This document shows, in pieces, positions 1 through 37,772 of a stretch of 37,772 nt of DNA (positions within the stretch are counted from its first letter, which is position 1; each line of letters opens with the position of its first letter). Made by a program: the position numbers and the translations under genes. The notes under the pieces were generated by a model. It was not told the origin of the DNA. It was given only the letters and a program-made list of their open reading frames with translations, and did not search any database. The DNA is taken from IMG/VR virus record IMGVR_UViG_2690316076_000005, positions 1-37,772 of that record. One strand, written 5' to 3'. This DNA is from a virus. Lineage: Duplodnaviria > Heunggongvirae > Uroviricota > Caudoviricetes.

Positions 1-20
1 CACTGTTTATCCATACAGTT
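1..20 (+). promoter_or_regulatory. LexA (SOS) box 1 upstream of dinI-like gene
   Basis: cactgtttatccatacagtt carries CTGT-N8-ACAG at 3-18, matching the LexA box core. Confidence 0.55.
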
Positions 21-28
21 AAAAATAA

Positions 29-48
29 TACTGTATACAAACACAGTA
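29..48 (+). promoter_or_regulatory. LexA (SOS) box 2, near-consensus
   Basis: tactgtatacaaacacagta versus consensus TACTGTATATATATACAGTA; lies 13 nt upstream of the ATG and just before the SD gaggg (51-55). Confidence 0.75.
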
Positions 49-61
49 TAGAGGGACTTTT

Positions 62-310
62 ATGCGTATTGAAATCTGCATAGCCAAAGAAAAAATGACT
101 AAAATGCCAACCGGTGCTGTGGATGCGTTAAAGGAAGAATTAACCCGACGCATCAGTAAACGTTATGACGATGTAGAGGTGATCGTAAAAGCCACCAGCA
201 ACGATGGCCTTTCTGTTACACGCACCGCAGATAAGGATTCTGCAAAAACTTTTGTTCAGGAGACTCTGAAAGATACCTGGGAATCTGCTGACGAGTGGTT
301 TGTTCACTAA
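62..310 (+). CDS. dinI: DinI-family SOS-inducible protein homolog
   Basis: 82 aa; MRIE...IAK N-terminus and C-terminal [17 protein letters not shown] closely match E. coli DinI (ETWESADDWFV); ATG with SD; two LexA boxes upstream. Confidence 0.85.
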
Positions 311-453
311 TTAACACGTAAAATCGGTAACGGCTGGAAATCATTCAATAATCGCACTATCGAAAGTTCGCCAGCCAGCCGCAGCACGTTCTTGCATACG
401 ACGTGGCTGCGGCTTCCAACATTAGACAAATAACTCTTTAAATTGCTTTTAAA

Positions 454-639
454 TTATTTCGTTTGAATGCCAGTAACAGGAAATCGTTTATATAGGGTTG
501 ATAGCCCAACGTTATAGATACGTGCAACATAACGCCGTGATTTCCCTGCCGCTATGAGCGCTCCCATCTGTTGCCACTGCTCGTCGCTAAACTTCGGTCT
601 ACGCCCACCAATCCGGCCTTTGGATCTGGCAATAGCCAA
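454..639 (-). pseudogene. C-terminal remnant of a Gin/Pin/Hin-family DNA invertase (HTH domain only)
   Basis: GRIGGRRPKF...IYNVGLSTLYKRFP matches the C-terminal DNA-binding domain of serine invertases; the track M is a TTG codon, so this is an internal segment; the catalytic N-terminal domain is absent and the fragment abuts the tfa stop. Confidence 0.6.
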
Positions 640-644
640 ACCAG

Positions 645-1013
645 CTAAAGTTCCGGGATGACAGGCCAGTTAACATGCTCAGGGTCGGTTGTTACATCAA
701 CAGCCTTAACCTGATTCTTATATAAAAGCCACGCCGAAAGTTTAGCTCTGTTGGCATCGCTGATTTCACCCAGCATCAGCTCTGTGCGCCAGTCGAGCAT
801 AATTGCATCAGCGGCGGACAGTAATCGCTGTCGCTCATTTTCAGCAGCCTGGATGAGTTGTTCATGAGTCGGTGGGGGATTAATAATTGCCATAGCCTCA
901 CTTCTGGTGATTGGCACAAGCCCTTCTTTGATAAAAGCATCCTGTGTGCCATACGCATCGTAGGCATATACGACGTTATTTTCATCTTTGTAATACTTCA
1001 TCATTGTTATCAT
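645..1013 (-). CDS. tail fiber assembly protein (Tfa)
   Basis: 122 aa; [19 protein letters not shown]... is the typical Tfa N-terminus; directly follows the fiber gene with a 4-nt overlap. Confidence 0.75.
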
Positions 1014-1990
1014 TTTTTATCCACCTCTACCCAGGTAACATCTGACACTGTTCCTGAAAACTGCTGCACAATATAGGTCGCACCGGCAGGAACCATGAAT
1101 GCGATAGTTGCTCTTTGCCCTGCAAGATTTGTTGTCTGAGAGCCGCGAAAATTAGCCGAATTACCATCCACATTAACGTTGGCGCTCAGAAATGAACTAC
1201 CGTCAGACAGCACCGCATTGACGCTTACAAATATGGCGAAAGACTGGCTGTTGGTGTATACGACACCGAGATTTCTAGATTTCATTCCGCATTGACCAAA
1301 CAACCCTTTCATATCTGAATAGTTTTGTGATGCAGCAAGTGATGATGCAGCAACACCAGATTCCGTCGATGTTCTGGAATCAGATACGCGGATAATTCCC
1401 TTGTTTGTTGGGGTCGCATCATTGGTCTTGCCTTGCAACGCCTGTATATCCGCATAATTCATCGCTGCCGCTTTTGCTGTTGCAGCAAGCGTTTCAGATT
1501 CGGATACCCTTGATGATGTAAGTTGAACAATTCCTTTCTGTGTCGTAGTTGAATCCTGAGTTTTGTTTTGCAAAGATTTTATGTCCGTATAGTTTTGCGC
1601 GACAGCATTAGCTGTGGCTGCAATATCCTCTGCACCCGATACCCGCGATGACGTTAACCGGACTAAACCCACCTGTGTTGTTGATGCGTTTTTAATACCA
1701 AGGTTTTCGAGAGCCGTTTGCACAGTGCCATCCGATTTGATATCGCCAAACGGATTCTTGCGGCTTAACAGCAGAGCACGAAGTGCGGTAAGCAGCTGGT
1801 CATGCCGCCCTTTCTCCAGGCTGGCACCGGAGGCCTCCACCACGCTACAAAGTTCTTCCTGCAACATGTCAAAGTAGTCATCATCCAGATCGGTGGCAGG
1901 TGTGCCGGTCTGGGGGTTACCACGGGTAAAACCGTTCTTACCCGCGCCGAACTTATCCTTCTGCGCGGTTTTCGTGTCTATACGATGCAT
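1010..1990 (-). CDS. tail fiber protein
   Basis: 326 aa; conserved fiber N-terminal motif [12 protein letters not shown]; internal tandem repeats; position between the gp48-like gene and tfa. Confidence 0.75.
1304..1675 (-). repeat. three tandem ~45-aa (~135-bp) repeat units inside the tail-fiber gene
   Basis: Protein residues 106-229 contain three copies of G(L/I)V(R/Q)LTSSRVS..AATA.A.A.NY.DI..LQ.KT, as in phage tail-fibre repeats. Confidence 0.6.
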
Positions 1991-1993
1991 GGA

Positions 1994-2578
1994 TTACTCC
2001 GGATATTTAAAAATTACGTAGGTATGCGAAGGGCAGAGTTTGTTAAGCACGCACTCGACAACGGTGTCGCCCCAGATACGCAGTGCGGAATCACAGGGAT
2101 CGCCACATGTCATCCAGGTGGTGTTGGTGGCGGCTGGTATGTTGACCTGCCAGTAATACCGCCATTCCGGCGCATTCACCGCGTCAGTACAGGCCGATGA
2201 GCAGGTGAACGTGCTTTTATCGTATCGCGTGATAGTGGCGTCTGGTCTGCCCAGGGCAGCAAGCTGTGCAAGGTAAAAATCCTCATTGATGCCGCCCGCC
2301 AGATTAACCTTCGCATCCAGCCGTTGCTGACGCTGGCGAAGGGTCTGCGTTCCCGCCGGAATACATTCATCCGGCAGGCCGCACAGACGCTCCCAGCGGT
2401 TTATCAGTTCAGTGGTGGTGCGCGGATCCAGCTCCTGCATCAGGGCATCCGCACGCTGATGAACGCGGGTTAATGACGGTGCCGCACCGGCAATCGCCGG
2501 ATCGCTGGCTGACCACGCCGGACCGGGGGGCAACAGTGCCGACAACAGACGGATGTAATCATCGTTTGTCACGTCCAT
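1994..2578 (-). CDS. Mu gp48-like tail protein (DUF2313 / YmfQ-like)
   Basis: 194 aa; N-terminus [17 protein letters not shown] typical of this family; synteny between baseplate J and the fiber. Confidence 0.65.
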
Positions 2579-3627
2579 GAAATCGTCCCCAGTACCGCCA
2601 GTTCATTTTTTGCAATGGAGATATTGTCTGCAGGTGCAAGCAACTGATGGCTGTATTCCCCGTTCGCACCGGAAATCGCTTCACTGATACGCGACACCTT
2701 CAGTTCTCCCTGCGGATAACCATCACGCAGCAGGAACGAACGCAACTCGGCGGTGATGGCAGCCCGTATTTCTGGTGTATCCGGCGTCACACGGATATGA
2801 AAATCCACCGTATGCGCCACCGGCCTGAACACATACAAATCAGAGCCTGCCACCGGGGCCAGTGGCTCGATATGCAGCCTTGCCGCCGTTTCCGTTGATT
2901 CTTCCGGAATGGGATTAATCAGGTCGCTGCTGGCAATCATCACACCGACAGTCCCCGTTCCCATCCAGTGTCGGTATGTCCATGCGCGGGTAATGCCGGG
3001 CACTTCTTTAGCCCAGACGACATAGTCCCCGTCAGCCCCGCCCTGAGGCGTCCAGTAATACCGCTCAATGACGCGGGCGCGCCACGTTTCCAGCTCTTCA
3101 GTATCAAATCCACCTGTCAGGGTATCTGCCACGCCGGAAGACGGCAGACCATTCACCGGCGTGACCAGGATTAATGACGTACCGTCGTCAGCGTTACCGA
3201 CCGCGCCTGCACTTGAGCAGGCGATCGGCACGCGCAGGACACCACCGGAGCTGGTTGCATCGGCAGTTGCCGTGTACTGCACCAGGTCATCGCGCTGAAT
3301 AACACTCCCGGCGGTCACCTTCAGGCCATCGCTGACACCTTCCCAGCGCATATACCCGCTGGCAGCCGTGGCCCCCTTGCGCGGACATCGTTTCATCGCA
3401 GCATGTCGCGCCAGCCAGGACTCATCGCACAAGTCAGGCAGCATGTTCATTGCCAGATAATCGATGTACCCGTAAACCGTATGCAGCGCCGCCGCATACA
3501 CCTTTGCCCGCACGTCTTCATCCATGCGCCGGAGCGTGTCGCTGACGTCCAGCCTGGCGAATAAATCGTTACGGAGCATACTGATATTTTCTGCCAGCGT
3601 CGGGCGCTGAAATTCACTGTCCGCCAT
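2569..3627 (-). CDS. baseplate J-like protein (Mu gp47 family)
   Basis: 352 aa; size, composition and position in the Mu-like baseplate block. Confidence 0.8.
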
Positions 3628-4042
3628 GCGTTATCGCACTCCACAGATCATCAAAAGAAATCATTACCGGTCCGTCACGACGCCAGAGAGTGATACTGTT
3701 ACCCAGTTCATTAATCCCGGTGCGGCGGATATCCAGATCAATACGGGACACCACGCCATCATCAATCATCCATTGCAGGCATTCGCGGATATACCCCCTT
3801 ACCGTCTGCACCAGCTGATTGGTCAGTTTGCTGCGCTGAAGCAGCCACAGTCGGGAGCCGTAACGGTCATTCTGTACCGCAGGCCAGGTATCCCCCCACC
3901 ATCCCATCGGGACGTCGGCGTTGTCATCAGGCTCCGCCCGCCGCCAGGTAAACAGGGAAATCACCACGGCGCGGGTCAGCGGATCCAGCTGTGCGCTGGC
4001 GCAGGTGCGTTTACCGTTCACCGTCAGCCACAGTTCCATCAT
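3614..4042 (-). CDS. Mu gp46-like baseplate protein
   Basis: 142 aa; synteny between the V-like and J-like genes; overlapping start and stop. Confidence 0.65.
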   Translation of the reverse strand: MMELWLTVNGKRTCASAQLDPLTRAVVISLFTWRRAEPDDNADVPMGWWGDTWPAVQNDRYGSRLWLLQRSKLTNQLVQTVRGYIRECLQWMIDDGVVSRIDLDIRRTGINELGNSITLWRRDGPVMISFDDLWSAITHGGQ

Positions 4043-4587
4043 GCCTCCATCGCTTTATCCGGTTTGTCGGTGTTACTGCCCTGACCGTTCTCTCTGTGAC
4101 GATGCCCGTTATAGGCAAGCCGCATCGCTGACATGGTGGTGCCGCCGGAGTCGCACAGGTCTTTCACCTGTCCGGTCACTTCCAGGTCCATTTCAAAACG
4201 TGCTTCAGGTGCATTGCGAAACGTGATCGTTTTACCTGCACCGTCCACCACGATCCCCTCCCGGGTCAGCGTCACGGACTGCCCCTGATCGTCATAGACA
4301 GCCACCTCACCCGTCTGCAGCCCTTTCAGGCGGTAGCGACGGTCCGACACCGTAACAACCACCGCATGAGAACGGTCGCCATCCGGAAACAACACCACCG
4401 CTTCCGCACCGCTGTTTGCCCTTGCGGTAAAACCGTAGGGTTCAAGATGTTCAACCCCGGCTTTGGGTTCACCGGCAATCAGGGACACATCCACGGTCTG
4501 ACATTTCGTGGCGGCACTGATGCTTTTCACCACGGCCCGCCCAATCAGGCCGAGGAGTTGTCGCTGCATGGCTTCAATCGTCCTCAT
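4039..4587 (-). CDS. baseplate assembly protein V-like (Mu gp45)
   Basis: 182 aa; gpV-like beta-rich N-terminal part; synteny. Confidence 0.7.
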   Translation of the reverse strand: MRTIEAMQRQLLGLIGRAVVKSISAATKCQTVDVSLIAGEPKAGVEHLEPYGFTARANSGAEAVVLFPDGDRSHAVVVTVSDRRYRLKGLQTGEVAVYDDQGQSVTLTREGIVVDGAGKTITFRNAPEARFEMDLEVTGQVKDLCDSGGTTMSAMRLAYNGHRHRENGQGSNTDKPDKAMEA

Positions 4588-5666
4588 CAGAACGGGTCCT
4601 CCTGTACTCTGGCTTTTTTCTTTTTCCGCGCGCCGGGGGCTTCGGGTTCAGGCAGATAAGCATCAGGCGGGCCGACACGGATTTCCGTCAGGGTGCCGTT
4701 CTGGTCCTGAGTAAACGTGACTTCCGAAACAAGCAGTTCGGTATTGTCGAAACCACAGACCGGATCAAAGACAATCACCCGCTGGTTGGGCTGCCACAGC
4801 GTACCGTTACCCTGTCGCCAGCCCTGCACCACATAGGTGGTTTCATCCGTCCGCGCCGCCCGTTGTCGGGCTTCAAAGTCCGCACGGGCAATACAACCTG
4901 CCCCCGTAGCCTGCCCTGTCTGCCTGATATACATCGGACGGTAACGGGCAATAAATGCGTCCTCTGTGCGGGCCCGCAGCGCGGTGGTGGTGGCCTCACC
5001 GAAATCATCGTCGTTTCCGGCACGCTGCCCCGCCACCTGGTAAACTGAAAACCGCTCCCGGATACTCTTCTCCGTATCACAGGAAAGGATGTTTTCCCCA
5101 AGTACCAGCGCGGTATGTGCCCGCGTTGAGCCAATACCACCAATCACCAGCCTGCCGTGCGGGTCGTCATAAGCCAGCGCCTGCTGCTGACCGAGTATTT
5201 TGTTGATCACCTCGATCACCGTTTCACCGTGATCAGGCTGGACGTCAGGAATAACACCCGACGGCGCACCGTTGTTCACCACCTCAATGCCGAAAGGCGC
5301 AGCAAGCGCCTGCGCTATCTGTACCAGCGATCGTCCGTTAAACTGTGTCGGTTCGGCTGCACAGTCAATCAGGTCTGCCGTCAGACTACGTCCGGCAATA
5401 CCGGTGCTGACCGAACGGGCATCGTAACGAACGGGAGTCGCCTCCACCCAGCCGGTGATCACCAGCTCATCACCAATCAGCACCTCCACTTTTGAACCGT
5501 TTTTAATGCGCGGCTGAAGCGTGGTGATACCCTCATCACCCGGCCACTGGCGGGTGATCTCCACACTGAAATCCCGCGCCAGCCGTTCAATACCGGCACC
5601 GATGCGCACCGATGTCCAGCCATTCCACTCCCGGTCATTTACCCGTAGCGTGACATTGTCGTTCAT
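4587..5666 (-). CDS. Mu gp44 (P)-like baseplate hub / tail protein
   Basis: 359 aa; synteny downstream of the DNA-circularization-like gene. Confidence 0.6.
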   Translation of the reverse strand: MNDNVTLRVNDREWNGWTSVRIGAGIERLARDFSVEITRQWPGDEGITTLQPRIKNGSKVEVLIGDELVITGWVEATPVRYDARSVSTGIAGRSLTADLIDCAAEPTQFNGRSLVQIAQALAAPFGIEVVNNGAPSGVIPDVQPDHGETVIEVINKILGQQQALAYDDPHGRLVIGGIGSTRAHTALVLGENILSCDTEKSIRERFSVYQVAGQRAGNDDDFGEATTTALRARTEDAFIARYRPMYIRQTGQATGAGCIARADFEARQRAARTDETTYVVQGWRQGNGTLWQPNQRVIVFDPVCGFDNTELLVSEVTFTQDQNGTLTEIRVGPPDAYLPEPEAPGARKKKKARVQEDPF

Positions 5667-6991
5667 TGCACTGGCACCTTCAGAGGGATCACCGGCACAA
5701 AGCCGGGATGCGTAATGGCATTACGCCGGATAATGTCCGCGTCACGCGCCGCGTTATCAAACCAGGTCGCCGCCAGCACCAGCGCGGGTAAAACCTCATC
5801 CGGTGTGCGCTGAATGATCCGTGCAGACTGTTCAAGGCGCGTGTTGATATCCGCATTCAGATCTGCTTTCACCCGGCGCAGCGCCAGAAACAGCGCATCA
5901 CTGGTTGTACGGGACAACTCCTTATCAATTGCCGTATTCAGTGTGTCGCGAATGTCAGTCAGTTCTTCCCACGTCGGCAGGTCAACCGTGTTTTTCACCG
6001 CCGGTGCATTGTTCAGTGCCGGATGCGTGACGGAAGGCCAGCCAGTGCTCTGCGCGGGTGTTGTTGCCTGCCCCACTGCGGCATTCTGCATCACCGCGGA
6101 AGTTGTTGGCGCAGGCAATCGGGTGACGGCATACGCCGCTTCGCTGATTGCGGTCGTACGAAGGGTGCTGGCAACCACGTTACGCTGCTGCGTCGCCGTG
6201 GCGGTGGTTTTACTGTCCGTTTTCCAGACGCCGCGCGGTTGCAGATCGCTGCCGAGGCTGACACCGGAAAGCGTTTTGATCATGGTGACCAGGTCGCTGG
6301 CGTTACCATAAAGGCGTTTCCCGGTACGCCACATTTTCTGCACCTGCTCAACGAAATTTTTGCCTGACGATGGCGGCGGCAGAAGTACCGAGATATCCCC
6401 CTGCAACAGCCTGGCGGCATCCGATACGGCAGAATCCACCACTTTCATCGCATCAGAAACATACCCCAGCATTATGCTGGCATTACCGATAACGTCGTTC
6501 TGCACGAAATCCGCCACACCATCGATACTGAAACCGCTGAAGCTGTCACTGATGCAGTCATCCAGTGCAGAACAGGATGACATCAGCGTCTGCGCCGTCG
6601 CCGCACCTGATGTGGGGTAAGAGAGTTCTCCTGCTTCGACAAACTTCAGGTCAAAGCGGACAATACGCCCTTCACTTTTCGATGTGCTGACCCGAACTTC
6701 CCCGTCAACACAGACTTTCAGCTCACCATATGTCGGGTGGACAAGCGTGCCGGGACCGGGTTTATTCAGCGCGTCAATCAGGCGATCGCGCTGGTCAAAG
6801 CAGTCATCTCCCACCACATAAGCTGTGATGGACGGGCGGAAAGTGACTTTTCCCAGATCTTCGGTATAGGGCTTGTCGCGGTTCGGGTATTCATGTGTTT
6901 CCACACGGCGACCGGTTCCCGCACTTTCTTCTTCAACCTTAAACGGTACGCCGCGAAATGACGCATCCTGAAGCCTGTCTTTCCACGTCAT
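5663..6991 (-). CDS. DNA circularization protein N-like (Mu gp43 family)
   Basis: 442 aa; N-terminus MTWKDRLQDASFRGVPFKVE typical of the DNA_circ_N family. Confidence 0.8.
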   Translation of the reverse strand: MTWKDRLQDASFRGVPFKVEEESAGTGRRVETHEYPNRDKPYTEDLGKVTFRPSITAYVVGDDCFDQRDRLIDALNKPGPGTLVHPTYGELKVCVDGEVRVSTSKSEGRIVRFDLKFVEAGELSYPTSGAATAQTLMSSCSALDDCISDSFSGFSIDGVADFVQNDVIGNASIMLGYVSDAMKVVDSAVSDAARLLQGDISVLLPPPSSGKNFVEQVQKMWRTGKRLYGNASDLVTMIKTLSGVSLGSDLQPRGVWKTDSKTTATATQQRNVVASTLRTTAISEAAYAVTRLPAPTTSAVMQNAAVGQATTPAQSTGWPSVTHPALNNAPAVKNTVDLPTWEELTDIRDTLNTAIDKELSRTTSDALFLALRRVKADLNADINTRLEQSARIIQRTPDEVLPALVLAATWFDNAARDADIIRRNAITHPGFVPVIPLKVPVQ

Positions 6992-7006
6992 ATAAACTCC
7001 GGATAC

Positions 7007-7062
7007 AAAAAACCCGCCAAATCTGCTTTGTCAGTTATTTACATCGCAGAAGATGTGGCGGG
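7007..7062 (-). terminator. possible intrinsic terminator downstream of the moron
   Basis: Imperfect long hairpin (cccgcca ... tggcggg with extra inner pairing) followed on the minus strand by a T6 run; the loop is long, so this is weak. Confidence 0.3.
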
Positions 7063-7081
7063 AACCTAATATTTTTAATTA

Positions 7082-7576
7082 CTATCTGAGTTGAACATCA
7101 ATGGAATAAATATCACCACTCTTTATAAATTTAGAATCTGTCCTTTCATCAAAAGATTCAAATGACTGTACCTTTAAAAACTTTTTCATTTTATTTTCAA
7201 AAATACTTTCATTAACACCAGTTAAATATTTGAACGCTCTACCAGCAAGGACCTCATTACTTAAATCCATTGTGTTTTTATTGTCTTTGAAAAACCAAAC
7301 AATAACCTTTTGTGGGCATGATGGATTATAAACAGATATATAAAACTGCGGCTCATATTTTTCATCAGCGTCATCACTAAGCATTTCTTCAGAAGATAAT
7401 TCTCTTCTGAATTCATATTGCCGCTTAGTTATTCCTTCATCCTTTATTATCTCTTGCTTAACTGGTGCAATACCTATAGAAGAGATTAATTCTGACTCAT
7501 TAAAGCTGAACTTACACTCTTCCGCAGCCAAGTTAAAAGATAAAAGTGCAGATATAAAAAAAACAAAGATACGCAT
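7082..7576 (-). CDS. AT-rich moron: predicted secreted protein of unknown function
   Basis: Start placed at the third ATG (SD gaaggg); MRIFVFFISALLSFNLAAEECK looks like a signal peptide; strongly AT-rich codons versus the flanking tail genes; sits between the N-like gene and the tape measure gene; a perfect TATAAT -10 lies on the minus strand at about 7607-7612. Confidence 0.6.
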   Translation of the reverse strand: MRIFVFFISALLSFNLAAEECKFSFNESELISSIGIAPVKQEIIKDEGITKRQYEFRRELSSEEMLSDDADEKYEPQFYISVYNPSCPQKVIVWFFKDNKNTMDLSNEVLAGRAFKYLTGVNESIFENKMKKFLKVQSFESFDERTDSKFIKSGDIYSIDVQLR

Positions 7577-7675
7577 AATCATCCCTTCAATCATTTGTAA
7601 GGAATGATTATATTAACTACTTAAAGCTGAAAACCCAAATTATGCCAGACAAAAACACATTAATCATTTTGTACA

Positions 7676-9508
7676 CTACCTGAACCGCGTATAGCCAACA
7701 TCATGGCTGACATCAAAACCGCTGGATCGCGTTTCCATAACCCGCATACCCGGAGGCGAATTCACAAAAGATACCTTGATCTCACCATCAACTTTTGGCA
7801 CAGAAGCTTTGTTAATCATGAAGGGATTCGAGCCTGTGGCATCGGAGGCGTTGTTTGACTGAGCCGGATCCACCGCCGGATAAGGTGTGTATCCCCGCGC
7901 CGGTATTCCCGTCCCATAAGCATCATAAGCACCCGCGCCCCACTGCGCAGAGTTAATGGCATCGACCGTGTCACCGGAACTGTCGGTAAACCACTCAATA
8001 ATTGGCTTCAGCTTGTCCCACATATCCTGAAACCACTTAACAACCGGTCCCCAGTTATTGATCACCATCCCCAGCGGCGACCAGGCAAAAACCTTCTTCA
8101 GAAGTTCCCAACCTGCCTCAAAATAAGGACCAATGGTTTCCCAGAGCTTCTTGAAATAAGGTCCGACAACATCCCAGTTAGTGATAATTAATCCCGCAGC
8201 CAGAGCAATCGCCGTCGCAATCATGCCAATCGGCGTCATCGACATAATCCTGCTGACAATACTGATGGCACTGCCCACGCCCATCAATCCCAGTTTCAGA
8301 ATCGCAAGACCGGCAGCAAGCCCGACGACGCCGCGAATAACCCGGGGATTTTCATCCGCAAACTTCGTGAATTTCTCCCCCAACTCCCCCAGCCATTGTG
8401 TGATATTTTTAGCGTCACCAGAAAATGCGCCGCCAATAGCCGCAAGGCCGTTAGTTGCGGTCCCTGTCATTGCCTCCCACAGGTTGGACAGCGTACCAAG
8501 CTGTGCCTGAACACGTTTATTCAGGCTGGCCTGTTTATTCATCTTCTGCTGGATCTGATCGTAGCCATCCTTTCCTTTATCGATTAGTGCATTGACCACC
8601 TGAAGGGTTTCGGCATCATCACCAAATATTGCCTTAAGTACACCTGTTCGCTTAACGTCGGTCAGTTTTCGCAGCTTTGCCAGTTGCCTGAACATGTTAT
8701 CAAGACCGCCAAAACTTCCTTTGCCGTCAGTAAAATCGAGCTGTACCCCGAGTTTCTGGCGGGCCATAACTTTATTAACGTCCCTGATTTTCTTAACGCT
8801 TAATCCGGACTGGATAACTTTTCGCAGGGCATTACCTGCCGACTCCCCGTTCATCCCCATCTGATCCATCATGACGCTGATGGGGGCAAGGCTCTGTGCA
8901 GCCTGAAGACCATCCTTGTTCACCATCTTCAGAACAGAACTGGTTTTAGTGAAGAAGGACAACATGTTGGTATCGTCAACGCCCAGATAAAACGCCTTCT
9001 GGATAGTGTCGAACAGCCCCATCATGTCTTCTGACGCCGTTCCGGTAGCATCCTGCATCTTTGCAGCAAACTCAGCAGCCGCTTCCGGTGTTTTTTTCAG
9101 TTGTACCGCAAGATAAGCTGTCGCTTTACCCACACCACCCAGAATGTTTTCTGCCGGGATCCCCTGACGCACCAGCATCTGCATCATGTTCTGGAAATCA
9201 GCCGTTGTACCAGGTAGCTGGTTACCCAGGCCAATAGCCAGTTTATTGATGTCCTGAAAGCGCTTTCCAACCTCGCCGTTCGCATCCATCATGGCGACTT
9301 TCAGCCCGGTGGCGGCGTTTTCCTGATCGGCATAAGATTTCAGGGAAAGCGTCAGACCCGCTGCCAGTCCGCCCCCAAGCGCCAGCCCACCCTGTGACGC
9401 TTCTTCCGCCTGGCGTTTAAATCCCCGGATTTTCTTTTGCATTTTCGACAGCGCGGGAGAAAGCCTGTCGACACCGGTGATCAACGCCTTAAGCTCAAAT
9501 TCAGCCAT
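7676..9508 (-). CDS. tail tape measure protein
   Basis: 610 aa; Ala/Gly-rich with a hydrophobic segment; downstream of the chaperone pair. Confidence 0.85.
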   Translation of the reverse strand: MAEFELKALITGVDRLSPALSKMQKKIRGFKRQAEEASQGGLALGGGLAAGLTLSLKSYADQENAATGLKVAMMDANGEVGKRFQDINKLAIGLGNQLPGTTADFQNMMQMLVRQGIPAENILGGVGKATAYLAVQLKKTPEAAAEFAAKMQDATGTASEDMMGLFDTIQKAFYLGVDDTNMLSFFTKTSSVLKMVNKDGLQAAQSLAPISVMMDQMGMNGESAGNALRKVIQSGLSVKKIRDVNKVMARQKLGVQLDFTDGKGSFGGLDNMFRQLAKLRKLTDVKRTGVLKAIFGDDAETLQVVNALIDKGKDGYDQIQQKMNKQASLNKRVQAQLGTLSNLWEAMTGTATNGLAAIGGAFSGDAKNITQWLGELGEKFTKFADENPRVIRGVVGLAAGLAILKLGLMGVGSAISIVSRIMSMTPIGMIATAIALAAGLIITNWDVVGPYFKKLWETIGPYFEAGWELLKKVFAWSPLGMVINNWGPVVKWFQDMWDKLKPIIEWFTDSSGDTVDAINSAQWGAGAYDAYGTGIPARGYTPYPAVDPAQSNNASDATGSNPFMINKASVPKVDGEIKVSFVNSPPGMRVMETRSSGFDVSHDVGYTRFR

Positions 9509-9683
9509 GTGTGCGTTTCTCCTGCTCTATCCTGTTTGCCTGACTGACCAGTAAGGGAATTTCACTGATCGGCATATTCAGCAATTCGAAAGGATTAATG
9601 CGCCAGTAGCTGGCGCAGTCAAAGAAGCGATCAGTGAGGTATTCAGCCGTCAGGCCTGGAGGAAAAAACCAGCCACAAGCCAC
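9501..9683 (-). CDS. tail assembly chaperone frameshift-extension ORF (-1 frame)
   Basis: Overlaps the 3-prime end of the upstream chaperone ORF in the -1 frame; the track start is GTG, consistent with no independent initiation. Confidence 0.5.
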   Translation of the reverse strand: MACGWFFPPGLTAEYLTDRFFDCASYWRINPFELLNMPISEIPLLVSQANRIEQEKRTHG

Positions 9684-9919
9684 GCCGCTGCATTCAGGTC
9701 TGCCGGAGACATCTGGTCGACAGAGCTTTGCGGCACTTTCGCCAGCCGCACAATGTATTTCGACACCACATGCGCCAGAAGTTTGACTGACTCATCCTGA
9801 TTCATCTGGTAGGGATACCCCAGCTCGCGGACATCCTTCCCGGTGGGCTCATCAAACTCCAGTACGGAGAGTGTCTCGCCATGAGCAGTAATCGGTTTCT
9901 TTAACTCAAGATCTTTCAT
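9650..9919 (-). CDS. tail assembly chaperone (upstream ORF of a G/GT-like pair)
   Basis: 89 aa between the tube and tape measure genes; ends in the slippery run. Confidence 0.6.
   Translation of the reverse strand: MKDLELKKPITAHGETLSVLEFDEPTGKDVRELGYPYQMNQDESVKLLAHVVSKYIVRLAKVPQSSVDQMSPADLNAAAWLVAGFFLQA
9662..9668 (-). other. -1 programmed frameshift slippery heptamer T_TTT_TTC
   Basis: Minus-strand GGT TTT TTC in the zero frame of the 9650..9919 ORF; a -1 slip continues into the 9501..9683 ORF (TTT TTT CCT CCA ...). Confidence 0.5.
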
Positions 9920-10275
9920 TACTGGTAATCCCCTTCTTCACCGTGGAACTCAAGATCAACCGTGCCTTCTTCGGCATTATGGTTCGCTTCGCCGTGCAGC
10001 CAGGCAGACGACAGTACATAGACCTGACCGTTCGCCAGCTCGGCAGTGATAGTCATCTCATCAGACGAGGTGATTTTGTTCACCGGAAAATTCTTCGGCA
10101 CCTTGAAAGTCCCTTTGACATAAGGCGCACGGTGAGTTTCCTTGCGGTCCACTGAACCGTCCAGGCCGATGATGTCATCATTGACCGTCCTGTTCATGGG
10201 CACCTCAATGCCGCCGGTCAGCGATAGCTGTTGACCGTCAATTTTGAAATAACAGGTTCCCCCGATACGGGCCAT
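9919..10275 (-). CDS. tail tube protein (Mu gpM-like)
   Basis: 118 aa immediately downstream of the sheath gene. Confidence 0.75.
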   Translation of the reverse strand: MARIGGTCYFKIDGQQLSLTGGIEVPMNRTVNDDIIGLDGSVDRKETHRAPYVKGTFKVPKNFPVNKITSSDEMTITAELANGQVYVLSSAWLHGEANHNAEEGTVDLEFHGEEGDYQ

Positions 10276-11771
10276 TATGCAGACTCCTCTGAATACTGAA
10301 GACGGAACTGGTTAACCACGGCAAAGACACGCAACTGGTTAACATAGTCAGGCGGGAACAGCGTGTTCAGGCGGTTCGGATCGCTGGCATCACGCTCCAC
10401 AACCAGGTACTGCTTAAACAGTTCGTAGTTTTCCACGATCCCCGCACGCTCAAGCTGACGGTAGGTTGCCAGCAGTTCCCCTTTGATCACCGCCGGGGTG
10501 ACAATCGCCTGACCGGGACCAAAGCGGGTACCGTCGCTGGCAAGCTTGTGACGCCCGTACTTACTGGTAATGACGGATTTCAGTTTGCGCAGCACATACG
10601 CGCTGGTATGCAGCGTCTCGCTGTCGAGGTAGCTGTTATCCGCAACACCGTAAGCGTTTTTCCTGTACGTGGTGACATCACGCTGAATGCGCAGCACCCC
10701 GCTTTCGACATACGCCGTTGCCACGCCATGAGACAGCAGGGTCTGTTGTTCGGTCATCGTGAACCGTTTCCCCTTCGGCGCAGGCAGCATACCCACCAGC
10801 TCACCGGTCTGCGTGGGACGTGCCGGATCGTTGCGGATAAACACCGCTGCGCGGGCGGTACGGCTGGCTGCCAGCTCGTCGGCAGGCGTCTGGGTCTCTT
10901 TTTCGTACCCCGCCAGGGTGATGTGCTGCTGGTTAAACTGGTCACCTGCGTTCACCAGTTCTGACAGTGTGCCGGCCTTTGCCGTATACACATGACCATA
11001 CAGCTGACGCGCATAGCTCCAGCGACCGCTGGTATCGTTCATCTCGGTCACCAGCGTGTTAACAGAGGCCGTGTCGTTGAACGGCAGACCGATATAATCA
11101 AACGGCTCATCCGCCATTGCAGCCACCGCGCCGGTGAGAACCGGAGCGCCCGTTCCGGCGGTCCCCGTCGCCACGGCAATCTGTACGCCCGCTGGCAGCA
11201 CTTCGCCCCCACCGAAGCCGTAGTAATTGAGGCTGACAGGAATTTCATTCCCGCAAAGCCCCTTATGGCGAGCGGTCAGTGTAACCACACCAGCCGAAGA
11301 TGAGGCCGTAAACGGCAGGGCCGGAACGGCATTGATGGCATCTTTGATACTGCTGGCAATCGTCGCGACGTTATCGCCGTTGGTCACCGGTGCCTGCACG
11401 CGGGTACGTCCCACATAAACATTCACCGTGCCGGTTTCGGTTGCTGCCCCGGTCACCGTCAGCGTAACTGTTGCCGCCGCGCCTGTGGATTCAGGAACGG
11501 CAATCACATACAGCTCGCCAAACGGGTCAGTCTGGCGATAAGCCTCGACCATACGCGCCAGCTGACTTCCCGCACCACAAATCTGGCGTGCATAGTCTGC
11601 CGACGGCATCAGCACCAGACTGTTGGCAACAATCTCTGCACCGTTACTGGCATGACCAATCAGCAGCGATGCTCCGCTGTCCTGTGCAGTATTCGCCGCC
11701 TGGTTATCCATTTCCGCATAAAACAACGGAACCAGCGTATTCGACGGAATGGTGTTAAAGCTTATCGTCAT
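10275..11771 (-). CDS. contractile tail sheath protein
   Basis: 498 aa; typical sheath composition; followed by the tube gene. Confidence 0.9.
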   Translation of the reverse strand: MTISFNTIPSNTLVPLFYAEMDNQAANTAQDSGASLLIGHASNGAEIVANSLVLMPSADYARQICGAGSQLARMVEAYRQTDPFGELYVIAVPESTGAAATVTLTVTGAATETGTVNVYVGRTRVQAPVTNGDNVATIASSIKDAINAVPALPFTASSSAGVVTLTARHKGLCGNEIPVSLNYYGFGGGEVLPAGVQIAVATGTAGTGAPVLTGAVAAMADEPFDYIGLPFNDTASVNTLVTEMNDTSGRWSYARQLYGHVYTAKAGTLSELVNAGDQFNQQHITLAGYEKETQTPADELAASRTARAAVFIRNDPARPTQTGELVGMLPAPKGKRFTMTEQQTLLSHGVATAYVESGVLRIQRDVTTYRKNAYGVADNSYLDSETLHTSAYVLRKLKSVITSKYGRHKLASDGTRFGPGQAIVTPAVIKGELLATYRQLERAGIVENYELFKQYLVVERDASDPNRLNTLFPPDYVNQLRVFAVVNQFRLQYSEESA

Positions 11772-11925
11772 CGGTGTTCACCTTTTTATTCACGCGCCGG
11801 ATATCACCCGCTGCTTCACGGCGCAGCCAGTAGTTGTTCTCGTCAACATTTCGCCCTTCGGCGGGCAAAAGGTCGCCGCGGGCAGGGTCAGGCACTGACC
11901 GCCCTTTAACAGGTTTGACAAACAT
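11755..11925 (-). CDS. small Mu gp38-like protein (DUF2635-like), missing from the ORF track
   Basis: Own translation of the minus strand: MFVKPVKGRSVPDPARGDLLPAEGRNVDENNYWLRREAAGDIRRVNKKVNTDDDKL (56 aa); ATG at 11925; ends 13 nt past the sheath start; MFVKP...YWLRR...GD pattern recalled from Mu-like tail clusters. Confidence 0.55.
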   Translation of the reverse strand: MFVKPVKGRSVPDPARGDLLPAEGRNVDENNYWLRREAAGDIRRVNKKVNTDDDKL

Positions 11926-11933
11926 GAGGATCC

Positions 11934-12494
11934 TCAGGAAGGAAGGGTTATTTCGGTGTGATGTTCGATATCGCCGTCAGGCCCGTTACCGGGCTCGAGA
12001 TAATCAACATCAATCGCCAGCGTTTGCAGTTCATCCAGACTGTTCAGATCATCCTGCTGGCGGGTATCGTCTTCAGTCAGCTCGCTGATGACCGAAAAAT
12101 CGAACTGATAAATCAGCTCATGACGATTCAGATCCAGCAGCGTGCCGCCGTCATAGGTAATCGGGTTACCGCACGCCTCCGGGTTCCAGCCCAGCAGAGC
12201 CTTAAAGAGCATCTGCCGGACATCGTCCACCACATCATACGAGGCAAACTGACCGCGCTCATCACGCCCGTTACTCAGTATGACAACCACGGAGAAACCC
12301 TCTTTCAGCTCCTGCCAGTAGTCGGTCTGGCTTTTGTTTTCTCCCGGAGAATCATCACCCGGTACCACATATGCCGCCGGGAGTTTCAGCTTTCCGACCT
12401 CCGGCAGATTTTTGAACTGGGCCGCGCCTGCAACCCGGTTTTCAAAATACGGACAACGGGCACGCAGTGCAGCAATAACAGGCGTCAGTTTCAT
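11934..12494 (-). CDS. Mu gp37-like virion protein (DUF1834-like)
   Basis: 186 aa; position upstream of the gp38-like and sheath genes; family assignment from memory only. Confidence 0.4.
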   Translation of the reverse strand: MKLTPVIAALRARCPYFENRVAGAAQFKNLPEVGKLKLPAAYVVPGDDSPGENKSQTDYWQELKEGFSVVVILSNGRDERGQFASYDVVDDVRQMLFKALLGWNPEACGNPITYDGGTLLDLNRHELIYQFDFSVISELTEDDTRQQDDLNSLDELQTLAIDVDYLEPGNGPDGDIEHHTEITLPS

Positions 12495-12997
12495 CTGTGT
12501 CGTCGCTCCGGCTTCAGTGATTTACGCAATTCCCGCGCCAGAAAATAGCGTGTCCAGCTGCGGTTCTTTTCAAGCGTTTCCACCATGAAGTTATTACGTG
12601 GAGCCAGTCGCCAGCCGCTGCCACCGGATGCACCACGATGATGACTACGACGACGTTTTGCTCCTCCCCGGACACCAAAAAACAGAAACGCCGGATAGAA
12701 GTCACCAGAGATCATCCGGTTCCCCTTCCCGTTGCGCTGGTTAGGGGCAATGCGTGTCATAAAACCGGCTCGCTTTTTACTGGCTCTCGGCACCATATAA
12801 CCAATCGAACGAGCCAGGCGTCCGGTCTGATAACCGGGGTTTTCACCCGGTGCCGACCGCGCACGGCGCATCACCAGCCGACGGGCATCACGCATATGAC
12901 GCTGCCCAATCGTGACAAACGCCCGCCGGACACGGGCGCGGTTAAAGCGCATCTCGGCGGGCTGCTGAACATCAACGTGCAAAAAGGGAGTCGCCAT
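12491..12997 (-). CDS. Arg-rich virion/neck protein (possibly HK97 gp10-like)
   Basis: 168 aa, very basic; position between the head-closure and tail genes. Confidence 0.35.
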   Translation of the reverse strand: MATPFLHVDVQQPAEMRFNRARVRRAFVTIGQRHMRDARRLVMRRARSAPGENPGYQTGRLARSIGYMVPRASKKRAGFMTRIAPNQRNGKGNRMISGDFYPAFLFFGVRGGAKRRRSHHRGASGGSGWRLAPRNNFMVETLEKNRSWTRYFLARELRKSLKPERRHR

Positions 12998-13382
12998 TGC
13001 TGCCTCCGTGACTCTGCCTACATTCGCCCAGCTCCGTACACTCCAGCAGCAGAAAGCGCCGCGCCCCGTTCAGATCACGCTGACGTTTCACCCGGTACAC
13101 ACTGTCATCACAGACCACCTCATAATCAGCAGTGATCCCCCGGCGGTAACGAATGGTGATGTAATGGGTGATGGCGTCCCCGGTCTGCGCGGTTTCCTGC
13201 CAGGTGGTGGCACTGGTCTGGATAACCTTCGCCCATGTCCGGAACGTAACCGGGTATTGAGGCTCCACGCCAAAGTTATCCGCGGGCATATCCACCCGCT
13301 GGCGGATCAGGACGCGTTTATTCAGTTCACCGGGGTCCGGCAGAATGTAGGTTGCGCTGGTCTGCGCCTGACGAATTTTCAT
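12972..13382 (-). CDS. head closure / head-tail adaptor protein
   Basis: 136 aa; follows the gp6-like connector gene. Confidence 0.55.
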   Translation of the reverse strand: MKIRQAQTSATYILPDPGELNKRVLIRQRVDMPADNFGVEPQYPVTFRTWAKVIQTSATTWQETAQTGDAITHYITIRYRRGITADYEVVCDDSVYRVKRQRDLNGARRFLLLECTELGECRQSHGGSNGDSLFAR

Positions 13383-13702
13383 TGCGGAAAGTACCTGTAC
13401 GGGCCGACAAGCCAGCCAAAACTCTGCGGCATGTCGAGTTTCTCCACTTCCGTAACCGACGAGCGGTTTTCGTAAAAATGGCTGATAAGCATCAGCATCC
13501 CCAGACGAATATCATCCGGCAGGTGCAGCCCGTCCGGATCGCTGTCCGGAATGGTTTCATCCGGTGCATAGAGCTTCCGGTTCAGATACGTTTCCGTCCG
13601 CTTTTGTGCCGCACAGGCCAGCAGTTGCAGATGGCGGTCATCAGCATCGAAATCCTCATCCAGCCGGAGTTGGGCTTTAATCTCTTCCATTGTCAGAAGC
13701 AT
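13379..13702 (-). CDS. gp6-like head-tail connector protein
   Basis: 107 aa; MLLTMEEIKAQLRLDEDFDADD start typical of this family. Confidence 0.65.
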   Translation of the reverse strand: MLLTMEEIKAQLRLDEDFDADDRHLQLLACAAQKRTETYLNRKLYAPDETIPDSDPDGLHLPDDIRLGMLMLISHFYENRSSVTEVEKLDMPQSFGWLVGPYRYFPQ

Positions 13703-13704
13703 AC

Positions 13705-13905
13705 TCAGCCCTCTTTACTGGTCGTGGCTTTTTTCTCTTTTGTCGCTTTACTGCTTTTTGCACTGGTTCCGCGCTCTGCTAACCCGGCCTGAAGTGCAAT
13801 CTCCTGCACCCGGGCAGGAAGCGCCCCGTCGTCATACTCACCGGCCCGAATGACCTCAACACGCATACCGTCCGGTGACCATTTCAGATCTTGTTTCAGG
13901 ATCAT
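13705..13905 (-). CDS. hypothetical small protein with Lys/Ser/Thr-rich tail
   Basis: 66 aa; ATG start; between the capsid and connector genes. Confidence 0.4.
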   Translation of the reverse strand: MILKQDLKWSPDGMRVEVIRAGEYDDGALPARVQEIALQAGLAERGTSAKSSKATKEKKATTSKEG

Positions 13906-13924
13906 GATTCTTCACCCGTCAGAA

Positions 13925-13948
13925 CAGGGGCGCGGTTCCGCGCCCCTG
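13925..13948 (-). other. GC-rich palindrome just downstream of the major capsid gene
   Basis: caggggcgcgg tt ccgcgcccctg, perfect inverted repeat; no U-tract, so more likely an mRNA-stabilising or attenuating hairpin than a full terminator. Confidence 0.4.
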
Positions 13949-13953
13949 AGTGA

Positions 13954-15159
13954 TTACGCCACTGCAATCTTCAGCAGTTTGATGGCCTGCGAATCGACCA
14001 GCATGCCGCCGGTGCGTTTGGTGGTATAAAAACCGACAAACGGTTTATTGGTGTACGGATCACGCAGAATGCGGGTGCCGATACGGTCAACGATGGTGTA
14101 ACCCCGTTTGAAGTTACCAAATGCAATGGCTTTCGCATCAGCGGCGATATCGGGCATCTGTTCGTTTTCAGCGATACCGTAACCCGCCAGAGAGGACGGC
14201 TGCCCCAGCTCCAGCCCCGGACGCCACAGATAGTTACCCTCGCTGTCTTTCAGCAGACGGATGGCAAACAGGCTATTGTTGTTCATCATGAACTTCGCGC
14301 CGGTGCGGTGTGCCTTACGAAGCGTGTAAATCAGTTTGATAATGGCGTCTGCGGTCACCGCCGTCGCGTCGCCGGATACAATATGCTGAAGTTTGCCGAA
14401 CGCCCGGACCTTATCGGTTTCATCCGTGGATTCATACGCCAGGAACCCTTTCGGCTTCTTGGTACCATCGCCGGTGGTAAAGGCAATTTCTTCCTGTTCG
14501 GCAAATTCGGTTGCCAGCTCGCTGTTGATCCATGCTTCCACGTTGAAAAAGGCATCATCCAGCATTTTCTGGGTGGCCTGCGGGTTACCGTAGATTTCCC
14601 CCATGAAAGGTTCAATCAGGCCCAGTTTTGAGGTGGCAGTCTGGGAGCGCGCGTCAGTCTCGCCAACCCATCCGGAAGCCGTGCCGCCCAGATTCACCAG
14701 TTTTTTGTAGTCGGAACCACCAACGGTGATCACCGTGGCTTCCTGGCGCATCACCACTTCATCTTTCAGCAGGGTGAGAATGTTGCGATCCAGTGCTTCC
14801 GGCACGGCATAGCCGCCGTCTTCATCGGTGCCCACCTGTAATGCCTTGCGCTCCAGATCGCGCAGACCATCTTCACGGCCTTTACGCAGGAAGCCCACAA
14901 ACGCTTCTTTATGCTCGGTGGCCAGTTTATTTTGCGCACCACCTGCCGGACGTTTCAGCTCAAGCAGCTCTTTTTCAAGATCGCTTTTGAGGTTTTCCAG
15001 CTCGCTGAGTTTCCCGTTCAGGGTTTCCACCTGGCCGGCAAGCTTGCCTTTTTCCTGCTCAATCGCATCCACGCGCTTGTCGTTCTTTGCTTTGAAGTCG
15101 TCAAACTTCTGCTGCAGCTCCTGCGCGACCTGTTCGACATCTTTAATATCTACCGCCAT
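13954..15159 (-). CDS. major capsid protein, HK97 family
   Basis: 401 aa; N-terminal coiled-coil delta domain followed by a capsid core region. Confidence 0.9.
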   Translation of the reverse strand: MAVDIKDVEQVAQELQQKFDDFKAKNDKRVDAIEQEKGKLAGQVETLNGKLSELENLKSDLEKELLELKRPAGGAQNKLATEHKEAFVGFLRKGREDGLRDLERKALQVGTDEDGGYAVPEALDRNILTLLKDEVVMRQEATVITVGGSDYKKLVNLGGTASGWVGETDARSQTATSKLGLIEPFMGEIYGNPQATQKMLDDAFFNVEAWINSELATEFAEQEEIAFTTGDGTKKPKGFLAYESTDETDKVRAFGKLQHIVSGDATAVTADAIIKLIYTLRKAHRTGAKFMMNNNSLFAIRLLKDSEGNYLWRPGLELGQPSSLAGYGIAENEQMPDIAADAKAIAFGNFKRGYTIVDRIGTRILRDPYTNKPFVGFYTTKRTGGMLVDSQAIKLLKIAVA

Positions 15160-15173
15160 CGTATTTCTCCTGA

Positions 15174-15860
15174 TTAGAAGTTCAGATTTTTCAGTGCATT
15201 CAGTGCAGAGCTCACATCCTCAGCGTCGCGCAGGGACAGTGCGCCATAGCCCCCGGCCATGAATGCTTTGGCCTGGGTACGGGAGAGCCCGACATCACGC
15301 AGGACTCTTTCGATTTTTTTCTGTTCGGGGATTTCCCCGCGGGCCAGTGCGTTCTTGACGTCGCTGATCCGCGCCTCGTCGTTAGACGGGAACGTCACCA
15401 GGCTGACTTCCCAGAGGTCGATTTCTTTCAGCAGAAAGGCTTCTTTGCTCCGGTCGTATTCCCAGTCTTTCAGGACGTACCCAATAGAAAGGCCGGTTAA
15501 CGAACCGGCCTTCATGTGTGCATGTGCGCGTTTTGCGAGGGGATCATCATCAATAAGCAACCGTCCCCTGACGTAAAGCCCGACATCGTCTTCCTTCATT
15601 TCGGTGTAAACACCGATGGGTTCATCCATGCGGTGCTGCCAGAGCAGCGCAGGTAACGCTTTTCTGTCACTCCACGCCCGCAGGGAAGCAGCAAATGCCC
15701 CGGACATCACCACATCATCGTGGCTGTCCTTTACACCAAAGACGGAGCCATACCCTTCAAACTCACCGGAGTCACTGACAGATTTCAGACTCAGCGGTAC
15801 ATCAAGACGTTGTTTCGTCTGCATTGGCGTTATCCTTCTGCTTACCGGCTTTACTGCCAT
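15174..15860 (-). CDS. prohead maturation protease, HK97 family
   Basis: 228 aa; between the portal and capsid genes; overlaps the portal 3-prime end. Confidence 0.85.
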   Translation of the reverse strand: MAVKPVSRRITPMQTKQRLDVPLSLKSVSDSGEFEGYGSVFGVKDSHDDVVMSGAFAASLRAWSDRKALPALLWQHRMDEPIGVYTEMKEDDVGLYVRGRLLIDDDPLAKRAHAHMKAGSLTGLSIGYVLKDWEYDRSKEAFLLKEIDLWEVSLVTFPSNDEARISDVKNALARGEIPEQKKIERVLRDVGLSRTQAKAFMAGGYGALSLRDAEDVSSALNALKNLNF

Positions 15861-17043
15861 CGGAGGGTTTCGTGGTCATGTTCATCGGTGTGAGATAGAC
15901 ATCCCCACCGGGACGCGGATTCATATCTTCCAGGTCGCGGCAGTCATTGGGAGAGTAAATTCCCCAGTTAATCCCGGTGGCGTAGGCTTCAAAACGGGAC
16001 TTCATATCCCCGCGCAGTAACGCCCCGGCGTTAAATTTGGCGTAATAAACGCCCTGCTTACTTTTTCGTACCAGTCCGGTGTTGATCCGCTGTTCGATGC
16101 GGGTCAGATACGGCACCAGTGAATAGTTGATAAATCCCAGCCCCAGCTCTTCGATATTGTTGAAGGTGGCGCGATCGGTGTTCTGCACCATGTGCAACGG
16201 CACCCGGAACAGACGACAGATTTCTTCAAGCTGAAACTTGCGGGTTTCCAGGAACTGGCTGTCCTCGGCGTTCAGCGCCATCGACTTCCAGTCCAGCCCC
16301 ATCTCAAGGATCATCGGGCGGTGAGCATTGCCAAGTCCGGTGTGACGCTCCTCAAAATCTTTCTTCAGGCGCTCATAAGCCTGATCTGACAGCGTCTGCT
16401 CTGTACGCAACACACCCGACGTCACCGCGCCATTGCTGAACAGTCTGGCCCCGTGCTCTTCGGTCGCTGCCGCCAGCGATATTGCCTCGCGGGCATAGGC
16501 GATGGGATTCAGCCCCACCAGTCCGTCCAGCGTCAGCGTGCGCACATGCCAGATATCCTCCTGGCTCAGTACATCCGTGGAGCCATCCGGGAATGTGACC
16601 TGATAGACCGGCTCCCAGCTACTGTTAAGCTTCGGTACCACACAGCCGGGATCGACGGGCAGCAGTTCAGCCACTTCGCCAAATGCTTTCACTTTGTAGG
16701 CGTAAAAGTTTCCCCGCAGGCACAGACAGGTGACCACCAGCTCCCAGAACTCCTGCGGCGTCATATAGCCATTGGGATGCGTGGAGATCAGCTTATGCAG
16801 ACGTTCGCCAGTGGCTCTCTGCTTCAGGCTGCCGTTCAGGTGATACAGGTTGCAGGGCAACATCCCGACCGACTCCGCCAGCACCCTGACACAGGAAAAA
16901 ACCGCCGTCAGTCGCATGGCCCGCTGGCTGCTGATCTGCTTTCCGGTATAGGTGTCGTAGGACAACCCGATAGCATCCGCCAGCTCTGCTGGCGTGGTCA
17001 CCGGTGCGTCACTTTTTCGTTGAAATAATCCCGAAAAAAACAC
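15802..17043 (-). CDS. portal protein, HK97 family
   Basis: 413 aa; size and position. Confidence 0.85.
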   Translation of the reverse strand: MFFSGLFQRKSDAPVTTPAELADAIGLSYDTYTGKQISSQRAMRLTAVFSCVRVLAESVGMLPCNLYHLNGSLKQRATGERLHKLISTHPNGYMTPQEFWELVVTCLCLRGNFYAYKVKAFGEVAELLPVDPGCVVPKLNSSWEPVYQVTFPDGSTDVLSQEDIWHVRTLTLDGLVGLNPIAYAREAISLAAATEEHGARLFSNGAVTSGVLRTEQTLSDQAYERLKKDFEERHTGLGNAHRPMILEMGLDWKSMALNAEDSQFLETRKFQLEEICRLFRVPLHMVQNTDRATFNNIEELGLGFINYSLVPYLTRIEQRINTGLVRKSKQGVYYAKFNAGALLRGDMKSRFEAYATGINWGIYSPNDCRDLEDMNPRPGGDVYLTPMNMTTKPSDGSKAGKQKDNANADETTS

Positions 17044-17225
17044 TATTTACCTCCGCCGACAGACGACTGTGTACGCTCAAGATATCGCGCCACCAGCCAC
17101 GACCAGAACAGGCACAACGCCCCGGCAACAACAAACCCCGCCGGGGGATAAATCAGCCAGGCACCATACGCCAGCAAAAGCGCCCCCAGCACGCCCACCA
17201 GAGGCGCGAGAATCAGCATGATCAT
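17043..17225 (-). CDS. small two-transmembrane-helix protein
   Basis: 60 aa, [49 protein letters not shown]; ATG with SD gagg; exactly fills the gap between the terminase stop and the portal start. Confidence 0.45.
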
Positions 17226-17236
17226 AATTACCTCAG

Positions 17237-18970
17237 TTAAAGCGAGCGGATCCCATAGGACTCAATGTGGTCAGACAACGTGTCTTCTTTCTCGTACAGC
17301 ATGGCTCTGCCAACCGCCATAATCAGCGCAACTGCACCATCGATTTTGTTTTCCGCCTGCTCTTTGACGGGCTTCACCACATCATCGTTACCCGGAATGG
17401 TTTTGCCGACCACGTTGCCGATACACCAGGTCATGATGGGATTGCCATCATGATGAAAGCGCCCCGATTCAATTGCCGCTTCCAGCTCTTTCATCGGGTC
17501 GGACATGTTGGTGTAGTTCTGAATGATAGTGATGGGGTTCAGGTCTTCATCAGCAAGGTCATGTGACAACCCGGTTGCCCCGAAGGGGTCGATGGGTGAC
17601 TCACTGACCGGGCTGATTTTGTTCGCCGCTTTGGCCTCCTCGAGGATGTAGCGATAATCCACCTCCGCACCATCGGTAACGGTCAGAACGCCCATTTCCA
17701 CCCATTTCTGAAAGCGTTCGGCTGTCCGGCGATCTTCATTTTTCTCGACGCTGTACACCGTGTCATACGGTACCCAGAAACGCGGGGCCACACTGTAGTA
17801 ATGCGTTTTACCGTCAATCTCGCGGGTATAAAGTCGCGCCATGCTGTTCATATCCAGCTTACGCGCCAGGTCAAAGGCCAGAATGCACGGCTGCCCCTCG
17901 AACTGCTCAAGGGTCAGTGATTTATCCTCGCAGCTCTGCCAGCTCACCAGGTTGAAATACGCCGAACGCGCCGACACCCAGATATTGAGGTGCTTTGTTT
18001 TAAAGACGTTTGCCAGACGGGCGTTATTTTTCGCACGCTGCTGCTGACTTAACAAAAATTCGCGATAAACCGACACGCCAATATTCGGGTTAGCTTTTTC
18101 CAGCACCTGCGGGTCGGTCCAGTCATCGCCTTCGTCAACGGTATAGATGATCCCGAACAGTTCATCATTGGGTACCGACCCGTTGAGCATCTCGATAACT
18201 TCCCGCCGCTTGTCGTAGCACGGCCCCTCAATGTTGTACCCGGCAGTAGTAATGGCCCACATCAGTGGCTGACGTCGCGCCCCCATCCCGGTAAGCATCG
18301 TGGTGTAAAGCGCATCGGTGGCGTGCTCGTGATATTCATCCACCACCGCACAGTGGGGTGATGATCCATCACCGGGGTTACCGATCAGCGGTTCAAACCG
18401 CGCGCCATCCTCCGGACGGTTCATGTTTGAGGCGTTAACCTCAATCCCGAACGCTTCCGTCAGCATGGGCGTGCGTTTACACATCAGTCGCGCCGGGCGA
18501 AAGACTTCCCACGCCTGTTTCTCTGTCGTGGCACCGGAATACACTTCCGCGCCAAACTCGTTATCACAGGCAAAACAATACAGGGCGACACCGGCAGAGA
18601 TTGCCGATTTGCCGTTCTTACGGGGGATTTCGGTATACACCTCCCGGAAGCGGCGCAGCCGGGAGCCTTTATTGACCCAGCCAAACGCACAGCAGATCAC
18701 AAAGAGCTGCCACGGCTCCAGCGTGATGGGCATCCGTTTGAATGCCCACTCACCCTTGGTGTGCGGCAACAGCTGAATAAATTTGGCGGCCCGTTCAGCC
18801 TGGTCCTTGTCGAAGCGGTAACGAAACGACTTACTTTTTTCCGCCATCAGGTCATCAAGATGGCGCTGGCAGGCCTGAATCACAAACTGGCAGGCCACAA
18901 TCTTTCCGCGCACGACATCCCGGGCATACTGATTGGCAGCATTTACGTTGGGGTAAGATTTCCGGCTCAT
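17237..18970 (-). CDS. terminase large subunit
   Basis: 577 aa; size and position downstream of the small subunit. Confidence 0.9.
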
Positions 18971-19470
18971 GATTCGATGATTTTCAGAAACGGGTTAGTA
19001 GCTTTCTTCTGCCCCGCCAGGCCAATCAGACGCTGGCGGCTGCTGGGGTCGAGTCCGAGCATTGCCCCCGTGCTGCTCATCTCGGACTCCTGTTCTTTTT
19101 TGGCGGTCAGCTCAGGATTTTTGACCATACCGCCCATTGCACCGGTGATGGTGTTGCCCTGTCTGGCAATATTTTTCACGGCACGTCGCCAGAACTCATA
19201 GGCCACACACCACCGCTCAAGCACCGCGAGGTCAGTCACGCACAGCAGGCCCTGACCGCAAAGTTCTTTAGTTGTCAGTTGCCACATGATCGTGGCGAGA
19301 GGGAGATCTTCTTCAGCGAACCACTCCGGTGGCTCAACACCTTTGATGGGCGTAAAAACAGGTTCATCTTTATTCAGGGCTCGCTTGCCGGGGTTTCCGG
19401 CCAGCGCCTTGCGCGCCGTTGGCTTGGGGCGACGCCCGGAACGCCCCGCCGTTCCAGCCATATGCGGCAC
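18967..19470 (-). CDS. terminase small subunit (P27-like)
   Basis: 167 aa; basic N-terminus; overlaps the large subunit start. Confidence 0.75.
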
Positions 19471-19593
19471 TCCTGGTTAAATTTCATTTTTCGCGGGTAT
19501 AAAAAAACGATGGGGCGGGCAGTCCGGAAGGTGCGCGGTCGCAGAGATTTGACCTCCCCCTCCCCCTCCCCTGACTGATGATGACATCAATTC
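19471..19593. other. candidate cos / packaging-site region
   Basis: Intergenic region between HNH and the small terminase gene with GC-rich blocks (ggggcgggcag, tcgcgggt) and a polypyrimidine tract cctccccctccccctcccc. Confidence 0.3.
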
Positions 19594-19944
19594 TCATTTG
19601 AGCCGCTCACGCGCGGTCTTCGCGGCGTGACACGACCAGCACAGGCTTTCAAGGTTGCTGTCTTCATCAGTACCGCCGTGGGCCTTCGCCTTGATGTGGT
19701 CCACGCAGGACGCCTGCTTCACGACTCCCTGCCGAAGATGGTTCTGACATAGTCCTTTGTCGCGCTTAAGTATACGAGCGCGTATGGTGTCCCACTTAGC
19801 GCCATATCCACGCTGATGACGAGATTGTCCCGGTTTGTAGGATTTCCAGCCTTCGCCTTTGTGATTTTCGCAGTAACCTGATGGGTCTGTCGTTGTAAAG
19901 CTGCATCCGCGAACGCGGCAGGCTTTAGGTGTTCGTGGTGGCAT
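19594..19944 (-). CDS. HNH endonuclease (packaging-associated)
   Basis: Start moved to the ATG with SD aggag; C-terminal Cys/His HNH motif (CQNHLRQG...CVDHIKAKAHGGTDEDSNLESLCWSCHAAK); sits immediately upstream of the terminase genes. Confidence 0.85.
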   Translation of the reverse strand: MPPRTPKACRVRGCSFTTTDPSGYCENHKGEGWKSYKPGQSRHQRGYGAKWDTIRARILKRDKGLCQNHLRQGVVKQASCVDHIKAKAHGGTDEDSNLESLCWSCHAAKTARERLK

Positions 19945-19954
19945 TTTTACTCCT

Positions 19955-19985
19955 ACCAAATCACCAGTATTACCAGTGATTTGGT
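19955..19985. repeat. perfect 10-bp inverted repeat with 11-nt loop
   Basis: accaaatcac cagtattacca gtgatttggt; abuts the HNH ribosome-binding site, no U-tract. Confidence 0.5.
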
Positions 19986-20127
19986 ATACTCTTTACAGCG
20001 GTTAGAACTGTAGTAATGGCAATAAAATCATTCCAACAGCAGCTTAATATTGTCATCACAACATTAATAAAGTCAGAAATAGCTATCACTCTTTTCACAA
20101 ACCTCATTATCCAGCAAAGGACTTTTT

Positions 20128-20529
20128 ATGCAAAACAAACATGGCTTTACCTTAATTAAAGCAAAAACAATTAAAAACTCATCAATAACTGGGAACACAT
20201 TTAATGGCTCTATAGATTCTCTAGTGGATGCTGACACGGTTGATAATGTTCGCATAGAAGACAATCTAATAAATGCTTTAGATCTTGAACAAACGCTTGA
20301 AAACTTAAAATCCGCAATTTCAAGTTCCGGACTTGAAAGCAACCTAACACATTGTTTTCACAGCAAAATTGATGATTTAAAAAGAGAAAAAACTAAGCAA
20401 TCCAAGCTTGTGCGTTATAAGGAACTCATGGAGTTAATCAACCTTCACAAAGATTTATTGACGCCAGTATATCCATATCTAGAAAGATTAGCTCAACATG
20501 CGTATCATAATTTGTTGGGTCTGGTGTAG
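20128..20529 (+). CDS. AT-rich reverse-strand moron, hypothetical protein
   Basis: 133 aa; ATG with SD aaagga; opposite strand to the whole late region; AT-rich; no recognisable motif. Confidence 0.5.
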   Translation: MQNKHGFTLIKAKTIKNSSITGNTFNGSIDSLVDADTVDNVRIEDNLINALDLEQTLENLKSAISSSGLESNLTHCFHSKIDDLKREKTKQSKLVRYKELMELINLHKDLLTPVYPYLERLAQHAYHNLLGLV

Positions 20530-20608
20530 TCGATATCATTATACAAGGCATCCCATCAATAAAATTTTACTCAGTTTAAATCATGATGGTGTGGGATTAG
20601 AATTCAAC

Positions 20609-20818
20609 TTACTTGCAATTTTTTTCCCACGCTTTGTTATGCGTTAAGATGTCTTTCTTTGTCTGGCGGTCCATCACCTCAATATCATGTTCAGTGAGGT
20701 AGATGATGCTTACCCAGTCACAGGCCGTGTCCGTTACTTCAGGTTTTGCGGGTAAATTTTTCGCGCAACTCACGGTCAACATCGTCATCAGGAAGATGAT
20801 TAACAGTCTGCTGTACAT
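20609..20818 (-). CDS. small lipoprotein-like protein (o-spanin candidate)
   Basis: 69 aa; ATG with SD aaggag; hydrophobic N-terminus with Cys (LTVSC, imperfect lipobox); start lies inside the upstream Rz-like gene in another frame; not proline-rich. Confidence 0.4.
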   Translation of the reverse strand: MYSRLLIIFLMTMLTVSCAKNLPAKPEVTDTACDWVSIIYLTEHDIEVMDRQTKKDILTHNKAWEKNCK

Positions 20819-21008
20819 CCCTGGCTCCTTTTGTTGTCTCTACCCTGCGTTCCGCAACGGCTTCAGTAGCTGCTGCACGTTCTTCAGTGCGTTGCTGGTT
20901 CGCTTTTGTTTCAGCGATACTGGTACCGCGTGATTTACCCAGACCAAAAGCACCGGCAATTGCTGCCAGCGCGGCAACAATCAGGCCGATAATCATTTCA
21001 AGTCCCAT
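20739..21008 (-). CDS. i-spanin candidate (Rz-like)
   Basis: Start moved to the internal ATG with SD gaggt just after the endolysin stop; MGLEMIIGLIVAALAAIAGAFG transmembrane segment followed by a charged region. Confidence 0.45.
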   Translation of the reverse strand: MGLEMIIGLIVAALAAIAGAFGLGKSRGTSIAETKANQQRTEERAAATEAVAERRVETTKGARDVQQTVNHLPDDDVDRELREKFTRKT

Positions 21009-21015
21009 AGTGACC

Positions 21016-21630
21016 TCACACCAGTGCGGCTTTAGCTTTGGCGTAACGTTCACGGCGGTCGTTAATGCCGTTCTGCCCGCCGTTGATAATCTGCGTGACG
21101 CGCTCCACATCCCCCGAATAGAGAAGGCAACCACGTAACGTGAAGTACCATGCCGCCGAACGGGCCGCATGTCGCTCTTGCGTCAAAAGTTCTGGCGTAC
21201 TGATCAGATCAAGTTTCAGCGCCGCACCGCATTTGGTGTAGTTCTCACGACCAGTGATTTGAAGCAGGCCACGACCGCGATATTTCCAGCCGTCACCCTG
21301 GCTGTTATTCCCCATACGGTCACCGTAAACCAGATTTGCTATTTGTGGCTGGTGAGCGACCTGTTTACCATCGACACGCCCCAGCATTTCGCACTGGTAC
21401 GGCGTCAGGCGCTTACCAAAGGTTTTCTTCAGCCCTTCAACCGAATAGTTAAAACTCTCCGCCAGCGAGGTAAAGCCAGCAGACTCATGCCCGACTTGTG
21501 CAATGAACATGGCCTGATCATTAACTGCTGTAATGCCAAACTCTTTCATTGCCGCATCAATGTGCGGAAACCAGCGTGCAGAAAGCCCGGCGCTTATACC
21601 AGCCGCCTGCTGAAATTGTGATTGGTTCAT
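21016..21630 (-). CDS. endolysin, glycoside hydrolase family 19 type
   Basis: 204 aa; motifs FIAQVGHESAGF and YRGRGLLQITGRENY resemble GH19 chitinase-like lysozymes. Confidence 0.8.
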   Translation of the reverse strand: MNQSQFQQAAGISAGLSARWFPHIDAAMKEFGITAVNDQAMFIAQVGHESAGFTSLAESFNYSVEGLKKTFGKRLTPYQCEMLGRVDGKQVAHQPQIANLVYGDRMGNNSQGDGWKYRGRGLLQITGRENYTKCGAALKLDLISTPELLTQERHAARSAAWYFTLRGCLLYSGDVERVTQIINGGQNGINDRRERYAKAKAALV

Positions 21631-21911
21631 TATTGCCTCAGATGATCAACCAGACGTGCAACGTTGCCTCTGACGGCCACCAGCACGGAAAGAAAAATAG
21701 TGTTTGCCACGATAATGGGCCATGAGGAATGGGGATAAATCCCACAGAGATAGGCCAACGGAACAGCACTGTATGTAACAGTAATCAGCCAGGCTAAACG
21801 TGAAACCCAAGGACGATGCCGCGAATCACCACGACGATAAAACATCAGAGTAATAACAACACAAGCACATAACAGCGCATTTATAGTTGCTGTCGGGTCA
21901 TTTAGCTCCAC
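21630..21911 (-). CDS. holin/antiholin-like membrane protein
   Basis: 93 aa, hydrophobic segments; GTG start with SD ggagg; between the holin and endolysin genes. Confidence 0.5.
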   Translation of the reverse strand: MELNDPTATINALLCACVVITLMFYRRGDSRHRPWVSRLAWLITVTYSAVPLAYLCGIYPHSSWPIIVANTIFLSVLVAVRGNVARLVDHLRQ

Positions 21912-22284
21912 CTGAACCTCCCCGGCGCGTTATGAGCGCCACCAGCGAGCCGATATCCTGATTATTCAGGAACGTCAGGATTTTAACGGCTAAAGCAGAG
22001 ACAATTACGGCACCAATAGCATCCAGAGGTTTATCACTGTATCCGGTCAAGTTCGCCAGCTTGGAGCCAACCAACCCAGAGCAAAGAATACCGGCAATAT
22101 ATGACACGATAAAATATGCCAGTCGGCGCGATGCACTCAGATCTGCTGCTGTTGCTATGTAGAATACAGCCCCTGCAAATGCGCCAAATACAACGCCGTA
22201 ATCAGTTCCGGTCAGCAGTCCATAAACACTGGCACCCGTCAGGGCACCACCAGCCAGCCCAGTACCGGAAATCGGATCGGACAT
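21898..22284 (-). CDS. holin
   Basis: 128 aa, Gly/Ala-rich hydrophobic helices; ATG with SD gaggggg; first gene of the lysis cassette. Confidence 0.6.
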   Translation of the reverse strand: MSDPISGTGLAGGALTGASVYGLLTGTDYGVVFGAFAGAVFYIATAADLSASRRLAYFIVSYIAGILCSGLVGSKLANLTGYSDKPLDAIGAVIVSALAVKILTFLNNQDIGSLVALITRRGGSGGAK

Positions 22285-22363
22285 TTAGCCCCCTCTTAAT
22301 TGCTGTTGGTCCTCTCAGATATGAGGGGAAGGGATCTTAATGACAGTCTGTTTATTATTTCAG

Positions 22364-22621
22364 TCAAACACTACCCTGTTGATGATTTCTCAGAAGCGAA
22401 CTTGACTCCCAGGGGAAACTCAACTTTCCGTTAAAACCACCAGCAGACATTCGTTCAATTTCCACAGAAATATCACTGAGCCGTTCTTCAAGCTCTGCTT
22501 TTTCTTTTACCAGACGGTTATAGCGGCTTAGATGAAGCTTTTGCTGCTCCAGCCAGTCTTCAAGCTGTTCAACAGTCATACCAGGGTTAAAAAAATATGG
22601 CTGCTGCTTTTCGCCCTGCAT
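22364..22621 (-). CDS. hypothetical protein, first gene after the late terminator
   Basis: Start placed at the internal ATG with SD ggagg; 86 aa with a coiled-coil-like C-terminal half. Confidence 0.4.
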   Translation of the reverse strand: MQGEKQQPYFFNPGMTVEQLEDWLEQQKLHLSRYNRLVKEKAELEERLSDISVEIERMSAGGFNGKLSFPWESSSLLRNHQQGSV

Positions 22622-22640
22622 TATTGACCTCCAGAAAAGC

Positions 22641-22661
22641 AAAAACCCCGCCGAAGCGAGG
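22641..22661 (-). terminator. intrinsic terminator (tR-prime-like) between the Q-like gene and the late genes
   Basis: Minus-strand RNA CCUCGC-UUCG-GCGGGG (UUCG tetraloop, one G-U pair) followed by UUUUU. Confidence 0.5.
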
Positions 22662-22711
22662 TTTGTTATGATTTCGTTAACGGCAGACATACAAAGCCCA
22701 TCGTTAGGAAA

Positions 22712-22740
22712 ATCCTAACCAGATTTTTTGAAAAATGCAA
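22712..22740 (-). promoter_or_regulatory. candidate late promoter (pR-prime-like)
   Basis: Minus-strand TTGCAT, 17-nt spacer, TAGGAT; the transcript would end about 60 nt later at the terminator; small hairpin gttagg..cctaac over the -10/+1 region (possible Q-utilisation site). Confidence 0.35.
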
Positions 22741-22771
22741 GAATCATGTCGCTATCTTCGGCGAAAATCAT

Positions 22772-23524
22772 TTATCTCGTCACTTTTCTTAATTGCGCCT
22801 CAGCATATGCTTCTTCCTGCCAGCACTTTGTCACCAGTTTATCAATGACATCTGCATATCCTTTGTACCACTGATAATCCGTCAGGTCTGGTACCAGCTT
22901 CTGGACATGATGCCGCGCCAGTGTGGTTGGTAAACGGCTAAACCGGTTTCCATTGCAACGCCCACAAATCTTATAAACAGGCATGCCATGAAGCCGGGTT
23001 CTTTTTTCATCCAGGACAATACCTTTGCCCTTACACCCTCTGCACGCTGTGCTGACTTCTCCCTTACCATGACAATGCTGACATAGTTCCTTCACCCACT
23101 CTTCCTTGATAACAGATTCCCCGTTTCTGGAGTGTTTCACCACTTCGCGCAATACATTATGAAATCCCGTACCTGCACAATGCTCACAGCGAGCCTTACT
23201 TGCCGCAGATCTGGAATAATCAGCAAAGGCAAAATTCACAAGGTAAGGAATGATCTGTAGCCGGGTTTCTTCACTCAATTTATTCAATGTCGGGTTATCC
23301 AGTGCCATCGCGTAATTGAGCAGACCTTCAATCGCAAACTGAGGATCCTGAACACCAACTTTTGCCAGGAATAAGGCAAACCCAAGCGGTGCTTTCGACT
23401 GCACCATCCCCTGCGCAGCCATCACATCCGTAATCGTTAAACCACCTGAGCCTGTCGCCGGTGCGTCATCGCTCAATTTTGGAGATTTTGGGGAGTAATA
23501 TTTTGGTAAGGCTTCAAGGTTCAT
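22772..23524 (-). CDS. Q-like late-gene antiterminator (QuuQ/YdfT-like)
   Basis: Start moved to the ATG with SD ggaga; 250 aa; four CxxCxGxG-type zinc-finger repeats (CEHCAGTG, CQHCHGKG, CRGCKGKG, CGRCNGNR); position between the early genes and the late promoter. Confidence 0.6.
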   Translation of the reverse strand: MNLEALPKYYSPKSPKLSDDAPATGSGGLTITDVMAAQGMVQSKAPLGFALFLAKVGVQDPQFAIEGLLNYAMALDNPTLNKLSEETRLQIIPYLVNFAFADYSRSAASKARCEHCAGTGFHNVLREVVKHSRNGESVIKEEWVKELCQHCHGKGEVSTACRGCKGKGIVLDEKRTRLHGMPVYKICGRCNGNRFSRLPTTLARHHVQKLVPDLTDYQWYKGYADVIDKLVTKCWQEEAYAEAQLRKVTR

Positions 23525-23537
23525 GCTCGTTCTCCAC

Positions 23538-24533
23538 TTACGCCAGTACGCCAATTGCCAGCGCACGATCGATAAAACGAAATATCAGCTCCAGCTGGGA
23601 GCCATACTTCTCTTCAAATGCCACGGTATCCGCATGCAGCTCGTCGTGATGCTTTCTGCACAAAGGCAACACAAAGAGGTCATGCGCTTTTGTTCCCATT
23701 CCACCCTGACCGTGACCTATCAGGTGGTGGGGATCATCAGCAGGCTTACCACAACATGCACACGGCTGTGTCTTAACCCAGCGCGTGTACTTTTCATTAA
23801 CCCAGCGGCGACGTTTTGGGCGTAACATAAAAGACTCCGGCGACTCCGGATCCACTTTCAGCGCCAGCACCTTTTTCGCTTTATCCTGGATAATGCTGGT
23901 GGCAGGAACCGAAGGCACAAGGTCACTCTCCCGGGTGACAGACGGCACAACAGGCTTCGGTAATCTCAGTGCCTTACGGGCTGCACTTTCCGGTAAGGCA
24001 TCCGCCAGATCATTACGAACCAGCCACCAGCACAGTTCCGGCATTGTCACAACGTGACTGTCATCAAAACCGAGATCCCGACGCACAACAGACAACACCC
24101 AGCGGGCACAGTTATCCGTTGCCATTGATTCCAGCCGTTCCGTGAATTGATCGCGCAGCTGGTTATCACAGTGCCAGCACAGACGGATTGCGCCCGGAGC
24201 GTGTCGCATTGTGGTCATGTTCTCGCTGTGCCAGTCGGAATGAGGCCACTGGCAGCCCTTTTCACGAAGTAACCAGCTTTCAAGACATTCCACGCCACCA
24301 GCACGACGGATCACTGCCTCATTGCGGAACACGGCCCGAACAGCAGGATCATCCGCCAGCGGTTGTGATGCCGCGGGAACGGCACCACTGGCGAAAGATG
24401 AATAACGTTCCGGCTCAGGCTCCAGCAGTACACGCCCCTGCATAAACAGGGGCATCAGCTCTGAACCTGGTCTGAACAATACGATCCCCATACGCGGGGC
24501 TATTTCAGGGGTCAGTAGTGCTCTCACGGTCAC
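23538..24533 (-). CDS. DUF968-like prophage protein with C-terminal Cys/His motif
   Basis: 331 aa; C-terminal CACCGKP...HHLIGHG...LCRKHHDELH; commonly found next to Q in lambdoid prophages; start could be the GTG or the internal ATG. Confidence 0.5.
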   Translation of the reverse strand: MTVRALLTPEIAPRMGIVLFRPGSELMPLFMQGRVLLEPEPERYSSFASGAVPAASQPLADDPAVRAVFRNEAVIRRAGGVECLESWLLREKGCQWPHSDWHSENMTTMRHAPGAIRLCWHCDNQLRDQFTERLESMATDNCARWVLSVVRRDLGFDDSHVVTMPELCWWLVRNDLADALPESAARKALRLPKPVVPSVTRESDLVPSVPATSIIQDKAKKVLALKVDPESPESFMLRPKRRRWVNEKYTRWVKTQPCACCGKPADDPHHLIGHGQGGMGTKAHDLFVLPLCRKHHDELHADTVAFEEKYGSQLELIFRFIDRALAIGVLA

Positions 24534-24534
24534 C

Positions 24535-25344
24535 TCAATGAACGGTATCGAGCAGCTTTAACAGCTCAGGGAATCGGGATTCGAAGAAATGCGGCTGCGT
24601 CTCGCGCGGATTTGCGGGACTGGTGATGTTCTTGCCGAACATGCAGCCTTTCGCTGTCAGCGACCAGAATTTTTTGATGTTGTTAATCGCGGTACGGCTG
24701 TATCGTTCGCGCTGCTCGACGATCCCCAGCTTCACCATCTGGTGATATGCCTGATTAGCCGTCAGGCGGATACCATACTGTTTCAGCAGTGCACTCAGTG
24801 ACAGCGTGGGGCGGCTTGAGCCATCAGGCGCGTCAGCAGGAGCATCAATGGCATAGCGCGGTGCCAGATTCGGTAAGCCAACAGCCTCCTGGAGTTTCTG
24901 ACAGGCCCCAAGCACAGATGAGTTAGACAGGTTTAACTCCCGACGCATAAAGTCCAGCAGAATCACGCCAGCCTGCATCTTGTCAGCAGCCTGTCCGGAT
25001 AATTTTTCCGGTGCGCTGGTTACCATGTCGAAAGTACGGATCACCTTCAGATGGAATGACGGGCTGATCCACATTGCATAGGCATACACCAGTTCTTTGC
25101 AGACATACGTCCCCTGGTTATTTCCGCCATTAATGACGCTAACTGGTTGATTTTGTTCCAGAGGCGGAATTCCACCCTCGGTGAAAAGTTGTTCAATCAA
25201 TTCACAGGTTTGCTTATTGGAGAGCCAGTATTTCGGGCGGTTTTTTTGTTCTCCCCCGGCTGCCCTGTGCAGATCGTTCAGGCTGTAACGACCATAAGCA
25301 TCACGACGAACTTCAATACCATCAATGACCATCAGATTATTCAT
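24535..25344 (-). CDS. KilA-N domain protein
   Basis: 269 aa; N-terminal VIDGIEVRRDAYGRYSLNDLHRAAGG...KYWLSN matches the KilA-N DNA-binding domain; ATG with SD gaggag. Confidence 0.7.
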   Translation of the reverse strand: MNNLMVIDGIEVRRDAYGRYSLNDLHRAAGGEQKNRPKYWLSNKQTCELIEQLFTEGGIPPLEQNQPVSVINGGNNQGTYVCKELVYAYAMWISPSFHLKVIRTFDMVTSAPEKLSGQAADKMQAGVILLDFMRRELNLSNSSVLGACQKLQEAVGLPNLAPRYAIDAPADAPDGSSRPTLSLSALLKQYGIRLTANQAYHQMVKLGIVEQRERYSRTAINNIKKFWSLTAKGCMFGKNITSPANPRETQPHFFESRFPELLKLLDTVH

Positions 25345-25363
25345 ACTTCGTTTCTCCTCTTAA

Positions 25364-25753
25364 TCAGGCGGCTGCACCCGCCGTTTTCTTGTACTTACTG
25401 ATAGTGATCTCGACCTTCCCTTTCGGGATAACCGGTCCCCACTCCACCAGCATTCTTTTCACCTGTCTGTCGTCTTCCCACACACCCGCGTGGGTCAGGG
25501 CGTCAAACAGCGCCTTGTTATAGTTGTCCAGATCGCGGATCCGGTTATCCGGAGGAAACAACACGATCTCCACTGAAGCAGGTGCCGACGTTGGTTTTGG
25601 CAGACGACGTAACTGCTCAACTATTGCTGCGCACGCCGCGCTCTGAAATTTTCGCCCCGCCGCGCTTATCAGGCTCTTACCAGCAAATTCCCCTTTGTTG
25701 GGGTGTCGCCAGTACGAGTTCACGCTGGGCGGGAAAGGCAGGATCAGCTTCAT
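25364..25753 (-). CDS. rusA: RusA-family Holliday junction resolvase
   Basis: 129 aa; PPSVNSYWRH...DLDNYNKALFDALTHAGVWEDDRQV matches RusA motifs. Confidence 0.85.
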   Translation of the reverse strand: MKLILPFPPSVNSYWRHPNKGEFAGKSLISAAGRKFQSAACAAIVEQLRRLPKPTSAPASVEIVLFPPDNRIRDLDNYNKALFDALTHAGVWEDDRQVKRMLVEWGPVIPKGKVEITISKYKKTAGAAA

Positions 25754-26076
25754 ACTTTCAGGCCTCTCTCATGTAACCAGTGGGCTGCACGCAGCCTGGC
25801 GTTTTCCTCACCGGCAAGCAGTGAGCGGATAATCCCGACCGCCTCGCTGTCGTCGTCCTTCACCGCGGTATGAAGAGTGATACCCCGGGCCACGCCACGC
25901 TTTATCGTGATGACGCCTTTTTTCTCCAGTGCGCGAAGATGTTCCACCGCTGCATTCACTGAACGGTATCCCAGCATGGTTGCCACCTCCTGATTGGTTG
26001 GCGGGAAGCCACGTTCTTTCTGGTAAGAAATCAGCATATCCAGCACCTGCTGCTGGCATTGAGTTAACGTCGTCAT
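25750..26076 (-). CDS. LexA DNA-binding-domain-like protein lacking the S24 peptidase domain
   Basis: 108 aa; LTQCQQQVLDMLISYQKERGFPPTNQEVATMLGYRSVNAAVEHLRALEKKGVI aligns along its length with the LexA N-terminal winged helix; no Ser/Lys protease domain; ATGA overlap with the upstream methylase gene. Confidence 0.65.
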   Translation of the reverse strand: MTTLTQCQQQVLDMLISYQKERGFPPTNQEVATMLGYRSVNAAVEHLRALEKKGVITIKRGVARGITLHTAVKDDDSEAVGIIRSLLAGEENARLRAAHWLHERGLKV

Positions 26077-26726
26077 GCCGCCATCTCCCTGACCAGTTTT
26101 TCCGCCTGCTGGCGAACCTGCGCCAGAAACGCCTCACCACATGCCTCAAGTTCATCGCGCCAGATGTAGCTGATTGCCGGTCCCTTCCAGGTCTTGTCGA
26201 AAACAGCAATAGCACCAGCGAAGAAAGCGCCTGTCGGCACCTGCTTCTCGTCCTTCGGTATAAACCAGGCAGGCAGTTCAAAACCAATACGCCCGCGAAT
26301 AAAAGCAATATGATCTGCATCTTCCGGCCACCACACTTCGCTGGTGGCCGCTTTGATCAGGAAAACATAGCGCCCGCCCTTATCACGCATGGCACTGGCA
26401 TGTTTCATGATGTAACGCATGCCGGTGATGTATTGCCCCTCATGCTGACTGGCGCGGCTGTATGGGGGATTACCAAAGGCAGCACCTTTAAGCTCCGCAA
26501 GACGTTCTGACCAGTCATGCGCCAGCGCGTTATCTTCCGCCGTGTAATACGCGGCACATTTGGCGTTATCACCGTCAGTAAACAGATCCAGAACAAACGG
26601 GCCAAACAGAGTGTTAATTCCCCAGAAAATGTTGTCCGGCGTGCGCCACTGATCGCCCACTTCCTTCAGTTCATGGGCTGGTTTGTTCCGCAGTTCCACC
26701 AGCTCCTGGCAATATTTATTACTCAT
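26073..26726 (-). CDS. DNA N6-adenine methyltransferase (phage Dam-like)
   Basis: Start at the internal ATG overlapping the upstream stop; FGNPPY catalytic motif. Confidence 0.8.
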   Translation of the reverse strand: MSNKYCQELVELRNKPAHELKEVGDQWRTPDNIFWGINTLFGPFVLDLFTDGDNAKCAAYYTAEDNALAHDWSERLAELKGAAFGNPPYSRASQHEGQYITGMRYIMKHASAMRDKGGRYVFLIKAATSEVWWPEDADHIAFIRGRIGFELPAWFIPKDEKQVPTGAFFAGAIAVFDKTWKGPAISYIWRDELEACGEAFLAQVRQQAEKLVREMAA

Positions 26727-27214
26727 TAAGCCCCCACGTAATTCCCTGACAGATACCACTCATCACCCGATACAGCGCGCTTGCTGCTTTTCCGTAAACA
26801 CTGCTCACGACGCGCCAGAAAATTGTTTCGTTCTGGCTGGGAGTGGCTTTCTCGGAATGCCGCCATCCACACCGTTGCAGCACGACGGTATAAGCCCCTG
26901 GACTCCAGTTCTTCCGCCTGGCGGGTCAGGCACAAAATCACCCGGGGATCGTTAGTGCCGACATAGAAATTGCGCACAGGTCTGGTTTCACGAACTGGTT
27001 GTGGTTCCGGCTCCTGCGCTCTCTCGGTCAGGCGTGGGAAATGTCTGCGTGTATCTCCTTCACAACGGTGAGCCACACGCCCACTCTGACGTAACTTGCT
27101 TGCTGACTGCAGAACGCGCTGCCGTGAGTAACCTGCAAAAGCATCCGCAATGTCTCCGGAAGTACATCCCGGATGGGCTTCAATGAATTTCTGAACTTCA
27201 TTCAAAAGACTCAT
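26726..27214 (-). CDS. putative PerC/ANR-like regulator with N-terminal winged-helix-like region
   Basis: LTRQAEELESRGLYRRAATVWMAAF resembles the PerC-family core; assignment from memory, weak. Confidence 0.4.
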   Translation of the reverse strand: MSLLNEVQKFIEAHPGCTSGDIADAFAGYSRQRVLQSASKLRQSGRVAHRCEGDTRRHFPRLTERAQEPEPQPVRETRPVRNFYVGTNDPRVILCLTRQAEELESRGLYRRAATVWMAAFRESHSQPERNNFLARREQCLRKSSKRAVSGDEWYLSGNYVGA

Positions 27215-27216
27215 GA

Positions 27217-28209
27217 TCACCCCCTGAATCCTGCCGGGATCTGGCTGTAGTCCACGTTGTCGTAACTGGCTTTGAAGTACGGGTCTTCACGTTTTTCTGT
27301 GTGCGTGCTGACGGACGGCGATAAGCGCAGGGAAAGCTCATCCCATTTTTCCCGCAACTTCGACGGGCTGAGCACGTTACGGCACCAGAACGGATCGCGG
27401 CTGACGCGGCTGTACATCTCGCAGATTTGTTTGTGAGTACGACCATCCTGCACACACATCAGGCGAATTTCGTTTGCCCATGCTGTCCAGTTCGGCTCTT
27501 TGGGACGAACCACCTCGCCGTCACATTCGGCGGCCTGCTCGTACAGGGCGATGATTTTTTTCCAGAGCCACTGTGCGCAGGTCAAATCATCCTGCGTTCC
27601 CCACTGGCGCTTTTTAGGGCTGAATACAACCGCATCAGGATGGCGAGTTAAAAACTCCTGTTCAGCCGTTTGCATGTCCGGTTGCGAAGCGTCCGGACGA
27701 GAAGAGGTTTTATTCTCTGTAGTAATCTCTGTTGTATTCTCTGTAAGATCATTGGGCCATTTTGACCCGATGACAGCGTGTCGTTTTGAACCAATGGATC
27801 GTGTCATTTTGCGCCCATCCATCAGGTCACTTTGACCCGATGGAGAAGTGCATTTTGACCTGATGGATTCGTTCACTTTGACCTCTTCTAAAAGCTCACT
27901 TTCATAGTTGATCGTGTAGAAGTTGGTCATGTCACGCTTCGATTTATTGAGTTGCTCGCGACGCAAAACCCCAAGTGATTTCAGGCTTGCAAATGTGCGT
28001 TTCAGAGTGGACTCTGACCAGAACGGAAACTGCTCCAGCCACTGTTCTGTCGTGTTATAAACCCAGCGAATTCCGCCATGCTCAGTGCCTGAATTCGTTT
28101 CATTCAGCCAGTAATGAAGCTGCTGCAACACAATTGCCTCATTCAGACCAATACGGCATGCAAGATCACGATTTATCACAATGGGCTGGGATGTCATTAA
28201 CAGGCTCAT
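27217..28209 (-). CDS. replication initiation protein (O-like N-terminus, DnaT-like C-terminus)
   Basis: 330 aa; iteron array inside the gene; C-terminal region resembles the primosomal DnaT-like domain seen in prophage replication proteins. Confidence 0.7.
   Translation of the reverse strand: MSLLMTSQPIVINRDLACRIGLNEAIVLQQLHYWLNETNSGTEHGGIRWVYNTTEQWLEQFPFWSESTLKRTFASLKSLGVLRREQLNKSKRDMTNFYTINYESELLEEVKVNESIRSKCTSPSGQSDLMDGRKMTRSIGSKRHAVIGSKWPNDLTENTTEITTENKTSSRPDASQPDMQTAEQEFLTRHPDAVVFSPKKRQWGTQDDLTCAQWLWKKIIALYEQAAECDGEVVRPKEPNWTAWANEIRLMCVQDGRTHKQICEMYSRVSRDPFWCRNVLSPSKLREKWDELSLRLSPSVSTHTEKREDPYFKASYDNVDYSQIPAGFRG
27758..27883. repeat. iteron array (candidate origin of replication) inside the replication gene
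   Basis: Six copies of about CAyTTTGACCyGATGG at about 23-bp spacing (27758, 27782, 27804, 27828, 27851, 27874) plus one inverted copy (27817-27827). Confidence 0.7.
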
Positions 28210-28218
28210 GACCGACCT

Positions 28219-28557
28219 CTATTTCCCTGAATTTACGACGAAACTGTTCGAGCGGACTGAAGCATTCATGCTCATAGCCTTCGCGGAGGTAGATAACCCG
28301 TTGTGTTTCCGGTTCCCAACGAATGACTCTGACGGGCACTCCGTAGTGATCTTTGAACCAGCGGTTAACTTGTCGCAAAGGACTGTCTCCTTCTGCCGGT
28401 TGAAATCACCCACAGCCCACTCAGCAAAGCTGTGGGTTACAATTTCCCTGTCACCTGGTACATTCACTGCATAGCAATATTCCACCTTCGCTTTTCCACC
28501 CGGTACAGGAAGCGCAATCAGTTGCGAGCGACGGTAGTGTGTTGTTAAACTGTTCAT
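28219..28557 (-). CDS. hypothetical protein
   Basis: 112 aa; ATG with SD ggaga and ATGA overlap with the upstream gene; stop 10 nt before the replication gene start; an alternative-frame ORF overlaps it. Confidence 0.35.
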
Positions 28558-29105
28558 GCGTTAGTTTCTCCACAGTCACGACACGCCACGGCGCCCGGAG
28601 CTGCACACTCGCGGGCGTCACTACTTTCTGAAACGCAAAAGATTTTGTAGACCAGTGCTGCATGCTCCTGCAGCTTCGAAATTGAGAGGTACAGCTCATC
28701 GTTAATTGCTGTCTTCTCATGCGGTTCCACTACACCGTCTTCAATTGCTGAACGAATCTGTTTTGAATAACTGCCGATCTGTTCAATGACTTCCAGCAGG
28801 CGTTGGTTGATATCGGCGTTGTCCACATCCTCGACGTCAGGAAGAGACACAAAGACGCCATTTGCAGACTGCGCCACAGCGTCAGCAATGAAGTGAGTGC
28901 CACCAGCACGCTGTAAAACCATTGCCCATCCCAGCGGGAAAATCTGATCGCCATCTGCACGAAGGCGGTTGAATAAAGCGTTCTCTGTTACATCCAGCCA
29001 GTCAGCAGCTTCAGCGTAACCCCCAGGCAATGCCGCGATAGTTTTTCTGACAGCTTTCACGTACCACTCGGGTTGTTTTTCCACTTTCCAATGATGCTTA
29101 CCCAC
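28554..29105 (-). CDS. early regulatory protein in the cII position (possibly CP76/CII-like)
   Basis: 183 aa; GTG start with strong SD aggagg; sits between cro and the replication genes. Confidence 0.4.
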
Positions 29106-29358
29106 GGCTTACCTCCTGTTCCTGTGGTTTAAACCCATTCTGGTTTTGGCTAGATTGAAAACGTGCCGGATAAAGAATCTGCATTTCGCTGATTTCACCC
29201 TTAAAAAAATTGGCCAGACGTTCTGCAAGATCGATAGATGGAATTTGTTCCAGTCTTTCAATACGACTTAGCGTCGCTGGATTGACCTGAACGCCCGCAG
29301 CAACATGCTGCAAAGTAAATCCGTGCGCCTTACGCACATTCCGTAATGGTGATTGCAT
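29098..29358 (-). CDS. Cro-like HTH repressor
   Basis: 86 aa; helix-turn-helix GFTLQHVAAGVQVNPATLSRIERLE; divergent from cI. Confidence 0.8.
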   Translation of the reverse strand: MQSPLRNVRKAHGFTLQHVAAGVQVNPATLSRIERLEQIPSIDLAERLANFFKGEISEMQILYPARFQSSQNQNGFKPQEQEVSRG

Positions 29359-29455
29359 ATAACCTCCACATATTGCGTGATGAGCATATTATTTCACGCA
29401 AATATTTTGCGCAAGTTGATTTGCTTAACGCGCAATAAAGAAATGTAATAAACGC
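29359..29455. promoter_or_regulatory. divergent cI/cro promoter-operator region
   Basis: TTGCG/CGCAA half-sites at 29373, 29397, 29407 and a perfect TTGC-N6-CGCAA 15-mer at 29421-29435. Confidence 0.6.
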
Positions 29456-30148
29456 ATGAACATAGGAAATCGAGTCAGACAACTTCGCCAGGCGAAGAAC
29501 ATGAAAATCGCCGATCTCGCTGAAGCAATAGGAGTGGATGCGGCGAATATCTCGCGCCTCGAAACAGGTAAGCAGAAACAATTCACTGAACAAGCCCTGA
29601 GTAATATTGCCAGGAGCTTAGGTGTTGATATTGCTGATCTCTTTACCTCAGACCTCAAAAGTAATACTGTATGTAAAAACAGTATTAGTGAGGATGTTGC
29701 GCAGGTGAAGGATGTATTCCGTATTGAAATGCTGGATGTCAGTGCCAGTGCGGGAAATGGCCTTATCCAGGGCGGTGATGTCATTGATGTGATTCATGCC
29801 ATTGAATACAGAACTGATAATGCTGTATCGATGTTTGGTGGACGACCAGCAAATCACATTAAAGTTATCAACGTTCGTGGGGACAGTATGTGTCCAACCA
29901 TTGAGCCAGGAGATCTCATCTTCGTTGATATCAGTATCAATCAGTTTGATGGGGATGGTATATATGTATTTGGTTTTGATGATAAAATTTACGTCAAACG
30001 ACTGCAAATGATACCTGATAAACTGCTGGTAATTTCTGATAATCAGATTTACCGCGAATGGGGAATTACCAGCGAAAACGAACACCGGTTTATGGTCTTT
30101 GGAAAGGTCTTAATCAGTCAGTCACAGACCCTTAAGCGACACAATTAA
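29456..30148 (+). CDS. CI-type repressor (HTH plus S24 LexA-like autopeptidase domain)
   Basis: 230 aa; N-terminal HTH; C-terminal VRGDSMCPTIEPGDLIFVD and later K typical of S24 peptidases. Confidence 0.9.
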   Translation: MNIGNRVRQLRQAKNMKIADLAEAIGVDAANISRLETGKQKQFTEQALSNIARSLGVDIADLFTSDLKSNTVCKNSISEDVAQVKDVFRIEMLDVSASAGNGLIQGGDVIDVIHAIEYRTDNAVSMFGGRPANHIKVINVRGDSMCPTIEPGDLIFVDISINQFDGDGIYVFGFDDKIYVKRLQMIPDKLLVISDNQIYREWGITSENEHRFMVFGKVLISQSQTLKRHN

Positions 30149-30170
30149 CCCCCTACCTCAACATCAATTA

Positions 30171-30191
30171 GCCACCAGAAGGTGGCTTTTC
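30171..30191 (+). terminator. intrinsic terminator downstream of cI
   Basis: GCCACC-AGAA-GGTGGC followed by TTTTC. Confidence 0.7.
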
Positions 30192-30204
30192 ATTACCCAC
30201 CAAA

Positions 30205-30256
30205 TTGCACATCTCGCAATAAAACACTTGCATAATACGCAACTTCATTTTATCTT
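30205..30256 (+). promoter_or_regulatory. candidate OL/PL
   Basis: Two 15-mers TTGCACATCTCGCAA (30205-30219) and TTGCATAATACGCAA (30228-30242) share TTGC-N6-CGCAA with the OR site; possible -35 TTGCAT and -10 TATCTT (30251-30256) at 17-nt spacing. Confidence 0.45.
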
Positions 30257-30450
30257 TCTTTCCAGACCTACAAACAAGGTACTAACAAAATTTGGTTGTA
30301 ACACGGTGCATGTGTCGTAAGCAGTCAGTAAATGTCAAAAACGAACAAGCAGGACGCCCACGAAGTAGCCGCCTGGGGCATATGAAGTCAAGGATGATTC
30401 GTTGAGTCATGTAGTGCCACTAGGCACTCATGTTAAAGCAGGTGTATGAA

Positions 30451-30726
30451 ATGAAAGTCCAGATTTTAAACAATAACTGTGAAGTCGTTTGGTCATACGA
30501 CATAGCCGCCCCTGTAGATCAGAGCGGCGATAGCTGGGCCAATGGGAAACATCAGATTATGGCTGGAGTTGTATTCTCTTTACGCCGTGCTTTAGAACAG
30601 GCTGAAGTCTTTCCATCAGACCCTGAATGGAAATGGCCTTTTTCTATTTGTCCAAATTCGGAGAGTACATTTCAGAAAATTGGTCAGAAAGTCGCACTCG
30701 AAGAGCATCAGCCAACTGTTTCCTGA
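30451..30726 (+). CDS. hypothetical protein in the rex/N position
   Basis: 91 aa from the second ATG with SD aggtg; not arginine-rich, so not obviously N-like. Confidence 0.35.
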   Translation: MKVQILNNNCEVVWSYDIAAPVDQSGDSWANGKHQIMAGVVFSLRRALEQAEVFPSDPEWKWPFSICPNSESTFQKIGQKVALEEHQPTVS

Positions 30727-30889
30727 TTTTTTCAGGTAACTCGTCGGCATCGCAGAAACAACAACGCTCGATCATGTTGAAAGCCGATTCGTAGAACTGT
30801 TTCTGCTGAGTGTCGCTGACACAGGAAAAGAGCGACGTTACGATGATTTTATTAATTGCATTATCAAGTTCTTTTTCATCAAAAGTCAT
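30644..30889 (-). CDS. hypothetical protein, convergent and 3-prime-overlapping with the previous ORF
   Basis: 81 aa; ATG with SD-like aagga; overlaps 30451..30726 by 83 nt on the opposite strand, so at most one may be genuine. Confidence 0.3.
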   Translation of the reverse strand: MTFDEKELDNAINKIIVTSLFSCVSDTQQKQFYESAFNMIERCCFCDADELPEKIRKQLADALRVRLSDQFSEMYSPNLDK

Positions 30890-31142
30890 TTGATTTTCCT
30901 TTTATGTATACGGGCTTAAAAGGATACCACCGAGCCTGAAGTGGTGAAAAGACAGGCACATAACAGCTAAGTATTTTCAACCAGAGAGAATCCTTAGCGT
31001 TGTGGTGAATGCGGCTCAGCGCACGCGGGTTAAGGTTGAGGCTGACAGTCGACCTTCTGTGGATACCCACCCGCCTGGTGTGCAACCTTCGCCAGGCACC
31101 GGGAGGCACCCGGCACCACAACTTTATGCTGTGTGTAGTCCT

Positions 31143-31189
31143 GGCGGTACCAGCTTGTATCCTTGCTTCCGGCTGGTACCGTCCTTTTT
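31143..31189 (+). terminator. candidate intrinsic terminator (tL1-like) in the early-left leader
   Basis: 10-bp perfect stem cggtaccagc/gctggtaccg (12 bp with G-U), 17-nt loop, then C and TTTTT (31185-31189). Confidence 0.5.
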
Positions 31190-31278
31190 ACAAAACAGAG
31201 AAGAGCATCACCGGACGACGGGCTCATAACCCAATCCATCCGGGCGGCTGCCACCGCTGGTGTTCTTCTCTGTTTTGT
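31190..31278 (+). other. long-range inverted repeat / structured leader element
   Basis: caaaacagagaaga (31191-31204) pairs perfectly with tcttctctgttttg (31264-31277); encloses about 55 nt of GC-rich sequence; ends 36 nt before the SD of the first early-left gene. Confidence 0.45.
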
Positions 31279-31326
31279 GGAGAAACCAACCGACCTTGCA
31301 GGGTCGATATAATGAGGAGCAGCAAA

Positions 31327-31689
31327 ATGGCTAGCGAACGCAGTACTGATGTGCAGGCATTTATCGGGGAGCTGGACGGCGGCGTATTTGAAACCAAAAT
31401 CGGCGCAGTTCTCAGTGAAGTCGCTTCCGGTGTGATGAACACGAAAACCAAAGGTAAGGTCTCACTCAACCTGGAAATCGAACCATTTGATGAGAACCGT
31501 GTGAAAATCAAACACAAACTCTCATATGTTCGCCCGACTAACCGCGGGAAAATTTCCGAAGAAGACACCACCGAAACGCCGATGTATGTCAATCGCGGTG
31601 GTCGCCTGACTATTCTGCAGGAAGACCAGGGACAGTTACTGACTCTTGCCGGTGAACCTGACGGAAAACTCCGCGCAGCAGGTCGTTAA
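31327..31689 (+). CDS. YfdP-like early protein
   Basis: Start at the ATG with SD gaggag; the track's upstream extension from 31009 has junk-like composition; followed by YfdQ/YfdR-like genes. Confidence 0.5.
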   Translation: MASERSTDVQAFIGELDGGVFETKIGAVLSEVASGVMNTKTKGKVSLNLEIEPFDENRVKIKHKLSYVRPTNRGKISEEDTTETPMYVNRGGRLTILQEDQGQLLTLAGEPDGKLRAAGR

Positions 31690-31754
31690 TATCGTTTTTA
31701 ATTAACTGATTATTTATCTCATCACTGAATATCTTTATATAGTGAGGACTTATT

Positions 31755-32579
31755 ATGTCTCAGAACTTAGACGCAACCGCAATTAATCAAATCCATGCCC
31801 TTATTTCTGCTCAGGGTGTTAATGAAATTATCAGTAAGATTGGTGCCGATGCTGTGGCATTGCCTGAGCATTTCCGCATTCATGATCTGGAAAAATTTAA
31901 TTTAAATCGCTTCCGTTTCCGTGGTGCGCTTTCCACTGCCAGCATCGATGACTTTACCCGTTATTCTAAAGATCTTGCAGATGAAGGCACCCGCTGCTTT
32001 ATCGATGCTGATAATATGCGTGCCGTCAGTGTGCTTAACCTGGGTACTATTGATGAGCCAGGTCACGCAGATAACACCGCCACACTCAAACTGAAAAAGA
32101 CAGCACCGTTCTCTGCTCTGTTGTCTGTTAACGGCGAGCGTAACTCCCAGAAGTCACTAGCAGAATGGATTGAAGACTGGGCCGACTATCTTGTGGGCTT
32201 TGATGCTAATGGTGACGCTATTCAGGCAACAAAAGCGGCTGCGGCTGTCCGTAAAATCACGATTGAAGCAAACCAGACCTCTGATTTTGAAGATAATGAC
32301 TTCAGCGGCAAACGCTCCCTGATGGAGTCTGTCGAAGCGAAGACCAAAGACATTATGCCAGTGGCATTTGAATTTAAATGCGTTCCGTTTGAAGGTCTGA
32401 AAGAACGTCCGTTTAAATTACGCCTCAGTATTATCACTGGCGATCGTCCTGTACTGGTTCTGCGCATTATTCAGCTGGAGGCGGTGCAGGAAGAAATGGC
32501 TAACGAATTTCGTGATCTGCTTGTTGAGAAATTCAAGGACAGCAAAGTAGAAACCTTTATTGGTACTTTCACCGCCTGA
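31755..32579 (+). CDS. YfdQ-like protein (DUF2303)
   Basis: 274 aa; size and synteny with the HD-domain gene as in CPS-53 yfdQ-yfdR (memory). Confidence 0.55.
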
Positions 32580-32706
32580 TTTCATTACTGCAAATGCCCC
32601 TGCGGGGGCATTTATGGAAACGTAATTTACTCAATAATCGCCGGATGGTGAGGGATTCTTTTTGCCAGAATTCAGCGCGGTGCAGCGCATATACGTGGAG
32701 AACAAA

Positions 32707-33243
32707 ATGTCATTTATTAAAACTTTTTCCGGGAAGCATTTTTATTATGACAGGATAAATAAAGACGACATCGATATTAACGATATCGCGGTTTCCCTTT
32801 CAAATATCTGTCGCTTTGCCGGTCATCTTTCGCACTTCTACAGCGTCGCCCAGCATGCGGTGCTTTGCAGCCAGCTGGTGCCGCAGGAATTTGCTTTTGA
32901 AGCGTTAATGCATGATGCAACAGAAGCGTATTGCCAGGATATTCCCGCTCCACTGAAACGCCTTCTTCCTGACTATAAACGGATGGAAGAAAAAATAGAC
33001 GCCGTAATCCGTGAGAAATACGGGTTACCTCCTGTTATGAGCACGCCAGTGAAATATGCCGATCTCATTATGCTGGCAACCGAACGCCGTGATCTCGGGC
33101 TTGATGATGGTTCTTTCTGGCCTGTACTGGAAGGTATCCCGGCAACAGAGATGTTCAACGTGATTCCACTGTCACCAGGCCATGCCTACGGGATGTTTAT
33201 GGAACGTTTTAACGAGTTATCGGGGTTACGCAAATGCGCATGA
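32707..33243 (+). CDS. HD-domain phosphohydrolase (YfdR-like)
   Basis: Start at the internal ATG (MSFIKTFSGKHFYYD); HD motif ALMHDATEAY; 178 aa. Confidence 0.75.
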   Translation: MSFIKTFSGKHFYYDRINKDDIDINDIAVSLSNICRFAGHLSHFYSVAQHAVLCSQLVPQEFAFEALMHDATEAYCQDIPAPLKRLLPDYKRMEEKIDAVIREKYGLPPVMSTPVKYADLIMLATERRDLGLDDGSFWPVLEGIPATEMFNVIPLSPGHAYGMFMERFNELSGLRKCA

Positions 33244-33650
33244 ATGTTTTCGAAATGGAAGGGTTTCTTCGCGGGAAATGTGTACCGCGAGATCTGAAAG
33301 TGAACGAAACAAACGCTGAGTACCTGGTGCGTAAATTTGCTGAAGCTGAGGCCAAGTGCGCGGCGCTGGCAGTGGAGAATGCAGGAATAAAGTCTGCAAT
33401 TCCCCAACCACGGGATATTGAGGATGACAATGACAATATGGATGACGTATCTCTTGCTGAAGATTTCGGGTTCAATCATGCAATAGAACGGATGAGGAGA
33501 CGGATTCCTGAAACACCAGCCACCGACGCTTTCCTGGCTGAAGTACGGGCGCAGGGCGTGGAGATGTTTGCGGAGTGTGCATACACACTTGAACATCATG
33601 ATCACGCAGTAGCTTTTGCCGCCGAGCTACGTAAAGGAGGCAACCAGTGA
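33240..33650 (+). CDS. hypothetical early protein
   Basis: 136 aa from the ATG overlapping the upstream stop (ATGA). Confidence 0.45.
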   Translation: MNVFEMEGFLRGKCVPRDLKVNETNAEYLVRKFAEAEAKCAALAVENAGIKSAIPQPRDIEDDNDNMDDVSLAEDFGFNHAIERMRRRIPETPATDAFLAEVRAQGVEMFAECAYTLEHHDHAVAFAAELRKGGNQ

Positions 33651-34366
33651 GCAAGATTGATTATCAGGCACTGCGTGAAAAGGCAGAGAAAGCAACTAAA
33701 GGAAGCTACATCGTAGGGCATACATCTGTTAACCAGCACGGCAATTTAACAGGAGTTTTTGTTTGTCAAAAATGGAAAGGAGAACCCGGTGGTGTGATTG
33801 CGGAATGTCATGTTAACTGCCTGGTTGAAACAGATATTCAGGCTTATGCAAACGCTGAATTTATTGCTGCCTTTAATCCAAAGGTTGCTTTGGCACTACT
33901 GGATGAACGGGAAAGAAACCAGCAGTACATCAAACGCCGCGACCAGGAGAACGAGGATATTGCGCTAACGGTAGGGAAGCTGCGCGTTGAGCTTGAGGAA
34001 GCAAAATCAAAACTCAACGAGCAACGCGAGTATTACGAAGGTGTTATCTCGGATGGGGGTAAGCGTATTGCTGAACTGGAAAAACAATGCGCCGAATGGG
34101 AGCGAAAAGCATTAAGCAACTTTGAAGAGTGTGCTGCGATGGCTGAACGTATCGAAGAGATGAGTAAGCAAAGTTGCGAAGCCCGGGAGCGTGATTTATT
34201 TGAATCATGGGTAATGCATTCAATTTGTATTTCCAAATCGACGCTTGAAGGATTGCGCACCGAAACTGGATACCGTAATGCGACCTTATCAGGAACAGAC
34301 TTCAACCGCATGTGGGAACAATGGAAATCTATCCGCGCCGCAGGAATTCGCAAAAGGGAGATTTAA
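33647..34366 (+). CDS. Ea22-like coiled-coil early protein
   Basis: 239 aa; N-terminus MSKIDYQALREKAEKA and coiled-coil middle typical of Ead/Ea22-like prophage proteins. Confidence 0.5.
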   Translation: MSKIDYQALREKAEKATKGSYIVGHTSVNQHGNLTGVFVCQKWKGEPGGVIAECHVNCLVETDIQAYANAEFIAAFNPKVALALLDERERNQQYIKRRDQENEDIALTVGKLRVELEEAKSKLNEQREYYEGVISDGGKRIAELEKQCAEWERKALSNFEECAAMAERIEEMSKQSCEARERDLFESWVMHSICISKSTLEGLRTETGYRNATLSGTDFNRMWEQWKSIRAAGIRKREI

Positions 34367-34397
34367 TAATCATGATGTACCGTAAAGAGGAAGCCAA

Positions 34398-34889
34398 ATG
34401 ACAGCACTCAACAAACAGGTGCTGCTGAGCACCGATAAACACGCAAATCAGCACCGACTTTCTCGCCTTACCATGGAAGTGCATAGCGATGAGCTTCGTA
34501 TTATAGCGTCAGCAGTAGAGAGCTATACCGACGAGTTGATAGCAGCGCTGGAAGCCGCAGAGAAGCGCAACGCAAAATTACAAAGCGAGAATGCATACAT
34601 CCGAAACCGGTTCAAAGAACTGGACCTGTTAATCGGGAAAAACATTCTGGTCATGCAGGCTGCGATTATCGAATGGCAGGCAACTGGCGACGCTAAAAGC
34701 GGACTGGCATGGATTTATAACACACTGTTTGGCCCTGGCGAATTGCCGGACGAATCTGAGAAAGATGCTCAGGCCTACTTTAATCGCAAATATGCACCGA
34801 TTGACGAAAAGCTTATGGCGCTTCACAAGTGGTTTTGGGAACAAAGTGAAGCCGAGCGCGCCGCTGGCATTCGCATAAAAGGAGAGTGA
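34398..34889 (+). CDS. Ea22-like / hypothetical coiled-coil protein
   Basis: 163 aa; N-terminus MTALNKQ; C-terminal AAGIRIKGE resembles the AAGIRKREI end of the previous gene. Confidence 0.45.
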   Translation: MTALNKQVLLSTDKHANQHRLSRLTMEVHSDELRIIASAVESYTDELIAALEAAEKRNAKLQSENAYIRNRFKELDLLIGKNILVMQAAIIEWQATGDAKSGLAWIYNTLFGPGELPDESEKDAQAYFNRKYAPIDEKLMALHKWFWEQSEAERAAGIRIKGE

Positions 34890-34890
34890 T

Positions 34891-35082
34891 ATGAACGGAC
34901 AAATCTCAATTGTTCGACCGGGAGCATGTGACGATCGCGAGATACGAATGATTATTCGTCTGGCGATGGGGAAAACAATAACAGCTCTCATTACTCCAGA
35001 AAATCTCGCATTAGCTTTAACCGGAAAGTCAGACCTGCCAGTAGAGCTAAAGCTGCGAAATGTTGAGATTAAGGTGAAATAG
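34891..35082 (+). CDS. hypothetical small protein
   Basis: 63 aa, tightly packed in the operon. Confidence 0.4.
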   Translation: MNGQISIVRPGACDDREIRMIIRLAMGKTITALITPENLALALTGKSDLPVELKLRNVEIKVK

Positions 35083-35084
35083 CT

Positions 35085-35633
35085 ATGACCACTATTACCA
35101 AAGAACGTATCGAATTATTCATTAAAAATCCGCTTGAAAACGGGCTTACTCGTGGCGAACAAATGGAACTGGCACGAATTGCACTGGCATCACTGGGAGC
35201 AGAACCTGTAAGCCAAACTTACAACTTGCCAGAATTAATCGAAGGCATGGAGGTTTCCATTGATGTAAGCACTTGTGATGCGGATTTAGGTAATCGCTAT
35301 TTCGGTACCGTCACCGAGGCGTTAGAACTTGATACTGCCAAGAATGGTTACATCCTCCTAGTTCAGGACGCAGAGCCAAACTTCGATGTAAATGGCAACT
35401 CTCCGGGAACTCCGGATAGTTGGATAAGCTGTAGTGATCGAATGCCTGAAAAGGGCCAGAACGTGCTTATTTCGGTGAATTTCGATAGCTCTCAGGTTGA
35501 ACCGCTAATATGCTCCGCACGCTATACCGGAAGCACCTTTCGGCGCGGAGATGCAACGATTAAGCCGGGTAATGGTATTGAGCAAGCAACTCACTGGATG
35601 CCGCTACCGGAACCGCCGCTGGAGGTGAAGTGA
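35085..35633 (+). CDS. DUF551-domain protein
   Basis: C-terminal THWMPLPEPP motif typical of DUF551. Confidence 0.6.
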   Translation: MTTITKERIELFIKNPLENGLTRGEQMELARIALASLGAEPVSQTYNLPELIEGMEVSIDVSTCDADLGNRYFGTVTEALELDTAKNGYILLVQDAEPNFDVNGNSPGTPDSWISCSDRMPEKGQNVLISVNFDSSQVEPLICSARYTGSTFRRGDATIKPGNGIEQATHWMPLPEPPLEVK

Positions 35634-36205
35634 TGAACAACTTAATGATCGACCTTGAGACGATGGGGAAAAATAAGGATGCACCGATCGTTTCCATTGG
35701 CGCGGTGTTCTTCACTCCAGAAATCGGAGACATCGGACAAGAATTCTATACGGTTGTTAGCCTGGAAAGTGCTATGGAGCAAGGAGCTACACCTGACGGC
35801 GATACCATCCTGTGGTGGTTGAAACAAAGCCCTGAAGCACGAGCTGCAATCTGTATTGATGATACTTTGTCGATCAGCGATGCTCTCTCAGAACTAAATC
35901 ATTTCATTAACCGGCACGCAGACAATACGAAATATTTAAAAGTCTGGGGTAACGGAGCCACCTTCGACAACGTAATTTTACGTGGAGCTTATGAGCGAGC
36001 AGGACAAATCTGCCCGTGGGCATACTGGAATGACCACGATGTACGCACGATCGTTACGCTTGGGCGTTCCATCGGATTCGACCCCAAAATGGACATGCCT
36101 TTCGATGGCGAACGGCACAACGCCCTGGCTGATGCCCGTCATCAGGCAAAATATGTTTCCGCTATCTGGCAGAAATTAATTCCTGCCACCAGCACAGAAT
36201 TATGA
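35630..36205 (+). CDS. 3-prime to 5-prime exonuclease (DEDDh-like)
   Basis: MIDLETMG (Asp/Glu motif I) and HNALADARH (motif III) typical of DnaQ-like prophage exonucleases. Confidence 0.75.
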   Translation: MMNNLMIDLETMGKNKDAPIVSIGAVFFTPEIGDIGQEFYTVVSLESAMEQGATPDGDTILWWLKQSPEARAAICIDDTLSISDALSELNHFINRHADNTKYLKVWGNGATFDNVILRGAYERAGQICPWAYWNDHDVRTIVTLGRSIGFDPKMDMPFDGERHNALADARHQAKYVSAIWQKLIPATSTEL

Positions 36206-36241
36206 TTTTCCCGGGTGCAGCCGGTTTTGATGGAGAAAATT

Positions 36242-36523
36242 ATGAACACCTTGTTTTTACTGATGGCTGAATTCAATACCCCAAACATTGAACTCTCAGC
36301 AGTTAGCCAAAAGTACTTTGGTATGAGTCCAGCCACGGCAGAAGCAAAAGCAAACGCTTGTAAGTTGCCCGTTCCAACATATCGCATCGGCACATCACAA
36401 AAAGCAAAACGTTGCATCAATATTCAGGATCTTGCGGAATACATAGACAAAAGGCGAGAAGAAGGACGTATCGAGTGGGAACAGGTCAGAACAGTCAAAC
36501 AGAAGGGCAAAGAAAATCACTAA
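36242..36523 (+). CDS. PrtN-like / excisionase-like small DNA-binding protein
   Basis: Start at the ATG with SD ggaga; MNTLFLLMAEFNTPNIELSAVSQKYFGM resembles the PrtN family; last gene of the early-left operon. Confidence 0.5.
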   Translation: MNTLFLLMAEFNTPNIELSAVSQKYFGMSPATAEAKANACKLPVPTYRIGTSQKAKRCINIQDLAEYIDKRREEGRIEWEQVRTVKQKGKENH

Positions 36524-36529
36524 AGAAAA

Positions 36530-36549
36530 AACCCGCCTGAAGGCGGGTT
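36530..36549. terminator. bidirectional intrinsic terminator
   Basis: AACCCGCC-TGAA-GGCGGGTT flanked by an A-run and a T-run, between convergent genes. Confidence 0.75.
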
Positions 36550-36570
36550 TTCAAAAAGCACCAGCTATGA

Positions 36571-36744
36571 TCATGCTGCTTTGAGACGACGAAGCTTACC
36601 CTGCTGCTCTTTACCAGAGACAGTAGCGTGAGTGAACGCATTAGGAGCAGCCTTCATCAGAACTTCAACAGCAGCACCCATACCTACGAATGCTTTCATT
36701 GTGTCGAACTTAACCTGTGGCTTGGTTGCTTTTTGATCTTCCAT
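36571..36744 (-). CDS. small 57-aa ORF, missing from the ORF track
   Basis: Own translation: MEDQKATKPQVKFDTMKAFVGMGAAVEVLMKAAPNAFTHATVSGKEQQGKLRRLKAA; ATG with SD ggag; lies between the candidate toxin gene and the terminator. Confidence 0.35.
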   Translation of the reverse strand: MEDQKATKPQVKFDTMKAFVGMGAAVEVLMKAAPNAFTHATVSGKEQQGKLRRLKAA

Positions 36745-36783
36745 AGAAAACTCCAGAAGTTATACCGAAACAATTCCTGTTGT

Positions 36784-37203
36784 TTACTCATCATCAATAG
36801 ATGATACGCAATATTTATTTTTAAATTTAAGGTTCTTTGGCGTAACTTCATCAGAGATATCAAAACCGTCCAGAATTCTATTGAATGTAGCTTCTGGCAT
36901 ATCATCATGAACAGAAATCTCACCCGATCGCAGCTTTCTAACCATGTTATCCACTCGCCAAATTATAGCTTCAGCGTAAACAACATAACTTGGATGCTTG
37001 ATAAAGCGATGATCACCAGAATTCAAGACGCAAGACGGATCGTGGGGGACACCATCCTTGATACTAGAAATATTAACAACTAAAACACAATAACAATCGT
37101 TAACGGGGTAATAAACAGGATCATTACAAATCACATGAAGATGATTGCATGGTCCAGTTGGGGCAAGCACAGTTCCTTTCCTGTATGGCTGATAATCCGT
37201 CAT
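36784..37203 (-). CDS. unrecognised 139-aa Cys/His-rich protein, candidate toxin/effector partner
   Basis: ATG overlaps the stop of the Panacea-like gene (ATGA); AT-rich; C19/H21/H23/C26/C37/C39 cluster; no motif recognised. Confidence 0.5.
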   Translation of the reverse strand: MTDYQPYRKGTVLAPTGPCNHLHVICNDPVYYPVNDCYCVLVVNISSIKDGVPHDPSCVLNSGDHRFIKHPSYVVYAEAIIWRVDNMVRKLRSGEISVHDDMPEATFNRILDGFDISDEVTPKNLKFKNKYCVSSIDDE

Positions 37204-37772
37204 GATAATTGCAAAGAAAATTCCTTAAGTTTCTGAGATTCTTCCATTTTGCCAATTATGCGATTAGCCTCATCCTCGCTTTTACCCTCACTGATCAGCA
37301 TTTCTTTCAGGTCTATAGGCTTACGAGAATTGCCAGGATCGTGCCACTCTGGACAAACGCTTTCTAAATGCGTCATATTTGCGAGATCAAATCGGTTCAT
37401 ATGCCCATACCGAGAATAGATTTCATCTAAAATCCGGATATCTGCACGACTCAATTCATCAAAGACCTCGTCTGCATCCATTTCCCTCGGATCTGAACGC
37501 AACGATACATTATGCCCGTTCGTCTCTATCAAGTTGTACCAGTAGTCACCAATGCCTTCAGCCTTACCGCGAATCAAGTTCAGCGTATTCGACATGACTG
37601 GTCCAAATTTCATAGAGTAAAGGCTATCTTCGCCGATCATCCTGCCATGCTTCAAAATCGACTGGCGGTTAGACAGATAGAGCAGCTTCATCAATTTCAG
37701 ATATGCCATGCGCCCACCTCTCTTAAGAAGTAGGTATGCAGCCATTTGAGCTACTTTTTCTTCGCAAAACAT
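37200..37772 (-). CDS. Panacea-domain (DUF4065, SocA-like) protein, candidate antitoxin
   Basis: YLKLMKLLYLSNR...SLYSMKFGPV resembles the DUF4065 core (KLQKLLY...W.YGPV); ATG is the last codon of the window, so the 5-prime end may be truncated. Confidence 0.6.
   Translation of the reverse strand: MFCEEKVAQMAAYLLLKRGGRMAYLKLMKLLYLSNRQSILKHGRMIGEDSLYSMKFGPVMSNTLNLIRGKAEGIGDYWYNLIETNGHNVSLRSDPREMDADEVFDELSRADIRILDEIYSRYGHMNRFDLANMTHLESVCPEWHDPGNSRKPIDLKEMLISEGKSEDEANRIIGKMEESQKLKEFSLQLS

Follow-up and report, generated by a model that had tools for sequence, protein, structure and literature searches.

A dinI-like gene under two predicted LexA operators near the left end of an E. coli prophage, and its possible bearing on prophage induction

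Does a prophage that carries its own DinI homologue under predicted SOS control use it to tune its own induction? The question is raised by the left end of the window, by which is meant the whole stretch of DNA analysed here (37,772 nucleotides, IMG/VR record IMGVR_UViG_2690316076_000005). The window carries an E. coli prophage integrated at dusA, a hybrid whose contractile tail is Mu-like, whose head is of the HK97 type and whose control region is lambdoid. The original prediction, made from the sequence alone, placed a dinI homologue under two tandem LexA boxes at the border of the prophage, and proposed that its product modulates RecA and, through RecA, the cleavage of the prophage repressor.

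The gene lies near the border of the prophage but not exactly at it, as had been supposed, since the integrase gene and attL are found further to the left. The loci of E. coli EcPF16 and of the phages mEp460 and SKA5, which are nearly identical to this one, carry a tyrosine integrase of 365 aa next to dusA; base 1 of the window falls one base past its stop codon. The dusA-type integrase gene (1.1 kb) and attL are thereby placed to the left of the dinI-like gene, beyond the edge of the window, and the dinI-like gene is the second gene from attL, after the integrase. The cassette to which it belongs has the dusA-type integrase on one side and the end of the tail-fibre operon on the other. The coordinates of its features are collected in Table 1.

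Table 1. Features of the dinI-like cassette, with the prophage repressor for context, and the grounds on which each was placed
Feature	Position in window	Strand	Basis
-35 hexamer TTGACA (predicted)	-3 to 2; only the last two bases (1..2) inside the window	+	promoter scan of a 99.4%-identical locus (L001)
Candidate LexA operator, box 1, CACTGTTTATCCATACAGTT	1..20; core CTGT-N8-ACAG at 3-18	+	heterology-type score 6.28
-10 region TAAAAAT (predicted)	20..26	+	TAAAAA (spacer of 17 nt) or AAAAAT (spacer of 18 nt)
Candidate LexA operator, box 2, TACTGTATACAAACACAGTA	29..48; core at 31-46	+	near consensus, score 4.91
Shine-Dalgarno GAGGGA	51..56	+	5 nt before ATG, read from sequence
dinI-like coding sequence, 82 aa plus stop	62..310	+	Pfam, PDB and PHROG matches
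3' untranslated region, strongly conserved in relatives	311..376	+	no ORF; predicted small stem of 332-337 with 371-376
Stem-loop closing the cassette, 14-pair stem with one bulge	377..414	+	fold and covariation
CI-type prophage repressor (context, outside the cassette)	29456..30148	+	HTH and Peptidase_S24, 5.9e-19

That a DinI homologue directly follows the two boxes was borne out by searches of Pfam, the PDB and PHROG. The product of the gene matches the Pfam family DinI (PF06183) over profile positions 1-63 of 63, scoring 70.9 bits (E = 1.1e-19) where the curated cut-off is 24.2. It matches E. coli DinI (1GHH/7YWA) over its full length at 46% identity (E = 3.7e-13), and PHROG 189, ‘RecA filament binding protein DinI’, at 5.7e-31. 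An AlphaFold model (pLDDT 74) has strands at residues 2-8, 39-45 and 51-55 and helices at residues 19-31 and 59-80; the top Foldseek matches of this model are 7YWA_A and 1GHH (TM 0.75-0.78, E = 8e-6), with the next match at E = 0.03. The product is thus predicted to have the DinI fold, a single-domain alpha/beta fold of about 80 residues with a long C-terminal helix. Three minus-strand ORFs (19-153, 140-307 and 216-344) were rejected as genes, since they overlap this well-supported gene on the plus strand.

The manner in which DinI binds RecA is known from cryo-EM and mutagenesis of the E. coli proteins: a pocket formed by L13, L21, W71, W77 and F78 of DinI receives F203 of RecA, in loop L2 (Gao et al. 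2023, PMC9926225), while an acidic patch of E24, E69 and D76 faces K232, R243 and K245 of RecA (PMC9926225). The equivalent residues in the window protein are M15, L23, W73, W79 and F80 for the pocket and E26, D71 and E78 for the acidic patch. At these eight RecA-contact positions the alignments give five identical and three conservatively replaced residues, and the sequence of the protein offers no reason to doubt that it would bind the RecA filament.

The promoter of the gene is cut by the edge of the window, whose opening sequence is cactgtttatccatacagttaaaaataatactgtatacaaacacagtatagagggacttttATG. The first four bases of the -35 hexamer lie to the left of base 1 and include the integrase stop codon TGA (the sequence there being ...tcTTGACActgt). 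In L001, the promoter scan returned TTGACA, an 18-nt spacer and AAAAAT, with 10 of 12 matches, and TTGACA is kept in most of 28 promoter variants as well as in diverged paralogues. Box 1 fills the spacer between the -35 and the -10; it is similar to the operators of sulA and ftsK, and its half-sites are kept across promoter variants and paralogues. The AT-rich block between the two boxes is retained in all relatives. Box 2 begins about 5 bases past the -10, over the predicted start site, and its end lies 13 nt before the ATG. The same promoter had been annotated by the authors of the mEp460 sequence. A second promoter-like site, inside the ORF (69-96), was dismissed as a chance match, the scanned kilobase holding two sites against a mean of 2.1 in shuffles.

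Both of the CTGT-N8-ACAG boxes originally described are present, with their cores at the positions given in Table 1, and the second is indeed near consensus: taken as a 20-mer it has three mismatches against the LexA consensus, and 0.00 such matches were found in shuffles. The second box had been said to overlap the promoter, which is roughly correct; more fully, box 1 lies in the spacer and box 2 over the start site, while the -35 is beyond the window.

The strength of the two boxes was estimated with a heterology-index-type matrix made from a list of 25 E. coli operators, the dinI site of which was checked against sequence (locus L093). Scored in this way, the window has exactly three strong LexA sites, namely one at 29665-29684 (3.57), box 2 (4.91) and box 1 (6.28), and the fourth-best site scores 14.97. 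Sites scoring 8 or less had a mean of 0.015 in 200 Markov simulations, and the scores of the two boxes fall within the range of 1.9-11.7 spanned by the 25 known operators of the list. Cores of the form CTGT-N8-ACAG number three in the whole 37.8-kb window against 0.39 expected from shuffles. Two operators of credible strength, as judged from these scores, are thus predicted to overlap the core promoter of the dinI-like gene.

The arrangement is widespread. An identical or nearly identical protein, annotated as ‘DinI-like family protein’, is found in hundreds of genomes, and the promoter variants, 28 in number, keep both operators together with the -35 and the -10. Of the 58 loci with enough upstream DNA, 51 have the same integrase, its end lying 61-68 nt from the ATG of the dinI-like gene; the other seven come from Shigella and some E. 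coli, and in them IS elements and ipaH genes surround the cassette. These latter loci are prophage remnants in which the promoter and boxes are still intact, and the cassette is also intact in degraded prophages. At 67-76% identity, the paralogues P0108, P0048 and P0069 of E. coli and Salmonella form the outermost gene of other lambdoid prophages. They are convergent with tail-fibre genes, and their host neighbours are a sensor-kinase/LytTR response-regulator pair, a release-factor-3-type GTPase gene and an Asp-type tRNA-synthetase/isochorismatase pair. Every one of the 67-76% paralogues has TTGACA, and the distance to the ATG is 40-42 nt for box 1 and 13-14 nt for box 2, although the sequences of the boxes differ.

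Locus searches with the single protein and with an alignment (A3) returned almost only near-identical copies; the diversity of relatives came from a contig search by encoded protein and from a scan by DNA pattern. For the latter, IMG/VR was scanned with the pattern TTGACACTGT-N8-ACAG-N8-16-CTGT-N8-ACAG, which occurs in at least 120 contigs. In at least 114 of the 120 contigs listed, the pattern is followed, at no more than 45 nt, by the start of an intact ORF of the DinI family, 79-91 aa long. Among these IMG/VR matches is a second clade (MFVELVYDKRN...; Pfam DinI 3.8e-23), whose identity to the window protein is just 31% and whose promoter is a 46-nt version of the same one. Since the two-operator promoter is found in at least 114 of the 120 listed contigs, the 31% clade included, it is a family trait and not a peculiarity of the window prophage. 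By this comparison, the plan of -35, operator, -10 and operator has long accompanied the genes of the DinI family and is tightly conserved with them, and its conservation across clades with 31% identity argues that these genes have been selected for silence until deep SOS. At the sequence level, the proposal of a prophage DinI homologue under a LexA-type promoter therefore holds, the operators, the -35, the -10 and the RecA-contact residues all being conserved, and the product of the gene is very probably a LexA-repressed, RecA-binding protein of the DinI type.

No plus-strand ORF of 15 aa or longer is present between the stop codon of the dinI-like gene and the hairpin, and an Rfam search of positions 1-1200 found no family above threshold (a minus-strand match to CssrB reached 22 bits against a gathering score of 76). 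The 126-nt stretch from 305 to 430, which contains the stem-loop, has a folding z of -3.8 relative to shuffles. RNAalifold on ten sequence variants gave 13 pairs, three of them with compensatory double changes. In many relatives TTTTT follows the stem, suggesting that the stem-loop acts there as a terminator; the window allele has CTTCC, a poor T-run, and termination may for this reason be leaky or less efficient in it.

Similarity to mEp460, cdtI, 2H10 and the Stx phages runs from base 1 to about position 415 and then ends; among the more distant paralogues, similarity begins at the -35. The promoter has a GC content of 0.30 and the gene one of 0.43, compared with 0.51 for the window as a whole. 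In having its own promoter and terminator, a place outside the essential operons, a mosaic distribution and a deviant base composition, the cassette is recognisable as a ‘moron’, a predicted monocistronic unit of promoter, one gene and hairpin which has moved as a whole.

What such a cassette could do for its prophage depends on the repressor and on RecA. The repressor is of the cleavable S24 CI type, as judged from its alignment (A2), in which Ala99-Gly100, Ser144 within GDSM and Lys181 within VKRL are found. It is 52% identical to FsoR, the repressor of Fels-1; FsoR is cleaved on mitomycin C, and Fels-1 is still induced in a lexA(Ind-) background (PMC3121763). DinI and lambda CI share a groove of the RecA filament, comprising the L2 loop and K232/R243/K245, and DinI also stabilises RecA filaments, which become more numerous and longer (PMC9926225).

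From these elements a mechanism can be proposed. In the undamaged lysogen, two LexA dimers would shut the dinI-like promoter tightly, and the promoter would stay silent until LexA is deeply depleted, a behaviour common among promoters whose operators are strong or multiple. The DinI-like protein would then occupy the groove of RecA-ssDNA filaments alongside host DinI. LexA, UmuD and the repressors of the CI type use this groove too, CI being, like UmuD, a slow substrate. The net effect would most likely be that of a brake: CI self-cleavage and UmuD processing would be delayed or would need more damage, while the filaments would be stabilised, and the prophage would not be committed to lysis after transient damage.

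A braking role is preferred here because the DinI-like protein should compete with CI for the RecA groove. The sign of its effect on CI cleavage is not predictable from the sequence, because DinI also stabilises and lengthens the filaments. It may further be held against a brake that the host already has dinI, so that the prophage copy may be redundant. Non-polar deletions of the Gifsy dinI genes, the one genetic test met with in the literature searched, had no significant effect on induction (PMC3121763). As a test of the present case these deletions are indirect, because Gifsy induction uses antirepressors and not repressor cleavage, and they leave the question unsettled here because the window repressor is of the cleavable CI type. 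That the DinI-like protein brakes the induction of its own prophage is put forward tentatively, at somewhat less than an even chance. The full explanation that is considered best, an SOS-switched DinI moron cassette with a likely net braking effect on CI self-cleavage, stands about evenly balanced between right and wrong.

Among the alternatives, the one that survives best has the gene serve the lysogen: SOS-induced DinI would help the host by stabilising RecA filaments and by restraining UmuD processing and mutagenesis, with no meaningful effect on the induction of the prophage itself. Many unrelated lambdoid prophages carry a DinI-like gene at their very end, adjoining host genes, and the persistence of the cassette in decayed remnants points the same way: its survival in dead prophages is explained no less well by neutrality or a gain for the host than by a role specific to the phage. 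The Gifsy dinI deletions without an induction phenotype (PMC3121763) are also consistent with it, and a study of C. rodentium prophages lists a DinI-like gene as ‘fitness’ cargo. However, a host phenotype is not documented either, the resident dinI of the host weighs against it as well, and, the RecA groove being shared with CI, an effect on a cleavable repressor would be hard to avoid if the protein accumulates. A benefit confined to the host is possible, but on balance unlikely.

If the DinI-like protein does act on induction, its effect could also be of the opposite sign. Longer and stabilised RecA filaments might raise or prolong RecA*, speed the cleavage of CI and lock in lysis. The more numerous and longer filaments seen with DinI (PMC9926225) would favour this, as would the architecture of the promoter, which predicts expression in deep SOS only, with induction already under way. 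Yet DinI occupies the L2 loop and the K232/R243/K245 site which are needed by lambda CI, and bound DinI should exclude CI locally. Promotion of induction by the cassette is considered improbable.

The operators might, moreover, be read by a protein other than host LexA. The early-right operon of the window encodes a 108-aa protein (25750-26076) that consists of the LexA DNA-binding domain only (Pfam 2.9e-19); it shares 44% identity with the N-terminal domain of LexA, and its recognition helix reads RSVNAAVEHL, compared with RSPNAAEEHL in LexA. This protein is present, and annotated, in 60 phage records, including several with the dinI cassette; no paper characterising it was found in the literature searched.

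If this protein were the main reader of the two boxes, with or instead of host LexA, the dinI-like gene would be re-silenced in lytic growth. The LexA-like recognition helix would suit such a role, and the protein would not be able to self-cleave. It accompanies the dinI cassette in mEp460, SKA5, cdtI, 2H10, PhiR63_1 and Stx2c phages, and a LexA-homologue regulator without a protease domain is known from phage GIL01 (PMC6182141). On the other hand, the co-occurrence of the 108-aa protein with the cassette may reflect shared phage ancestry only. The N-terminal domain of LexA on its own also binds DNA weakly, and control of the cassette mainly by the phage protein is regarded as quite improbable.

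Largely refuted is the notion that the cassette is a part or remnant of a LexA-controlled antirepressor module, with an antirepressor co-expressed with DinI as the real inducer: such an arrangement is documented for Gifsy-1, -2 and -3, Fels-2, PSP3 and 186 (PMC3121763), and the PHROG 189 profile has 151 positions of which the window protein covers 71-149 only, so that the family includes longer, possibly Tum-sized proteins, but an antirepressor operon and a Tum-like fusion were both rejected, as the product has 82 aa and no N-terminal extension, no further ORF follows it before the hairpin, the cassette closes at a covarying stem-loop, and the prophage repressor is of the cleavable S24 type.

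The best LexA site of the window, TACTGTATGTAAAAACAGTA, lies inside cI, in the stretch that links the HTH to the peptidase domain. A site at the same codon (70-71) occurs in six cI genes, those of the window prophage, SfII, ST64B, Klebsiella P7641, Citrobacter phiNP and Fels-1, with protein identity down to 52%. Ten of its 11 core positions are invariant, the exception being a CCAG half-site that is also present in genuine operators, and the 30 nt flanking the operator on either side are almost entirely variable. Within the operator, Thr is always encoded by ACT and Ser always by AGT, and neighbouring third positions are fixed though the amino acids change. The site is absent from more distant CI homologues (47% identity or less), and no mention of it was found in the literature searched. 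A -35-like element (TTTACC, TTTACA or TTTTCA) is located exactly 17 nt upstream of TACTGT in cI, over a conserved Leu-Phe-Thr/Ser. An internal cI promoter is at best possible, because the -35-like element overlaps conserved residues and the -10 is weak. A minus-strand promoter using the operator was rejected, as no acceptable -35 was seen when the sequence was read by eye.

The dinI-like cassette, the operator inside cI and the LexA-domain-only protein may be three nodes of a larger timing circuit wired to the SOS response in this phage group, although this has to be called a long shot. In such a circuit, a LexA-repressed internal promoter of cI (TTTACC, 17 nt, TACTGT) could yield a C-terminal fragment of CI; alternatively, LexA bound within cI could act as a roadblock on cI transcription. 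The 108-aa protein could re-occupy the same operators during lytic growth. If the circuit were real, the level of LexA, besides the RecA*-driven cleavage of CI, would set the time at which the CI-type prophage of the window is committed, and the DinI-like protein and the CI fragment would both compete for the RecA groove.

The observation in cI and the LexA-domain-only protein seem of more interest than the dinI cassette, and the cI operator may merit a follow-up of its own. As to the preferred reading, in which the cassette acts as a brake on CI self-cleavage, the window phage, mEp460 or SKA5 would be a suitable system in which to ask whether an extra DinI sets the induction threshold. This question bears on antibiotic-triggered release of phage and toxin.

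LexA-controlled DinI homologues of prophages are already known, being widely annotated and described for Salmonella; they are annotated in thousands of enterobacterial genomes, and the gene of the window is one more example. No functional study of the E. coli clade of 82-aa prophage DinI-like proteins was found in the literature searched. In E. coli CFT073, microarrays showed the prophage dinI-like gene c0943 to move with sulA, umuD and recN (PMC2817434), and a preprint reports that ‘lexA and dinI’ were lost together with Stx prophages, giving no mechanism.

A first point of reference is the chromosomal DinI of E. coli (b1061; 1GHH, 7YWA), which belongs to the same Pfam family, has the fold predicted for the window protein and likewise has a LexA operator close to the ATG. 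Chromosomal dinI of K-12 has one operator, 19 nt from the ATG, whereas the prophage gene has two, in a promoter with a perfect -35. Unlike chromosomal DinI, the window protein has a 2-residue insertion in its N-terminal region and a different beta2-beta3 region, and it lacks the C-terminal Ser-Glu; its gene, unlike the chromosomal one, is carried on a mobile cassette.

The dinI genes of Gifsy-1, -2 and -3 resemble the window gene in being prophage-borne members of the DinI family that are LexA-repressed and induced by DNA damage, features that are observed there and predicted from sequence here (PMC3121763). In Salmonella these homologues are under LexA control, and a small antirepressor encoded downstream is the real inducer (Lemire, Figueroa-Bossi and Bossi 2011, PMC3121763). 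They are induced 4.6- to 23-fold by nalidixic acid and are listed among the SOS genes with the strongest induction (Merida-Floriano et al. 2021, PMC8072944). Gifsy dinI is the first gene of an operon with the small antirepressor and irsA, whereas the window gene stands alone; the Gifsy repressor is not cleavable, whereas that of the window prophage is of the cleavable CI type; and one operator is reported for Gifsy dinI (PMC8072944), compared with two here. Tum of coliphage 186, with its counterparts in Fels-2 and PSP3, is likewise the product of a LexA-controlled phage gene with a DinI-like segment. It has 146 aa, an N-terminal antirepressor half being fused to the DinI-like half (PMC3121763), while the 82-aa window protein has no such half.

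Essentially the same cassette is found as the DinI-like gp21 of mEp460 and in RefSeq entries (EcPF16, phage SKA5), with 97.8-100% DNA identity and the same integrase upstream. No difference in function is expected between these and the window cassette; the tail-fibre/invertase neighbourhood differs, and the invertase of the window is a truncated remnant.

Morons of lambda stand at the end of the late region, each with a promoter and a terminator of its own. The cassette is like morons of the lambda type in being an autonomous unit of promoter, gene and terminator, low in GC, placed beyond the tail-fibre genes and convergent with them, and swapped between phages. It differs in its control: the promoters of lambda morons are constitutively active, whereas that of the window carries LexA operators and is predicted to be silent in the lysogen.

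The promoter of the dinI-like gene follows a plan in which TTGACA is succeeded by CTGT-N8-ACAG, a short AT-rich -10 element and a second CTGT-N8-ACAG (window -3 to 46). Among the 120 IMG/VR contigs listed by a DNA-pattern scan for this arrangement (L195-L314), it precedes DinI-family genes almost exclusively, such a gene following in at least 114. These contigs include a DinI clade just 31% identical to the window protein, in which the promoter version spans 46 nt. Relatives conserve the dinI-like gene's 3' untranslated region (311-376) more strongly than the hairpin downstream of it. An extra small stem is predicted here, in which 332-337 pairs with 371-376; neither an open reading frame nor an Rfam family was detected in the region.

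The dinI-like cassette and related dinI-like genes are also found in other settings. In some Salmonella genomes a 76%-identical dinI-like gene is followed by a bacteriocin gene on the same strand; in the Salmonella contigs L186-L188 (3054-5204) a large gene of the colicin/pyocin-S type carries Cloacin and Pyocin_S domains. Bacteriocins of this type are typically SOS-controlled, like dinI-like genes. Four further copies, in Shigella flexneri and E. coli (L004, L005, L007 and L052), have no integrase, lie amid IS elements and neighbour ipaH-type leucine-rich-repeat effector genes. These copies are prophage remnants that retain both operators and the dinI-like gene in intact form.

Further features of the window are collected in the table.

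Further features of the window, with coordinates and strand
Feature	Position	Strand	Remarks
LexA-operator match	29665-29684		inside cI (29456-30148, +), in the variable linker; best-scoring such match in the window
108-aa protein, LexA DNA-binding domain alone	25750-26076	-	Pfam 2.9e-19
Hin/Gin-type DNA invertase remnant	454-651	-	C-terminal HTH_7 part only
Two rightmost genes	36784-37772	-	

A candidate LexA site also lies within the prophage repressor gene cI. It occurs at the same codon in the cI genes of SfII, ST64B, Klebsiella P7641, Citrobacter phiNP and Fels-1, with protein identity within the site-sharing group falling as low as 52%, and CI genes more distant than this group lack it. 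Across relatives, synonymous and neighbouring third-codon positions at the site are fixed, which points to selection acting on the DNA. A -35-like hexamer is found on the + strand 17 nt upstream, and the site could possibly serve as an internal promoter; another possible role is that of a LexA roadblock. No mention of an intragenic LexA site in cI was found in the literature searched.

The window's three LexA operators, two at the dinI-like promoter and one within cI, might be bound by the 108-residue protein, whose gene is located in the early-right (nin-like) region. This protein is 44% identical to the N-terminal domain of LexA, has the recognition helix RSVNAAVEHL and lacks a protease domain. 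A total of 60 phage records contain it, among them mEp460, SfII, SfIV, SfV, cdtI, SKA5 and Stx2c phages.

At the right end, the start codon of a gene for a 190-residue protein with a Panacea (SocA-like antitoxin) domain coincides exactly with the end of the window. Just downstream of this gene a 139-residue protein without a Pfam match is encoded, and the two may form a toxin-antitoxin or defence pair adjoining attR.

The equivalent of the invertase remnant in E. coli EcPF16, which has a locus near-identical to the window's left end, is annotated as a pseudogene in RefSeq. Phage SKA5 carries, at the same place, an intact invertase with an invertible tail-fibre segment, whereas the invertase of the window is truncated; the window prophage has thus lost its host-range switch.

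What the first reader, a model, noticed from the sequence alone, without database searches (positions are those of the whole stretch)
19945..20608. Reverse-strand AT-rich moron between lysis and packaging genes, flanked by a perfect hairpin
Seen in sequence: the only plus-strand gene in the 20-kb late region (133 aa, no motif recognised, AT-rich), with SD aaagga. Upstream lies a perfect 10-bp inverted repeat (19955-19985) that abuts the HNH ribosome-binding site. Inference: a lysogeny-expressed accessory gene in a known moron hotspot next to the packaging site; the hairpin could be an operator or an RNA element.
Basis: partly seen in the sequence, partly recalled or inferred. Interest (0 to 1): 0.55.

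Follow-up and report, generated by a model that had tools for sequence, protein, structure and literature searches.

The report
Antisense accessory gene between lysis and packaging
A prophage of E. coli carries a small, AT-rich accessory gene of unknown function, pointing against the late genes in the variable slot between lysis and DNA packaging; it belongs to a tiny unannotated protein family that always sits there, while the neighbouring hairpin is a degenerate copy of a terminator that related phages have in front of their HNH gene.

Summary
ORF 20128-20529 (+, 133 aa, SD AAAGGA, GC about 0.33 against about 0.55 in the flanks) is the only plus-strand gene in the late region. The 10-bp perfect inverted repeat at 19955-19985 abuts the HNH ribosome-binding site.

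The ORF is a real gene: dN/dS is 0.19-0.36 between diverged homologues. It has no Pfam, PHROG, NCBIfam or convincing PADLOC match. It belongs to a family of only 7 clusters among 5.8 billion, plus 2 IMG/VR loci. Every family locus long enough to read sits between the spanins and the packaging module, antisense to the late operon, in different phages. A probable sister family of 124 aa does the same. The predicted fold is a two-rung beta-solenoid plus a four-helix bundle.

This is a moron in the slot used by lambda bor and phi80 taiEcA, but it is homologous to neither. Expression in lysogens and any defence role are inferred, not shown.

The hairpin is not an operator of the moron. It aligns with an intrinsic terminator found just upstream of HNH in about half of 84 relatives, and it folds better as late-strand RNA. 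Here it has lost the U-tract.

Verdict: ordinary in kind, with a new protein family.

The parts
19594..19944 (-). HNH endonuclease gene, first gene of the packaging module (HNH, TerS, TerL). It is the late-operon gene downstream of the cargo slot.
   Evidence: PF01844 E=1.6e-10 and phrog_144 E=5e-39. Annotated WP_053890679.1.
19950..19953 (-). Shine-Dalgarno sequence (GGAG) of the HNH gene, directly 3' of the hairpin on the late strand.
   Evidence: Sequence. The same GGAG follows the terminator U-tract in relatives (alignment A5).
19954..19986 (-). Hairpin. As late-strand RNA it forms 15 bp (2 of them G.U) with a 3-nt loop, -20.7 kcal/mol. It is a U-tract-less derivative of the intrinsic terminator conserved upstream of HNH in related phages.
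   Evidence: The exact sequence occurs only in loci that also carry this moron: 12 of 111 loci (those 12 include L001 and L005, which are the window's own record), plus L112, found afterwards.
19973..20630 (.). Segment with no similarity to the nearest relative that has both flanks conserved (E. coli C3728). This is the exchanged cargo cassette. The left junction is in the hairpin loop. The right junction is about 20 nt inside the 3' end of the o-spanin gene.
   Evidence: BLASTN: the flanks match at 19400-19972 (82%) and 20631-21630 (93.5%).
19987..20127 (+). 5' region of the moron, the presumed promoter and leader. Candidate -10 elements are TGgTATACT (19982-19990), TAAAAT (20023) and TAAAGT (20068). 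None scores above chance.
   Evidence: scores 6.4-7.9; 173 sites score 7 or more in the window on both strands. The consensus scan found none.
20116..20121 (+). Shine-Dalgarno sequence AAAGGA of the moron gene.
   Evidence: Sequence, 6 nt before the ATG.
20128..20529 (+). Moron gene encoding a 133-aa soluble protein (15.1 kDa, pI 6.6, no hydrophobic segment). The predicted fold is a two-rung right-handed beta-solenoid (residues 7-49) plus a four-helix bundle (residues 53-130).
   Evidence: pLDDT 84.5; PF13229 in 4 of 8 family members; purifying selection.
20589..20640 (+). Terminator-like element for the moron transcript. The arms GTGTGGGA and TCCCACGC enclose an AU-rich inner stem (-17.3 kcal/mol, z -3.9) and are followed by TTTGTTAT. 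It overlaps the last codons of the o-spanin gene on the other strand.
   Evidence: The simple consensus scan does not list it, because the loop is compound. Homologues in L013, L016 and L019 also have a hairpin and U-rich tail after the gene.
20609..20818 (-). o-spanin (Rz1-like lipoprotein, lipobox LTVSC), the last gene of the lysis cassette. It bounds the slot on the upstream side of the late operon.
   Evidence: phrog_1275 E=3e-31. Not annotated in the RefSeq record.
20739..21008 (-). i-spanin (Rz-like, N-terminal transmembrane segment), overlapping the o-spanin gene.
   Evidence: ORF list. Annotated as a hypothetical protein of 89 aa.

Best explanation
The segment from about 19987 to 20640 is a self-contained accessory-gene cassette (a moron). 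It sits in the hypervariable cargo slot between the spanin genes and the HNH-terminase packaging module of an HK97/ST64B-like prophage.

Shown here:
- It encodes a real 133-aa cytoplasmic protein under purifying selection.
- The protein belongs to a very small, unannotated family.
- Every family locus long enough to show its context lies in this same slot, antisense to the Q-dependent late operon, in phages with different packaging and early genes.
- The gene has its own SD and a + strand terminator-like hairpin.

Inferred:
- It is transcribed on its own in the lysogen from a weak AT-rich promoter.
- It is damped after induction by convergent, antiterminated late transcription, as shown experimentally for phi80 taiEcA.
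- The protein has no catalytic motif. It is a beta-solenoid cap on a four-helix bundle, so it probably acts by binding another protein.
- Its most likely role is to protect the lysogen from other phages (exclusion or assembly interference).

The hairpin at 19954-19986 is not part of the moron's control. It is this lineage's version of the intrinsic terminator that precedes the HNH Shine-Dalgarno sequence in about half of the related phages. It keeps the stem but has lost the U-tract through a 3-nt deletion and T-to-G changes. It most likely no longer terminates and remains as a leader hairpin of the HNH-terminase message.
For: A real gene:
- dN/dS is 0.19 (L018 vs L020, dS 0.28) and 0.36 (L013 vs L017).
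- Full-length homologues at 23-41% identity share the motif K..RYKE..E.I.LH..(V/L).P.

Rarity:
- 4 hits among 1.84 billion representatives.
- 7 clusters among 5.8 billion.
- 1 of 5426 complete E. coli genomes.
- No match in 50,697 phage records or 72,556 plasmids.

Slot and orientation are conserved:
- The window lineage, 10 places.
- An E. coli lambdoid phage with Terminase_2/6.
- A Cronobacter phage.
- L018, after the spanin genes.
- L020, next to DUF2280.
- L106.

Moron hallmarks:
- GC is 0.34-0.40 against 0.43-0.61 in the flanks.
- The cargo is replaced in relatives.
- There is a + strand terminator-like hairpin.

Fold: AF2 with an 8-sequence alignment gives pLDDT 84.5. PF13229 matches 4 of 8 members, best E 3.4e-5.

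Precedent for antisense control: phi80 taiEcA lies upstream of the packaging module, opposite to the late operon. It is made in the lysogen and reduced when Q is expressed (PMC11364771).

Hairpin:
- 42 of 84 relatives have a hairpin plus T-run starting within 40 nt of the HNH ATG.
- The window stem aligns with AAGCCACTGG..CTGGTGGCTTTTTTATTGGAG, including the same U.G and G.U positions.
- It is 6.7 kcal/mol more stable on the late strand.
Against: - No transcript data exist. No promoter candidate scores above chance and the consensus scan found none upstream of the ORF.
- No homology to any protein of known function. The PADLOC hit to PDC-S73 (E 0.002) is seen only in the two near-identical members.
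- The protein is not a Tai homologue (hhalign probability 0.09).
- The exact hairpin variant is found only together with this moron. HNH, hairpin and moron are 99-100% identical in a Citrobacter-type contig whose TerS is only 79% identical. A functional link between the hairpin (or HNH) and the moron therefore cannot be excluded.
- The + strand terminator is a prediction only.
Confidence: 0.6

Rival explanations
1. The palindrome is a DNA operator. A dimeric regulator binds it and controls the moron promoter, which would be the adjacent extended -10 TGgTATACT at 19982-19990.
For: There is a perfect 10-bp palindrome with arm centres about 21 bp apart, next to an extended -10-like element. The exact hairpin sequence is found only in loci that carry this moron.
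Against: - The stem aligns with a terminator that relatives lacking the moron have at the same place.
- The two mismatches of the longer stem are G.U only on the late strand.
- There is no further half-site in the window.
- Other family members have no such repeat before the gene. The sister-family locus L108 has none either.
- The promoter score is not above chance.
Confidence: 0.1
2. The hairpin still works as a weak terminator or attenuator. It limits leaky read-through into HNH-terminase in the lysogen and is overridden by Q-modified polymerase.
For: It occupies the same position as functional-looking terminators in relatives. The stem is strong at -20.7 kcal/mol. Unscheduled HNH-terminase expression would cut cos in the prophage (established role of HK97-type HNH proteins; my own knowledge).
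Against: Only UUU remains of the U-tract, and it lies inside the extended stem. The tail after the stem is GGAGUAAA. With the cargo gene inverted there is no co-directional moron transcript to stop.
Confidence: 0.2
3. The protein serves the phage's own lytic cycle or early infection, for example as a counter-defence factor or a regulator of HNH-terminase, rather than serving the lysogen.
For: HNH, hairpin and moron are inherited as one block at 99-100% identity while TerS is at 79%. Most family loci are next to an HNH gene. After cos cleavage the gene would lie within about 1 kb of the right end of virion DNA (position of cos inferred).
Against: - It is antisense to the late operon, so late transcription opposes its expression.
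- Two lineages have no adjacent HNH.
- The AT-rich, patchy distribution is typical of dispensable cargo.
- Relatives package without it.
Confidence: 0.12
4. The ORF is a chance or decaying reading frame in AT-rich junk DNA.
For: It has no annotated homologues. One frameshifted variant of 102 aa exists.
Against: - dN/dS is well below 1.
- Diverged full-length homologues have conserved motifs.
- The AF2 model is confident.
- The SD is good.
- The frame is intact on about 150 contigs.
Confidence: 0.03

Closest known systems
Phage lambda bor (and the moron concept of Juhala/Hendrix)
   Same: A single accessory gene immediately after the Rz/Rz1 spanin genes and before the packaging genes. It lies on the strand opposite to the late operon, is absent from close relatives and differs in base composition. 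(The position and orientation of bor are from my own knowledge; the slot and composition were measured here.)
   Different: Bor is a lipoprotein of the Bor/Iss family. This protein has no signal peptide or lipobox and no Pfam match. It is predicted to be cytoplasmic.
phi80 taiEcA (orf63), tail assembly inhibition defence; PMC11364771
   Same: [quoted passage not shown] It is produced in the lysogen, and its level drops when Q drives late transcription. This is the best experimental model for how the gene studied here is probably regulated.
   Different: There is no sequence or profile similarity (hhalign probability 0.09). TaiEcA is 204 aa and all-helical in appearance. No partner like atiEcA is evident here. 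The only late-strand ORF next to the gene (45 aa, 19970-20107) has no homologues.
Intrinsic terminator upstream of HNH in HK97/ST64B-like prophages (AAGCCACTGG-loop-CTGGTGGC-TTTTTTATTGGAG)
   Same: Same position, with the stem ending just before the HNH Shine-Dalgarno sequence. It has the same CACTGG..CTGGTG core and the same late-strand-specific G.U pairs.
   Different: The U-tract is lost (TTTTTTATTGGAG has become TTTGGTAGGAG). The G-C pairs at the base of the stem are replaced by A-T pairs, and the stem is extended to 15 bp. It does not meet the terminator criteria that 42 of 84 relatives meet.
Sister family of 124-aa proteins (P0022-P0029, e.g. L108 5001-5375)
   Same: Same slot, same antisense orientation, similar size and AT-richness. 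It has N-terminal NosD/Beta_helix-type repeats followed by helices. hhalign E is 1.8e-4 over 95 columns.
   Different: The hhalign probability is only 49%, so homology is not established. The C-terminal motif differs (SAGANTL..WP against RYKE..E.I.LH). This family is more common, in 15 of 5426 complete E. coli genomes.

Membership tests
Moron (independently transcribed accessory cassette in a prophage) | Present in some phages and absent from close relatives whose flanks are conserved | tested here: met
   The flanks match C3728 at 82% and 93.5%, while 19973-20630 is replaced by other cargo. ECZP248, EC_J_9 and ST64B also carry other cargo. None of 80 IMG/VR relatives carries the gene.
Moron (independently transcribed accessory cassette in a prophage) | Base composition distinct from the surrounding phage genes | tested here: met
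   GC is 0.32-0.36 against 0.52-0.59. The same holds for all homologues.
Moron (independently transcribed accessory cassette in a prophage) | Own promoter | tested here: inconclusive
   Only weak candidates were found, with scores that occur about once per 440 nt in the window. The consensus scan found none.
Moron (independently transcribed accessory cassette in a prophage) | Own terminator | tested here: met
   The + strand hairpin at 20589-20632 folds at -17.3 kcal/mol (z -3.9) and is followed by TTTGTTAT. This is a prediction only; its function was not measured.
Moron (independently transcribed accessory cassette in a prophage) | Expressed from the repressed prophage | not testable with these tools
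   Needs strand-specific RNA-seq or a tagged protein in a lysogen.
Lambda Bor / Iss lipoproteins | Sequence homology and a lipoprotein signal peptide | tested here: not met
   No Pfam match. The highest 19-residue hydropathy is 0.49 and there is no lipobox.
Tai (tail assembly inhibition) defence proteins | Homology to TaiEcA (phi80 orf63) | tested here: not met
   hhalign of the family profile against orf63 gives probability 0.09. tblastn of the protein against all phage records gives no match.
Tai (tail assembly inhibition) defence proteins | Blocks tail assembly of infecting phages | not testable with these tools
   Needs plating assays and electron microscopy of lysates.
Known or candidate defence systems (PADLOC-DB) | Significant match to a PADLOC model that is shared by the family | tested here: not met
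   PDC-S73 matches at E 0.002 and 0.00044, but only in the two near-identical members. The six divergent members do not match.
Right-handed beta-helix repeat proteins (PF13229 / NosD) | Match to the repeat profile and a solenoid fold | tested here: inconclusive
   Four of 8 family members match PF13229 (best E 3.4e-5) and 3 match NosD, but the window protein itself does not. AF2 predicts two rungs at residues 7-49. That is too short to be a normal beta-helix domain.
Rho-independent (intrinsic) terminator, for the hairpin at 19954-19986 on the late strand | Stable stem followed at once by a U-tract | tested here: not met
   The stem is present (-20.7 kcal/mol). The tail after the stem is GGAGUAAA with 1 U in 8. 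The window fails the criterion that 42 of 84 relatives pass.
Any described RNA family (Rfam 15) | Covariance-model match | tested here: not met
   No match with E up to 1 in 19300-21100 on either strand.

The most novel reading that the evidence does not exclude
The 133-aa protein and its probable 124-aa sister family are a new class of prophage-encoded anti-phage proteins tied to the lysis-packaging junction. They would be made in the lysogen and switched off by antisense late transcription. They would work by protein mimicry or sequestration: the two-rung beta-solenoid would dock onto a beta-helical tail-spike or fibre protein, or onto a packaging (HNH-terminase) component, of an incoming phage and poison its assembly. 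The four-helix bundle would provide oligomerisation. This would be a mechanistic cousin of Tai and Tab with an unrelated fold.
Probability: 0.15. Interest if true: 0.7.

Novelty: new member of a known kind. Interest (0 to 1): 0.38.

Why it matters
If the inference holds, this gene adds an uncharacterised protein family, and probably a sister family, to the cargo of one of the classic prophage hotspots. Its position and antisense orientation are unusually strict. That makes it a cheap, well-defined candidate for defence or exclusion screens, and a second natural test case for the 'noncontiguous operon' control described for phi80 tai.

The hairpin result also documents a conserved terminator directly in front of the HNH-terminase genes of HK97/ST64B-like prophages. 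It shows how that terminator decays when the neighbouring cargo is inverted.

None of this overturns current ideas about prophage organisation.

Tried and rejected
Function by sequence:
- Pfam, PHROGs, NCBIfam and PADLOC gave nothing significant on the protein.
- PADLOC on all family members showed that the PDC-S73 and LmuA hits are not shared.
- A profile search of PDB sequences gave only weak LRR and coiled-coil noise.

Function by fold:
- The afdb50 library was unavailable.

Tai membership is rejected. Bor membership is rejected. Rfam gave no match.

Promoter search: the consensus scan and my own PWM scan found nothing above background.

A small partner gene:
- The 47-aa + ORF at 20016-20159 has no hits.
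- The 45-aa late-strand ORF at 19970-20107 has no PHROG hit and is short enough to be chance.

Looking for the gene elsewhere:
- No match in phage records, plasmids or GTDB species representatives.
- The P0020-type homologue is absent from complete E. coli genomes.

Looking for the hairpin without the moron: it was not found in IMG/VR or in the genome representatives. The single metagenome hit also carries the moron.

The idea of an HNH-specific immunity protein (four-helix bundle like colicin Im proteins) was considered but not adopted. Two lineages lack an adjacent HNH, and the structural matches are generic.

Full report
**1. Source and observation**

The window is a prophage of E. coli TH9F11 (NZ_CP054191.1), integrated next to a tRNA-Thr gene and proA. 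It has an HK97-type head and packaging module: HNH, P27-family TerS, TerL, portal, protease and capsid. It also has a contractile tail. All genes from the Q-like antiterminator through the tail genes run on the minus strand.

- ORF 20128-20529 (+) encodes 133 aa.
- AAAGGA lies 6 nt before the ATG.
- GC drops to 0.32-0.36 over 20000-20600, against 0.52-0.59 on both sides.
- RefSeq calls the product WP_053890680.1, 'hypothetical protein'. It is the only plus-strand gene inside the late region.
- The inverted repeat (arms 19955-19964 and 19976-19985) is perfect over 10 bp.
- It extends to 16-nt arms at 88% complementarity, the second longest of 11 short-range inverted repeats in the window.
- Its folding energy is matched by none of 200 shuffles on either strand.
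- It ends directly at the GGAG of the HNH gene, whose ATG is at 19944.

**2. Is the ORF a gene?**

Yes.
- The exact protein or variants at 90% identity or more form one cluster of 22 sequences. They come from E. coli, Citrobacter freundii and Salmonella Poona. The 15 listed members account for about 150 contigs.
- One variant is a frameshifted 102-aa form, seen on 2 contigs.
- An exhaustive HMMER search of 1.84 billion representatives found only three more distant relatives.
- A profile search of 5.8 billion clusters found 7 clusters in all, 23-41% identical to the window protein by alignment. Two further loci were found in IMG/VR.
- All are 126-143 aa. They share the C-terminal motif K..RYKE..E.I.LH..(V/L).P and an N-terminal repeat region.
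- Nei-Gojobori estimates give dN/dS 0.19 for L018 vs L020 (dS 0.28), 0.36 for L013 vs L017, and 0.05 for L016 vs L019, where dS is saturated.
- The protein is soluble, with no hydrophobic segment and pI 6.6.

**3. What kind of protein?**

- Pfam, PHROGs and NCBIfam give nothing.
- PADLOC gives PDC-S73 at E 0.002. That hit is confined to the two near-identical members, so I do not count it.
- AlphaFold2 with the 8-sequence family alignment gives mean pLDDT 84.5. Residues 7-49 form two rungs of a beta-solenoid and residues 53-130 form a four-helix bundle.
- The solenoid is supported independently: 4 of 8 members match Pfam Beta_helix (best E 3.4e-5) and 3 match NosD.
- No catalytic motif is evident, so a binding or sequestering role is the most economical guess. 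This is inference.

**4. Genomic setting**

In all ten places shown for the window protein the order is spanin, this gene on the opposite strand, HNH, TerS. Most of these loci go on to a full-length TerL gene; L007-L010 have a shortened TerL call and L011 has none. The early regions and even the Q genes differ among these loci. The divergent homologues sit in the same slot with the same orientation in other phages:
- an E. coli lambdoid phage with Terminase_2/Terminase_6 packaging genes;
- a Cronobacter phage;
- L018, directly after holin, GH19 endolysin and an Rz-like spanin;
- L020, next to a DUF2280 gene and a metallopeptidase gene;
- L106, between HNH and a lysis cassette.

All are AT-rich, 0.34-0.40 against 0.43-0.61 in the flanks.

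The slot itself is hypervariable.
- Among 80 IMG/VR relatives retrieved with the HNH protein, none has this family.
- In 34 distinct slots the distance from the o-spanin gene to HNH ranges from 320 to 3250 nt, with unrelated cargo.
- Complete E. coli genomes and ST64B carry small co-oriented genes or an S1 peptidase there.
- Against the closest relative with both flanks (C3728), similarity stops at 19972 and resumes at 20631.
- On the + strand a compound hairpin at 20589-20632 (-17.3 kcal/mol, z -3.9) is followed by TTTGTTAT. Homologues in L013, L016 and L019 have comparable elements after the gene.

These are the hallmarks of a moron. The one hallmark I could not establish is a promoter. The best candidates are TAAAGT at 20068, the extended -10 TGgTATACT at 19982-19990, and TAAAAT at 20023. 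Their scores recur about every 440 nt in the window.

**5. A probable sister family**

Three of the variable slots hold a single reverse-oriented ORF of 124-138 aa. The 138-aa ORF (L061) shows no similarity to the window family. The other two (L049, L070) are 124-126 aa and have an N-terminal solenoid-like repeat followed by helices.
- They define a second small family of 9 clusters from E. coli, Citrobacter and Salmonella.
- The family lies between the spanin genes and HNH on the opposite strand.
- It is present in 15 of 5426 complete E. coli genomes and absent from phage records.
- Members hit NosD and Beta_helix weakly.
- Profile-profile comparison with the window family gives E 1.8e-4 and probability 49% over 95 columns. 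This is suggestive, not proof.

**6. The hairpin**

- On the late (minus) strand the RNA forms 15 consecutive pairs, two of them G.U, with a 3-nt loop, at -20.7 kcal/mol. On the plus strand those two positions are A.C mismatches and the energy is -14.0 kcal/mol.
- In relatives the same place holds a classical intrinsic terminator just before the Shine-Dalgarno sequence. By a hairpin-plus-T-run criterion, 42 of 84 relatives have one starting within 40 nt of the HNH ATG. By eye, roughly ten more have one 40-70 nt upstream.
- Six relative loci share the core CACTGG..CTGGTG with the window. Alignment A5 places the window stem in register with a broader set of eight sequences of consensus AAGCCACTGG-loop-CTGGTGGC-TTTTTTATTGGAG-N5-ATG.
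- Relative to this consensus the window has A-T instead of G-C at the base of the stem, a 3-nt gap in the T-run and T-to-G changes. The result is TTTGGTAGGAG.
- It fails the terminator criterion. Rfam has no match and there is no other copy of the half-site in the window.

I conclude that the hairpin is a degenerate terminator belonging to the late transcript, not an operator of the moron.

One caveat remains. The exact variant occurs only with this moron: all 12 loci that carry both, plus one metagenome hit. In that Citrobacter-type contig, HNH is 99.4% identical and the hairpin and moron are 100% identical, while TerS is 78.6% identical. The three therefore travel as one recombination block.

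**7. How it probably works**

- Shown: an independently delimited, selected gene sits antisense in the late operon at the lysis-packaging junction.
- Inferred: it is transcribed in the lysogen and opposed by convergent Q-antiterminated transcription after induction.
- The experimental precedent is phi80 taiEcA. It lies upstream of the packaging module and opposite to the late operon. It is present in the lysogen, its level is reduced when Q is expressed, and it blocks tail assembly of other phages (PMC11364771).
- Lambda bor occupies the same slot and strand (my own knowledge).
- The window protein is homologous to neither.
- A protective role for the lysogen is my preferred reading, at roughly 0.3 for defence or exclusion specifically. 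It rests only on position and analogy.

**8. Verdict**

The finding is an ordinary kind of object, a moron in a classic hotspot. It carries a previously unrecognised, position-locked protein family and sits beside a decayed terminator. I rate interest as moderate to low and novelty as a new member of a known kind.

Noticed in passing
window 20609-20818 (-): An Rz1-like o-spanin gene (lipobox LTVSC, phrog_1275 E=3e-31) is not annotated in the RefSeq record. It overlaps the i-spanin gene (20739-21008), which is annotated only as hypothetical.
   Followed up: partly
window 19970-20107 (-): A 45-aa hydrophobic ORF lies on the late strand between the 5' end of the moron and HNH, and it ends in the hairpin loop. 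Its relative position matches that of the phi80 counter-defence gene atiEcA next to taiEcA. It has no PHROG hit and only a weak SD, and it may be chance.
   Followed up: partly
window 19471-19593: The intergenic region between HNH and TerS has a G/C-rich stretch and the run CCTCCCCCTCCCCCTCCCC. This is the expected place of cos in HK97-like phages. It is 89% identical in a contig whose TerS is only 79% identical.
   Followed up: no
L108 5001-5375; L049 3031-3405 (-); L070 2721-3101 (-): A second small family of 124-126-aa proteins has solenoid-like N-terminal repeats and sits in the same slot and antisense orientation. It is present in 15 of 5426 complete E. coli genomes and is possibly related to the window family (hhalign probability 49%).
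   Followed up: partly
L061 3013-3429 (-): A 138-aa reverse-oriented ORF (GC 0.38) fills a 545-nt slot between the o-spanin gene and HNH. Its upstream 70-mer is shared by 5 IMG/VR loci. It is unrelated to the window family, so it is a third antisense cargo type at this junction.
   Followed up: no
L024 3070-3867 (E. coli C3728): In a close relative the same slot carries an S1 family peptidase gene co-oriented with the late operon, followed by a canonical terminator before HNH.
   Followed up: no
window about 1-523 (L001 1-624): An IS26 transposase gene abuts the tail-fibre assembly genes at the end of the prophage, so the tail-fibre end of the prophage may be truncated.
   Followed up: no
window 27817-27868: A perfect 13-bp inverted repeat with a 26-nt spacer (ATCCATCAGGTCA / TGACCTGATGGAT) lies in the early region near the ymfL-like gene.
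   Followed up: no
L007-L010, 5116-6612: In several loci that carry the moron, the TerL gene is called as 498 aa instead of 577 aa, leaving a gap before TerS. This may be a frameshift or an N-terminal truncation.
   Followed up: no
L110 10005-10375: A TIR_2-domain gene lies in the early region of a prophage that carries the sister-family gene, so defence-type cargo is present elsewhere in these phages.
   Followed up: no

Follow-up and report, generated by a model that had tools for sequence, protein, structure and literature searches.

A gene for a 108-aa protein with the N-terminal winged helix of LexA lies among the early genes of a prophage-type sequence of 37,772 nucleotides (the whole stretch analysed, hereafter the window), and it raises the question of which DNA such a protein would recognize. 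The initial annotation proposed that a LexA-like binder which cannot be cleaved may occupy SOS boxes, including the two upstream of a dinI-like gene at the beginning of the window, and offered a phage-specific regulator as a fallback. The features on which the following analysis is based are collected in table 1.

Table 1. Features of the LexA-like gene, its operon and the SOS boxes of the window (positions are those of the window)
Feature	Position	Strand	Basis or remark
Gene of the protein with a LexA DNA-binding domain only (stop codon included)	25750..26076	-	ORF list, PF01726, PHROG 362, pN/pS
LexA-type winged helix-turn-helix, codons 1-68	25873..26076	-	AF2 model, Foldseek, phmmer
Family-specific tail, codons 69-108	25753..25872	-	AF2 secondary structure, conservation, pN<pS
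Stop of Dam-like methylase gene / start of LexA-like gene, ATGA overlap	26073..26076	-	direct sequence reading
Stop of LexA-like gene / start of rusA, ATGA overlap	25750..25753	-	direct sequence reading
Shine-Dalgarno-like GGGAG	26085..26089	-	8 nt 5' of the LexA-like ATG, within the 3' end of dam; direct reading
cI immunity repressor, HTH + Peptidase_S24	29456..30148		separate gene from the LexA-like gene
cro-like gene	29098..29358	-	
CII/CP76-like gene	28554..29105	-	
ORF without assignment	28219..28557	-	
O-like replication gene	27217..28209	-	
PerC-like gene	26726..27220	-	
Phage N6-adenine methyltransferase Dam, PF05869, upstream neighbour	26073..26759	-	Pfam E=2.3e-45
RusA Holliday-junction resolvase, PF05866, downstream neighbour	25364..25753	-	Pfam E=1.6e-14
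KilA-N gene	24535..25344	-	
DUF968/HNH gene	23538..24533	-	
Q antiterminator gene	22772..23566	-	
Two perfect SOS boxes, CTGTTTATCCATACAG (3-18) and CTGTATACAAACACAG (31-46)	1..48	+	candidate operators only
dinI-like gene, 3' of both boxes	62..310		Pfam DinI match, E=1.1e-19
Near-consensus SOS box TACTGTATGTAAAAACAGTA inside cI	29665..29684	+	candidate operator only

The 108-aa protein is present in the list of open reading frames as annotated and begins with ATG; its strand, which had been left unstated, is minus. The Pfam profile LexA_DNA_bind (PF01726) matches residues 1-65 over all of its 65 positions (E=2.9e-19, 69 bits with a cut-off of 23.7). BLASTP against the LexA of Escherichia coli gave 43% identity over 90 aa, and phmmer matched 1lea with E=7e-16. 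In the AlphaFold2 (AF2) model, which is of moderate confidence only (mean pLDDT 76, pTM 0.51), helices at residues 6-22, 28-35 and 40-52 and strands at 56-58 and 66-68 form a winged helix, and in Foldseek this model fits the DNA-bound LexA chains of 3jso at 1.0 Å rmsd, with 50-51% identity over 67-68 residues.

No Pfam match to Peptidase_S24 (PF00717) was obtained in the 108-aa protein, and the NCBIfam LexA equivalog TIGR00498 was matched only at profile positions 1-91 of 203, with 70.8 bits (cut-off 110.95). A LexA winged helix without the autoprotease, as the initial annotation had it, is confirmed by these profiles and the predicted fold, and a LexA repressor proper is ruled out by the absent S24/dimerisation domain together with the score below the cut-off. 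Since the S24 domain is missing, RecA-stimulated self-cleavage is impossible for this protein. The alignment to LexA had been described as running along the whole length; this holds for the winged helix (residues 1-68, about 63% of the protein) and fails for the tail of residues 69-108, where a weak alignment to the linker and cleavage region of LexA extends to about residue 90. Within it, LLAGE aligns weakly with the cleavage site VAAGE, a resemblance that is probably a trace of origin by truncation. At the same place relatives have LLANEE or LLVGEE, and a helix is predicted for this segment (AF2); because the AG is not kept among the relatives, a vestigial cleavage site was rejected as a functional feature.

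The gene belongs, by gene order, to a pR-type delayed-early (nin-region) operon of a lambdoid/SfV-like prophage type. The genes are tightly packed on a single strand in the order cro, CII-like, O-like, PerC, Dam, LexA-like, RusA, KilA-N, DUF968 and Q, and they are followed, 3' of Q, by a pR'-like promoter and a strong terminator. No promoter-like site was predicted in the window 5' of dam or of the LexA-like gene, and for this reason expression from the delayed-early transcript is the natural expectation. The location in an "early-right operon" was thus a fair description, given the co-directional order from cro to Q and a gene without a promoter of its own. The translational coupling to the Dam-like methylase gene was read directly as TCAT, that is, ATGA in the sense of the coding strand. 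A second ATGA overlap, with rusA, had not been mentioned. The possibility that the protein is an immunity repressor of the CI/LexA type was rejected, as this role is filled by the cI gene of the same window; the LexA-like gene is found 3.4 kb downstream of the position of cI, inside the lytic operon, and not divergently beside cro.

The family is already catalogued and very common, and it is not a new discovery. The protein matches PHROG 362 ("transcriptional repressor") over residues 1-108 and profile positions 1-106 of 106 (E=1.4e-59), RefSeq names it "LexA family protein/transcriptional regulator", and nothing differs between the protein of the window and this catalogued family, in which the same protein is found in the same context of Dam/PerC, LexA-like and RusA. 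It is a member of the family of SfV orf42, with which it shares 97% identity, and copies with 100% identity are carried by vB_EcoM-689R6, 1720a-02, Stx2a_1447 and Stx2a_WGPS2. The annotations of 61 phage records contain an identical or almost identical protein; among these records are SfV, SfII, SfIV, mEp460, cdtI, Ayreon, phi1720a-02 and Stx2a and Stx2c phages. Some database records call the protein "SOS-response repressor and protease LexA" or "RecA-mediated autopeptidases"; these automatic names are partly wrong because the protease is absent.

Among 5,426 complete E. coli genomes, 2,223 (about 41%) contain the 327-nt gene at ≥90% identity and ≥80% coverage, with up to four copies per genome, and the carriers include Stx2a/Stx2c phages, ST131 and O104:H4 strains. 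In E. coli the gene is preceded by Dam or PerC and followed by RusA, a near-constant partner, and the order LexA-like-(x)-RusA-DUF968-Q is constant in prophages of the E. coli, Enterobacter, Klebsiella and Cedecea types. A search of genome contigs with an alignment of close relatives recovered loci only in Shigella and Citrobacter. No functional study of the family was found in the open-access literature; the "bully phage" preprint dealt with phi1720a-02, whose copy of the gene is identical, and examined only Cro. In PADLOC, a marginal match of the wHTH type was all that was obtained (CARF3 model, E=3.6e-4, 18 bits), and a component of anti-phage defence was rejected.

The tail is specific to the family. 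In the AF2 model a low-confidence linker (residues 70-75) is followed by helices at 75-87 and 93-103, and the pattern of the tail holds in relatives with as little as about 40% identity; the tail itself has no Pfam or PDB match. In comparison with a Citrobacter homologue, pN and pS are 0.16 and 0.72 in the N-terminal domain and 0.26 and 0.97 in the tail, and both parts of the gene are under purifying selection. These values, with pN well below pS in both halves, bear on the suggestion that the gene is what is left of a once full-length repressor gene (LexA or cI-type), in decay and now without function. The weak alignment of LLAGE with VAAGE through the cleavage-site region is consistent with truncation, but the AG of this pseudo-cleavage site is itself not conserved, and length and sequence are conserved in the 2,223 genomes, the tail persists to about 40% identity, and the ORF is uninterrupted, preceded by a Shine-Dalgarno sequence and coupled to both neighbours. 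A remnant is therefore very improbable.

Because this protein lacks the dimerisation domain of LexA, the tail may be regarded as a putative dimerisation element. Homology and amphipathicity were rejected as evidence for such a role, as the tail matched nothing in Pfam or the PDB and its helices had a hydrophobic moment no better than that of shuffled sequences.

The recognition helix (residues 39-50) of the protein is SVNAAVEHLRAL. The DNA-contacting residues of LexA are S39, N41, A42, E44 and E45 according to a secondary source (PMC3091678), and four of these five are kept, E44 being replaced by V. In addition, H46, K53, R64 and G65 of LexA are retained. Among the relatives, L4, Q8, P25, P26, S39, L50, K53, I56, R64, G65 and I66 form an invariant scaffold, against which helix positions 42-46 are variable. 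For instance, the lineages read SVNAAVEH, SVNSAVEH, SVNTIAGH, SPNAATDM, SGNAAFEH, SPNAVALH, SPNAAVAH, SQNTVFIH and more; close relatives show A42S, H46Q/N and E45G, and other lineages have L, A, D, I or T in place of E45. Among the best 150 matches, which are mostly of LexA size, the E-type recognition helices always have E at position 44 (NAAE[EDQSA]H), and E44 is replaced in every tail-bearing lineage. The named hosts of the tail-bearing relatives are all Enterobacteriaceae (Cronobacter, Kosakonia, Enterobacter, Cedecea, Klebsiella, Salmonella and Citrobacter), and enterobacterial hosts share one LexA/SOS box. A conserved scaffold with a variable helix fits the pattern of regulators that may co-evolve with their operators.

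These residues can be read in two ways. A faithful SOS-box surrogate, which is not cleavable and binds CTGT-N8-ACAG, would close the SOS promoters again after the destruction of LexA; its would-be targets are host SOS genes, the dinI-like gene, the box inside cI and the LexA-controlled antirepressors of rival prophages, and the protein would be a phage-made SOS off-switch in lytic growth. The four retained contacts (PMC3091678), the additional H46, K53, R64 and G65, and the retention of E45, the residue whose change in LexA E45K makes the mutant defective in binding, all point to such a surrogate. However, a mimic of an invariant host box would be expected to have a constant recognition helix, and this is not the case; E44 is gone from all tail-bearing lineages, and the spacing of the half-sites would be set by a different dimer interface.

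The SOS boxes of the window are in part favourable to a surrogate. The two boxes that the initial annotation had placed upstream of the dinI-like gene are real and perfect, and in total three CTGT-N8-ACAG sites are found in the window (0.45 expected), two of them 5' of the dinI-like gene and the third in cI. The prophage carries a dinI-like SOS modulator as well. Boxes with one mismatch, at 22303 and 22348, do not exceed what chance would give.

Linkage between SOS boxes and the LexA-like gene was evaluated in 259 viral-contig loci of five subfamilies, with counts given as non-redundant contexts having a box ≤2 kb upstream. A box counted as strong if it had exact CTG/CAG and matched the consensus at 10 or more of the 14 remaining positions; the background rate was 0.041 per kb. 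In the P0132 type (Klebsiella/Enterobacter/Cedecea), 20 of the 29 contexts have an upstream strong box (about 2.4 expected), and in the EPP-1 type 2 of 9; there is none in the contexts of the P0122 type (0/38), the P0128 type (0/69) and the window type itself (0/38).

In detail, the usual layout of the P0132 type consists of an SOS box (-604 to -583), dinI (-575 to -348), orf82 (-301 to -44) and the LexA-like gene, followed at its 3' side by an intervening ORF, DUF968 and Q. In Enterobacter sp. Ap-916, ACCTGTACATTCATACAGTA comes immediately after a promoter of the form TTGCAA-17-AATAAT. Edwardsiella phage EPP-1 has an SOS box within the spacer of a CTGAAA-17-TACAAT promoter, which drives a unit of two genes with the LexA-like gene as the last one. 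These layouts connect part of the family at large with DinI and with expression timed by SOS, and both the sister subfamily behind an SOS box and dinI and the EPP-1 box in the promoter of the gene's own unit are in favour of an SOS surrogate. On the other side, most SOS-box-linked proteins of the Klebsiella type (P0132) have SPNAVALH, in which L replaces E45, and since most proteins there are E45L, control of dinI by the host LexA is the simpler account of the P0132-type box. The absence of a box ≤2 kb upstream in all 38 window-type contexts also speaks against a surrogate. In window-type loci, boxes are confined to two places: inside cI at -2.9 to -4.5 kb (23 of 80 loci) and at the start of a late-region methyltransferase at +3.9 to +5.1 kb (18 of 80).

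The box inside cI lies 211 nt into the gene, in the linker between HTH and S24. It is found at the same position of cI in ST64B, Flotzy, Kp4872-1 and phiNP, with alleles only 69-76% identical, and third-codon-position identity is 0.88 in the box and 0.47 in the whole of cI. As third positions are conserved while the flanking linker residues vary, selection at the DNA level is indicated for this box. In the stretches examined, these four phages have the box and lack the LexA-like gene, whereas SfV has the gene, a different cI and no such box; co-inheritance of the two was rejected. Because box and gene occur separately, the box is not a dedicated partner of the LexA-like protein and is most likely a site for the host LexA, and its maintenance in four phages without the gene is a further point against an SOS surrogate. 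The occupation of SOS boxes, including those of the dinI-like gene, has lost some ground by these comparisons; it is a plausible reading and, as a faithful surrogate, a rather doubtful one. The phage-specific regulator, initially the fallback, is at least as likely.

Operators other than the canonical SOS box were searched for by a scan of CTGT/ACAG half-sites with spacers of 0-16 in both orientations and by a search for inverted repeats in the region 20-31.9 kb. Beyond canonical SOS boxes and matches at chance level, no operator for the LexA-like protein was found in the window or its relatives, and neither the surroundings of pR' nor other regions gave a candidate site. Three candidates were rejected: an excess of ACAG-N13/14-CTGT is made up of unrelated coding matches, the palindrome CCCACAGC-N12-GCTGTGGG (28408-28437) is not conserved as an element, and a palindrome inside dam (26325-26350) encodes a conserved motif of Dam.

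The negative scans are in agreement with a role as an accessory of DNA metabolism, in which the winged helix would aid the recombination, replication or packaging functions of RusA, DUF968/HNH and Dam; in this it would resemble other small DNA binders of nin regions. The gene is almost always coupled to rusA by ATGA and near to DUF968 across genera, which favours the same role. This adjacency need not imply a shared function because nin regions are mosaics. Moreover, the proteins with this domain that have been characterised all regulate transcription in a sequence-specific manner, and the lineage-specific variation at base-contacting positions is typical of specific recognition. An accessory role is improbable, less so than a remnant.

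The observed domain content, lack of a protease, operon position, coupling, conservation and selection are the basis of the reading that we put forward tentatively: the protein may be a LexA-derived delayed-early regulator which RecA cannot inactivate, probably dimeric through its tail and with lineage-specific operators. It would descend from a LexA that lost the self-cleaving and dimerising S24 domain and has a conserved two-helix tail instead. Its synthesis would proceed from the delayed-early (pR-type, nin) transcript in coupling to Dam and RusA, and because it is translated from this transcript, the protein should appear only after prophage derepression or infection. The tail would form a homodimer, and recognition helix and wing may bind a palindromic operator of LexA-like (CTGT-type) half-sites. 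The result would be a transcription factor beyond the reach of inactivation by RecA*, which may act as repressor or activator. By analogy with gp6 of GIL01, its operator specificity may follow the phage lineage and would not be a faithful copy of that of the host LexA.

Several observations stand against this reading. Non-coding DNA that could house a linked operator is nearly absent from the nin module, and the S39, N41, A42 and E45 of the window allele fit the binding of an SOS box equally well. The operator scans found nothing, the tests of a tail dimer were not supportive, and the structural model is of moderate confidence.

The closest characterised analogue of the protein is gp6 of Bacillus phage GIL01, a truncated LexA homologue that activates the late promoter P3 and whose operator is a palindrome of its own, overlapping the -35 element of P3 (PMC6182141). 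Both are products of phage early genes and consist mainly of a LexA DNA-binding domain, and gp6 is a precedent showing that such proteins can gain their own palindromic operator and act positively (PMC6182141). Homology was rejected, as BLASTP of the window protein against GIL01 ORF6 (gp6) gave no alignment at E≤100, and because of this lack of similarity the Gram-positive and the enterobacterial derivations from LexA are taken as independent. Unlike the window protein, gp6 has 66 aa and no tail. Its virus is a tectivirus with lysogeny through the host LexA, whereas the phage of the window has its own cI with S24 and Q-dependent late transcription.

Compared with the LexA of E. coli (1LEA, 3JSO), the protein has the same winged helix, with 50% identity over the 68-residue domain. 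In contrast to it, the protein lacks an S24 domain, the Ser119/Lys156 dyad and a conserved Ala-Gly cleavage site, its E44 is V, a two-helix tail of 40 residues is present, and the gene is phage-borne and in a nin region. Because S24, dyad and cleavage site are absent, neither inactivation triggered by RecA* nor dimerisation of the LexA type is possible. As in LexA(Ind-) mutants or the N-terminal fragment of LexA, the protein would offer a LexA-type domain that DNA damage cannot remove. The natural N-terminal cleavage fragments of LexA are cleared by ClpXP. The mutants and the fragment are host proteins with the native helix, whereas in the phage protein the helix is divergent, the C-terminal extension is its own and expression is timed by the phage.

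The biological meaning of the gene depends on the DNA that it binds. SOS signalling governs prophage induction, Shiga-toxin release, mutagenesis and persistence. If the protein binds SOS boxes, many lysogens would carry an SOS brake that is insensitive to damage, and such a brake could reshape toxin output, antibiotic responses and the competition between co-resident prophages. A surrogate of this kind would shut off SOS toxins, division arrest and mutagenesis and silence the antirepressors of rivals, and together with the DinI-like protein of the prophage it would constitute a phage-encoded SOS off-switch. [quoted passage not shown]

The cI repressor gene carries an internal, near-consensus SOS box in its linker-coding part (see the table). 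The arms of this box are perfect over 9 nt (TAATACTGT/ACAGTATTA), and its position is constant in cI alleles with 69-76% identity, i.e., those of ST64B (sb38), Flotzy, Klebsiella Kp4872-1 and Citrobacter phiNP. Third-codon identity is 0.88 within the box versus 0.47 over the whole gene, and the amino acids which flank the box are variable among the compared alleles. The arrangement TTTAC[CA]-17-TACTGT is also conserved at this site and could be an internal sense promoter of cI. The box is missing from ymfK of the K-12 element e14, which is the SfV cI allele.

Coordinates of the features in the window and in the compared loci (L-numbers), each of which carries a relative of the LexA-like gene
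Feature	Sequence or locus	Position	Strand	Remarks
DinI-family gene	window	62-310	+	two perfect SOS boxes upstream (3-18, 31-46)
pR'-like promoter, TTGCAT-17-TAGGAT	window	within 22640-22770	-	just downstream of Q
Strong intrinsic terminator	window	22643-22664	-	after the pR'-like promoter
PerC-family (YfdN-like) transcriptional activator gene	window	26726-27220	-	directly upstream of dam, same operon
SOS box TACTGTATGTAAAAACAGTA	window	29665-29684		inside cI (29456-30148, +)
139-aa ORF	window	36784-37203	-	overlapped by the SocA/Panacea gene
SocA/Panacea-domain antitoxin gene (PF13274)	window	37200-37772	-	
SOS box TACTGTAAAAATAAACAGTG	L003 (SfV)	34172-34187		overlaps the start of a DNA methyltransferase gene (orf48)
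SOS box-dinI-LexA-DBD module	L032-L053, L060	about -604 to +400		counted from the start of the LexA-like gene (~5001)
SOS box-dinI-LexA-DBD module	L015	3531-4408		
SOS box-dinI-LexA-DBD module	L008	3226-4210		

A further box is located at the start of a late-region DNA methyltransferase gene, downstream of Q, as in orf48 of SfV; it was found in 18 of the 80 loci with a LexA-like gene of the window's subfamily, at +3.9 to +5.1 kb. A methyltransferase gene of this kind is absent from the window. The DinI-family gene at the window's start looks like an SOS-inducible prophage moron adjoining the tail-fibre end of the prophage, and its upstream promoter may have been lost beyond the window edge.

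The PerC-family gene is a second accessory regulator in the nin region of the window. The -10 element of the pR'-like promoter is covered by the palindrome TTAGGA-TTT-TCCTAA. Since the listed ORF 22364..22690 reads across the terminator that follows, its 5′ part is probably non-coding, and 22621 may be the start of a shorter ORF. At the other end, the listed ATG of the SocA/Panacea gene coincides with the last window position, and translation may in fact begin further out. Together with the 139-aa ORF, for which Pfam gave no match, this gene looks like a PanA-type toxin-antitoxin pair (36784-37772) at the prophage end.

In E. coli GCU-H1 (L001, region 31732-35518), only ~2.5 kb separate a closely related integrated prophage from lexA-dinF of the host, and a prophage adjoining lexA is also listed in an O157 outbreak strain (PMC8190617). 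This proximity is probably a coincidence of attachment-site geography.

The LexA-DBD profile matched two separate stretches in many proteins of ~140-260 aa (P0127, P0129, P0136, P0138, P0139, P0143 and others). Such double matches would be consistent with two tandem LexA DNA-binding domains, a candidate built-in pseudo-dimer.

In phage contigs of the Klebsiella/Enterobacter type, a recurrent order of the nin region was found, namely SOS box, dinI, an ORF of 82 aa, a LexA-DBD protein with an N-terminal extension, DUF968 and Q. A strong SOS box (exact CTG/CAG plus at least 10 of the 14 other consensus positions) lies within 2 kb upstream in 20 of the 29 non-redundant contexts. Part of the nin region, together with Q, would thus sit behind a LexA-controlled promoter in this module.

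What the first reader, a model, noticed from the sequence alone, without database searches (positions are those of the whole stretch)
27758..27883. Iteron array inside the replication initiator gene
Seen in sequence: six direct repeats of about CAyTTTGACCyGATGG at about 23-bp periodicity plus one inverted copy, all inside the replication gene. Established knowledge: lambda ori lies inside gene O and consists of iterons bound by the initiator. Inference: this is the phage origin.
Basis: partly seen in the sequence, partly recalled or inferred. Interest (0 to 1): 0.45.

Follow-up and report, generated by a model that had tools for sequence, protein, structure and literature searches.

The report
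Phage replication origin inside initiator gene
The six repeats are real and are almost certainly the binding sites of this prophage's replication origin, embedded in its own initiator gene as in phage lambda. That layout is ordinary, but this origin type is untested and its DNA motifs are conserved in phages of very distant bacteria.

Summary
Six copies of C[AG]YTTTG[AC][ACG]C start at 27758, 27782, 27805, 27828, 27851 and 27874, spaced 23-24 bp. This is the strongest periodicity in the 37.8-kb window. The copies lie in codons 107-151 of a 330-aa O-like initiator gene (27217..28209, minus strand).

They fall in all three reading frames. Across 32 diverged relatives, synonymous-site variation collapses there (0.94 to about 0.35 bit), so the constraint is on the DNA.

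Just downstream in gene sense are three 12-bp repeats (27711-27746), the least stable DNA in the gene.

The N-terminal domain is a predicted winged helix, closest in fold to RepA_N plasmid initiators, whose origin also lies inside their gene. The C-terminal domain is homologous to lambda O.

In 15 of 17 homologues examined, from Proteobacteria, Firmicutes and Bacteroidota phages, the same N-domain is followed by 22-24-bp repeats. In 13 of 17 it is followed by two or more CAGA(G/T)A copies.

No helicase or loader gene is present, an "O-only" module that the literature calls unstudied. Origin function is well supported by comparison but has not been tested. I rate it a new member of a known kind.

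The parts
27217..28209 (-). O-like replication initiator gene (330 aa) that contains the origin
   Evidence: ORF. PHROG 391 'replication initiation O-like', E 1.3e-101, full length. No Pfam or NCBIfam family. 98% identical to the 'Primosomal protein I' gene of phage mEp460_4F5.
27889..28209 (-). Codons 1-107: N-terminal winged-helix domain, the inferred iteron-binding domain
27867..27889 (.). Iteron 1 in gene-sense order; + strand ATTCGTTCACTTTGACCTCTTCT; one half diverged
27844..27866 (.). Iteron 2; + strand AGAAGTGCATTTTGACCTGATGG
   Evidence: (0 mismatches to the consensus).
27821..27843 (.). Iteron 3; + strand ATCAGGTCACTTTGACCCGATGG.
   Evidence: (inverted repeat I2).
27798..27820 (.). 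Iteron 4; + strand ATCGTGTCATTTTGCGCCCATCC; degenerate core. The HannyBb-type homologue has a good core at this position.
27775..27797 (.). Iteron 5; + strand AGCGTGTCGTTTTGAACCAATGG
27751..27773 (.). Iteron 6; + strand ATTGGGCCATTTTGACCCGATGA; dyad 7/9; next to the 12-mers
27711..27746 (.). Three tandem 12-mers (gene sense ACAGAGAATACA / ACAGAGATTACT / ACAGAGAATAAA); inferred DNA-unwinding or loading element
   Evidence: Repeat family D5. The least stable 45-mer of the gene is 27709-27753, in the top 0.8% of the window. GC minimum 0.37. 100% identical in homologues that are about 78% identical overall. The CAGA(G/T)A motif recurs next to the iterons in 13 of 17 distant homologues, in different frames in TP21-L and mv4. 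Codon-choice test p 2e-8.
27703..27707 (.). Mosaic joint. Towards lower + coordinates (gene-sense downstream, the C-domain side) the gene is 97-98% identical to SfIV/SfII-type O genes. On the other side the two are unrelated.
   Evidence: similarity from the 3' end extends 489 nt, to + coordinate about 27705.
27220..27702 (-). Codons 170-330: C-terminal domain homologous to the C-domain of lambda O, which in lambda binds P
   Evidence: BLASTP against lambda O: 33% identity over 148 aa, E 2e-26. No Pfam family and no solved structure.
26726..27220 (-). Gene in the position of lambda P, but a PerC/MarR-like transcription factor and not a helicase loader
   Evidence: PF06069 PerC, E 1e-9. PHROG 1324 'transcriptional activator'. 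No helicase, loader or primase family among the other early genes tested.

Best explanation
The segment at about 27705-27890 is the vegetative (theta-type) replication origin of a lambdoid prophage, written into the linker-coding middle of its own initiator gene.

Proposed mechanism, with the status of each step:
1. The gene is transcribed from the early-right promoter through the origin (gene order shown; the role of transcription is inferred from lambda).
2. Dimers of the N-terminal winged-helix domain bind the six 21-bp pseudo-palindromic iterons, which are spaced 23 bp apart and each centred on an A-tract (the sites and the predicted fold are shown; binding is inferred). Together they build an O-some-like nucleoprotein complex.
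3. The stress of this complex opens the adjoining 12-mer repeat region, the least stable DNA of the gene. The conserved CAGA(G/T)A sequence suggests that one strand is also read specifically, as with the 13-mers of oriC and RK2 oriV (inferred).
4. The lambda-O-like C-terminal domain then brings in the host helicase. How it does so is unknown, because the phage has no P, DnaC-like, helicase or primase gene (the absence is shown; the route is open).

The N-domain, the iterons and the 12-mers behave as one exchangeable cassette that is fused to different host-adaptor C-domains.
For: The repeats are real and are the strongest periodicity in the window.

The constraint is on the DNA, not the protein:
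- The six copies use reading frames 2, 1, 0, 2, 1, 1.
- In 32 sequences less than 97% identical, third-position entropy is 0.94 bit in the N-domain, 0.34-0.36 bit in the array and 0.16 bit in the 12-mers.
- NCA-GAK codon pairs make up 33/38 in the 12-mer zone against 22/72 elsewhere, p 2e-8.
- The CAGAGA motif is read in different frames in TP21-L and mv4.
- Phage AF lacks most of the array yet keeps both domains.

The domain and its sites are inherited together. The SfIV-type gene has the same C-domain at 97-98% identity but a different N-domain and different 15-bp-period repeats, with the joint at about 27705. The same N-domain plus array is joined to at least two other C-domain types.

Conservation is wide:
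- 22-24-bp periodicity follows the N-domain in 15 of 17 phages of E. coli, Klebsiella, Erwinia, Pantoea, Pseudomonas, Staphylococcus, Bacillus, Lactobacillus, Listeria, Burkholderia, Vibrio, Bacteroides and Flavobacterium.
- At least 587 IMG/VR loci encode the N-domain.
- 1840 of 5426 complete E. coli genomes match the N-domain-plus-iteron DNA.

A 43.7-kb circular extrachromosomal record carries this O-only module and no other replication gene in the 8.3-kb stretch of it that I inspected. For the analogous 80alpha ORF20, which has a different N-domain, genetics place the origin inside the gene (PMC5499656).
Against: - There is no experimental evidence for this family: no autonomous replication test, no footprint and no marker-frequency data. 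None was found in the papers searched.
- The low-stability region is only about 63-70% A+T, much weaker than the lambda AT-rich tract.
- Two of the six copies are degenerate.
- The N-domain has no detectable sequence relation to lambda O (hhalign probability 0.3%), to RepA_N, or to G38P/80alpha gp20. DNA binding therefore rests on a predicted fold, with weak Foldseek E-values of 0.04-0.1.
- With no loader encoded, a complete initiation pathway cannot be written. PMC12315714 states that replication of O-only lambdoid phages is not understood.
Confidence: 0.82

Rival explanations
1. The repeats are a by-product of a repetitive, low-complexity protein linker (for example a repeated G-S-K / T-E-x-T peptide made by slippage) and have no function as DNA.
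For: The region encodes a hydrophilic linker with recurring xGSKx and TExT peptides. The three 12-mers are in one reading frame in the window.
Against: The 23-bp period is not a multiple of 3, and the six copies are read in three frames as different peptides: EEVKV, IRSKC, SGQSD, DGRKM, IGSKR, IGSKW. Variation loses its codon periodicity and synonymous sites are frozen. Codon choice in the 12-mers is fixed even in GC-rich hosts. The same DNA motif is read in other frames in TP21-L and mv4. Phage AF does without most of the linker.
Confidence: 0.03
2. The repeats bind the initiator (or another regulator) but serve control rather than initiation, for example autoregulation, copy-number handcuffing or incompatibility. 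The true start site of replication would lie elsewhere, for example in an intergenic region.
For: Iterons in plasmids have both roles. Binding is the only activity the sequence can suggest, and nothing here locates the first nucleotide synthesised.
Against: The array sits directly beside the least stable DNA of the gene, and that DNA is co-conserved with it across phyla. No promoter-like site lies in or near the array (0 found, 1.1 expected). In the three experimentally studied systems with this layout (lambda, SPP1/80alpha, pSK41) the in-gene sites are the origin. Nothing else in the window approaches this periodicity; the next-best hits are weak and unexamined (autocorrelation 0.46-0.47).
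Confidence: 0.08
3. The conserved block is a recombination 'linker' that promotes module exchange between phages (a mosaic boundary sequence), and this explains its high nucleotide conservation.
For: The mosaic joint with SfIV/SfII-type genes lies exactly at the edge of the 12-mers, at about 27705. The 12-mer block is 100% identical between genes that are about 78% identical overall.
Against: Conservation extends to phages of other phyla that cannot recombine with this one, and it is motif-level rather than sequence identity. The iterons differ between N-domain types, which is the opposite of a shared crossover sequence. A joint at a domain boundary is expected anyway, because only such hybrids are viable.
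Confidence: 0.05

Closest known systems
Phage lambda ori-lambda inside gene O (four iterons plus an AT-rich region; O-some)
   Same: - Same genomic position: the first gene after cII in the early-right operon.
- The origin lies in the middle of the initiator gene.
- Pseudo-palindromic iterons of about 19-21 bp, centred on a CAAAA-type A-tract, at 20-24-bp spacing, followed in gene sense by a low-stability purine-rich tract.
- The C-terminal domain is homologous (33% identity, E 2e-26).
   Different: - The N-terminal domain is not PF04492 and shows no profile similarity to lambda O.
- Six iterons with different arms.
- Instead of an AT-rich tract without tandem repeats, there are three 12-mers with a conserved CAGA(G/T)A motif.
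- No P gene follows.
RepA_N plasmid initiators of Firmicutes (pSK41 / pTZ2162 Rep; PDB 4pta, 4pql, 5kbj)
   Same: - Three-part layout: a winged-helix N-domain of about 110-120 aa, a linker encoded by the origin with the binding sites centrally within the gene, and a host-specific C-domain (PMC5703833).
- The binding sites contain A-tracts.
   Different: - No sequence-level match to PF06970.
- It is a phage rather than a plasmid.
- The C-domain is unrelated (lambda-O-like here; a DnaG-binding five-helix domain in pSK41).
- Six sites against four.
Replisome organisers SPP1 G38P (oriL in gene 38) and 80alpha ORF20 (origin embedded in the gene)
   Same: - Initiator with an internal origin.
- 80alpha ORF20+21 are sufficient for autonomous replication, and the ORF20 deletion cannot be complemented in trans (PMC5499656). 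The 80alpha record annotates a putative rep_origin inside gp20.
- Relatives of the window's protein (Kp4882-3, AH07) appear to carry the same 'conserved phage C-terminus' domain as G38P/gp20. This is read from shared sequence motifs and annotation and was not tested by alignment.
   Different: - The N-domains are unrelated by BLAST.
- The repeats differ.
- Those phages encode a loader (80alpha) or a loader plus helicase (SPP1). The window's phage encodes neither.
13-mer unwinding repeats of E. coli oriC and RK2 oriV
   Same: Two to four tandem repeats of about 12-13 bp lie beside the initiator-binding sites, in the least stable DNA, with strand asymmetry. That Rep proteins bind these elements as single strands in a sequence-specific way is from my own knowledge and was not tested.
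   Different: - The sequences are unrelated.
- The element lies inside a coding region.
- Unwinding and single-strand binding are untested here.

Membership tests
Lambda-type origin (ori inside an O-type initiator gene) | Several repeated, dyad-symmetric initiator sites in the middle of the initiator's coding sequence | tested here: met
   Six units at 27751-27889 within codons 107-151. Arm agreement 4-8 of 9.
Lambda-type origin (ori inside an O-type initiator gene) | Low-stability / A+T-rich region immediately downstream (gene sense) of the iterons | tested here: met
   27709-27753 is the least stable 45-mer of the gene and in the top 0.8% of the window. GC is 0.37. It is weaker than in lambda.
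Lambda-type origin (ori inside an O-type initiator gene) | Initiator N-domain of the Phage_rep_O family (PF04492) | tested here: not met
   No Pfam hit even at E 10, while lambda O scores 5.7e-36 in the same call. hhalign probability 0.3%.
Lambda-type origin (ori inside an O-type initiator gene) | C-terminal domain homologous to the lambda O C-domain | tested here: met
   33% identity over 148 aa, E 2e-26.
Lambda-type origin (ori inside an O-type initiator gene) | Partner helicase-loader gene (P or analogue) next to the initiator | tested here: not met
   The downstream gene is PerC-like. No loader, helicase or primase family is found in the early genes of the window. This matches the 34 of 314 'O-only' lambdoid phages of PMC12315714.
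Lambda-type origin (ori inside an O-type initiator gene) | The segment supports initiator-dependent replication and the initiator binds the repeats | not testable with these tools
   This needs cloning and footprinting. The only circumstantial evidence is a 43.7-kb circular extrachromosomal record with the same module.
RepA_N initiators | RepA_N domain (PF06970) at the N-terminus | tested here: inconclusive
RepA_N initiators | Origin (Rep boxes) centrally within the rep gene, encoding a dispensable linker, with a host-specific C-domain | tested here: met
   Position shown. Phage AF naturally lacks most of the linker. C-domains are swapped among hosts. Dispensability was not tested experimentally.
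PHROG 391 'replication initiation O-like' | Full-length profile match | tested here: met
   E 1.3e-101, residues 1-330 on profile positions 1-298 of 298.
SPP1 G38P / 80alpha ORF20 replisome organisers | Homologous origin-binding N-domain | tested here: not met
   BLASTP finds nothing significant between the window's protein (or P954, TP21-L) and gp20 or G38P.

The most novel reading that the evidence does not exclude
The N-domain, the 23-bp iterons and the CAGA(G/T)A 12-mers form an ancient, portable origin cassette shared by phages of Proteobacteria, Firmicutes and Bacteroidota. In this reading the 12-mers are not a generic A+T-rich melting region. They are a sequence-specific element read on one strand, either by the initiator itself or as helicase-entry or primase-start sites (the complement carries TCTG). 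That could be what lets 'O-only' phages load the host helicase without any phage-encoded loader.
Probability: 0.25. Interest if true: 0.65.

Novelty: new member of a known kind. Interest (0 to 1): 0.4.

Why it matters
The layout, an origin inside the initiator gene, is textbook. This particular initiator and origin type has no Pfam or NCBIfam family, no solved structure, and no experimental study that I could find.

It is nonetheless common. DNA matching it is present in 1840 of 5426 complete E. coli genomes, and at least 587 IMG/VR contigs encode the N-domain.

It belongs to the 'O-only' lambdoid replication modules, which a 2025 survey explicitly calls not understood (PMC12315714). A precise origin map (six iterons, three 12-mers, domain boundaries, natural hybrids) gives a ready design for the cloning, footprinting and helicase-loading experiments that could explain how such phages recruit DnaB.

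The cross-phylum conservation of the DNA motifs also gives a simple way to annotate origins in many unrelated phage genomes.

Tried and rejected
1. Link to the Rac prophage origin oriJ. Rac ydaU is a DUF1376 protein, unrelated to this gene, so I dropped it.
2. Homology of the N-domain to lambda O, 80alpha gp20 or SPP1 G38P. None was found by BLASTP or hhalign.
3. Pfam and NCBIfam assignment of either domain gave none. A PDB sequence search also gave none.
4. The search for homologous proteins with the 107-aa N-domain returned only short or partial proteins (all under 190 aa). It gave no view of domain architectures and was used only to build the alignment for structure prediction.
5. The search for related loci kept only the 80 closest IMG/VR loci (79-100% identity). 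That was good for the synonymous-site test but not for diversity, which came from GenBank phages instead.
6. Weigel & Seitz 2006 ('Bacteriophage replication modules') is not held, so I cannot exclude that this origin type was predicted there.
7. A full-text search for the motif strings found only unrelated primers.
8. An internal promoter as an explanation: no sigma-70-like site in 27100-28400.
9. The Stx-phage 'Eru' replication types (PMC8044961) are different modules.

Full report
**Context.** The window is most of a lambdoid prophage. Around the finding the gene order on the minus strand is:
- cI-like repressor (29456..30148, + strand)
- cro-like gene (29098..29358)
- CII/CP76-like gene (28554..29105)
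- two small ORFs
- a 330-aa gene (27217..28209)
- a PerC-like gene (26726..27220)
- Dam methylase, a small LexA-like gene, RusA, then a Q-like antiterminator

The 330-aa gene is 98% identical to 'Primosomal protein I' of phage mEp460_4F5. It matches PHROG 391 'replication initiation O-like' over its full length (E 1e-101). It has no Pfam or NCBIfam family.

**The observation.** Cores start at 27758, 27782, 27805, 27828, 27851 and 27874 on the + strand, with 23-24-bp spacing.
- A relaxed core pattern matches only these six sites on that strand in 37.8 kb.
- Lag-23 autocorrelation is 0.57, against a best-lag shuffle mean of 0.35 (sd 0.02, maximum 0.49). It is the strongest periodicity anywhere in the window.

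Two copies are degenerate. Each 23-bp unit is really a 21-bp pseudo-palindrome, in gene sense ATCrGGTCA-AAr-TGACCyGAT. The 'inverted copy' (27817-27829 against 27856-27868, 13/13 complementary) is one arm of such a unit. The design is palindromic arms around a CAAAA-type A-tract at a spacing of about 23 bp. Lambda's annotated iterons have the same design, ATCCCTC-AAAAC-GAGGGAT with spacing 20/24/23.

**DNA element or coding by-product?** Five independent lines say DNA.
1. The six copies lie in reading frames 2, 1, 0, 2, 1, 1 and are translated into unrelated peptides.
2. I took 32 sequences less than 97% identical, drawn from 80 IMG/VR loci plus phage records. Third-codon-position entropy is 0.94 bit in the N-domain, with 0.25 and 0.13 bit at positions 1 and 2. 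It drops to 0.34-0.36 bit across the array and 0.16 bit in the adjacent 12-mers, and there all three codon positions vary alike.
3. The HannyBb-type genes are about 78% identical overall. They keep the array but have a good core where the window has a degenerate one, and the reverse. This is turnover with the number of sites maintained.
4. Phage AF keeps both protein domains but only one or two units, so the protein does not need the encoded peptide.
5. A gene with the same C-terminal half (SfIV, 97-98% identical up to + coordinate about 27705) has a different N-domain. It also has different repeats at the same place (CCGTCAAAATCTGAC, 15-bp period).

Directly downstream in gene sense lie three tandem 12-mers, ACAGAGAATACA / ACAGAGATTACT / ACAGAGAATAAA (27711-27746).
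- This is the GC minimum of the gene (0.37).
- It contains the gene's least stable 45-mer, in the top 0.8% of the whole window.
- It is the peak of nucleotide conservation against the 78%-identical homologues, at 100%.

**The protein.** Residues 1-107 fold with mean pLDDT 87.8 as a winged helix.
- Foldseek gives TM 0.60-0.65 to 4pql, 4pt7 and 5kbj (a Rep-DNA complex), but with weak E-values.
- There is no sequence relation to lambda O's N-domain.
- Residues 147-294 are homologous to the C-domain of lambda O (33% identity, E 2e-26).

The protein therefore has three parts: DNA-binding domain, origin-encoded linker, adaptor domain. pSK41 Rep has the same plan. Its N-domain binds four Rep boxes centrally within rep, its origin-encoded linker is dispensable and its C-domain is host-specific (PMC5703833).

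**Comparative evidence across phyla.** A tblastn search with the N-domain finds 123 phage records from many hosts. I examined 17 genes by eye and by autocorrelation:
- Proteobacteria: E. coli (2), Klebsiella (2), Erwinia, Pantoea, Pseudomonas (2), Stenotrophomonas, Burkholderia, Vibrio
- Firmicutes: Staphylococcus, Bacillus, Lactobacillus, Listeria
- Bacteroidota: Bacteroides, Flavobacterium

In 15 of the 17 the strongest periodicity just after the N-domain is 22-24 bp. The units are palindromic arms around CAAAATG or CAAATTG.

In 13 of the 17 these are followed by two to four copies of CAGA(G/T)A, spaced 10-15 nt, usually 12. The motif is 66-fold denser there than in the rest of the genes. 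That figure is inflated, because I chose the densest window in each gene.

The second motif is also constrained as DNA:
- In Bacillus TP21-L and Lactobacillus mv4 successive copies are in different frames.
- Where it encodes T/P/A followed by E/D, the codons are NCA-GAK in 33 of 38 cases, against 22 of 72 elsewhere in the same genes (Fisher p 2e-8). This holds in GC-rich Burkholderia and Pseudomonas phages too.

The same N-domain-plus-origin block is fused to at least three kinds of C-domain. These are lambda-O-like, the 'conserved phage C-terminus' apparently also present in SPP1 G38P and 80alpha gp20, and DnaD-like.

**How common it is.**
- 1840 of 5426 complete E. coli genomes match the N-domain-plus-iteron DNA, 224 of them at 95% identity or more.
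- 90 PLSDB records carry the domain, many of them non-mobilizable circles of about 40-60 kb that look like phage genomes.
- One is a 43,680-bp E. coli circle with exactly this gene order.

**Mechanism.** The best-supported reading is a lambda-like origin. Initiator dimers on six iterons form a wrapped complex. That complex opens the neighbouring 12-mer region, and the C-domain then recruits the helicase.
- Shown: the sites, their DNA-level constraint, their linkage to the domain, the stability minimum and the domain homologies.
- Inferred: binding, opening, and everything about helicase loading.

Helicase loading is genuinely open. None of the ORFs I scanned, which cover both early regions, matches a P, DnaC-like, helicase or primase family. 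The shortest ORFs were not scanned. A 2025 survey reports that 34 of 314 lambdoid phages are 'O-only', that none has been studied, and that their replication 'is not yet understood' (PMC12315714). For a different initiator with the same layout, 80alpha ORF20, genetics support an origin embedded in the gene (PMC5499656).

**Rivals.**
- A protein-repeat by-product is contradicted by the frame, synonymous-site and codon-choice tests.
- A purely regulatory role for the sites cannot be excluded without mapping initiation. It is disfavoured by the co-conserved unstable element, the lack of promoter-like sites and precedent.
- A recombination-linker role does not explain motif conservation between phages of different phyla.

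**Verdict.** This is an origin of a well-known kind in a common but experimentally untouched initiator family, hence 'new member of a known kind'.

The parts that go beyond the textbook are the sequence-specific 12-mer element, its conservation with the iteron spacing across three phyla, and the loader-less module. I could not read Weigel & Seitz 2006, so earlier in-silico descriptions cannot be ruled out.

Noticed in passing
window 27711-27746 (and L006-L013, L097-L103 at the equivalent place): Three tandem 12-mers carrying CAGA(G/T)A lie next to the iterons. The motif is conserved as DNA in phages of Proteobacteria, Firmicutes and Bacteroidota: codon choice is fixed, and it is read in different frames in TP21-L and mv4. 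A plain AT-rich melting region would not need a fixed sequence.
   Followed up: yes
window 25364-27220 and 30282-36205: The replication module is 'O-only'. The gene in lambda P's position is a PerC/MarR-like regulator, and no helicase, loader or primase family is found among the early genes. This matches the unstudied class described in PMC12315714.
   Followed up: partly
window about 27705: There is a sharp mosaic joint. The C-terminal half of the gene is 97-98% identical to SfIV/SfII-type O genes, whose N-domain and repeats are unrelated. The joint sits exactly at the gene-sense 3' edge of the 12-mers.
   Followed up: yes
window 27217-27245 (last residues ...DYSQIPAGFRG); L015-L094: The C-terminal tail [DY]S.IP.GFR[GS] is shared by O-like proteins with two unrelated C-domains (lambda-O-like and 'conserved phage C-terminus'). 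It may be a short docking motif for a host protein.
   Followed up: no
window 28166-28557: Two same-strand ORFs overlap by 160 nt in different frames, and both have family support: 28166..28378 (DUF4222, E 1.5e-18) and 28219..28557 (PHROG 1170, E 1e-69). The DUF4222 ORF also overlaps the initiator's start by 44 nt.
   Followed up: no
window about 29281-29450: A lag-34 periodicity (autocorrelation 0.47) lies in the cro/cI divergent region. These are probably the operators of the immunity region.
   Followed up: no
L104 (NZ_CP081704.1, E. coli AH02 'plasmid unnamed3', 43,680 bp, circular): A lambdoid phage genome with the same O-like / PerC / Dam / LexA-like / RusA order is deposited as a non-mobilizable plasmid. 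It may be an extrachromosomal replicating form.
   Followed up: partly
L005 (SfIV) gene nt 300-460: The SfIV-type O gene has five or more repeats of CCGTCAAAATCTGAC at 15-bp spacing, followed by an A-rich tract, at the equivalent position. This is a second, different in-gene origin type that shares the GTCAAAAT core.
   Followed up: partly

What the first reader, a model, noticed from the sequence alone, without database searches (positions are those of the whole stretch)
30192..30900. Rex-position cargo next to cI: two convergent, 3-prime-overlapping ORFs of unknown function
Seen in sequence: downstream of the cI terminator and the candidate OL/PL lie a 91-aa plus-strand ORF and an 81-aa minus-strand ORF overlapping by 83 nt. 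In lambdoid phages this position holds exclusion or immunity cargo (rexAB) or the N antiterminator. The plus-strand ORF is not arginine-rich, so it does not look N-like. I cannot tell which ORF is real.
Basis: partly seen in the sequence, partly recalled or inferred. Interest (0 to 1): 0.5.

Follow-up and report, generated by a model that had tools for sequence, protein, structure and literature searches.

The report
Convergent gene pair in N/sieB slot
Both overlapping reading frames next to the phage repressor are real, conserved genes: one is the first early-left gene and the other sits where lambda and P22 carry their sieB exclusion gene, with the same conserved control region, but what either protein does is unknown.

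Summary
A 91-aa plus-strand ORF (30451-30726) and an 81-aa minus-strand ORF (30889-30644) converge and overlap by 83 nt. In nine diverged lineages (Escherichia, Salmonella, Klebsiella, Yersinia), substitutions pile up at the plus frame's third codon positions where only the plus ORF lies. They pile up at the minus frame's third positions where only the minus ORF lies (p = 2e-5 and 5e-7; pN/pS 0.34 and 0.28). The two start codons are exactly 439 nt apart in 10 of the 11 lineages aligned.

The position is not the rex position. The pair lies downstream of the candidate OL/PL. The plus ORF occupies the slot of lambda N / P22 gene 24 but has no arginine-rich motif. The minus ORF occupies the sieB slot. 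Its upstream region is homologous to the sequence upstream of sieB in P22 and lambda, which is the template of the P22 antisense RNA sas.

The same leader precedes at least 12 unrelated small cargo genes in other prophages. Neither protein matches any known family, defence model or fold. The most likely reading is a prophage-expressed accessory (exclusion-type) gene under antisense control, facing an early lytic gene. It is a new variant of a known arrangement; the function is inferred, not shown.

The parts
30170..30187 (+). Terminator hairpin after the cI-type repressor gene (AGCCACC-AGAA-GGTGGCT followed by TTTTC).
   Evidence: terminator scan. SfV and SfII annotate the same site as a terminator.
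30205..30256 (+). Candidate OL/PL. Two operator-like sites TTGCN6CGCAA lie at 30205-30219 and 30228-30242. The candidate promoter has -35 TTGCAT (30228-30233), a 17-nt spacer and -10 TATCTT (30251-30256).
   Evidence: (the same motif occurs in OR at 29421-29435) and the sequence. The promoter is inferred: it matches 7 of 12 consensus positions and was not reported by the scan.
30340..30405 (+). Conserved structured leader between PL and the plus ORF (AACGAACA...GCAGGACGCCCACGAAGTAGCCGCCTGGGGCAT...GGATGATTCG).
   Evidence: It is shared with L002, L009, L011 and L019. RNAalifold predicts an outer stem CGAACA/UGAUUCG and an inner hairpin, with 3 covarying pairs. Its function is unknown.
30451..30726 (+). 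Plus ORF, 91 aa (SfV orf33, phrog_3195, WP_021563905). It is the first gene of the early-left (PL) operon, in the N/gene-24 slot, and is not N-like.
   Evidence: Homologues are 49-68% identical. Plus-frame third positions are the most variable where only this ORF lies (50/64 against 35/64 and 24/64, p = 2e-5); pN/pS is 0.34. In every locus where the repressor is visible, it is the first homologue-bearing gene downstream of the repressor.
30644..30889 (-). Minus ORF, 81 aa (phrog_3311). It is not annotated in SfV or by PGAP in E. coli. It is convergent with the plus ORF and sits in the sieB slot.
   Evidence: Homologues are 57-63% identical and lie at the same place in every locus examined. Minus-frame third positions are the most variable (48/54 against 26/55 and 23/54, p = 4.6e-7); pN/pS is 0.28. 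The AF2 model is a three-helix protein with pLDDT 66.
30644..30726 (.). Dual-coding overlap of 83 nt. In the core 30664-30705 both proteins are conserved (plus ...FQKIGQKVALEE; minus ...LRVRLSDQFSEM).
   Evidence: There is no significant codon periodicity here (p = 0.24), and diversity is highest at the minus-frame third position (0.358 against 0.245 and 0.250). The two start codons are 439 nt apart with no indels in 10 of the 11 lineages aligned (436 nt in L020).
30897..30924 (-). Hairpin pairing the minus ORF's Shine-Dalgarno region (minus strand: UCCUUUUA, 30923-30916, with UAAAAGGA, 30904-30897).
   Evidence: The arms change in a compensating way between lineages and between cargo types (UCCUUC/GAAGGA, UCCUUG/CAAGGA, UCUUGG/CCAAGA, ACCUCA/UGAGGU). 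Which strand's RNA is under selection is not resolved.
30926..30957 (-). Conserved sieB-type upstream element. On the minus strand it reads GCCTG TCTTTTC ACCAC TT CAGGC TCG GTGGT, with two interleaved stems: S1 30957-30953 with 30938-30934, and S2 30945-30941 with 30930-30926. Its complement corresponds to the 3' domain of the P22 sas RNA.
   Evidence: blastn gives 94% identity over 35 nt to P22 29650-29684, to lambda, to HK620 and others. Searches give the P22 and lambda context. One search gives the P22 sas sequence from PMC13397905; 89.9% of cells are paired against 29-50% in the slid controls, and 5 pairs change on both sides. Rac has a copy with a compensated S1.
30921..30948 (-). Candidate promoter of the minus ORF: -35 TTCACC (30948-30943), 16-nt spacer, extended -10 TGgTATCCT (-10 hexamer 30926-30921). 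The predicted start is near 30914.
   Evidence: This is inferred from the sequence and from analogy with the mapped P22 sieB promoter and start site (annotation, sequence). It scores below the threshold of the scan and has not been tested.
30851..30965 (+). Region expected to give a sas-like antisense RNA across the minus ORF's start codon, Shine-Dalgarno sequence and leader. A candidate promoter is CTGACA-17-TACGAT at 30816-30844.
   Evidence: One search gives the promoter-like site. One search shows that P22 sas, 127 nt by RNA-seq, covers the equivalent region. folds the region. One search shows the candidate promoter is not conserved in most lineages, so the 5' end is uncertain and the RNA may instead be processed from the PL transcript.

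Best explanation
The locus is one allele of the convergent 'N slot facing sieB slot' module at the start of the early-left operon of lambdoid phages.

Shown:
- Both ORFs are protein-coding genes under purifying selection.
- They are inherited together in a fixed geometry.
- The plus ORF is the first gene after the repressor gene and the candidate OL/PL.
- The minus ORF carries the upstream element found in front of sieB in P22, lambda and Rac. Its complement forms the 3' part of the P22 antisense RNA sas.
- The same element precedes many unrelated small genes in other prophages.

Inferred:
- The minus ORF is a prophage-expressed accessory gene of the exclusion (sieB-slot) type. It would be transcribed toward cI from a promoter inside the conserved element.
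- On induction, or on superinfection by a homologous phage, transcription from PL reads through it in antisense.
- A sas-like RNA covering its ribosome-binding site then shuts off its translation, while the plus ORF protein is made as the first early product.

Most speculative step: the plus protein acts on the minus protein or its pathway as an escape factor, as Esc does for SieB.
For: Coding status of both frames:
- Codon-position periodicity switches strand exactly where the ORFs switch (p = 2e-5 and p = 4.6e-7).
- pN/pS is 0.34 for the plus frame and 0.28 for the minus frame, against 0.5-2.0 for the wrong frames.
- Both ORFs stay open in all diverged loci.

Linkage and geometry:
- All 17 database loci fetched through either protein also carry the other ORF, as does the 100-aa/84-aa pair called in L194.
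- The two start codons are 439 nt apart in 10 of the 11 lineages aligned.

Slot:
- The plus homologue is the first homologue-bearing gene downstream of repressors of several different types.
- lambda N/sieB, P22 24/sieB and Rac ydaF/sieB show the same convergent layout.

Regulatory homology:
- The 35-nt element is 94% identical to the region upstream of sieB in P22 and lambda.
- It is contained in the RNA-seq-defined sas RNA (PMC13397905).
- sas is reported to switch translation of sieB (PMC12197685 and PMC7067206).
- The stems are supported by compensating changes.

Portability:
- The same element stands in front of 13 clusters of unrelated cargo proteins in 103 IMG/VR loci. Each cluster has mostly its own convergent partner.
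Against: - There are no transcript, start-site or protein data for this phage or its close relatives.
- In P22 the mapped sieB promoter lies about 35 nt downstream of the conserved element, so the promoter I propose inside the element is an extrapolation.
- The candidate promoter for a sas-like RNA is not conserved.
- Folding energy does not say which strand's RNA structure is selected.
- The minus protein is small, acidic and soluble-looking, unlike SieB. It hits no PADLOC, Pfam or NCBIfam model.
- Co-inheritance of the two ORFs could follow simply from their physical overlap.
- PGAP and the SfV authors annotate only the plus ORF.
Confidence: 0.6

Rival explanations
1. Only the plus ORF is a gene, as annotated by SfV and PGAP. 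The minus ORF is an accidental open frame on the antisense strand.
For: SfV annotates only orf33 and PGAP annotates only WP_021563905. The first protein search found only near-identical or frameshifted copies of the minus ORF.
Against: In 30727-30889 the minus-frame third position is the most variable (48/54 against 26/55 and 23/54, p = 4.6e-7) and pN/pS is 0.28. Real homologues of 57-63% identity exist in Salmonella, Klebsiella and Yersinia, some of them annotated by NCBI. The minus ORF has its own Shine-Dalgarno sequence and the conserved sieB-type leader. The poor first search has an explanation: gene callers extended the plus ORF to 122 aa across the minus ORF.
Confidence: 0.03
2. Only the minus ORF is a gene. 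The plus ORF is an open stretch of leader in the PL transcript.
For: SfII and some other phages annotate a minus-strand gene here and have lost most of the plus ORF.
Against: In 30451-30642 the plus-frame third position is the most variable (50/64, p = 2e-5) and pN/pS is 0.34. Homologues go down to 49% identity with conserved motifs. The Shine-Dalgarno sequence is good. The domain also occurs fused to other N-terminal domains.
Confidence: 0.02
3. Both are genes but functionally independent: an early lytic gene and a prophage accessory gene that travel together only because their 3' ends overlap.
For: The overlap alone makes separation by recombination costly. In other alleles one partner type (the ClpX-finger protein) faces two different cargo types. 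In lambda and P22, N/24 and sieB have unrelated functions (established knowledge; layout).
Against: The plus-ORF domain stays attached to this particular minus ORF even when its N-terminal half is exchanged, for a ClpX zinc finger in L019 and for an MEFKDLP domain in L018. Cassette exchange in SfII replaced both partners together. Neither point is decisive.
Confidence: 0.3
4. The plus ORF is this phage's N-equivalent antiterminator of a non-arginine-rich type. It would be needed to read through the strong terminator at about 31145-31192 to reach yfdP-yfdQ-yfdR-xis-int.
For: It is the first PL gene, in the N/gene-24 slot. A structured conserved leader precedes it. A terminator-ended STnc100-like RNA follows it.
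Against: It has no arginine-rich motif and is net acidic, and it hits no antiterminator family. The family is small: 19 representatives among 1.84 billion proteins. It is replaced in sister phages by unrelated proteins with the same flanks, which is unexpected for an essential regulator.
Confidence: 0.08
5. The pair is a rexAB-like two-component exclusion system.
For: It lies close to cI and consists of two small genes of unknown function.
Against: It lies downstream of the cI terminator and OL/PL rather than between cI and OL. The genes are convergent, not an operon. There is no similarity to RexA or RexB and no PADLOC hit. Neither sequence shows an evident membrane-spanning segment (read from the sequences; no dedicated predictor was run).
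Confidence: 0.03

Closest known systems
P22 sieB / esc / sas with convergent gene 24 (and lambda sieB with N; Rac sieB with ydaF)
   Same: The genomic slot and orientation are the same: the first PL gene faces a counter-oriented gene, 3' end to 3' end. The non-coding element upstream of the counter-oriented gene is homologous, at 94% over 35 nt. That element lies within the sas antisense RNA, which spans the ribosome-binding site of the gene.
   Different: The minus ORF (81 aa, helical, acidic) has no similarity to SieB (about 160-190 aa). No internal esc-type in-frame start is evident. The 3' ends overlap by 83 nt instead of abutting. P22 and lambda have a duplicated hairpin unit, with the mapped promoter in the second copy, whereas this phage has one copy. 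Exclusion activity has not been tested.
Lambda N / P22 gp24 antiterminators
   Same: The plus ORF holds the same position, as the first gene transcribed from PL after a structured leader.
   Different: It has no arginine-rich RNA-binding motif, no sequence similarity and a net negative charge. It is a small, sporadic family rather than a conserved regulator.
Lambda rexA-rexB
   Same: Both are accessory cargo adjacent to the repressor gene.
   Different: rexAB lies upstream of OL/PL, is co-transcribed with cI and is co-directional. Here the genes lie downstream of PL and converge. There is no homology.
Phage 'morons' (promoter-gene-terminator accessory cassettes)
   Same: This is a small accessory gene set against the surrounding operon, apparently with its own promoter, and exchangeable between phages. 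At least 12 alternative cargos sit behind the same leader.
   Different: The cassette is embedded antisense in the 3' end of an early gene and shares a conserved antisense-RNA control region. It is not flanked by its own terminator.

Membership tests
N-type antiterminators (lambda N, P22 gp24) | N-terminal arginine-rich motif that binds a boxB hairpin | tested here: not met
   The sequence MKVQILNNNCEVVWSYDIAAP... has 2 Arg in 91 aa and none in the first 40 residues.
N-type antiterminators (lambda N, P22 gp24) | Sequence similarity to known N proteins | tested here: not met
   No Pfam or NCBIfam hit. The PHROG family has no assigned function.
N-type antiterminators (lambda N, P22 gp24) | First gene of the PL operon, downstream of OL/PL and a leader | tested here: met
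   Layout. The same position is seen in loci with other repressors.
N-type antiterminators (lambda N, P22 gp24) | Antitermination activity at downstream terminators | not testable with these tools
   This needs a read-through reporter assay.
SieB superinfection-exclusion proteins | Sequence similarity to SieB | tested here: not met
   No Pfam, NCBIfam or PADLOC hit for the minus ORF.
SieB superinfection-exclusion proteins | Counter-oriented gene convergent with the first PL gene | tested here: met
   Window layout compared with lambda, P22 and Rac.
SieB superinfection-exclusion proteins | Conserved upstream element shared with P22 and lambda sieB | tested here: met
   blastn gives 94% identity over 35 nt; sequences read.
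SieB superinfection-exclusion proteins | Internal in-frame start giving an Esc-like antidote | tested here: inconclusive
   Met39 is invariant in the aligned homologues. No upstream Shine-Dalgarno sequence was examined for it, and the product would be only about 43 aa.
SieB superinfection-exclusion proteins | Aborts lytic growth of superinfecting phages | not testable with these tools
   This needs plating assays.
sas-type antisense RNA | RNA on the PL strand complementary to the ribosome-binding site of the counter-oriented gene and ending in the conserved S2/S1 element | tested here: inconclusive
   The template sequence is present and homologous to the 3' part of P22 sas. Transcription, ends and promoter are unknown here, and the candidate promoter is not conserved.
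RexAB | Located between cI and OL/PL and co-transcribed with cI | tested here: not met
   The pair lies beyond the cI terminator (30170-30187) and the operator-like sites (30205-30242).
RexAB | Homology to RexA or RexB | tested here: not met
Type II toxin-antitoxin pair | Co-directional bicistronic operon with similarity to known toxin or antitoxin families | tested here: not met
   The genes are convergent, and there are no family hits.
STnc100 (RF02076), neighbouring feature at 30969-31192 | Score at or above Rfam's gathering threshold | tested here: inconclusive
   The score is 42.4 bits against a threshold of 47, E = 1.4e-7, with a full-length match to model positions 1-206. It was absent from the gathering-threshold search.

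The most novel reading that the evidence does not exclude
The two proteins form a matched exclusion/escape pair. The minus protein would be a prophage-expressed abortive-infection or exclusion effector of a new kind. The plus protein, made first from PL, would be its specific antidote, and a sas-like antisense RNA would provide the switch. More broadly, the conserved sieB-type leader would mark a hypervariable defence slot in lambdoid prophages of Enterobacterales. That slot holds at least 12 unrelated effector families, each facing its own early-gene partner, some of which carry ClpX-type zinc fingers.
Probability: 0.25. Interest if true: 0.7.

Novelty: new variant of a known kind. Interest (0 to 1): 0.5.

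Why it matters
- It settles an annotation question. Reference annotations (SfV, and PGAP for E. coli) miss a conserved gene because it lies antisense in the tail of another gene. In some prophages gene callers hide it entirely by extending the plus ORF across it.
- It gives a clean natural case of about 40-80 nt of true dual coding on opposite strands, with both products conserved.
- It shows that the sieB/sas control region known from P22 and lambda is a portable platform in front of many unrelated small genes. That turns a one-phage curiosity into a searchable marker for prophage accessory or defence cargo.
- It gives clear, cheap experiments for two protein families that currently have no function.

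Tried and rejected
- **Family and structure searches found nothing informative for either protein.**
  - Pfam, NCBIfam and PADLOC gave no significant hit.
  - The PDB sequence-profile search found nothing for the minus ORF and only E >= 0.01 noise for the plus ORF.
  - The AF2 model of the plus ORF is too poor to search with (pLDDT 45).
- **The scan of species-representative genomes found no relative**. The module is absent from the one-per-species genome set.
- **Riboswitch-like pseudoknot reading, superseded.** I first read the conserved element as a riboswitch-like pseudoknot in the 5' UTR plus a hairpin hiding the Shine-Dalgarno sequence. The element turned out to be the P22/lambda sieB upstream/sas region. 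It also precedes unrelated cargos, which argues against a metabolite sensor.
- **boxA resemblance, dropped.** The loop CUGCUUUUAAC resembles boxA, but this is a recalled likeness on the wrong strand for N action.
- **Folding energies do not identify the structured strand**.
- **The candidate promoter for the antisense RNA (CTGACA-17-TACGAT) is not conserved across lineages**.
- **Roberts, Allison and Verma 2007 (J Gen Virol 88:3187), not usable.** The paper on transcription-termination immunity in SfV could not be read; it is only cited in PMC3475682. The SfV record labels orf37, on the PR side, as 'immunity region'. That system is therefore probably elsewhere, and the orf37 region is different in this window.
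- **The SfV record's 'terminator' feature is not convincing as a terminator.** It maps to about 30877-30909 and coincides with the minus ORF's start and leader hairpin.
- **An extended codon test was saturated and replaced.** The test that included out-of-register lineages was replaced by the nine in-register lineages.
Full report
**1. The observation**

The window is an SfV-like lambdoid phage. Phage SfV is 98% identical over 30337-31330.

On the plus strand, a cI-type repressor gene (29456-30148; HTH plus Peptidase_S24) is followed by these features:
- a terminator hairpin at 30170-30187;
- two operator-like sites, TTGCN6CGCAA, at 30205-30219 and 30228-30242, with the same motif in OR at 29421-29435;
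- a candidate PL promoter, TTGCAT-17-TATCTT, which overlaps the second site (read; inferred).

Downstream lie the two ORFs as described. The plus ORF is 30451-30726 (91 aa, or 98 aa from 30430). The minus ORF is 30889-30644 (81 aa). They overlap by 83 nt, and both have good Shine-Dalgarno sequences.

ORFs of this length are common by chance in this sequence, so the question is conservation.

**2. Both frames are real genes**

Annotation is split:
- SfV (orf33) and PGAP (WP_021563905) annotate only the plus ORF.
- SfII annotates only a minus-strand gene at this place.
- PHROGs holds a family for each ORF: phrog_3195 for the plus ORF and phrog_3311 for the minus ORF.

Protein searches found genuinely diverged plus-ORF homologues at 49-68% identity. 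For the minus ORF, the first search found only near-identical or frameshifted copies.

Reading the DNA of the diverged plus-ORF loci explained this. Each carries a minus-strand ORF of 75-85 aa homologous to the window's minus ORF. Gene callers had hidden it by extending the plus ORF to 122 aa across it. A profile search then recovered minus-ORF homologues in Salmonella, Klebsiella and Yersinia.

All 17 database loci fetched through either protein, outside the near-identical E. coli group, contain both ORFs. A further pair of 100 aa and 84 aa is called in L194. The distance between the two start codons is 439 nt in 10 of the 11 lineages aligned, and 436 nt in L020.

In nine in-register lineages the substitution pattern switches strand where the ORFs switch:

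| Segment | Most variable codon position | Variable sites | Other two positions | p |
|---|---|---|---|---|
| Plus ORF only | plus-frame third | 50/64 | 35/64 and 24/64 | 2e-5 |
| Minus ORF only | minus-frame third | 48/54 | 26/55 and 23/54 | 4.6e-7 |

pN/pS is 0.34 for the plus frame and 0.28 for the minus frame. The wrong frames give 0.5-2.0.

In the overlap there is no significant periodicity (p = 0.24). Diversity there is highest at the minus-frame third position (0.358 against 0.245 and 0.250). Both protein tails remain conserved across about 40 nt. This is true dual coding, which explains the frozen geometry.

**3. What slot this is**

In every locus where the repressor is visible, the plus ORF is the first homologue-bearing gene downstream of it and on the same strand. 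The repressors and the cro/cII-type neighbours are of several different kinds. In one Salmonella prophage a separate 384-aa cargo gene sits between the repressor and the pair. That gene, not the pair, is in the rex position.

The pair therefore lies at the head of the PL operon. The plus ORF holds the slot of lambda N / P22 gene 24, and the minus ORF faces it. Three known arrangements have the same layout:
- lambda N (35438-35037) and sieB (34482-35036);
- P22 gene 24 and sieB;
- Rac ydaF and sieB, with a 4-nt overlap.

**4. The conserved non-coding element**

A non-coding stretch lies immediately upstream of the minus ORF, at window 30897-30957 read on the minus strand. It is more conserved between lineages than the coding sequence. 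It reads GCCTG-TCTTTTC-ACCAC-TT-CAGGC-TCG-GTGGT-ATCC. A hairpin follows whose 3' arm is the Shine-Dalgarno region.

Both interleaved stems and the hairpin show compensating changes. 89.9% of cells are paired, against 29-50% when partners are slid, and five pairs change on both sides. The lineages are few and related, so this is supportive rather than conclusive.

I first read this as a pseudoknot-type 5' UTR. Two results changed that view.

First, an exact-pattern scan of IMG/VR found the element in more than 120 contigs. There it stands in front of 13 clusters of unrelated small proteins (a membrane protein, zinc ribbons, 122-aa helical proteins and others). In each case the hairpin arms co-vary with the local Shine-Dalgarno context. 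In 11 of the 13 contexts listed, this is the same counter-oriented position near the repressor. SfII is one such allele. It keeps the first 22 codons of the plus ORF and the upstream element, but has a different convergent pair between them.

Second, blastn of the element hits P22 (29650-29684), lambda, HK620, HK446 and many others at 94% over 35 nt, directly upstream of sieB. Rac sieB has a diverged copy with a compensated stem.

In P22 the RNA-seq-defined antisense RNA sas is 127 nt long and lies on the PL-direction strand. It begins at the sieB start codon and ends just beyond the complement of this element (PMC13397905). sas is reported to switch translation between the SieB and Esc products of sieB (citing Ranade and Poteete 1993, which I could not read).

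The element is therefore the sieB-slot control region. The minus ORF is a non-SieB cargo in that slot.

**5. How it most likely works**

Shown:
- There are two real genes, convergent and overlapping.
- The plus ORF is first after the candidate PL.
- The minus ORF lies behind a sieB-type upstream region.
- The complement of that region matches the 3' domain of sas.

Inferred:
- The minus ORF is transcribed in the lysogen from a promoter inside the element. The promoter would be -35 TTCACC (30948-30943), a 16-nt spacer, and an extended -10 TGgTATCCT (30926-30921). This would place the start near 30914, the position equivalent to the mapped P22 start.
- On induction or homologous superinfection, PL transcription runs antisense through the gene.
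- A sas-like RNA over 30885-30960 then blocks its ribosome-binding site.
- The plus protein is the first early product.

The conserved hairpins could serve the antisense RNA, the mRNA, or both. Folding energy does not discriminate between the strands. A candidate promoter for the antisense RNA exists in the window (30816-30844) but is not conserved, so the RNA may be processed from the PL transcript.

Whether the plus protein counteracts the minus protein, as Esc counteracts SieB, is speculation. The plus-ORF domain stays with this minus ORF even where its N-terminal half is replaced. In L019 the replacement is a ClpX-type zinc finger (PF06689, 30.3 bits). In L018 it is an MEFKDLP domain. Physical overlap could explain that equally well.

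**6. What the proteins are**

Neither protein has a hit in Pfam, NCBIfam or PADLOC, or any meaningful hit among PDB sequences.

The minus protein is predicted as three helices at modest confidence (pLDDT 66). Fold searches with that model gave only generic helical matches. Its CCxC motif is not invariant in the most distant homologues, so zinc binding is doubtful.

The plus protein model is unreliable (pLDDT 45). An exhaustive HMMER search of 1.84 billion representative proteins found only 19 relatives. This is a small family, seen here only in prophage contexts like those above.

Both proteins are small and net acidic (counted from the sequences).

**7. Comparison and novelty**

The arrangement and its control region are known from P22, lambda and Rac. 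The two proteins are not known.

The plus ORF fails the defining tests for N: no arginine-rich motif and no homology. The minus ORF fails the homology test for SieB. The pair also fails the position test for Rex.

I rate it a new variant of a known kind. It is a new cargo-and-partner allele of the N-slot/sieB-slot module, with an unusually long dual-coding overlap. I did not find the observation that the sieB/sas region is a portable leader for many cargo families in the papers I could search. I could not read the primary sieB papers.

**8. Neighbouring features**

- 30969-31192 (plus strand) matches the prophage sRNA family STnc100 over its full length, but below Rfam's threshold: 42.4 bits against 47, E = 1.4e-7. 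It ends in a strong hairpin followed by a U-run. PGAP calls this stretch a frameshifted pseudogene. STnc100 copies are transcribed in E. coli O157:H7 grown in standard culture (PMC5331693) and are related to PasD sRNAs (bioRxiv 10.64898/2026.05.13.724894).
- A conserved structured leader lies between PL and the plus ORF at about 30340-30405.

**9. Limits**

There are no expression data for this phage. The promoters and RNA ends are inferred. The function of both proteins is unknown. The covariation rests on a handful of related lineages.

Noticed in passing
window 30969-31192 (+): This GC-rich stretch matches Rfam STnc100 (RF02076) over the whole model at 42.4 bits, below the gathering score of 47 (E = 1.4e-7). 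It ends in a long hairpin plus U-run at about 31145-31192. PGAP annotates the homologous stretch as a 'frameshifted hypothetical protein' pseudogene. STnc100 is a multicopy prophage sRNA related to PasD.
   Followed up: partly
window 30340-30405 (+): This roughly 65-nt element in the PL leader is shared with SfII, Salmonella prophages and metagenomic prophages. Its predicted consensus fold has an outer stem CGAACA/UGAUUCG and an inner hairpin with covarying pairs. The frame EQAGRPRSSRLGHMKSRMIR* is also open across it. Its function is unknown.
   Followed up: partly
IMG/VR loci L195-L314 (for example L200, L201, L217, L236, L203, L209, L224, L272): The sieB-type upstream element (CCACNTCAGGCNNGGTGGTATC) precedes 13 clusters of unrelated small proteins. 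In 11 of the 13 contexts listed it is counter-oriented near the repressor, and most clusters have their own convergent partner ORF. It looks like a hypervariable accessory slot marked by a conserved leader.
   Followed up: partly
L019 2-664; L204 and L236 partner ORFs; L018 4001-4579: Several first-PL-gene proteins begin with a ClpX-type C4 zinc finger (PF06689; 26.7-37.5 bits against a cut-off of 27). In L019 this finger is fused to the plus-ORF domain. In L018 a different N-terminal domain (MEFKDLP...) is fused to it.
   Followed up: partly
L002 (phage SfII) 2827-3340: SfII keeps the first 22 codons of the plus ORF (then a stop) and keeps the upstream element. Between them it carries a different convergent pair: a 68-aa plus ORF and the 63-aa SfII_36, overlapping by 39 nt. 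The cassette exchange has one junction inside the plus ORF.
   Followed up: yes
L005-L010 (plus ORF 4001-4369): In several prophages the plus ORF has lost its stop codon and reads on for about 30 more codons, antisense through the minus ORF, giving 122 aa. Gene callers then annotate only this long form, which hides the minus gene from protein databases.
   Followed up: yes
window 30412-30427 (+): A perfect 6-bp hairpin, AGTGCC-ACTA-GGCACT, lies immediately upstream of the first ATG (30430) of the plus ORF and 24 nt before the preferred start at 30451.
   Followed up: no
L001 (SfV record) orf37, record 27243-28079: The SfV GenBank record labels orf37, on the PR side, as 'immunity region'. The 2007 paper on transcription-termination immunity in SfV could not be read here. 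The orf37 region is replaced by SfII-like genes in this window.
   Followed up: no
L013-L015 (Yersinia) 4336-4826: Between the pair and yfdP, Yersinia prophages carry an 86-aa ORF on the PL strand and a convergent 77-aa ORF. The window has the STnc100-like RNA at this place.
   Followed up: no

Follow-up and report, generated by a model that had tools for sequence, protein, structure and literature searches.

The window, by which we mean the whole 37,772-nucleotide stretch of DNA analysed, is a lambdoid prophage of the SfV/CPS-53-like type. Its immunity region contains a cro-like gene, an S24/LexA-type repressor gene and operator-like repeats of the form TTGC-N7-GCAA, for which there are five matches in the window, three of them in this region (29421, 30205 and 30228), with the copy at 29421 lying between cro and the repressor gene. 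Phages of the SfV/ST64B/mEp460/e14 type are common in Escherichia coli, Shigella and Salmonella, carry serotype-conversion and virulence genes and have no recognisable N, and a map of the leader that precedes their early-left genes bears on how these genes are turned on. The landmarks around this leader are:

21898-22284, minus strand: holin gene, following the Q-like gene
22772-23566, minus strand: Q-like antiterminator gene
29098-29358, minus strand: cro-like gene
29456-30148, plus strand: S24/LexA-type repressor gene
30170-30187: bidirectional terminator
30205-30219 and 30228-30242, plus strand: two operator-like (OL-like) repeats TTGC-N7-GCAA
30430-30726, plus strand: 98-aa ORF (phrog_3195)
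30644-30889, minus strand: convergent 81-aa ORF (phrog_3311)
31314-31319 and 31327, plus strand: Shine-Dalgarno (SD) sequence GAGGAG and ATG of yfdP
31327-31689, plus strand: yfdP (phrog_204 match; the homologue is annotated yfdP in RefSeq), followed by yfdQ and yfdR

A conserved leader made of separable parts

The interval 30890-31326 is a conserved non-coding RNA leader of SfV/ST64B-type prophages. In BLAST searches, 30940-31330 is 97-98% identical to SfV, SfII, SfIV and numerous prophages of E. coli and 77% identical to Salmonella ST64B. In SfV, ST64B, phiES15, mEp460, LLS, Eeyore and L094, the leader follows the repressor gene and precedes the first early-left gene. In K-12 CPS-53 all except its last ~25 nt is deleted, so that K-12 data do not apply. 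An earlier note, made from the letters of the window, had described the whole interval as the leader of the early-left operon, and this description holds in that a leader stands before yfdP; however, its initial ~45 nt (30890-30933) belong to the 5' flank of the minus-strand 81-aa ORF, and the leader does not directly follow the early-left promoter, as the OL-like repeats lie at 30205-30242 with the 98-aa ORF in between. Compared with mEp460, where the OL-like block is directly 5' of the leader and no plus-strand ORF intervenes, the window has an extra ~525 nt with the 98-aa and 81-aa ORFs. These two ORFs match only PHROGs of unknown function and have no Pfam match, and, as the note had stated, no N-like protein is recognised among the neighbouring ORFs with PHROGs or Pfam.

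Both halves of the interval are structured, as had been proposed: folding gives -96.6 kcal/mol for 30966-31192 (z = -4.87) and -58.6 kcal/mol for 31186-31326 (z = -5.83), and none of 200 dinucleotide shuffles was as good in either case. Folding and covariation analysis across relatives, which the note had suggested as a check, supports structures in both halves. The two halves are not a single element. The leader is composite, one part being a divergent branch of a known RNA family and the other an undescribed hairpin motif, and the terminator hairpin and the long inverted repeat, which the note had treated together, can occur apart from each other. By BLAST, the window has no more than the second half in common with mEp460, cdtI and Stx2c phages, and a Mixta prophage (L138) has neither an STnc100 RNA nor the terminator in front of its copy of the inverted-repeat hairpin.

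An STnc100-like RNA in the first half

In a permissive scan, the region 30966-31192, aligned from 30969 to 31192, matches the Rfam family STnc100 (RF02076) over the entire model (positions 1-206 of 206) with 42.4 bits and an E value of 1.8e-7. The gathering score of RF02076 is 47 bits, and because the copy scores below it, a scan of the whole window at the Rfam gathering thresholds gives no match; threshold-based annotation thus misses a whole branch of STnc100. Sequence and predicted structure place the first half within the STnc100 sRNA family as a divergent branch, in line with the possible small RNA mentioned in the earlier note. Its features, all on the plus strand, are:

30934-30957: upstream hairpin HpA, GCCUG-AAGUGGUGAAAAGA-CAGGC
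30966-30998: 5' hairpin of the STnc100-like RNA (inverted repeat; Rfam model positions 1-30; MFE fold)
30999-31122: STnc100-family core of ~124 nt (RF02076 match, covariation)
30999-31007/31114-31122: core helix P1
31025-31030/31069-31074: core helix P3
31032-31038/31083-31089: core pseudoknot a/a', with a' in the loop of hairpin b/b'
31075-31080/31090-31095: core hairpin b/b'
31099-31113: core hairpin P6, CCGGG-AGGCA-CCCGG
31127-31140: single-stranded stretch UGCUGUGUGUAGUC between core and terminator (sequence conservation)

The HpA hairpin is kept in phiES15, LLS, Eeyore, F1055, Kp4866-6 and L135, where it lies near the start of the leader; in LLS it follows ~20 nt after a TTGACC-17-TAGATT promoter found by eye. 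Its stem is invariant among the relatives compared and shows no covariation. The core is supported by a larger comparison. The 20-nt motif CACCGGGAGGCACCCGGCACCA of a conserved hairpin occurs once in the window, with no occurrence expected by chance, and a search of viral contigs with the invariant 20-mer CCGGGAGGCACCCGGCACCA yielded ~120 copies, from which 33 diverse representatives were taken. Across these 33 copies, RNAalifold and pair counting back P1, P2, a short P3, hairpin b/b' and P6, with 95% of cells paired against ~43% in slid controls and 92 double-change cells against 26 +/- 5 in shuffles (0 of 500 as high). P6 is invariant in this set by construction; in LLS-type relatives it covaries to GGUGG-AGGCA-CCACC and keeps the AGGCA loop.

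The pseudoknot strand a has a fixed place after P2 and is complementary to the loop of b/b', the pairs being AAGGUUG/CAACCUU in the window and CCAGUC/GACUGG, CUGGUGU/ACACCGG and UAUCAGCGC/GUGCUGAUA in other copies. As MAFFT misaligned the variable middle of the core, this pairing was assessed by permuting partners between copies rather than by pair counting: strands form on average 6.7 bp with their own partners and 4.5 bp with swapped ones, and none of 5000 permutations gave a value as high as the own partners. Covariation and the partner test together define the core as a pseudoknotted five-helix domain, adding a covariation-supported pseudoknot to the known structure of the STnc100 family, and the window sequence fits all helices of the family consensus as well as the pseudoknot.

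The family falls into two subtypes. Subtype A comprises most copies. These score 73-131 bits against RF02076, are equipped with terminators of their own and neighbour Q or tRNA genes, with a holin, endolysin or nanS-p gene just downstream; in many of them P1 is preceded by a -35/-10 pair that ends 7 nt upstream of it. HK639 has one such copy between Q and holin. Subtype B (35-42 bits) includes the window copy and its sisters in phiES15, L094 and ST64B (35-41 bits). In this subtype P2/P3 is re-wired so that GCGGGU (31025-31030) pairs with ACCCGC (31069-31074), and this P3 covaries, reading GCGGGG/CCCCGU in phiES15 and GCGGAA/UUCCGC in L018. In SfV, ST64B, phiES15 and L094 the repressor gene is followed by the subtype B RNA and then by the first conserved early-left gene. 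The phages mEp460, LLS, Eeyore, F1055 and Kp4866-6 have more divergent cores at the same place, which Rfam does not detect but in which the P1 strands GUUGUGG...CCACAAC are kept. The tail UGCUGUGUGUAGUC is found in ST64B, phiES15, LLS, Eeyore, F1055, Kp4866-6 and at numerous genome loci, including copies whose core interior differs, and is absent from mEp460; this conservation suggests that it may act in trans as a seed or Hfq site.

Other members of the family are known as RNAs. STnc100 copies, of which EDL933 has 11, are expressed, Northern-verified and Hfq-associated in lysogens (PMC5331693), EcOnc27, a member located downstream of stx2B, is likewise expressed and Hfq-associated (PMC12711010), and the family is related to PasD, for which RIL-seq targets have been reported (bioRxiv 10.64898/2026.05.13.724894).

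Terminator and Y-shaped element

The core is followed by a terminator and a Y-shaped hairpin. What the earlier note had described here, a terminator-like hairpin with U5 at 31143-31189 and a perfect 14-bp inverted repeat at 31191-31204/31264-31277, is present on direct reading and in a repeat search. The features of this part, again on the plus strand, are:

31143-31189: Rho-independent terminator, 12-bp stem with a 1-nt bulge, 17-nt loop and U5
31190-31278: Y-shaped element (hairpin 2), a three-way-junction leader RNA (covariation on 22 diverse sequences)
31190-31209/31259-31278: basal 20-bp stem, which holds the 14-bp repeat
31211-31215/31239-31243: arm H2b, CCGGA/UCCGG
31217-31237: invariant 21-nt loop GACGGGCUCAUAACCCAAUCC (genome, viral and metagenome matches)
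31244-31247/31254-31257: variable arm H2c
31291-31306: small hairpin CGACC-UUGCAG-GGUCG, shortly before the ribosome-binding site of yfdP (MFE fold)

The terminator stem consists of 10 perfect base pairs (CGGTACCAGC, 31145-31154, with GCTGGTACCG, 31172-31181), extends to 12 across the bulge (31143-31154/31172-31184) and is followed by the U-tract at 31185-31189. A terminator scan missed it, since the scan allows loops of up to 8 nt. In ST64B the stem has another sequence (GUCGGCGUC/GACGCCGAC) that still pairs, with an enlarged top, in phiES15 another sequence again still pairs, and in both the U-tract and the position of the terminator are kept. Among 133 distinct contexts, 118 have a U-tract directly upstream of the Y-shaped hairpin and 102 the 3' strand of P1, so that most of them show the same succession of core, terminator, Y-element and first gene. 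An antiterminator pairing between b' (CGCCAGG) and the first 7 nt of the terminator arm (CCUGGCG) was dropped as a chance match, as it is not conserved in ST64B or phiES15. UGCUGUGUGU can also pair with the left, A/C-rich arm of hairpin 2, over 7 bp in many relatives but over only 3 bp in the window.

The 14-bp repeat extends to arms of 25 nt at 88% (31190-31214/31254-31278). Across 22 diverse sequences, 94.6% of cells in the Y-element are paired (34-52% in slid controls), double-change cells number 30 against 8.5 +/- 2 in shuffles (0 of 500), and clear swaps are seen, e.g. C-G in 13 sequences versus G-C in 9; one pair of the basal stem (alignment columns 18-111) is unpaired in 19 of the 22 relatives. 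The recurrent G-U pairs favour an RNA on the plus strand, since a transcript of the opposite strand would have A-C mismatches in their place. No Rfam family matches down to E = 10, and the Y-element is an undescribed RNA that Enterobacterales of more than 12 genera have kept in front of yfdP. In the Mixta prophage L138, a TTGATT-18-TATAGT promoter with palindromic operators stands directly before the Y-hairpin, and in the related prophage L135 the core is lost while terminator and Y-hairpin are kept. These two arrangements indicate that the Y-element is the constant part of the yfdP-type leader and that the sRNA and its terminator are an add-on module. The small hairpin downstream is retained in structure and altered in sequence among relatives, which have GGCGG-UGGCA(G/A)-CCGCC at its place.

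An invariant loop that matches initiator tRNA

The centre of the 21-nt loop (CGGGCUCAUAACCC, 31219-31232) is identical over 14 nt to nt 28-41 of E. coli tRNA-fMet (compared with metZ), a match that covers three G-C pairs and the CUCAUAA anticodon loop. The identity is statistically striking, as an exact 14-mer shared with the anticodon arm of any tRNA would arise by chance with an estimated probability of ~5e-6. The window contains no tRNA gene here: ARAGORN reports 0 genes in it, Rfam gives no tRNA match, and only nt 28-41 are matched. Exact matches to the 21-nt loop occur in 26 species genomes, most of which are Enterobacterales of more than 12 genera, as well as in over 120 viral and over 120 metagenome contigs, and the variants seen differ by single bases only. 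The closing stems covary around this same loop, reading CCGGG/CCCGG, CCAGG/CCUGG, CCUGAU/AUCAGG, CUGUCU/GGGCAG and CUCCAAUC/GAUUGGAG. The loop is also found in late leaders before holin genes (L146, L156 and L274). A MAG labelled Acidobacteriaceae carries it as well. The leader thus gains a very widely conserved, undescribed hairpin whose loop copies the initiator-tRNA anticodon arm, and its map is now concrete: an STnc100-like sRNA, a candidate attenuator and a Y-shaped element.

How the leader may work

A strong terminator in front of needed genes (recombination functions and, in SfV, xis/int) calls for some read-through mechanism. We favour, at a probability of roughly 0.6, an attenuated PL-like leader that gives rise both to a terminated STnc100-like sRNA and to a read-through yfdP mRNA carrying the Y-element. 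This copy of the leader would have no promoter of its own and would be transcribed from a repressor-controlled PL-like promoter ~700 nt upstream, the OL-like repeats at 30205-30242 marking its presumed site. The terminator at 31143-31189 would serve as the attenuator; transcripts that stop there would become a discrete STnc100-like sRNA of ~190-225 nt, which, like its relatives, may act in trans with Hfq, and those that read through would bring the Y-element into the yfdP mRNA, ~50 nt before the start codon. The long perfect stem is a likely substrate for RNase III, which may sever the sRNA from the mRNA and/or set yfdP translation, a role suggested by the length and perfection of the stem and by the comparable leaders of lambda N and metY-nusA. 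A scan of the terminators in 31327-36500 found no other plus-strand candidate of comparable quality, so that only the one at 31143-31189 has to be passed.

No plus-strand promoter-like site of 9/12 or better is found in 30890-30998, nothing convincing is seen by eye in 30890-30965 or 31190-31320, and a TATAAT at 31308-31313 was rejected, as it has no -35 partner and would start transcription inside the SD sequence. Between the OL-like site and the leader, after the 98-aa ORF, lies an AT-rich hairpin that resembles a terminator and is annotated as one in SfV. With this hairpin, the 98-aa ORF and the convergent 81-aa ORF in between, PL transcripts may not reach the leader, and an unrecognised promoter may exist.

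A tentative alternative places the functional heart of the leader in the Y-hairpin, either as a boxA/nut-like, Nus-loading anti-Rho site or as an imitation of the anticodon arm of initiator tRNA, engaging a factor that recognises tRNA-fMet. The loop stays invariant across genera while its closing stem covaries, which together with the 14 nt of tRNA-fMet identity speaks for this reading; it also recurs between Q or tRNA genes and holin. Late-operon leaders at such positions are places where antitermination signals act. For boxA itself, GCUCAUAA in the loop is by eye one position off GCUCUUAA, which we take to be the lambda nutL boxA, but the match is only 7/8, and the boxA resemblance is a weaker alternative reading than the tRNA-fMet identity. 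Against the hairpin as functional heart, the inner GGG/CCC pairs never vary, so that the mini-stem lacks support from covariation, variants at positions 37/38 exist (CAUUA, CAUUC), and a search of the accessible literature gave no description of such a motif. More speculatively still, the loop might be a functional mimic of the initiator-tRNA anticodon arm, and the STnc100 core, instead of simply base-pairing as an sRNA, might be a pseudoknot domain that binds a ligand or protein; to this combination we give only a slim chance. If the mimic were true, lambdoid phages would place this loop in early-left and lysis leaders to engage a reader of tRNA-fMet, for which the 30S P site/IF3 is one candidate, with the loop as a cis-acting start-site or standby device; MetRS and an anticodon nuclease such as VapC, for which the loop would be a decoy or sensor, are others. 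The loop would then define a new class of phage cis-regulatory RNA.

It is rather unlikely that the first half is instead a 'moron', an autonomous sRNA gene driven by an unrecognised promoter within 30890-30965, which is expressed in the lysogen and lacks a role in cis, with yfdP expressed from elsewhere. Most family members are self-contained promoter-RNA-terminator units, other STnc100 copies are expressed in lysogens (PMC5331693), the segment is mosaic in that phages share its first and second halves separately by BLAST, and PL transcription could be kept from the leader by the terminator-like hairpin that follows the 98-aa ORF. On the other side, 30890-30998 has no plus-strand site at or above the 9/12 level and the best candidate by eye, CTGAAG-17-CATAAC, has a -10 hexamer without the T at its sixth position; the homologues in mEp460, LLS and Eeyore lie in an uninterrupted leader behind an operator/promoter block, and no promoter is apparent by eye between the terminator and yfdP.

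The earlier note had also raised HK022 put-like antitermination, in which the core would bind its own RNA polymerase and read through the terminator and the early-left operon, replacing N. The leader does occupy a position like that of nutL or putL, downstream of PL and before the first conserved gene of the early-left operon, its terminator stands between promoter and needed genes, and neither the 98-aa nor the 81-aa ORF supplies an N; moreover, the put-like RNA of HK639, experimentally studied according to its annotation, is itself unrelated in sequence to HK022 put. Put RNAs have a compact layout of two stems, stem I and stem II, against which stand the five helices and pseudoknot of the ~124-nt core. 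Stem II of putL is mentioned in PMC9378689. With E values of up to 10 allowed, the STnc100 model matches neither the immunity region of HK022 nor the PL leader of HK639, and direct reading of the HK639 putL-like sequence reveals no common motif. Relatives driven by a strong promoter stand directly upstream of holin or endolysin genes, where constitutive antitermination would be lethal, and relatives accumulate in lysogens as terminated, discrete RNAs (PMC5331693), which means that their terminators work. In addition, L135 keeps terminator and Y-element without the core, and with no further strong plus-strand terminators in the operon, processivity is not obviously required. The leader fails every testable feature of membership in the HK022 put family, which is not supported, and put-like processive antitermination as such is improbable.

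That the interval holds a protein-coding gene is highly unlikely: RefSeq (PGAP) draws a frameshifted 'hypothetical protein' pseudo-CDS over the equivalent of ~31002-31312 and phrog_3651 matches a minus-strand ORF at 31030-31254 (E 2.8e-48), but substitutions relative to ST64B (77% identity) are flat across codon positions in the frame of each ORF (14/14/18, 24/26/26, 13/17/13, 26/23/21 and 17/19/16), indels of 1, 2 and 20 nt break the frame of every ORF spanning the first half, Pfam gives no match, the phrog_3651 profile would run on antisense into yfdP, and across the family the STnc100 core changes by compensatory base changes and indels of many lengths. As the earlier note had it, the interval is therefore non-coding, and both annotations are probably spurious ORFs drawn over an RNA. 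A short ORF beginning GUG-GAG-AAA (31277-31312; 'MEK...' in relatives) was likewise rejected as a conserved peptide, as its sequence changes wherever the small hairpin changes sequence and the hairpin itself is kept.

Comparison with known systems

The closest known RNAs are STnc100, PasD and EcOnc27, with which the window copy shares P1 (GUGGUG/CACCAC), J1 (AAU), the P6 hairpin, b/b' with its pseudoknot and a trailing intrinsic terminator. It differs from them in P2/P3, where GCGGC...GCGGGU with ACCCGC replaces a CCCCC/GGGG hairpin, in having an extra 5' hairpin and no adjacent sigma-70 promoter, and in its location in an early-left leader, whereas the known copies are upstream of lysis genes. 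DicF, which is excised from the early-left-type dicB operon of the Qin prophage, is similar in being an sRNA embedded in a repressor-controlled prophage operon with a terminator at its end, and the stem strand UGGCGGUACCAG of the window resembles UGGCGGUAUCAG of DicF; membership in the DicF family (RF00039) was rejected, with 18.3 bits against a gathering score of 48 and an E value of 0.54 at 31130-31184.

HK022 putL/putR and the putL-like RNA of HK639 are, like the leader described here, promoter-proximal structured early-left leader RNAs of lambdoid phages without a recognisable N. They have no similarity to it in sequence or model, and the window RNA, with its five helices and pseudoknot, adjoins a terminator that in relatives demonstrably terminates. 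In lambda, nutL and the N leader, for which Kameyama et al. reportedly described an RNase III hairpin in 1991, follow the same order of promoter, RNA signal, long hairpin and ribosome-binding site of the first gene. The 8-mer in the loop that resembles boxA at 7 of 8 positions may be a counterpart of boxA; no conserved boxB was seen, no N-like protein is recognised among the neighbouring ORFs, the hairpin branches into a three-way junction whose 21-nt loop is invariant, and cleavage by RNase III is a proposal.

Two leaders of the host complete the comparison. The thrS operator is an mRNA leader that mimics a tRNA anticodon arm, and the metY-nusA-infB leader holds a tRNA-fMet gene, terminators and RNase III sites. 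In contrast to these, the window copies just the 14 nt of tRNA-fMet and is not recognised as a tRNA by ARAGORN. With thrS it shares the display of an anticodon stem-loop sequence by an mRNA leader, and with metY-nusA-infB the order of RNA gene, terminator, processing hairpin (here a putative one) and mRNA.

Layout of the early-left leader

The repressor gene is flanked on both sides by operator-like repeats, and the pair lying 3' of the cI terminator probably marks the early-left operator and promoter (OL/PL); a convincing -35/-10 pair was sought at this pair and none was found. Relative to the related phages mEp460 and Eeyore, the leader appears to carry an insertion of about 525 nt (30400-30925), in which two convergent ORFs share an 83-nt overlap at their 3' ends, and this segment looks like a moron dividing the PL leader. 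In many relatives the leader starts with a conserved hairpin, the loop of which repeats GUGGUGAA of P1, the closing helix of the STnc100-like core (30999-31007/31114-31122). L135, a related prophage that has the terminator, seems to have lost the core through a deletion between the two GUGGUGAA repeats.

29421-29435, 30205-30219 and 30228-30242: operator-like repeats, TTGC-N7-GCAA
Within 30400-30925, plus strand: 98-aa ORF (phrog_3195)
Within 30400-30925, minus strand: 81-aa ORF (phrog_3311)
30934-30957: conserved hairpin, GCCUG-AAGUGGUGAAAAGA-CAGGC

A tRNA-like loop and reading frames over the RNA

On one arm of the Y-shaped hairpin is an invariant loop, GACGGGCUCAUAACCCAAUCC, within which 14 nt are identical to the tRNA-fMet anticodon stem-loop. 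Its closing stems differ among occurrences, yet covary, and the loop is also found in late-operon leaders 5' of holin genes and in a metagenome-assembled genome (MAG) labelled Acidobacteriaceae. Public annotation draws a protein across the structured RNA, and a phrog profile, which would extend antisense into yfdP, covers part of it on the other strand; in both cases the structured RNA has probably given rise to a spurious family. A short ORF begins at the 3' edge of the hairpin; in relatives it starts AUG-GAG-AAG and ends a few bases beyond the yfdP start codon, and its GGAGAA motif is conserved, the peptide not.

31217-31237: 21-nt loop, also in loci L145, L146, L156, L274 and L357
31002-31312: RefSeq 'frameshifted hypothetical protein'
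31030-31254, minus strand: phrog_3651
31277-31312: short ORF, GUG-GAG-AAA... ('MEK...')

Comparison with known systems

In E. coli K-12 CPS-53 (L001 9247-9605), the entire leader 5' of yfdP is replaced save the final ~25 nt ahead of the start codon, and K-12 data sets are therefore uninformative on the leader element. The early-right region of mEp460 and ST64B holds C4 antisense RNA and isrK, each scoring higher than its gathering threshold; the window lacks both RNAs. STnc100 lies directly 3' of three tRNA genes in locus L010, and some viral contigs have a tandemly oriented pair of copies separated by 270-950 nt. Many lambdoid phages carry STnc100 in the late leader, whereas the window's late leader, at the Q-like gene, has no copy.

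22772-23566, minus strand: Q-like antiterminator gene (phrog_127), with a small ORF and then a holin gene after it
L004 1323-1511 and L008 409-597: C4 antisense RNA and isrK of mEp460 and ST64B
L013, L016, L024, L028, L042, L060, L081 and L087: tandem STnc100 pairs

The tail and terminator (31130-31184) show weak similarity to DicF (18.3 bits, E 0.54), with the stem strand reading UGGCGGUACCAG in the window versus UGGCGGUAUCAG in DicF, which is likewise excised from a repressor-controlled prophage operon.

Follow-up and report, generated by a model that had tools for sequence, protein, structure and literature searches.

A putative Panacea toxin-antitoxin pair with a predicted MazF-type toxin fold in an exchangeable cargo slot of dusA-integrating lambdoid prophages

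Introduction

At the edge of a tailed phage genome, three short genes lie head to tail on the minus strand, and the question they raise is whether they make up one system and what that system might do in a lysogen. Within the window, by which we mean the whole stretch of 37,772 nucleotides that was analyzed (51.1% GC), a first-pass annotation made from the sequence alone had described these genes as an AT-rich cargo operon composed of a Panacea-like antitoxin gene, a translationally coupled gene for a candidate new toxin, and a small open reading frame that might be a third component. Genes adjoining Panacea genes have been surveyed, and the putative toxins that they encode have been clustered, by Kurata et al. 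(PNAS 2022; PMC8832971). Here we ask what each of the three proteins is, whether the pair recurs elsewhere, where the boundaries of the cargo lie, and which of several readings of the locus the evidence favors.

Results

Layout and setting of the cassette

All three minus-strand reading frames are present, encoding proteins of 190, 139, and 57 amino acids, and they are referred to below as panA, panT, and orf57 (Table 1). The overlap described for the first two is a 4-nt ATGA (...tcATGAcg...), with the TGA of panA inside the start of panT, an arrangement that implies translational coupling; the 15 nt ahead of the panT ATG contain no good Shine-Dalgarno sequence. The third gene, orf57, has a GGAG Shine-Dalgarno sequence of its own.

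Table 1. Positions of the cassette genes and neighboring features in the window
Feature	Coordinates	Strand	Remarks
dinI	62-310		Near window start
PrtN-family excisionase-like gene	36215..36523	+	Pfam PF11112, E 4e-23; excisionase in the mEp460 annotation
Intrinsic terminator hairpin, AAAACCCGCC-TTCA-GGCGGGTTTT	36527..36552		Called on minus strand only
orf57, 57 aa	36571..36744	-	phrog_2741; assigned to prophage backbone
Swappable cargo segment, in-window part	36758..37772	-	Homology break versus mEp460/O157:H7 prophages
panT, 139 aa	36784..37203	-	Predicted MazF/Kid/CcdB fold; Kurata T6 cluster
panA/panT stop/start overlap, ATGA	37200..37203	-	4 nt
panA, 190 aa	37200..37772	-	Putative Panacea-domain antitoxin (PF13274)

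The cassette is indeed AT-richer than the window as a whole, with 41.8% GC (panT 38.3%, panA 43.1%, orf57 47.1%), which puts it in the bottom 4.4% among same-sized stretches. However, the earlier wording of a much lower GC than in the neighboring genes was too strong, as the adjacent early-left genes have 46.7% and the difference from them is moderate. The stem of the terminator is 11 bp long and includes 6 G-C pairs; it is closed by a 4-nt loop and, in the minus-strand scan, is followed by a T-rich tail. The hairpin lies 4 nt past the stop codon of the excisionase-like gene, with which the convergent early-left operon ends. This hairpin had been put forward as a strong bidirectional terminator. 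On the minus strand it is real, but on the plus strand the stem is followed by just TTTTC and the scan called no terminator, so bidirectional action is only partly supported. An Rfam scan of positions 34000 to 37772 returned sub-threshold matches only.

The window starts directly after the integrase stop codon, and its final triplet is the panA ATG. The panA promoter must therefore lie outside, within a stretch of about 1.55 kb (a size taken from the related phage Lys8385Vzw) that also holds int and attP. Escherichia phage Lys8385Vzw and phage SKA5 are 99.9% and 99.1% identical to the region, respectively. Both have the three genes flanked by the excisionase-like gene on one side and by the integrase gene, at a distance of about 450 bp, on the other. 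Lysogens such as E. coli O103 RM8385 carry the prophage as an insertion in dusA. The displaced 5' fragment of dusA in RM8385 is located about 250 bp upstream of panA, on the same strand, and adjoins host genes for a DUF2713 protein and zur. The prophage is lambdoid and integrates into dusA, with panAT at its att-proximal end, and the insertion fits the elements with dusA-specific integrases described by Farrugia et al. (2015; PMC4482086).

PanA is a standalone Panacea-domain protein

The Panacea-like character proposed for the 190-aa protein was confirmed by a Pfam profile search, in which residues 27 to 137 matched PF13274 (SocA_Panacea) with an E value of 2.2e-19 and a score of 70.9 bits, where the gathering threshold is 25.7. 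RefSeq likewise names it "Panacea domain-containing protein." There is no extra N-terminal domain; on the C-terminal side of the Panacea domain there is a variable tail, about 50 amino acids long. PanA and the PanA partners of PanT homologs make up one coherent subfamily, showing 27 to 86% identity and sharing the N-terminal motif MF.E.KVAQMAAYLL. An identity with SocA at the equivalog level was rejected, as the NCBIfam model NF047745 gave 14.4 bits against a cut-off of 190. SocA, from the type VI toxin-antitoxin system SocA-SocB of Caulobacter crescentus, is the founding carrier of the DUF4065/Panacea domain and so has the same Pfam domain. The two systems differ in that the partner of PanA has a predicted MazF-type fold and is not SocB, and in that the PanA proteins in the experiments of Kurata et al. 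do not act as ClpXP adaptors and instead bind directly to their toxins, as demonstrated for five PanAT pairs (PMC8832971).

PanT has a predicted MazF-type fold and conserved residues of its own

No model in Pfam, NCBIfam, or PADLOC matches the 139-aa protein, and ICMT, DapC, and MS2 coat protein, the candidates that surfaced in searches of these collections and of PDB sequences, were dismissed as chance-level matches. The protein falls into phrog_19071, a group without a known function, and its homologs in Enterobacterales, Vibrio, and Shewanella form 62 clusters, none of which carries a functional name. The family is nonetheless large: a profile search against 1.84 billion representatives found 2,717 clusters, defined at 50% identity, at an E value of 0.001 or less, and 936 at 1e-10 or less.

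Structure prediction gave a clearer answer. An AlphaFold2 model of PanT, made with 49 homologs, reached a pLDDT of 92.3 and a pTM of 0.86, and when it was compared with the PDB by Foldseek, the first 28 matches were all MazF (E about 1e-3 and upward, probability 0.97 to 1.00), with TM-scores of 0.50 when normalized to the query and up to 0.64 when normalized to the target. The best matches in BFVD were PemK-like proteins and an endoribonuclease. With a confident model and MazF or PemK-like matches in both databases, we regard the assignment of the modeled protein to the MazF/Kid/CcdB fold, an SH3-like barrel, as solid.

PanT thus has the same predicted fold as the MazF/PemK/Kid/EndoA toxins (PF02452), but it differs from them in several ways. 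There is no detectable similarity of sequence or profile. A match to PF02452 (PemK_toxin) or to the CcdB Pfam family was found for none of 124 diverse PanT family members at an E value of 0.1 or less, and a PanT profile search of PDB sequences gave no MazF-type match. Alignment by hhalign of the close and the broad PanT family with MazF, Kid, and EndoA gave probabilities of 0.2 to 0.3%, a weak negative in that the MazF side consisted of only three sequences, of which E. coli MazF was the one checked against the PDB. PanT is also about 30 amino acids longer, with extra C-terminal helices, and it is partnered by a Panacea protein and not by a MazE/PemI antitoxin of the AbrB or RHH type.

The conserved residues likewise set PanT apart. 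Across 123 representatives, which are 24 to 43% identical to the window protein, at least 92% conservation was observed for H21, L22, D55, C58, G63, H65, F67, S72, Y76, G113, and S117, and at least 94% for H21, D55, C58, H65, S72, and Y76. The catalytic residues of E. coli MazF are Arg29 and Thr52, and the near-invariant His, Asp, Cys, His, Ser, and Tyr of PanT do not correspond to this Arg/Thr pair. Strand 2 of the PanT model begins with H21 and strand 3 closes with S/T47, and judging by strand register these two positions would fall roughly near R29 and T52 of MazF. The site may be a variant RNase site, or it may support a different chemistry. A zinc knuckle of the form HxHxxC (H21, H23, C26) was considered as a family feature and rejected, because H23 and C26, although invariant in the close subfamily, are not conserved in the wider PanT family.

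PanT belongs to a published toxin cluster

The first-pass annotation could assign the 139-aa protein to no family and proposed it as a candidate new toxin. Its family is not a new one, since close homologs are already listed in cluster T6 of Kurata et al. (PMC8832971). In the accessible part of their Dataset S1, the T6 entries include WP_025672779.1 from Salinivibrio socompensis, which is 49% identical to PanT (E 3e-46), and WP_101821906.1 from Yersiniaceae bacterium 2016Iso4, which is 57% identical (E 6.5e-59). The same part of the dataset has a T6 pair from Proteus vulgaris and T6 rows for Pantoea septica LMG 5345 and Gluconacetobacter diazotrophicus PA1 5, both of which also have loci found in the present analysis. 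T6 is mentioned there at least 87 times and carries the HHpred label "EndoA/PemK/MazF-family RNAses," and the antitoxin gene comes first in 38 of 38 T6 rows (A|T), with overlaps of -4 or -1 being the commonest. The E. coli entries in this part are two, assigned to T1 and T3, with none among the T6 entries. Membership of the window PanT in T6 is assigned through these listed homologs, identified by accession, and on sequence grounds panAT is a further member of the PanAT systems, of which the toxin family itself is already published with one validated representative.

That representative is the PanT of Pseudomonas moraviensis LMG 24280 (WP_083201923.1), with its antitoxin WP_083354365.1. It is toxic in E. 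coli, is neutralized by its PanA, and copurifies with it; it specifically blocks the incorporation of 35S-methionine and not that of thymidine, and an HHpred match to MazF-type proteins was reported for it (PMC8832971). The two systems are alike in having a standalone ("noNTD") Panacea antitoxin, the antitoxin gene first with a -1 or -4 overlap, and a toxin that is invisible to domain databases and MazF-like by remote methods only. They differ in that the P. moraviensis locus, which is from another genus, was flagged "NotPhage," whereas ours is carried by a dusA-integrating lambdoid prophage of E. coli. The two toxins were compared by way of the listed homologs and of their termini. The corrected N terminus of the P. 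moraviensis PanA, MIFSEQKVAQ, is of the same type as the MFCEEKVAQ found here, and the PanT termini known from cloning primers (MPGNIL...IRQNNF) include a C terminus resembling those of the family. These terminal residues are indirect signs that agree with the T6 membership of the window PanT.

The published spacings also bear on the start of panT. RefSeq lists a protein of 128 amino acids (WP_014640052.1), starting at a GTG at codon 12. The 139-aa form appears to be the true one and the RefSeq start 11 codons too late, because M1, P6, G10, and T11 are conserved, the longer form preserves the ATGA coupling, and spacings of -4 and -1 are the commonest among the 38 T6 rows.

The pair is conserved across unrelated mobile elements

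Recurrence of the pair in other genomes was examined in two ways, and a Panacea gene was found with the PanT homolog in every locus that was inspected on a contig or scanned with Pfam. In all four contigs inspected, the Panacea gene is directly upstream on the same strand, overlapping the toxin gene or a few bases from it. These loci are a P2-like prophage of Vibrio splendidus; an integrative island of Shewanella; Proteus/Providencia prophages, where the pair lies by tail-fiber genes and genes for Abi_2, an S8 peptidase, and an ABC ATPase; and a second E. coli lineage, in which it adjoins a gene for a 2,791-aa LPD/MuF protein. In a scan of GTDB, enough upstream sequence was available for 18 loci, and in all 18 of them the toxin gene directly follows an open reading frame that is 169 to 253 amino acids long when measured from its first start codon. 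Ten such frames were scanned with Pfam, and all ten contain PF13274, including alpha- and betaproteobacterial ones for which the toxin is only 30 to 43% identical. The pair moves as a unit among unrelated mobile elements, as is expected of a toxin-antitoxin module.

orf57 belongs to the prophage backbone and marks one edge of a cargo slot

The product of orf57 matches phrog_2741, a group of unknown function, from end to end (E 1e-34). In a set of 5,426 complete E. coli genomes, 565 carry the DNA that extends from the terminator through orf57, and 205 carry the full cassette. About 360 E. coli genomes, and also phage mEp460, have orf57 without panAT. In mEp460, O157:H7, and other strains, orf57 is followed, in the place of panAT, by an unrelated gene for a 177-aa protein (WP_000956557.1) that matches no Pfam or PADLOC family.

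Comparison with the mEp460 and O157:H7 prophages delimits the exchanged DNA. Homology breaks at position 36757 of the window, 13 nt upstream of the orf57 ATG, and is restored at a point (L001 position 7567) that precedes the panA ATG by 193 bp. By these break points, the exchangeable unit consists of panA, panT, and 193 bp of their upstream DNA, and the whole swappable segment is about 1.2 kb long, extending 193 bp beyond the end of the window.

It follows that a three-component system, with the 57-aa protein as a functional partner of PanA and PanT, is hardly credible. In its favor, orf57 is on the same strand, begins after a gap of 39 nt with no terminator between panT and orf57, and shares the terminator of the pair. 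These features are outweighed by the occurrence of orf57 beside the unrelated 177-aa gene, by the recombination boundary that falls just ahead of its ATG, and by the loci in Vibrio, Shewanella, Proteus, and the second E. coli lineage, in none of which is there an equivalent small open reading frame beside panAT. By its sequence distribution, orf57 is a gene of the prophage backbone and not a PanAT component, although it is probably cotranscribed with panAT.

Discussion

The reading that we prefer, and hold to be probable, is that panA and panT form a two-gene type II toxin-antitoxin module, carried as exchangeable prophage cargo, with a MazF-fold T6 toxin that blocks translation. The earlier view of the pair as a Panacea antitoxin plus a coupled toxin has stood up well, given the PF13274 match, the conserved partner in every locus examined, and the predicted toxin fold. 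PanA would be translated first, and ribosomes terminating at its TGA would reinitiate at the overlapping ATG of panT. PanA would then neutralize PanT by direct binding; in the work of Ernits et al. (2023; PMC10440598), standalone Panacea antitoxins neutralize through the domain itself, and others use appended elements. PanT set free would arrest growth by a block of translation, most likely through cleavage of RNA, its toxicity being extrapolated from one relative in another genus.

Three other readings of PanT or of the pair were weighed against this one. One is that PanT uses the MazF scaffold for another chemistry or target and is not a MazF-like mRNA interferase, with His21, Asp55, Cys58, and His65 forming a metal site or a catalytic center of the Cys-His-Asp type. 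The persistence of these residues, together with S72 and Y76, over such low overall identity speaks for it, as does the lack of profile-level likeness to MazF, Kid, and EndoA, and the literature searched contains no report of a biochemical activity for the T6 family. However, the inhibition shown for the tested T6 member is specific to protein synthesis and in this resembles that by MazF, and the placement of H21 and S/T47 near the MazF pair by register fits a variant RNase site, which leaves this reading unlikely. The fold is also that of CcdB, yet a gyrase poison in place of a translation inhibitor is very improbable here: MazF and Kid outscore other matches and dominate both structure searches, and the T6 representative blocks methionine and not thymidine incorporation.

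The remaining reading denies that the pair is a toxin-antitoxin system and takes it for a conserved accessory module of the phage, made up of two genes, the second of which encodes a harmless protein. Several PanA-adjacent candidates did prove nontoxic on testing, the T1 pair of E. coli MOD1 being an example in the accessible part of the published data, and some Pasteurellaceae members listed in that part under T6 carry the annotation "terminase" (PMC8832971). Against it stand the predicted toxin fold of PanT, the antitoxin-first order with overlapping genes, the experimental validation of a homologous pair, and the occurrence of such pairs on unrelated mobile elements, and we consider it quite improbable.

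Returning to the toxin-antitoxin module, its expression can be considered from the DNA upstream of panA. The 193 bp contain a candidate promoter match at L001 positions 7528-7500, TTGACC-17-TAAACT, that is no better than expected by chance, and a search there (in L001) for an operator-like inverted repeat found one 9-nt palindrome only, overlapping the candidate -35 element. No terminator is predicted between the dusA 5' fragment and the cassette, so that read-through from the host dusA promoter into panAT is possible. With upstream DNA of its own and a position downstream of the displaced dusA 5' end, panAT could be expressible in a lysogen from an otherwise repressed prophage. Cargo that sits at the att-proximal edge and can be expressed in the lysogen would fit phage exclusion or abortive infection, retention of the prophage, or both, and a role in antiphage defence, in prophage retention, or in both is likely. 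None of the three proteins matched a defence model of PADLOC-DB v2 at an E value of 1 or less. A bolder combination, in which His21-Asp55-Cys58-His65 replaces the MazF Arg/Thr pair across T6 for an undescribed chemistry or target, and the module is wired here to the dusA promoter as a lysogeny-specific defence, is a rather unlikely one in our estimation.

These results leave the general understanding of PanAT systems unchanged. They give a name and a predicted function to a gene that RefSeq calls "hypothetical protein" in the E. coli genomes with the full cassette (205/5,426) and in Lys8385Vzw and SKA5. They also draw attention to a toxin family with thousands of members, one of them validated, that is still without a Pfam, NCBIfam, or PADLOC model, and is missed by automated annotation for that reason. 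The remaining interest lies in the chemistry of this large family and in the cargo slot, which is mapped here with its two alleles in dusA-integrating lambdoid prophages, those of O157:H7 included, and which is a natural place to seek prophage-encoded defence genes.

The locus resembles other dusA elements, and moron slots next to int and att, in its insertion in the 5' end of dusA, in the AT-richer cargo at the edge of the element, in the terminator that the cargo has of its own, and in the alternative alleles at one place. The only specific feature is that the displaced 5' end of dusA is oriented toward the panAT cassette.

Integration in dusA and the exchangeable cargo slot

The prophage family integrates in dusA, as seen in the lysogen E. 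coli O103 RM8385 and in two chromosomal E. coli prophage loci. The cargo gene lies approximately 250 bp downstream of the displaced dusA 5' fragment and on the same strand, and no terminator was predicted between the two. In a lysogen, transcription that starts at the host dusA promoter may thus extend into the cassette.

The same slot is occupied by different cargo in relatives, with a 177-aa hypothetical protein, WP_000956557.1, taking the place of panAT in phage mEp460 and at both chromosomal loci that were inspected (see the table). This protein had no match in Pfam or PADLOC, and is a candidate for a further prophage accessory or defence gene. The 57-aa ORF of the prophage backbone is found in about 360 E. 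coli genomes without the full cassette.

The window starts (1-412) directly past the integrase stop codon, with dinI at 62-310, and ends (37772) at the panA ATG. About 1.55 kb of phage Lys8385Vzw (L001 7373-8925) is absent from it; this segment carries int and attP, together with the 5' end of dusA borne by the phage and the region upstream of panA.

Features of the integration site, cargo slot, and flanking genes
Feature	Location	Strand	Remarks
Displaced dusA 5' fragment	L035 3997-4101		E. coli O103 RM8385
177-aa alternative cargo	L034 3542-4075		mEp460 gp23
177-aa alternative cargo	L036 and L037 3412-3945		O157:H7 ECP19-598; SD134209
dinI	window 62-310		
191-aa Rv2179c-like 3'-5' exoribonuclease-domain protein	window 35630-36205	+	PF16473, E 1e-74; early-left operon

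Annotation of the toxin and neighboring genes

RefSeq/PGAP calls the toxin as a 128-aa protein, WP_014640052.1, starting at GTG codon 12 (L035 2755-3141; the 139-aa form is at window 36784-37203), which drops 11 conserved N-terminal residues as well as the ATGA coupling. Because of this call, the exact 139-aa product is recorded for only a few contigs. In a protein-cluster look-up, the 139-aa toxin shared one 90% cluster (cluster 1) with the 190-aa PanA and with fragments of 53 to 232 aa, which looks like a clustering artefact rather than biology.

Database labels for the 191-aa PF16473 protein vary, naming either an exonuclease or exodeoxyribonuclease VIII. Near the terminator (window 36397-36608), Rfam matches to sroH (24 bits versus a threshold of 80) and rnk_pseudo (30 bits versus 55) were both sub-threshold and were taken as chance.

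Neighborhoods of homologous PanAT pairs

The Proteus/Providencia PanAT pair (L007-L009 1-3000) adjoins tail-fibre genes, and its other neighbors are Abi_2, subtilisin-like S8 peptidase, UPF0167, and ABC/AAA-ATPase genes, surroundings that resemble a small defence cluster. E. coli also has a second PanAT lineage, which is more distant (L010 and L012 1-3311; toxin 52% identical) and lies directly 3' of a gene for a 2,791-aa protein with LPD1, LPD5, MuF_C, and LPD38 domains; AntA/P22_AR_C and PAPS-reductase-like/DUF3440 genes are close by.
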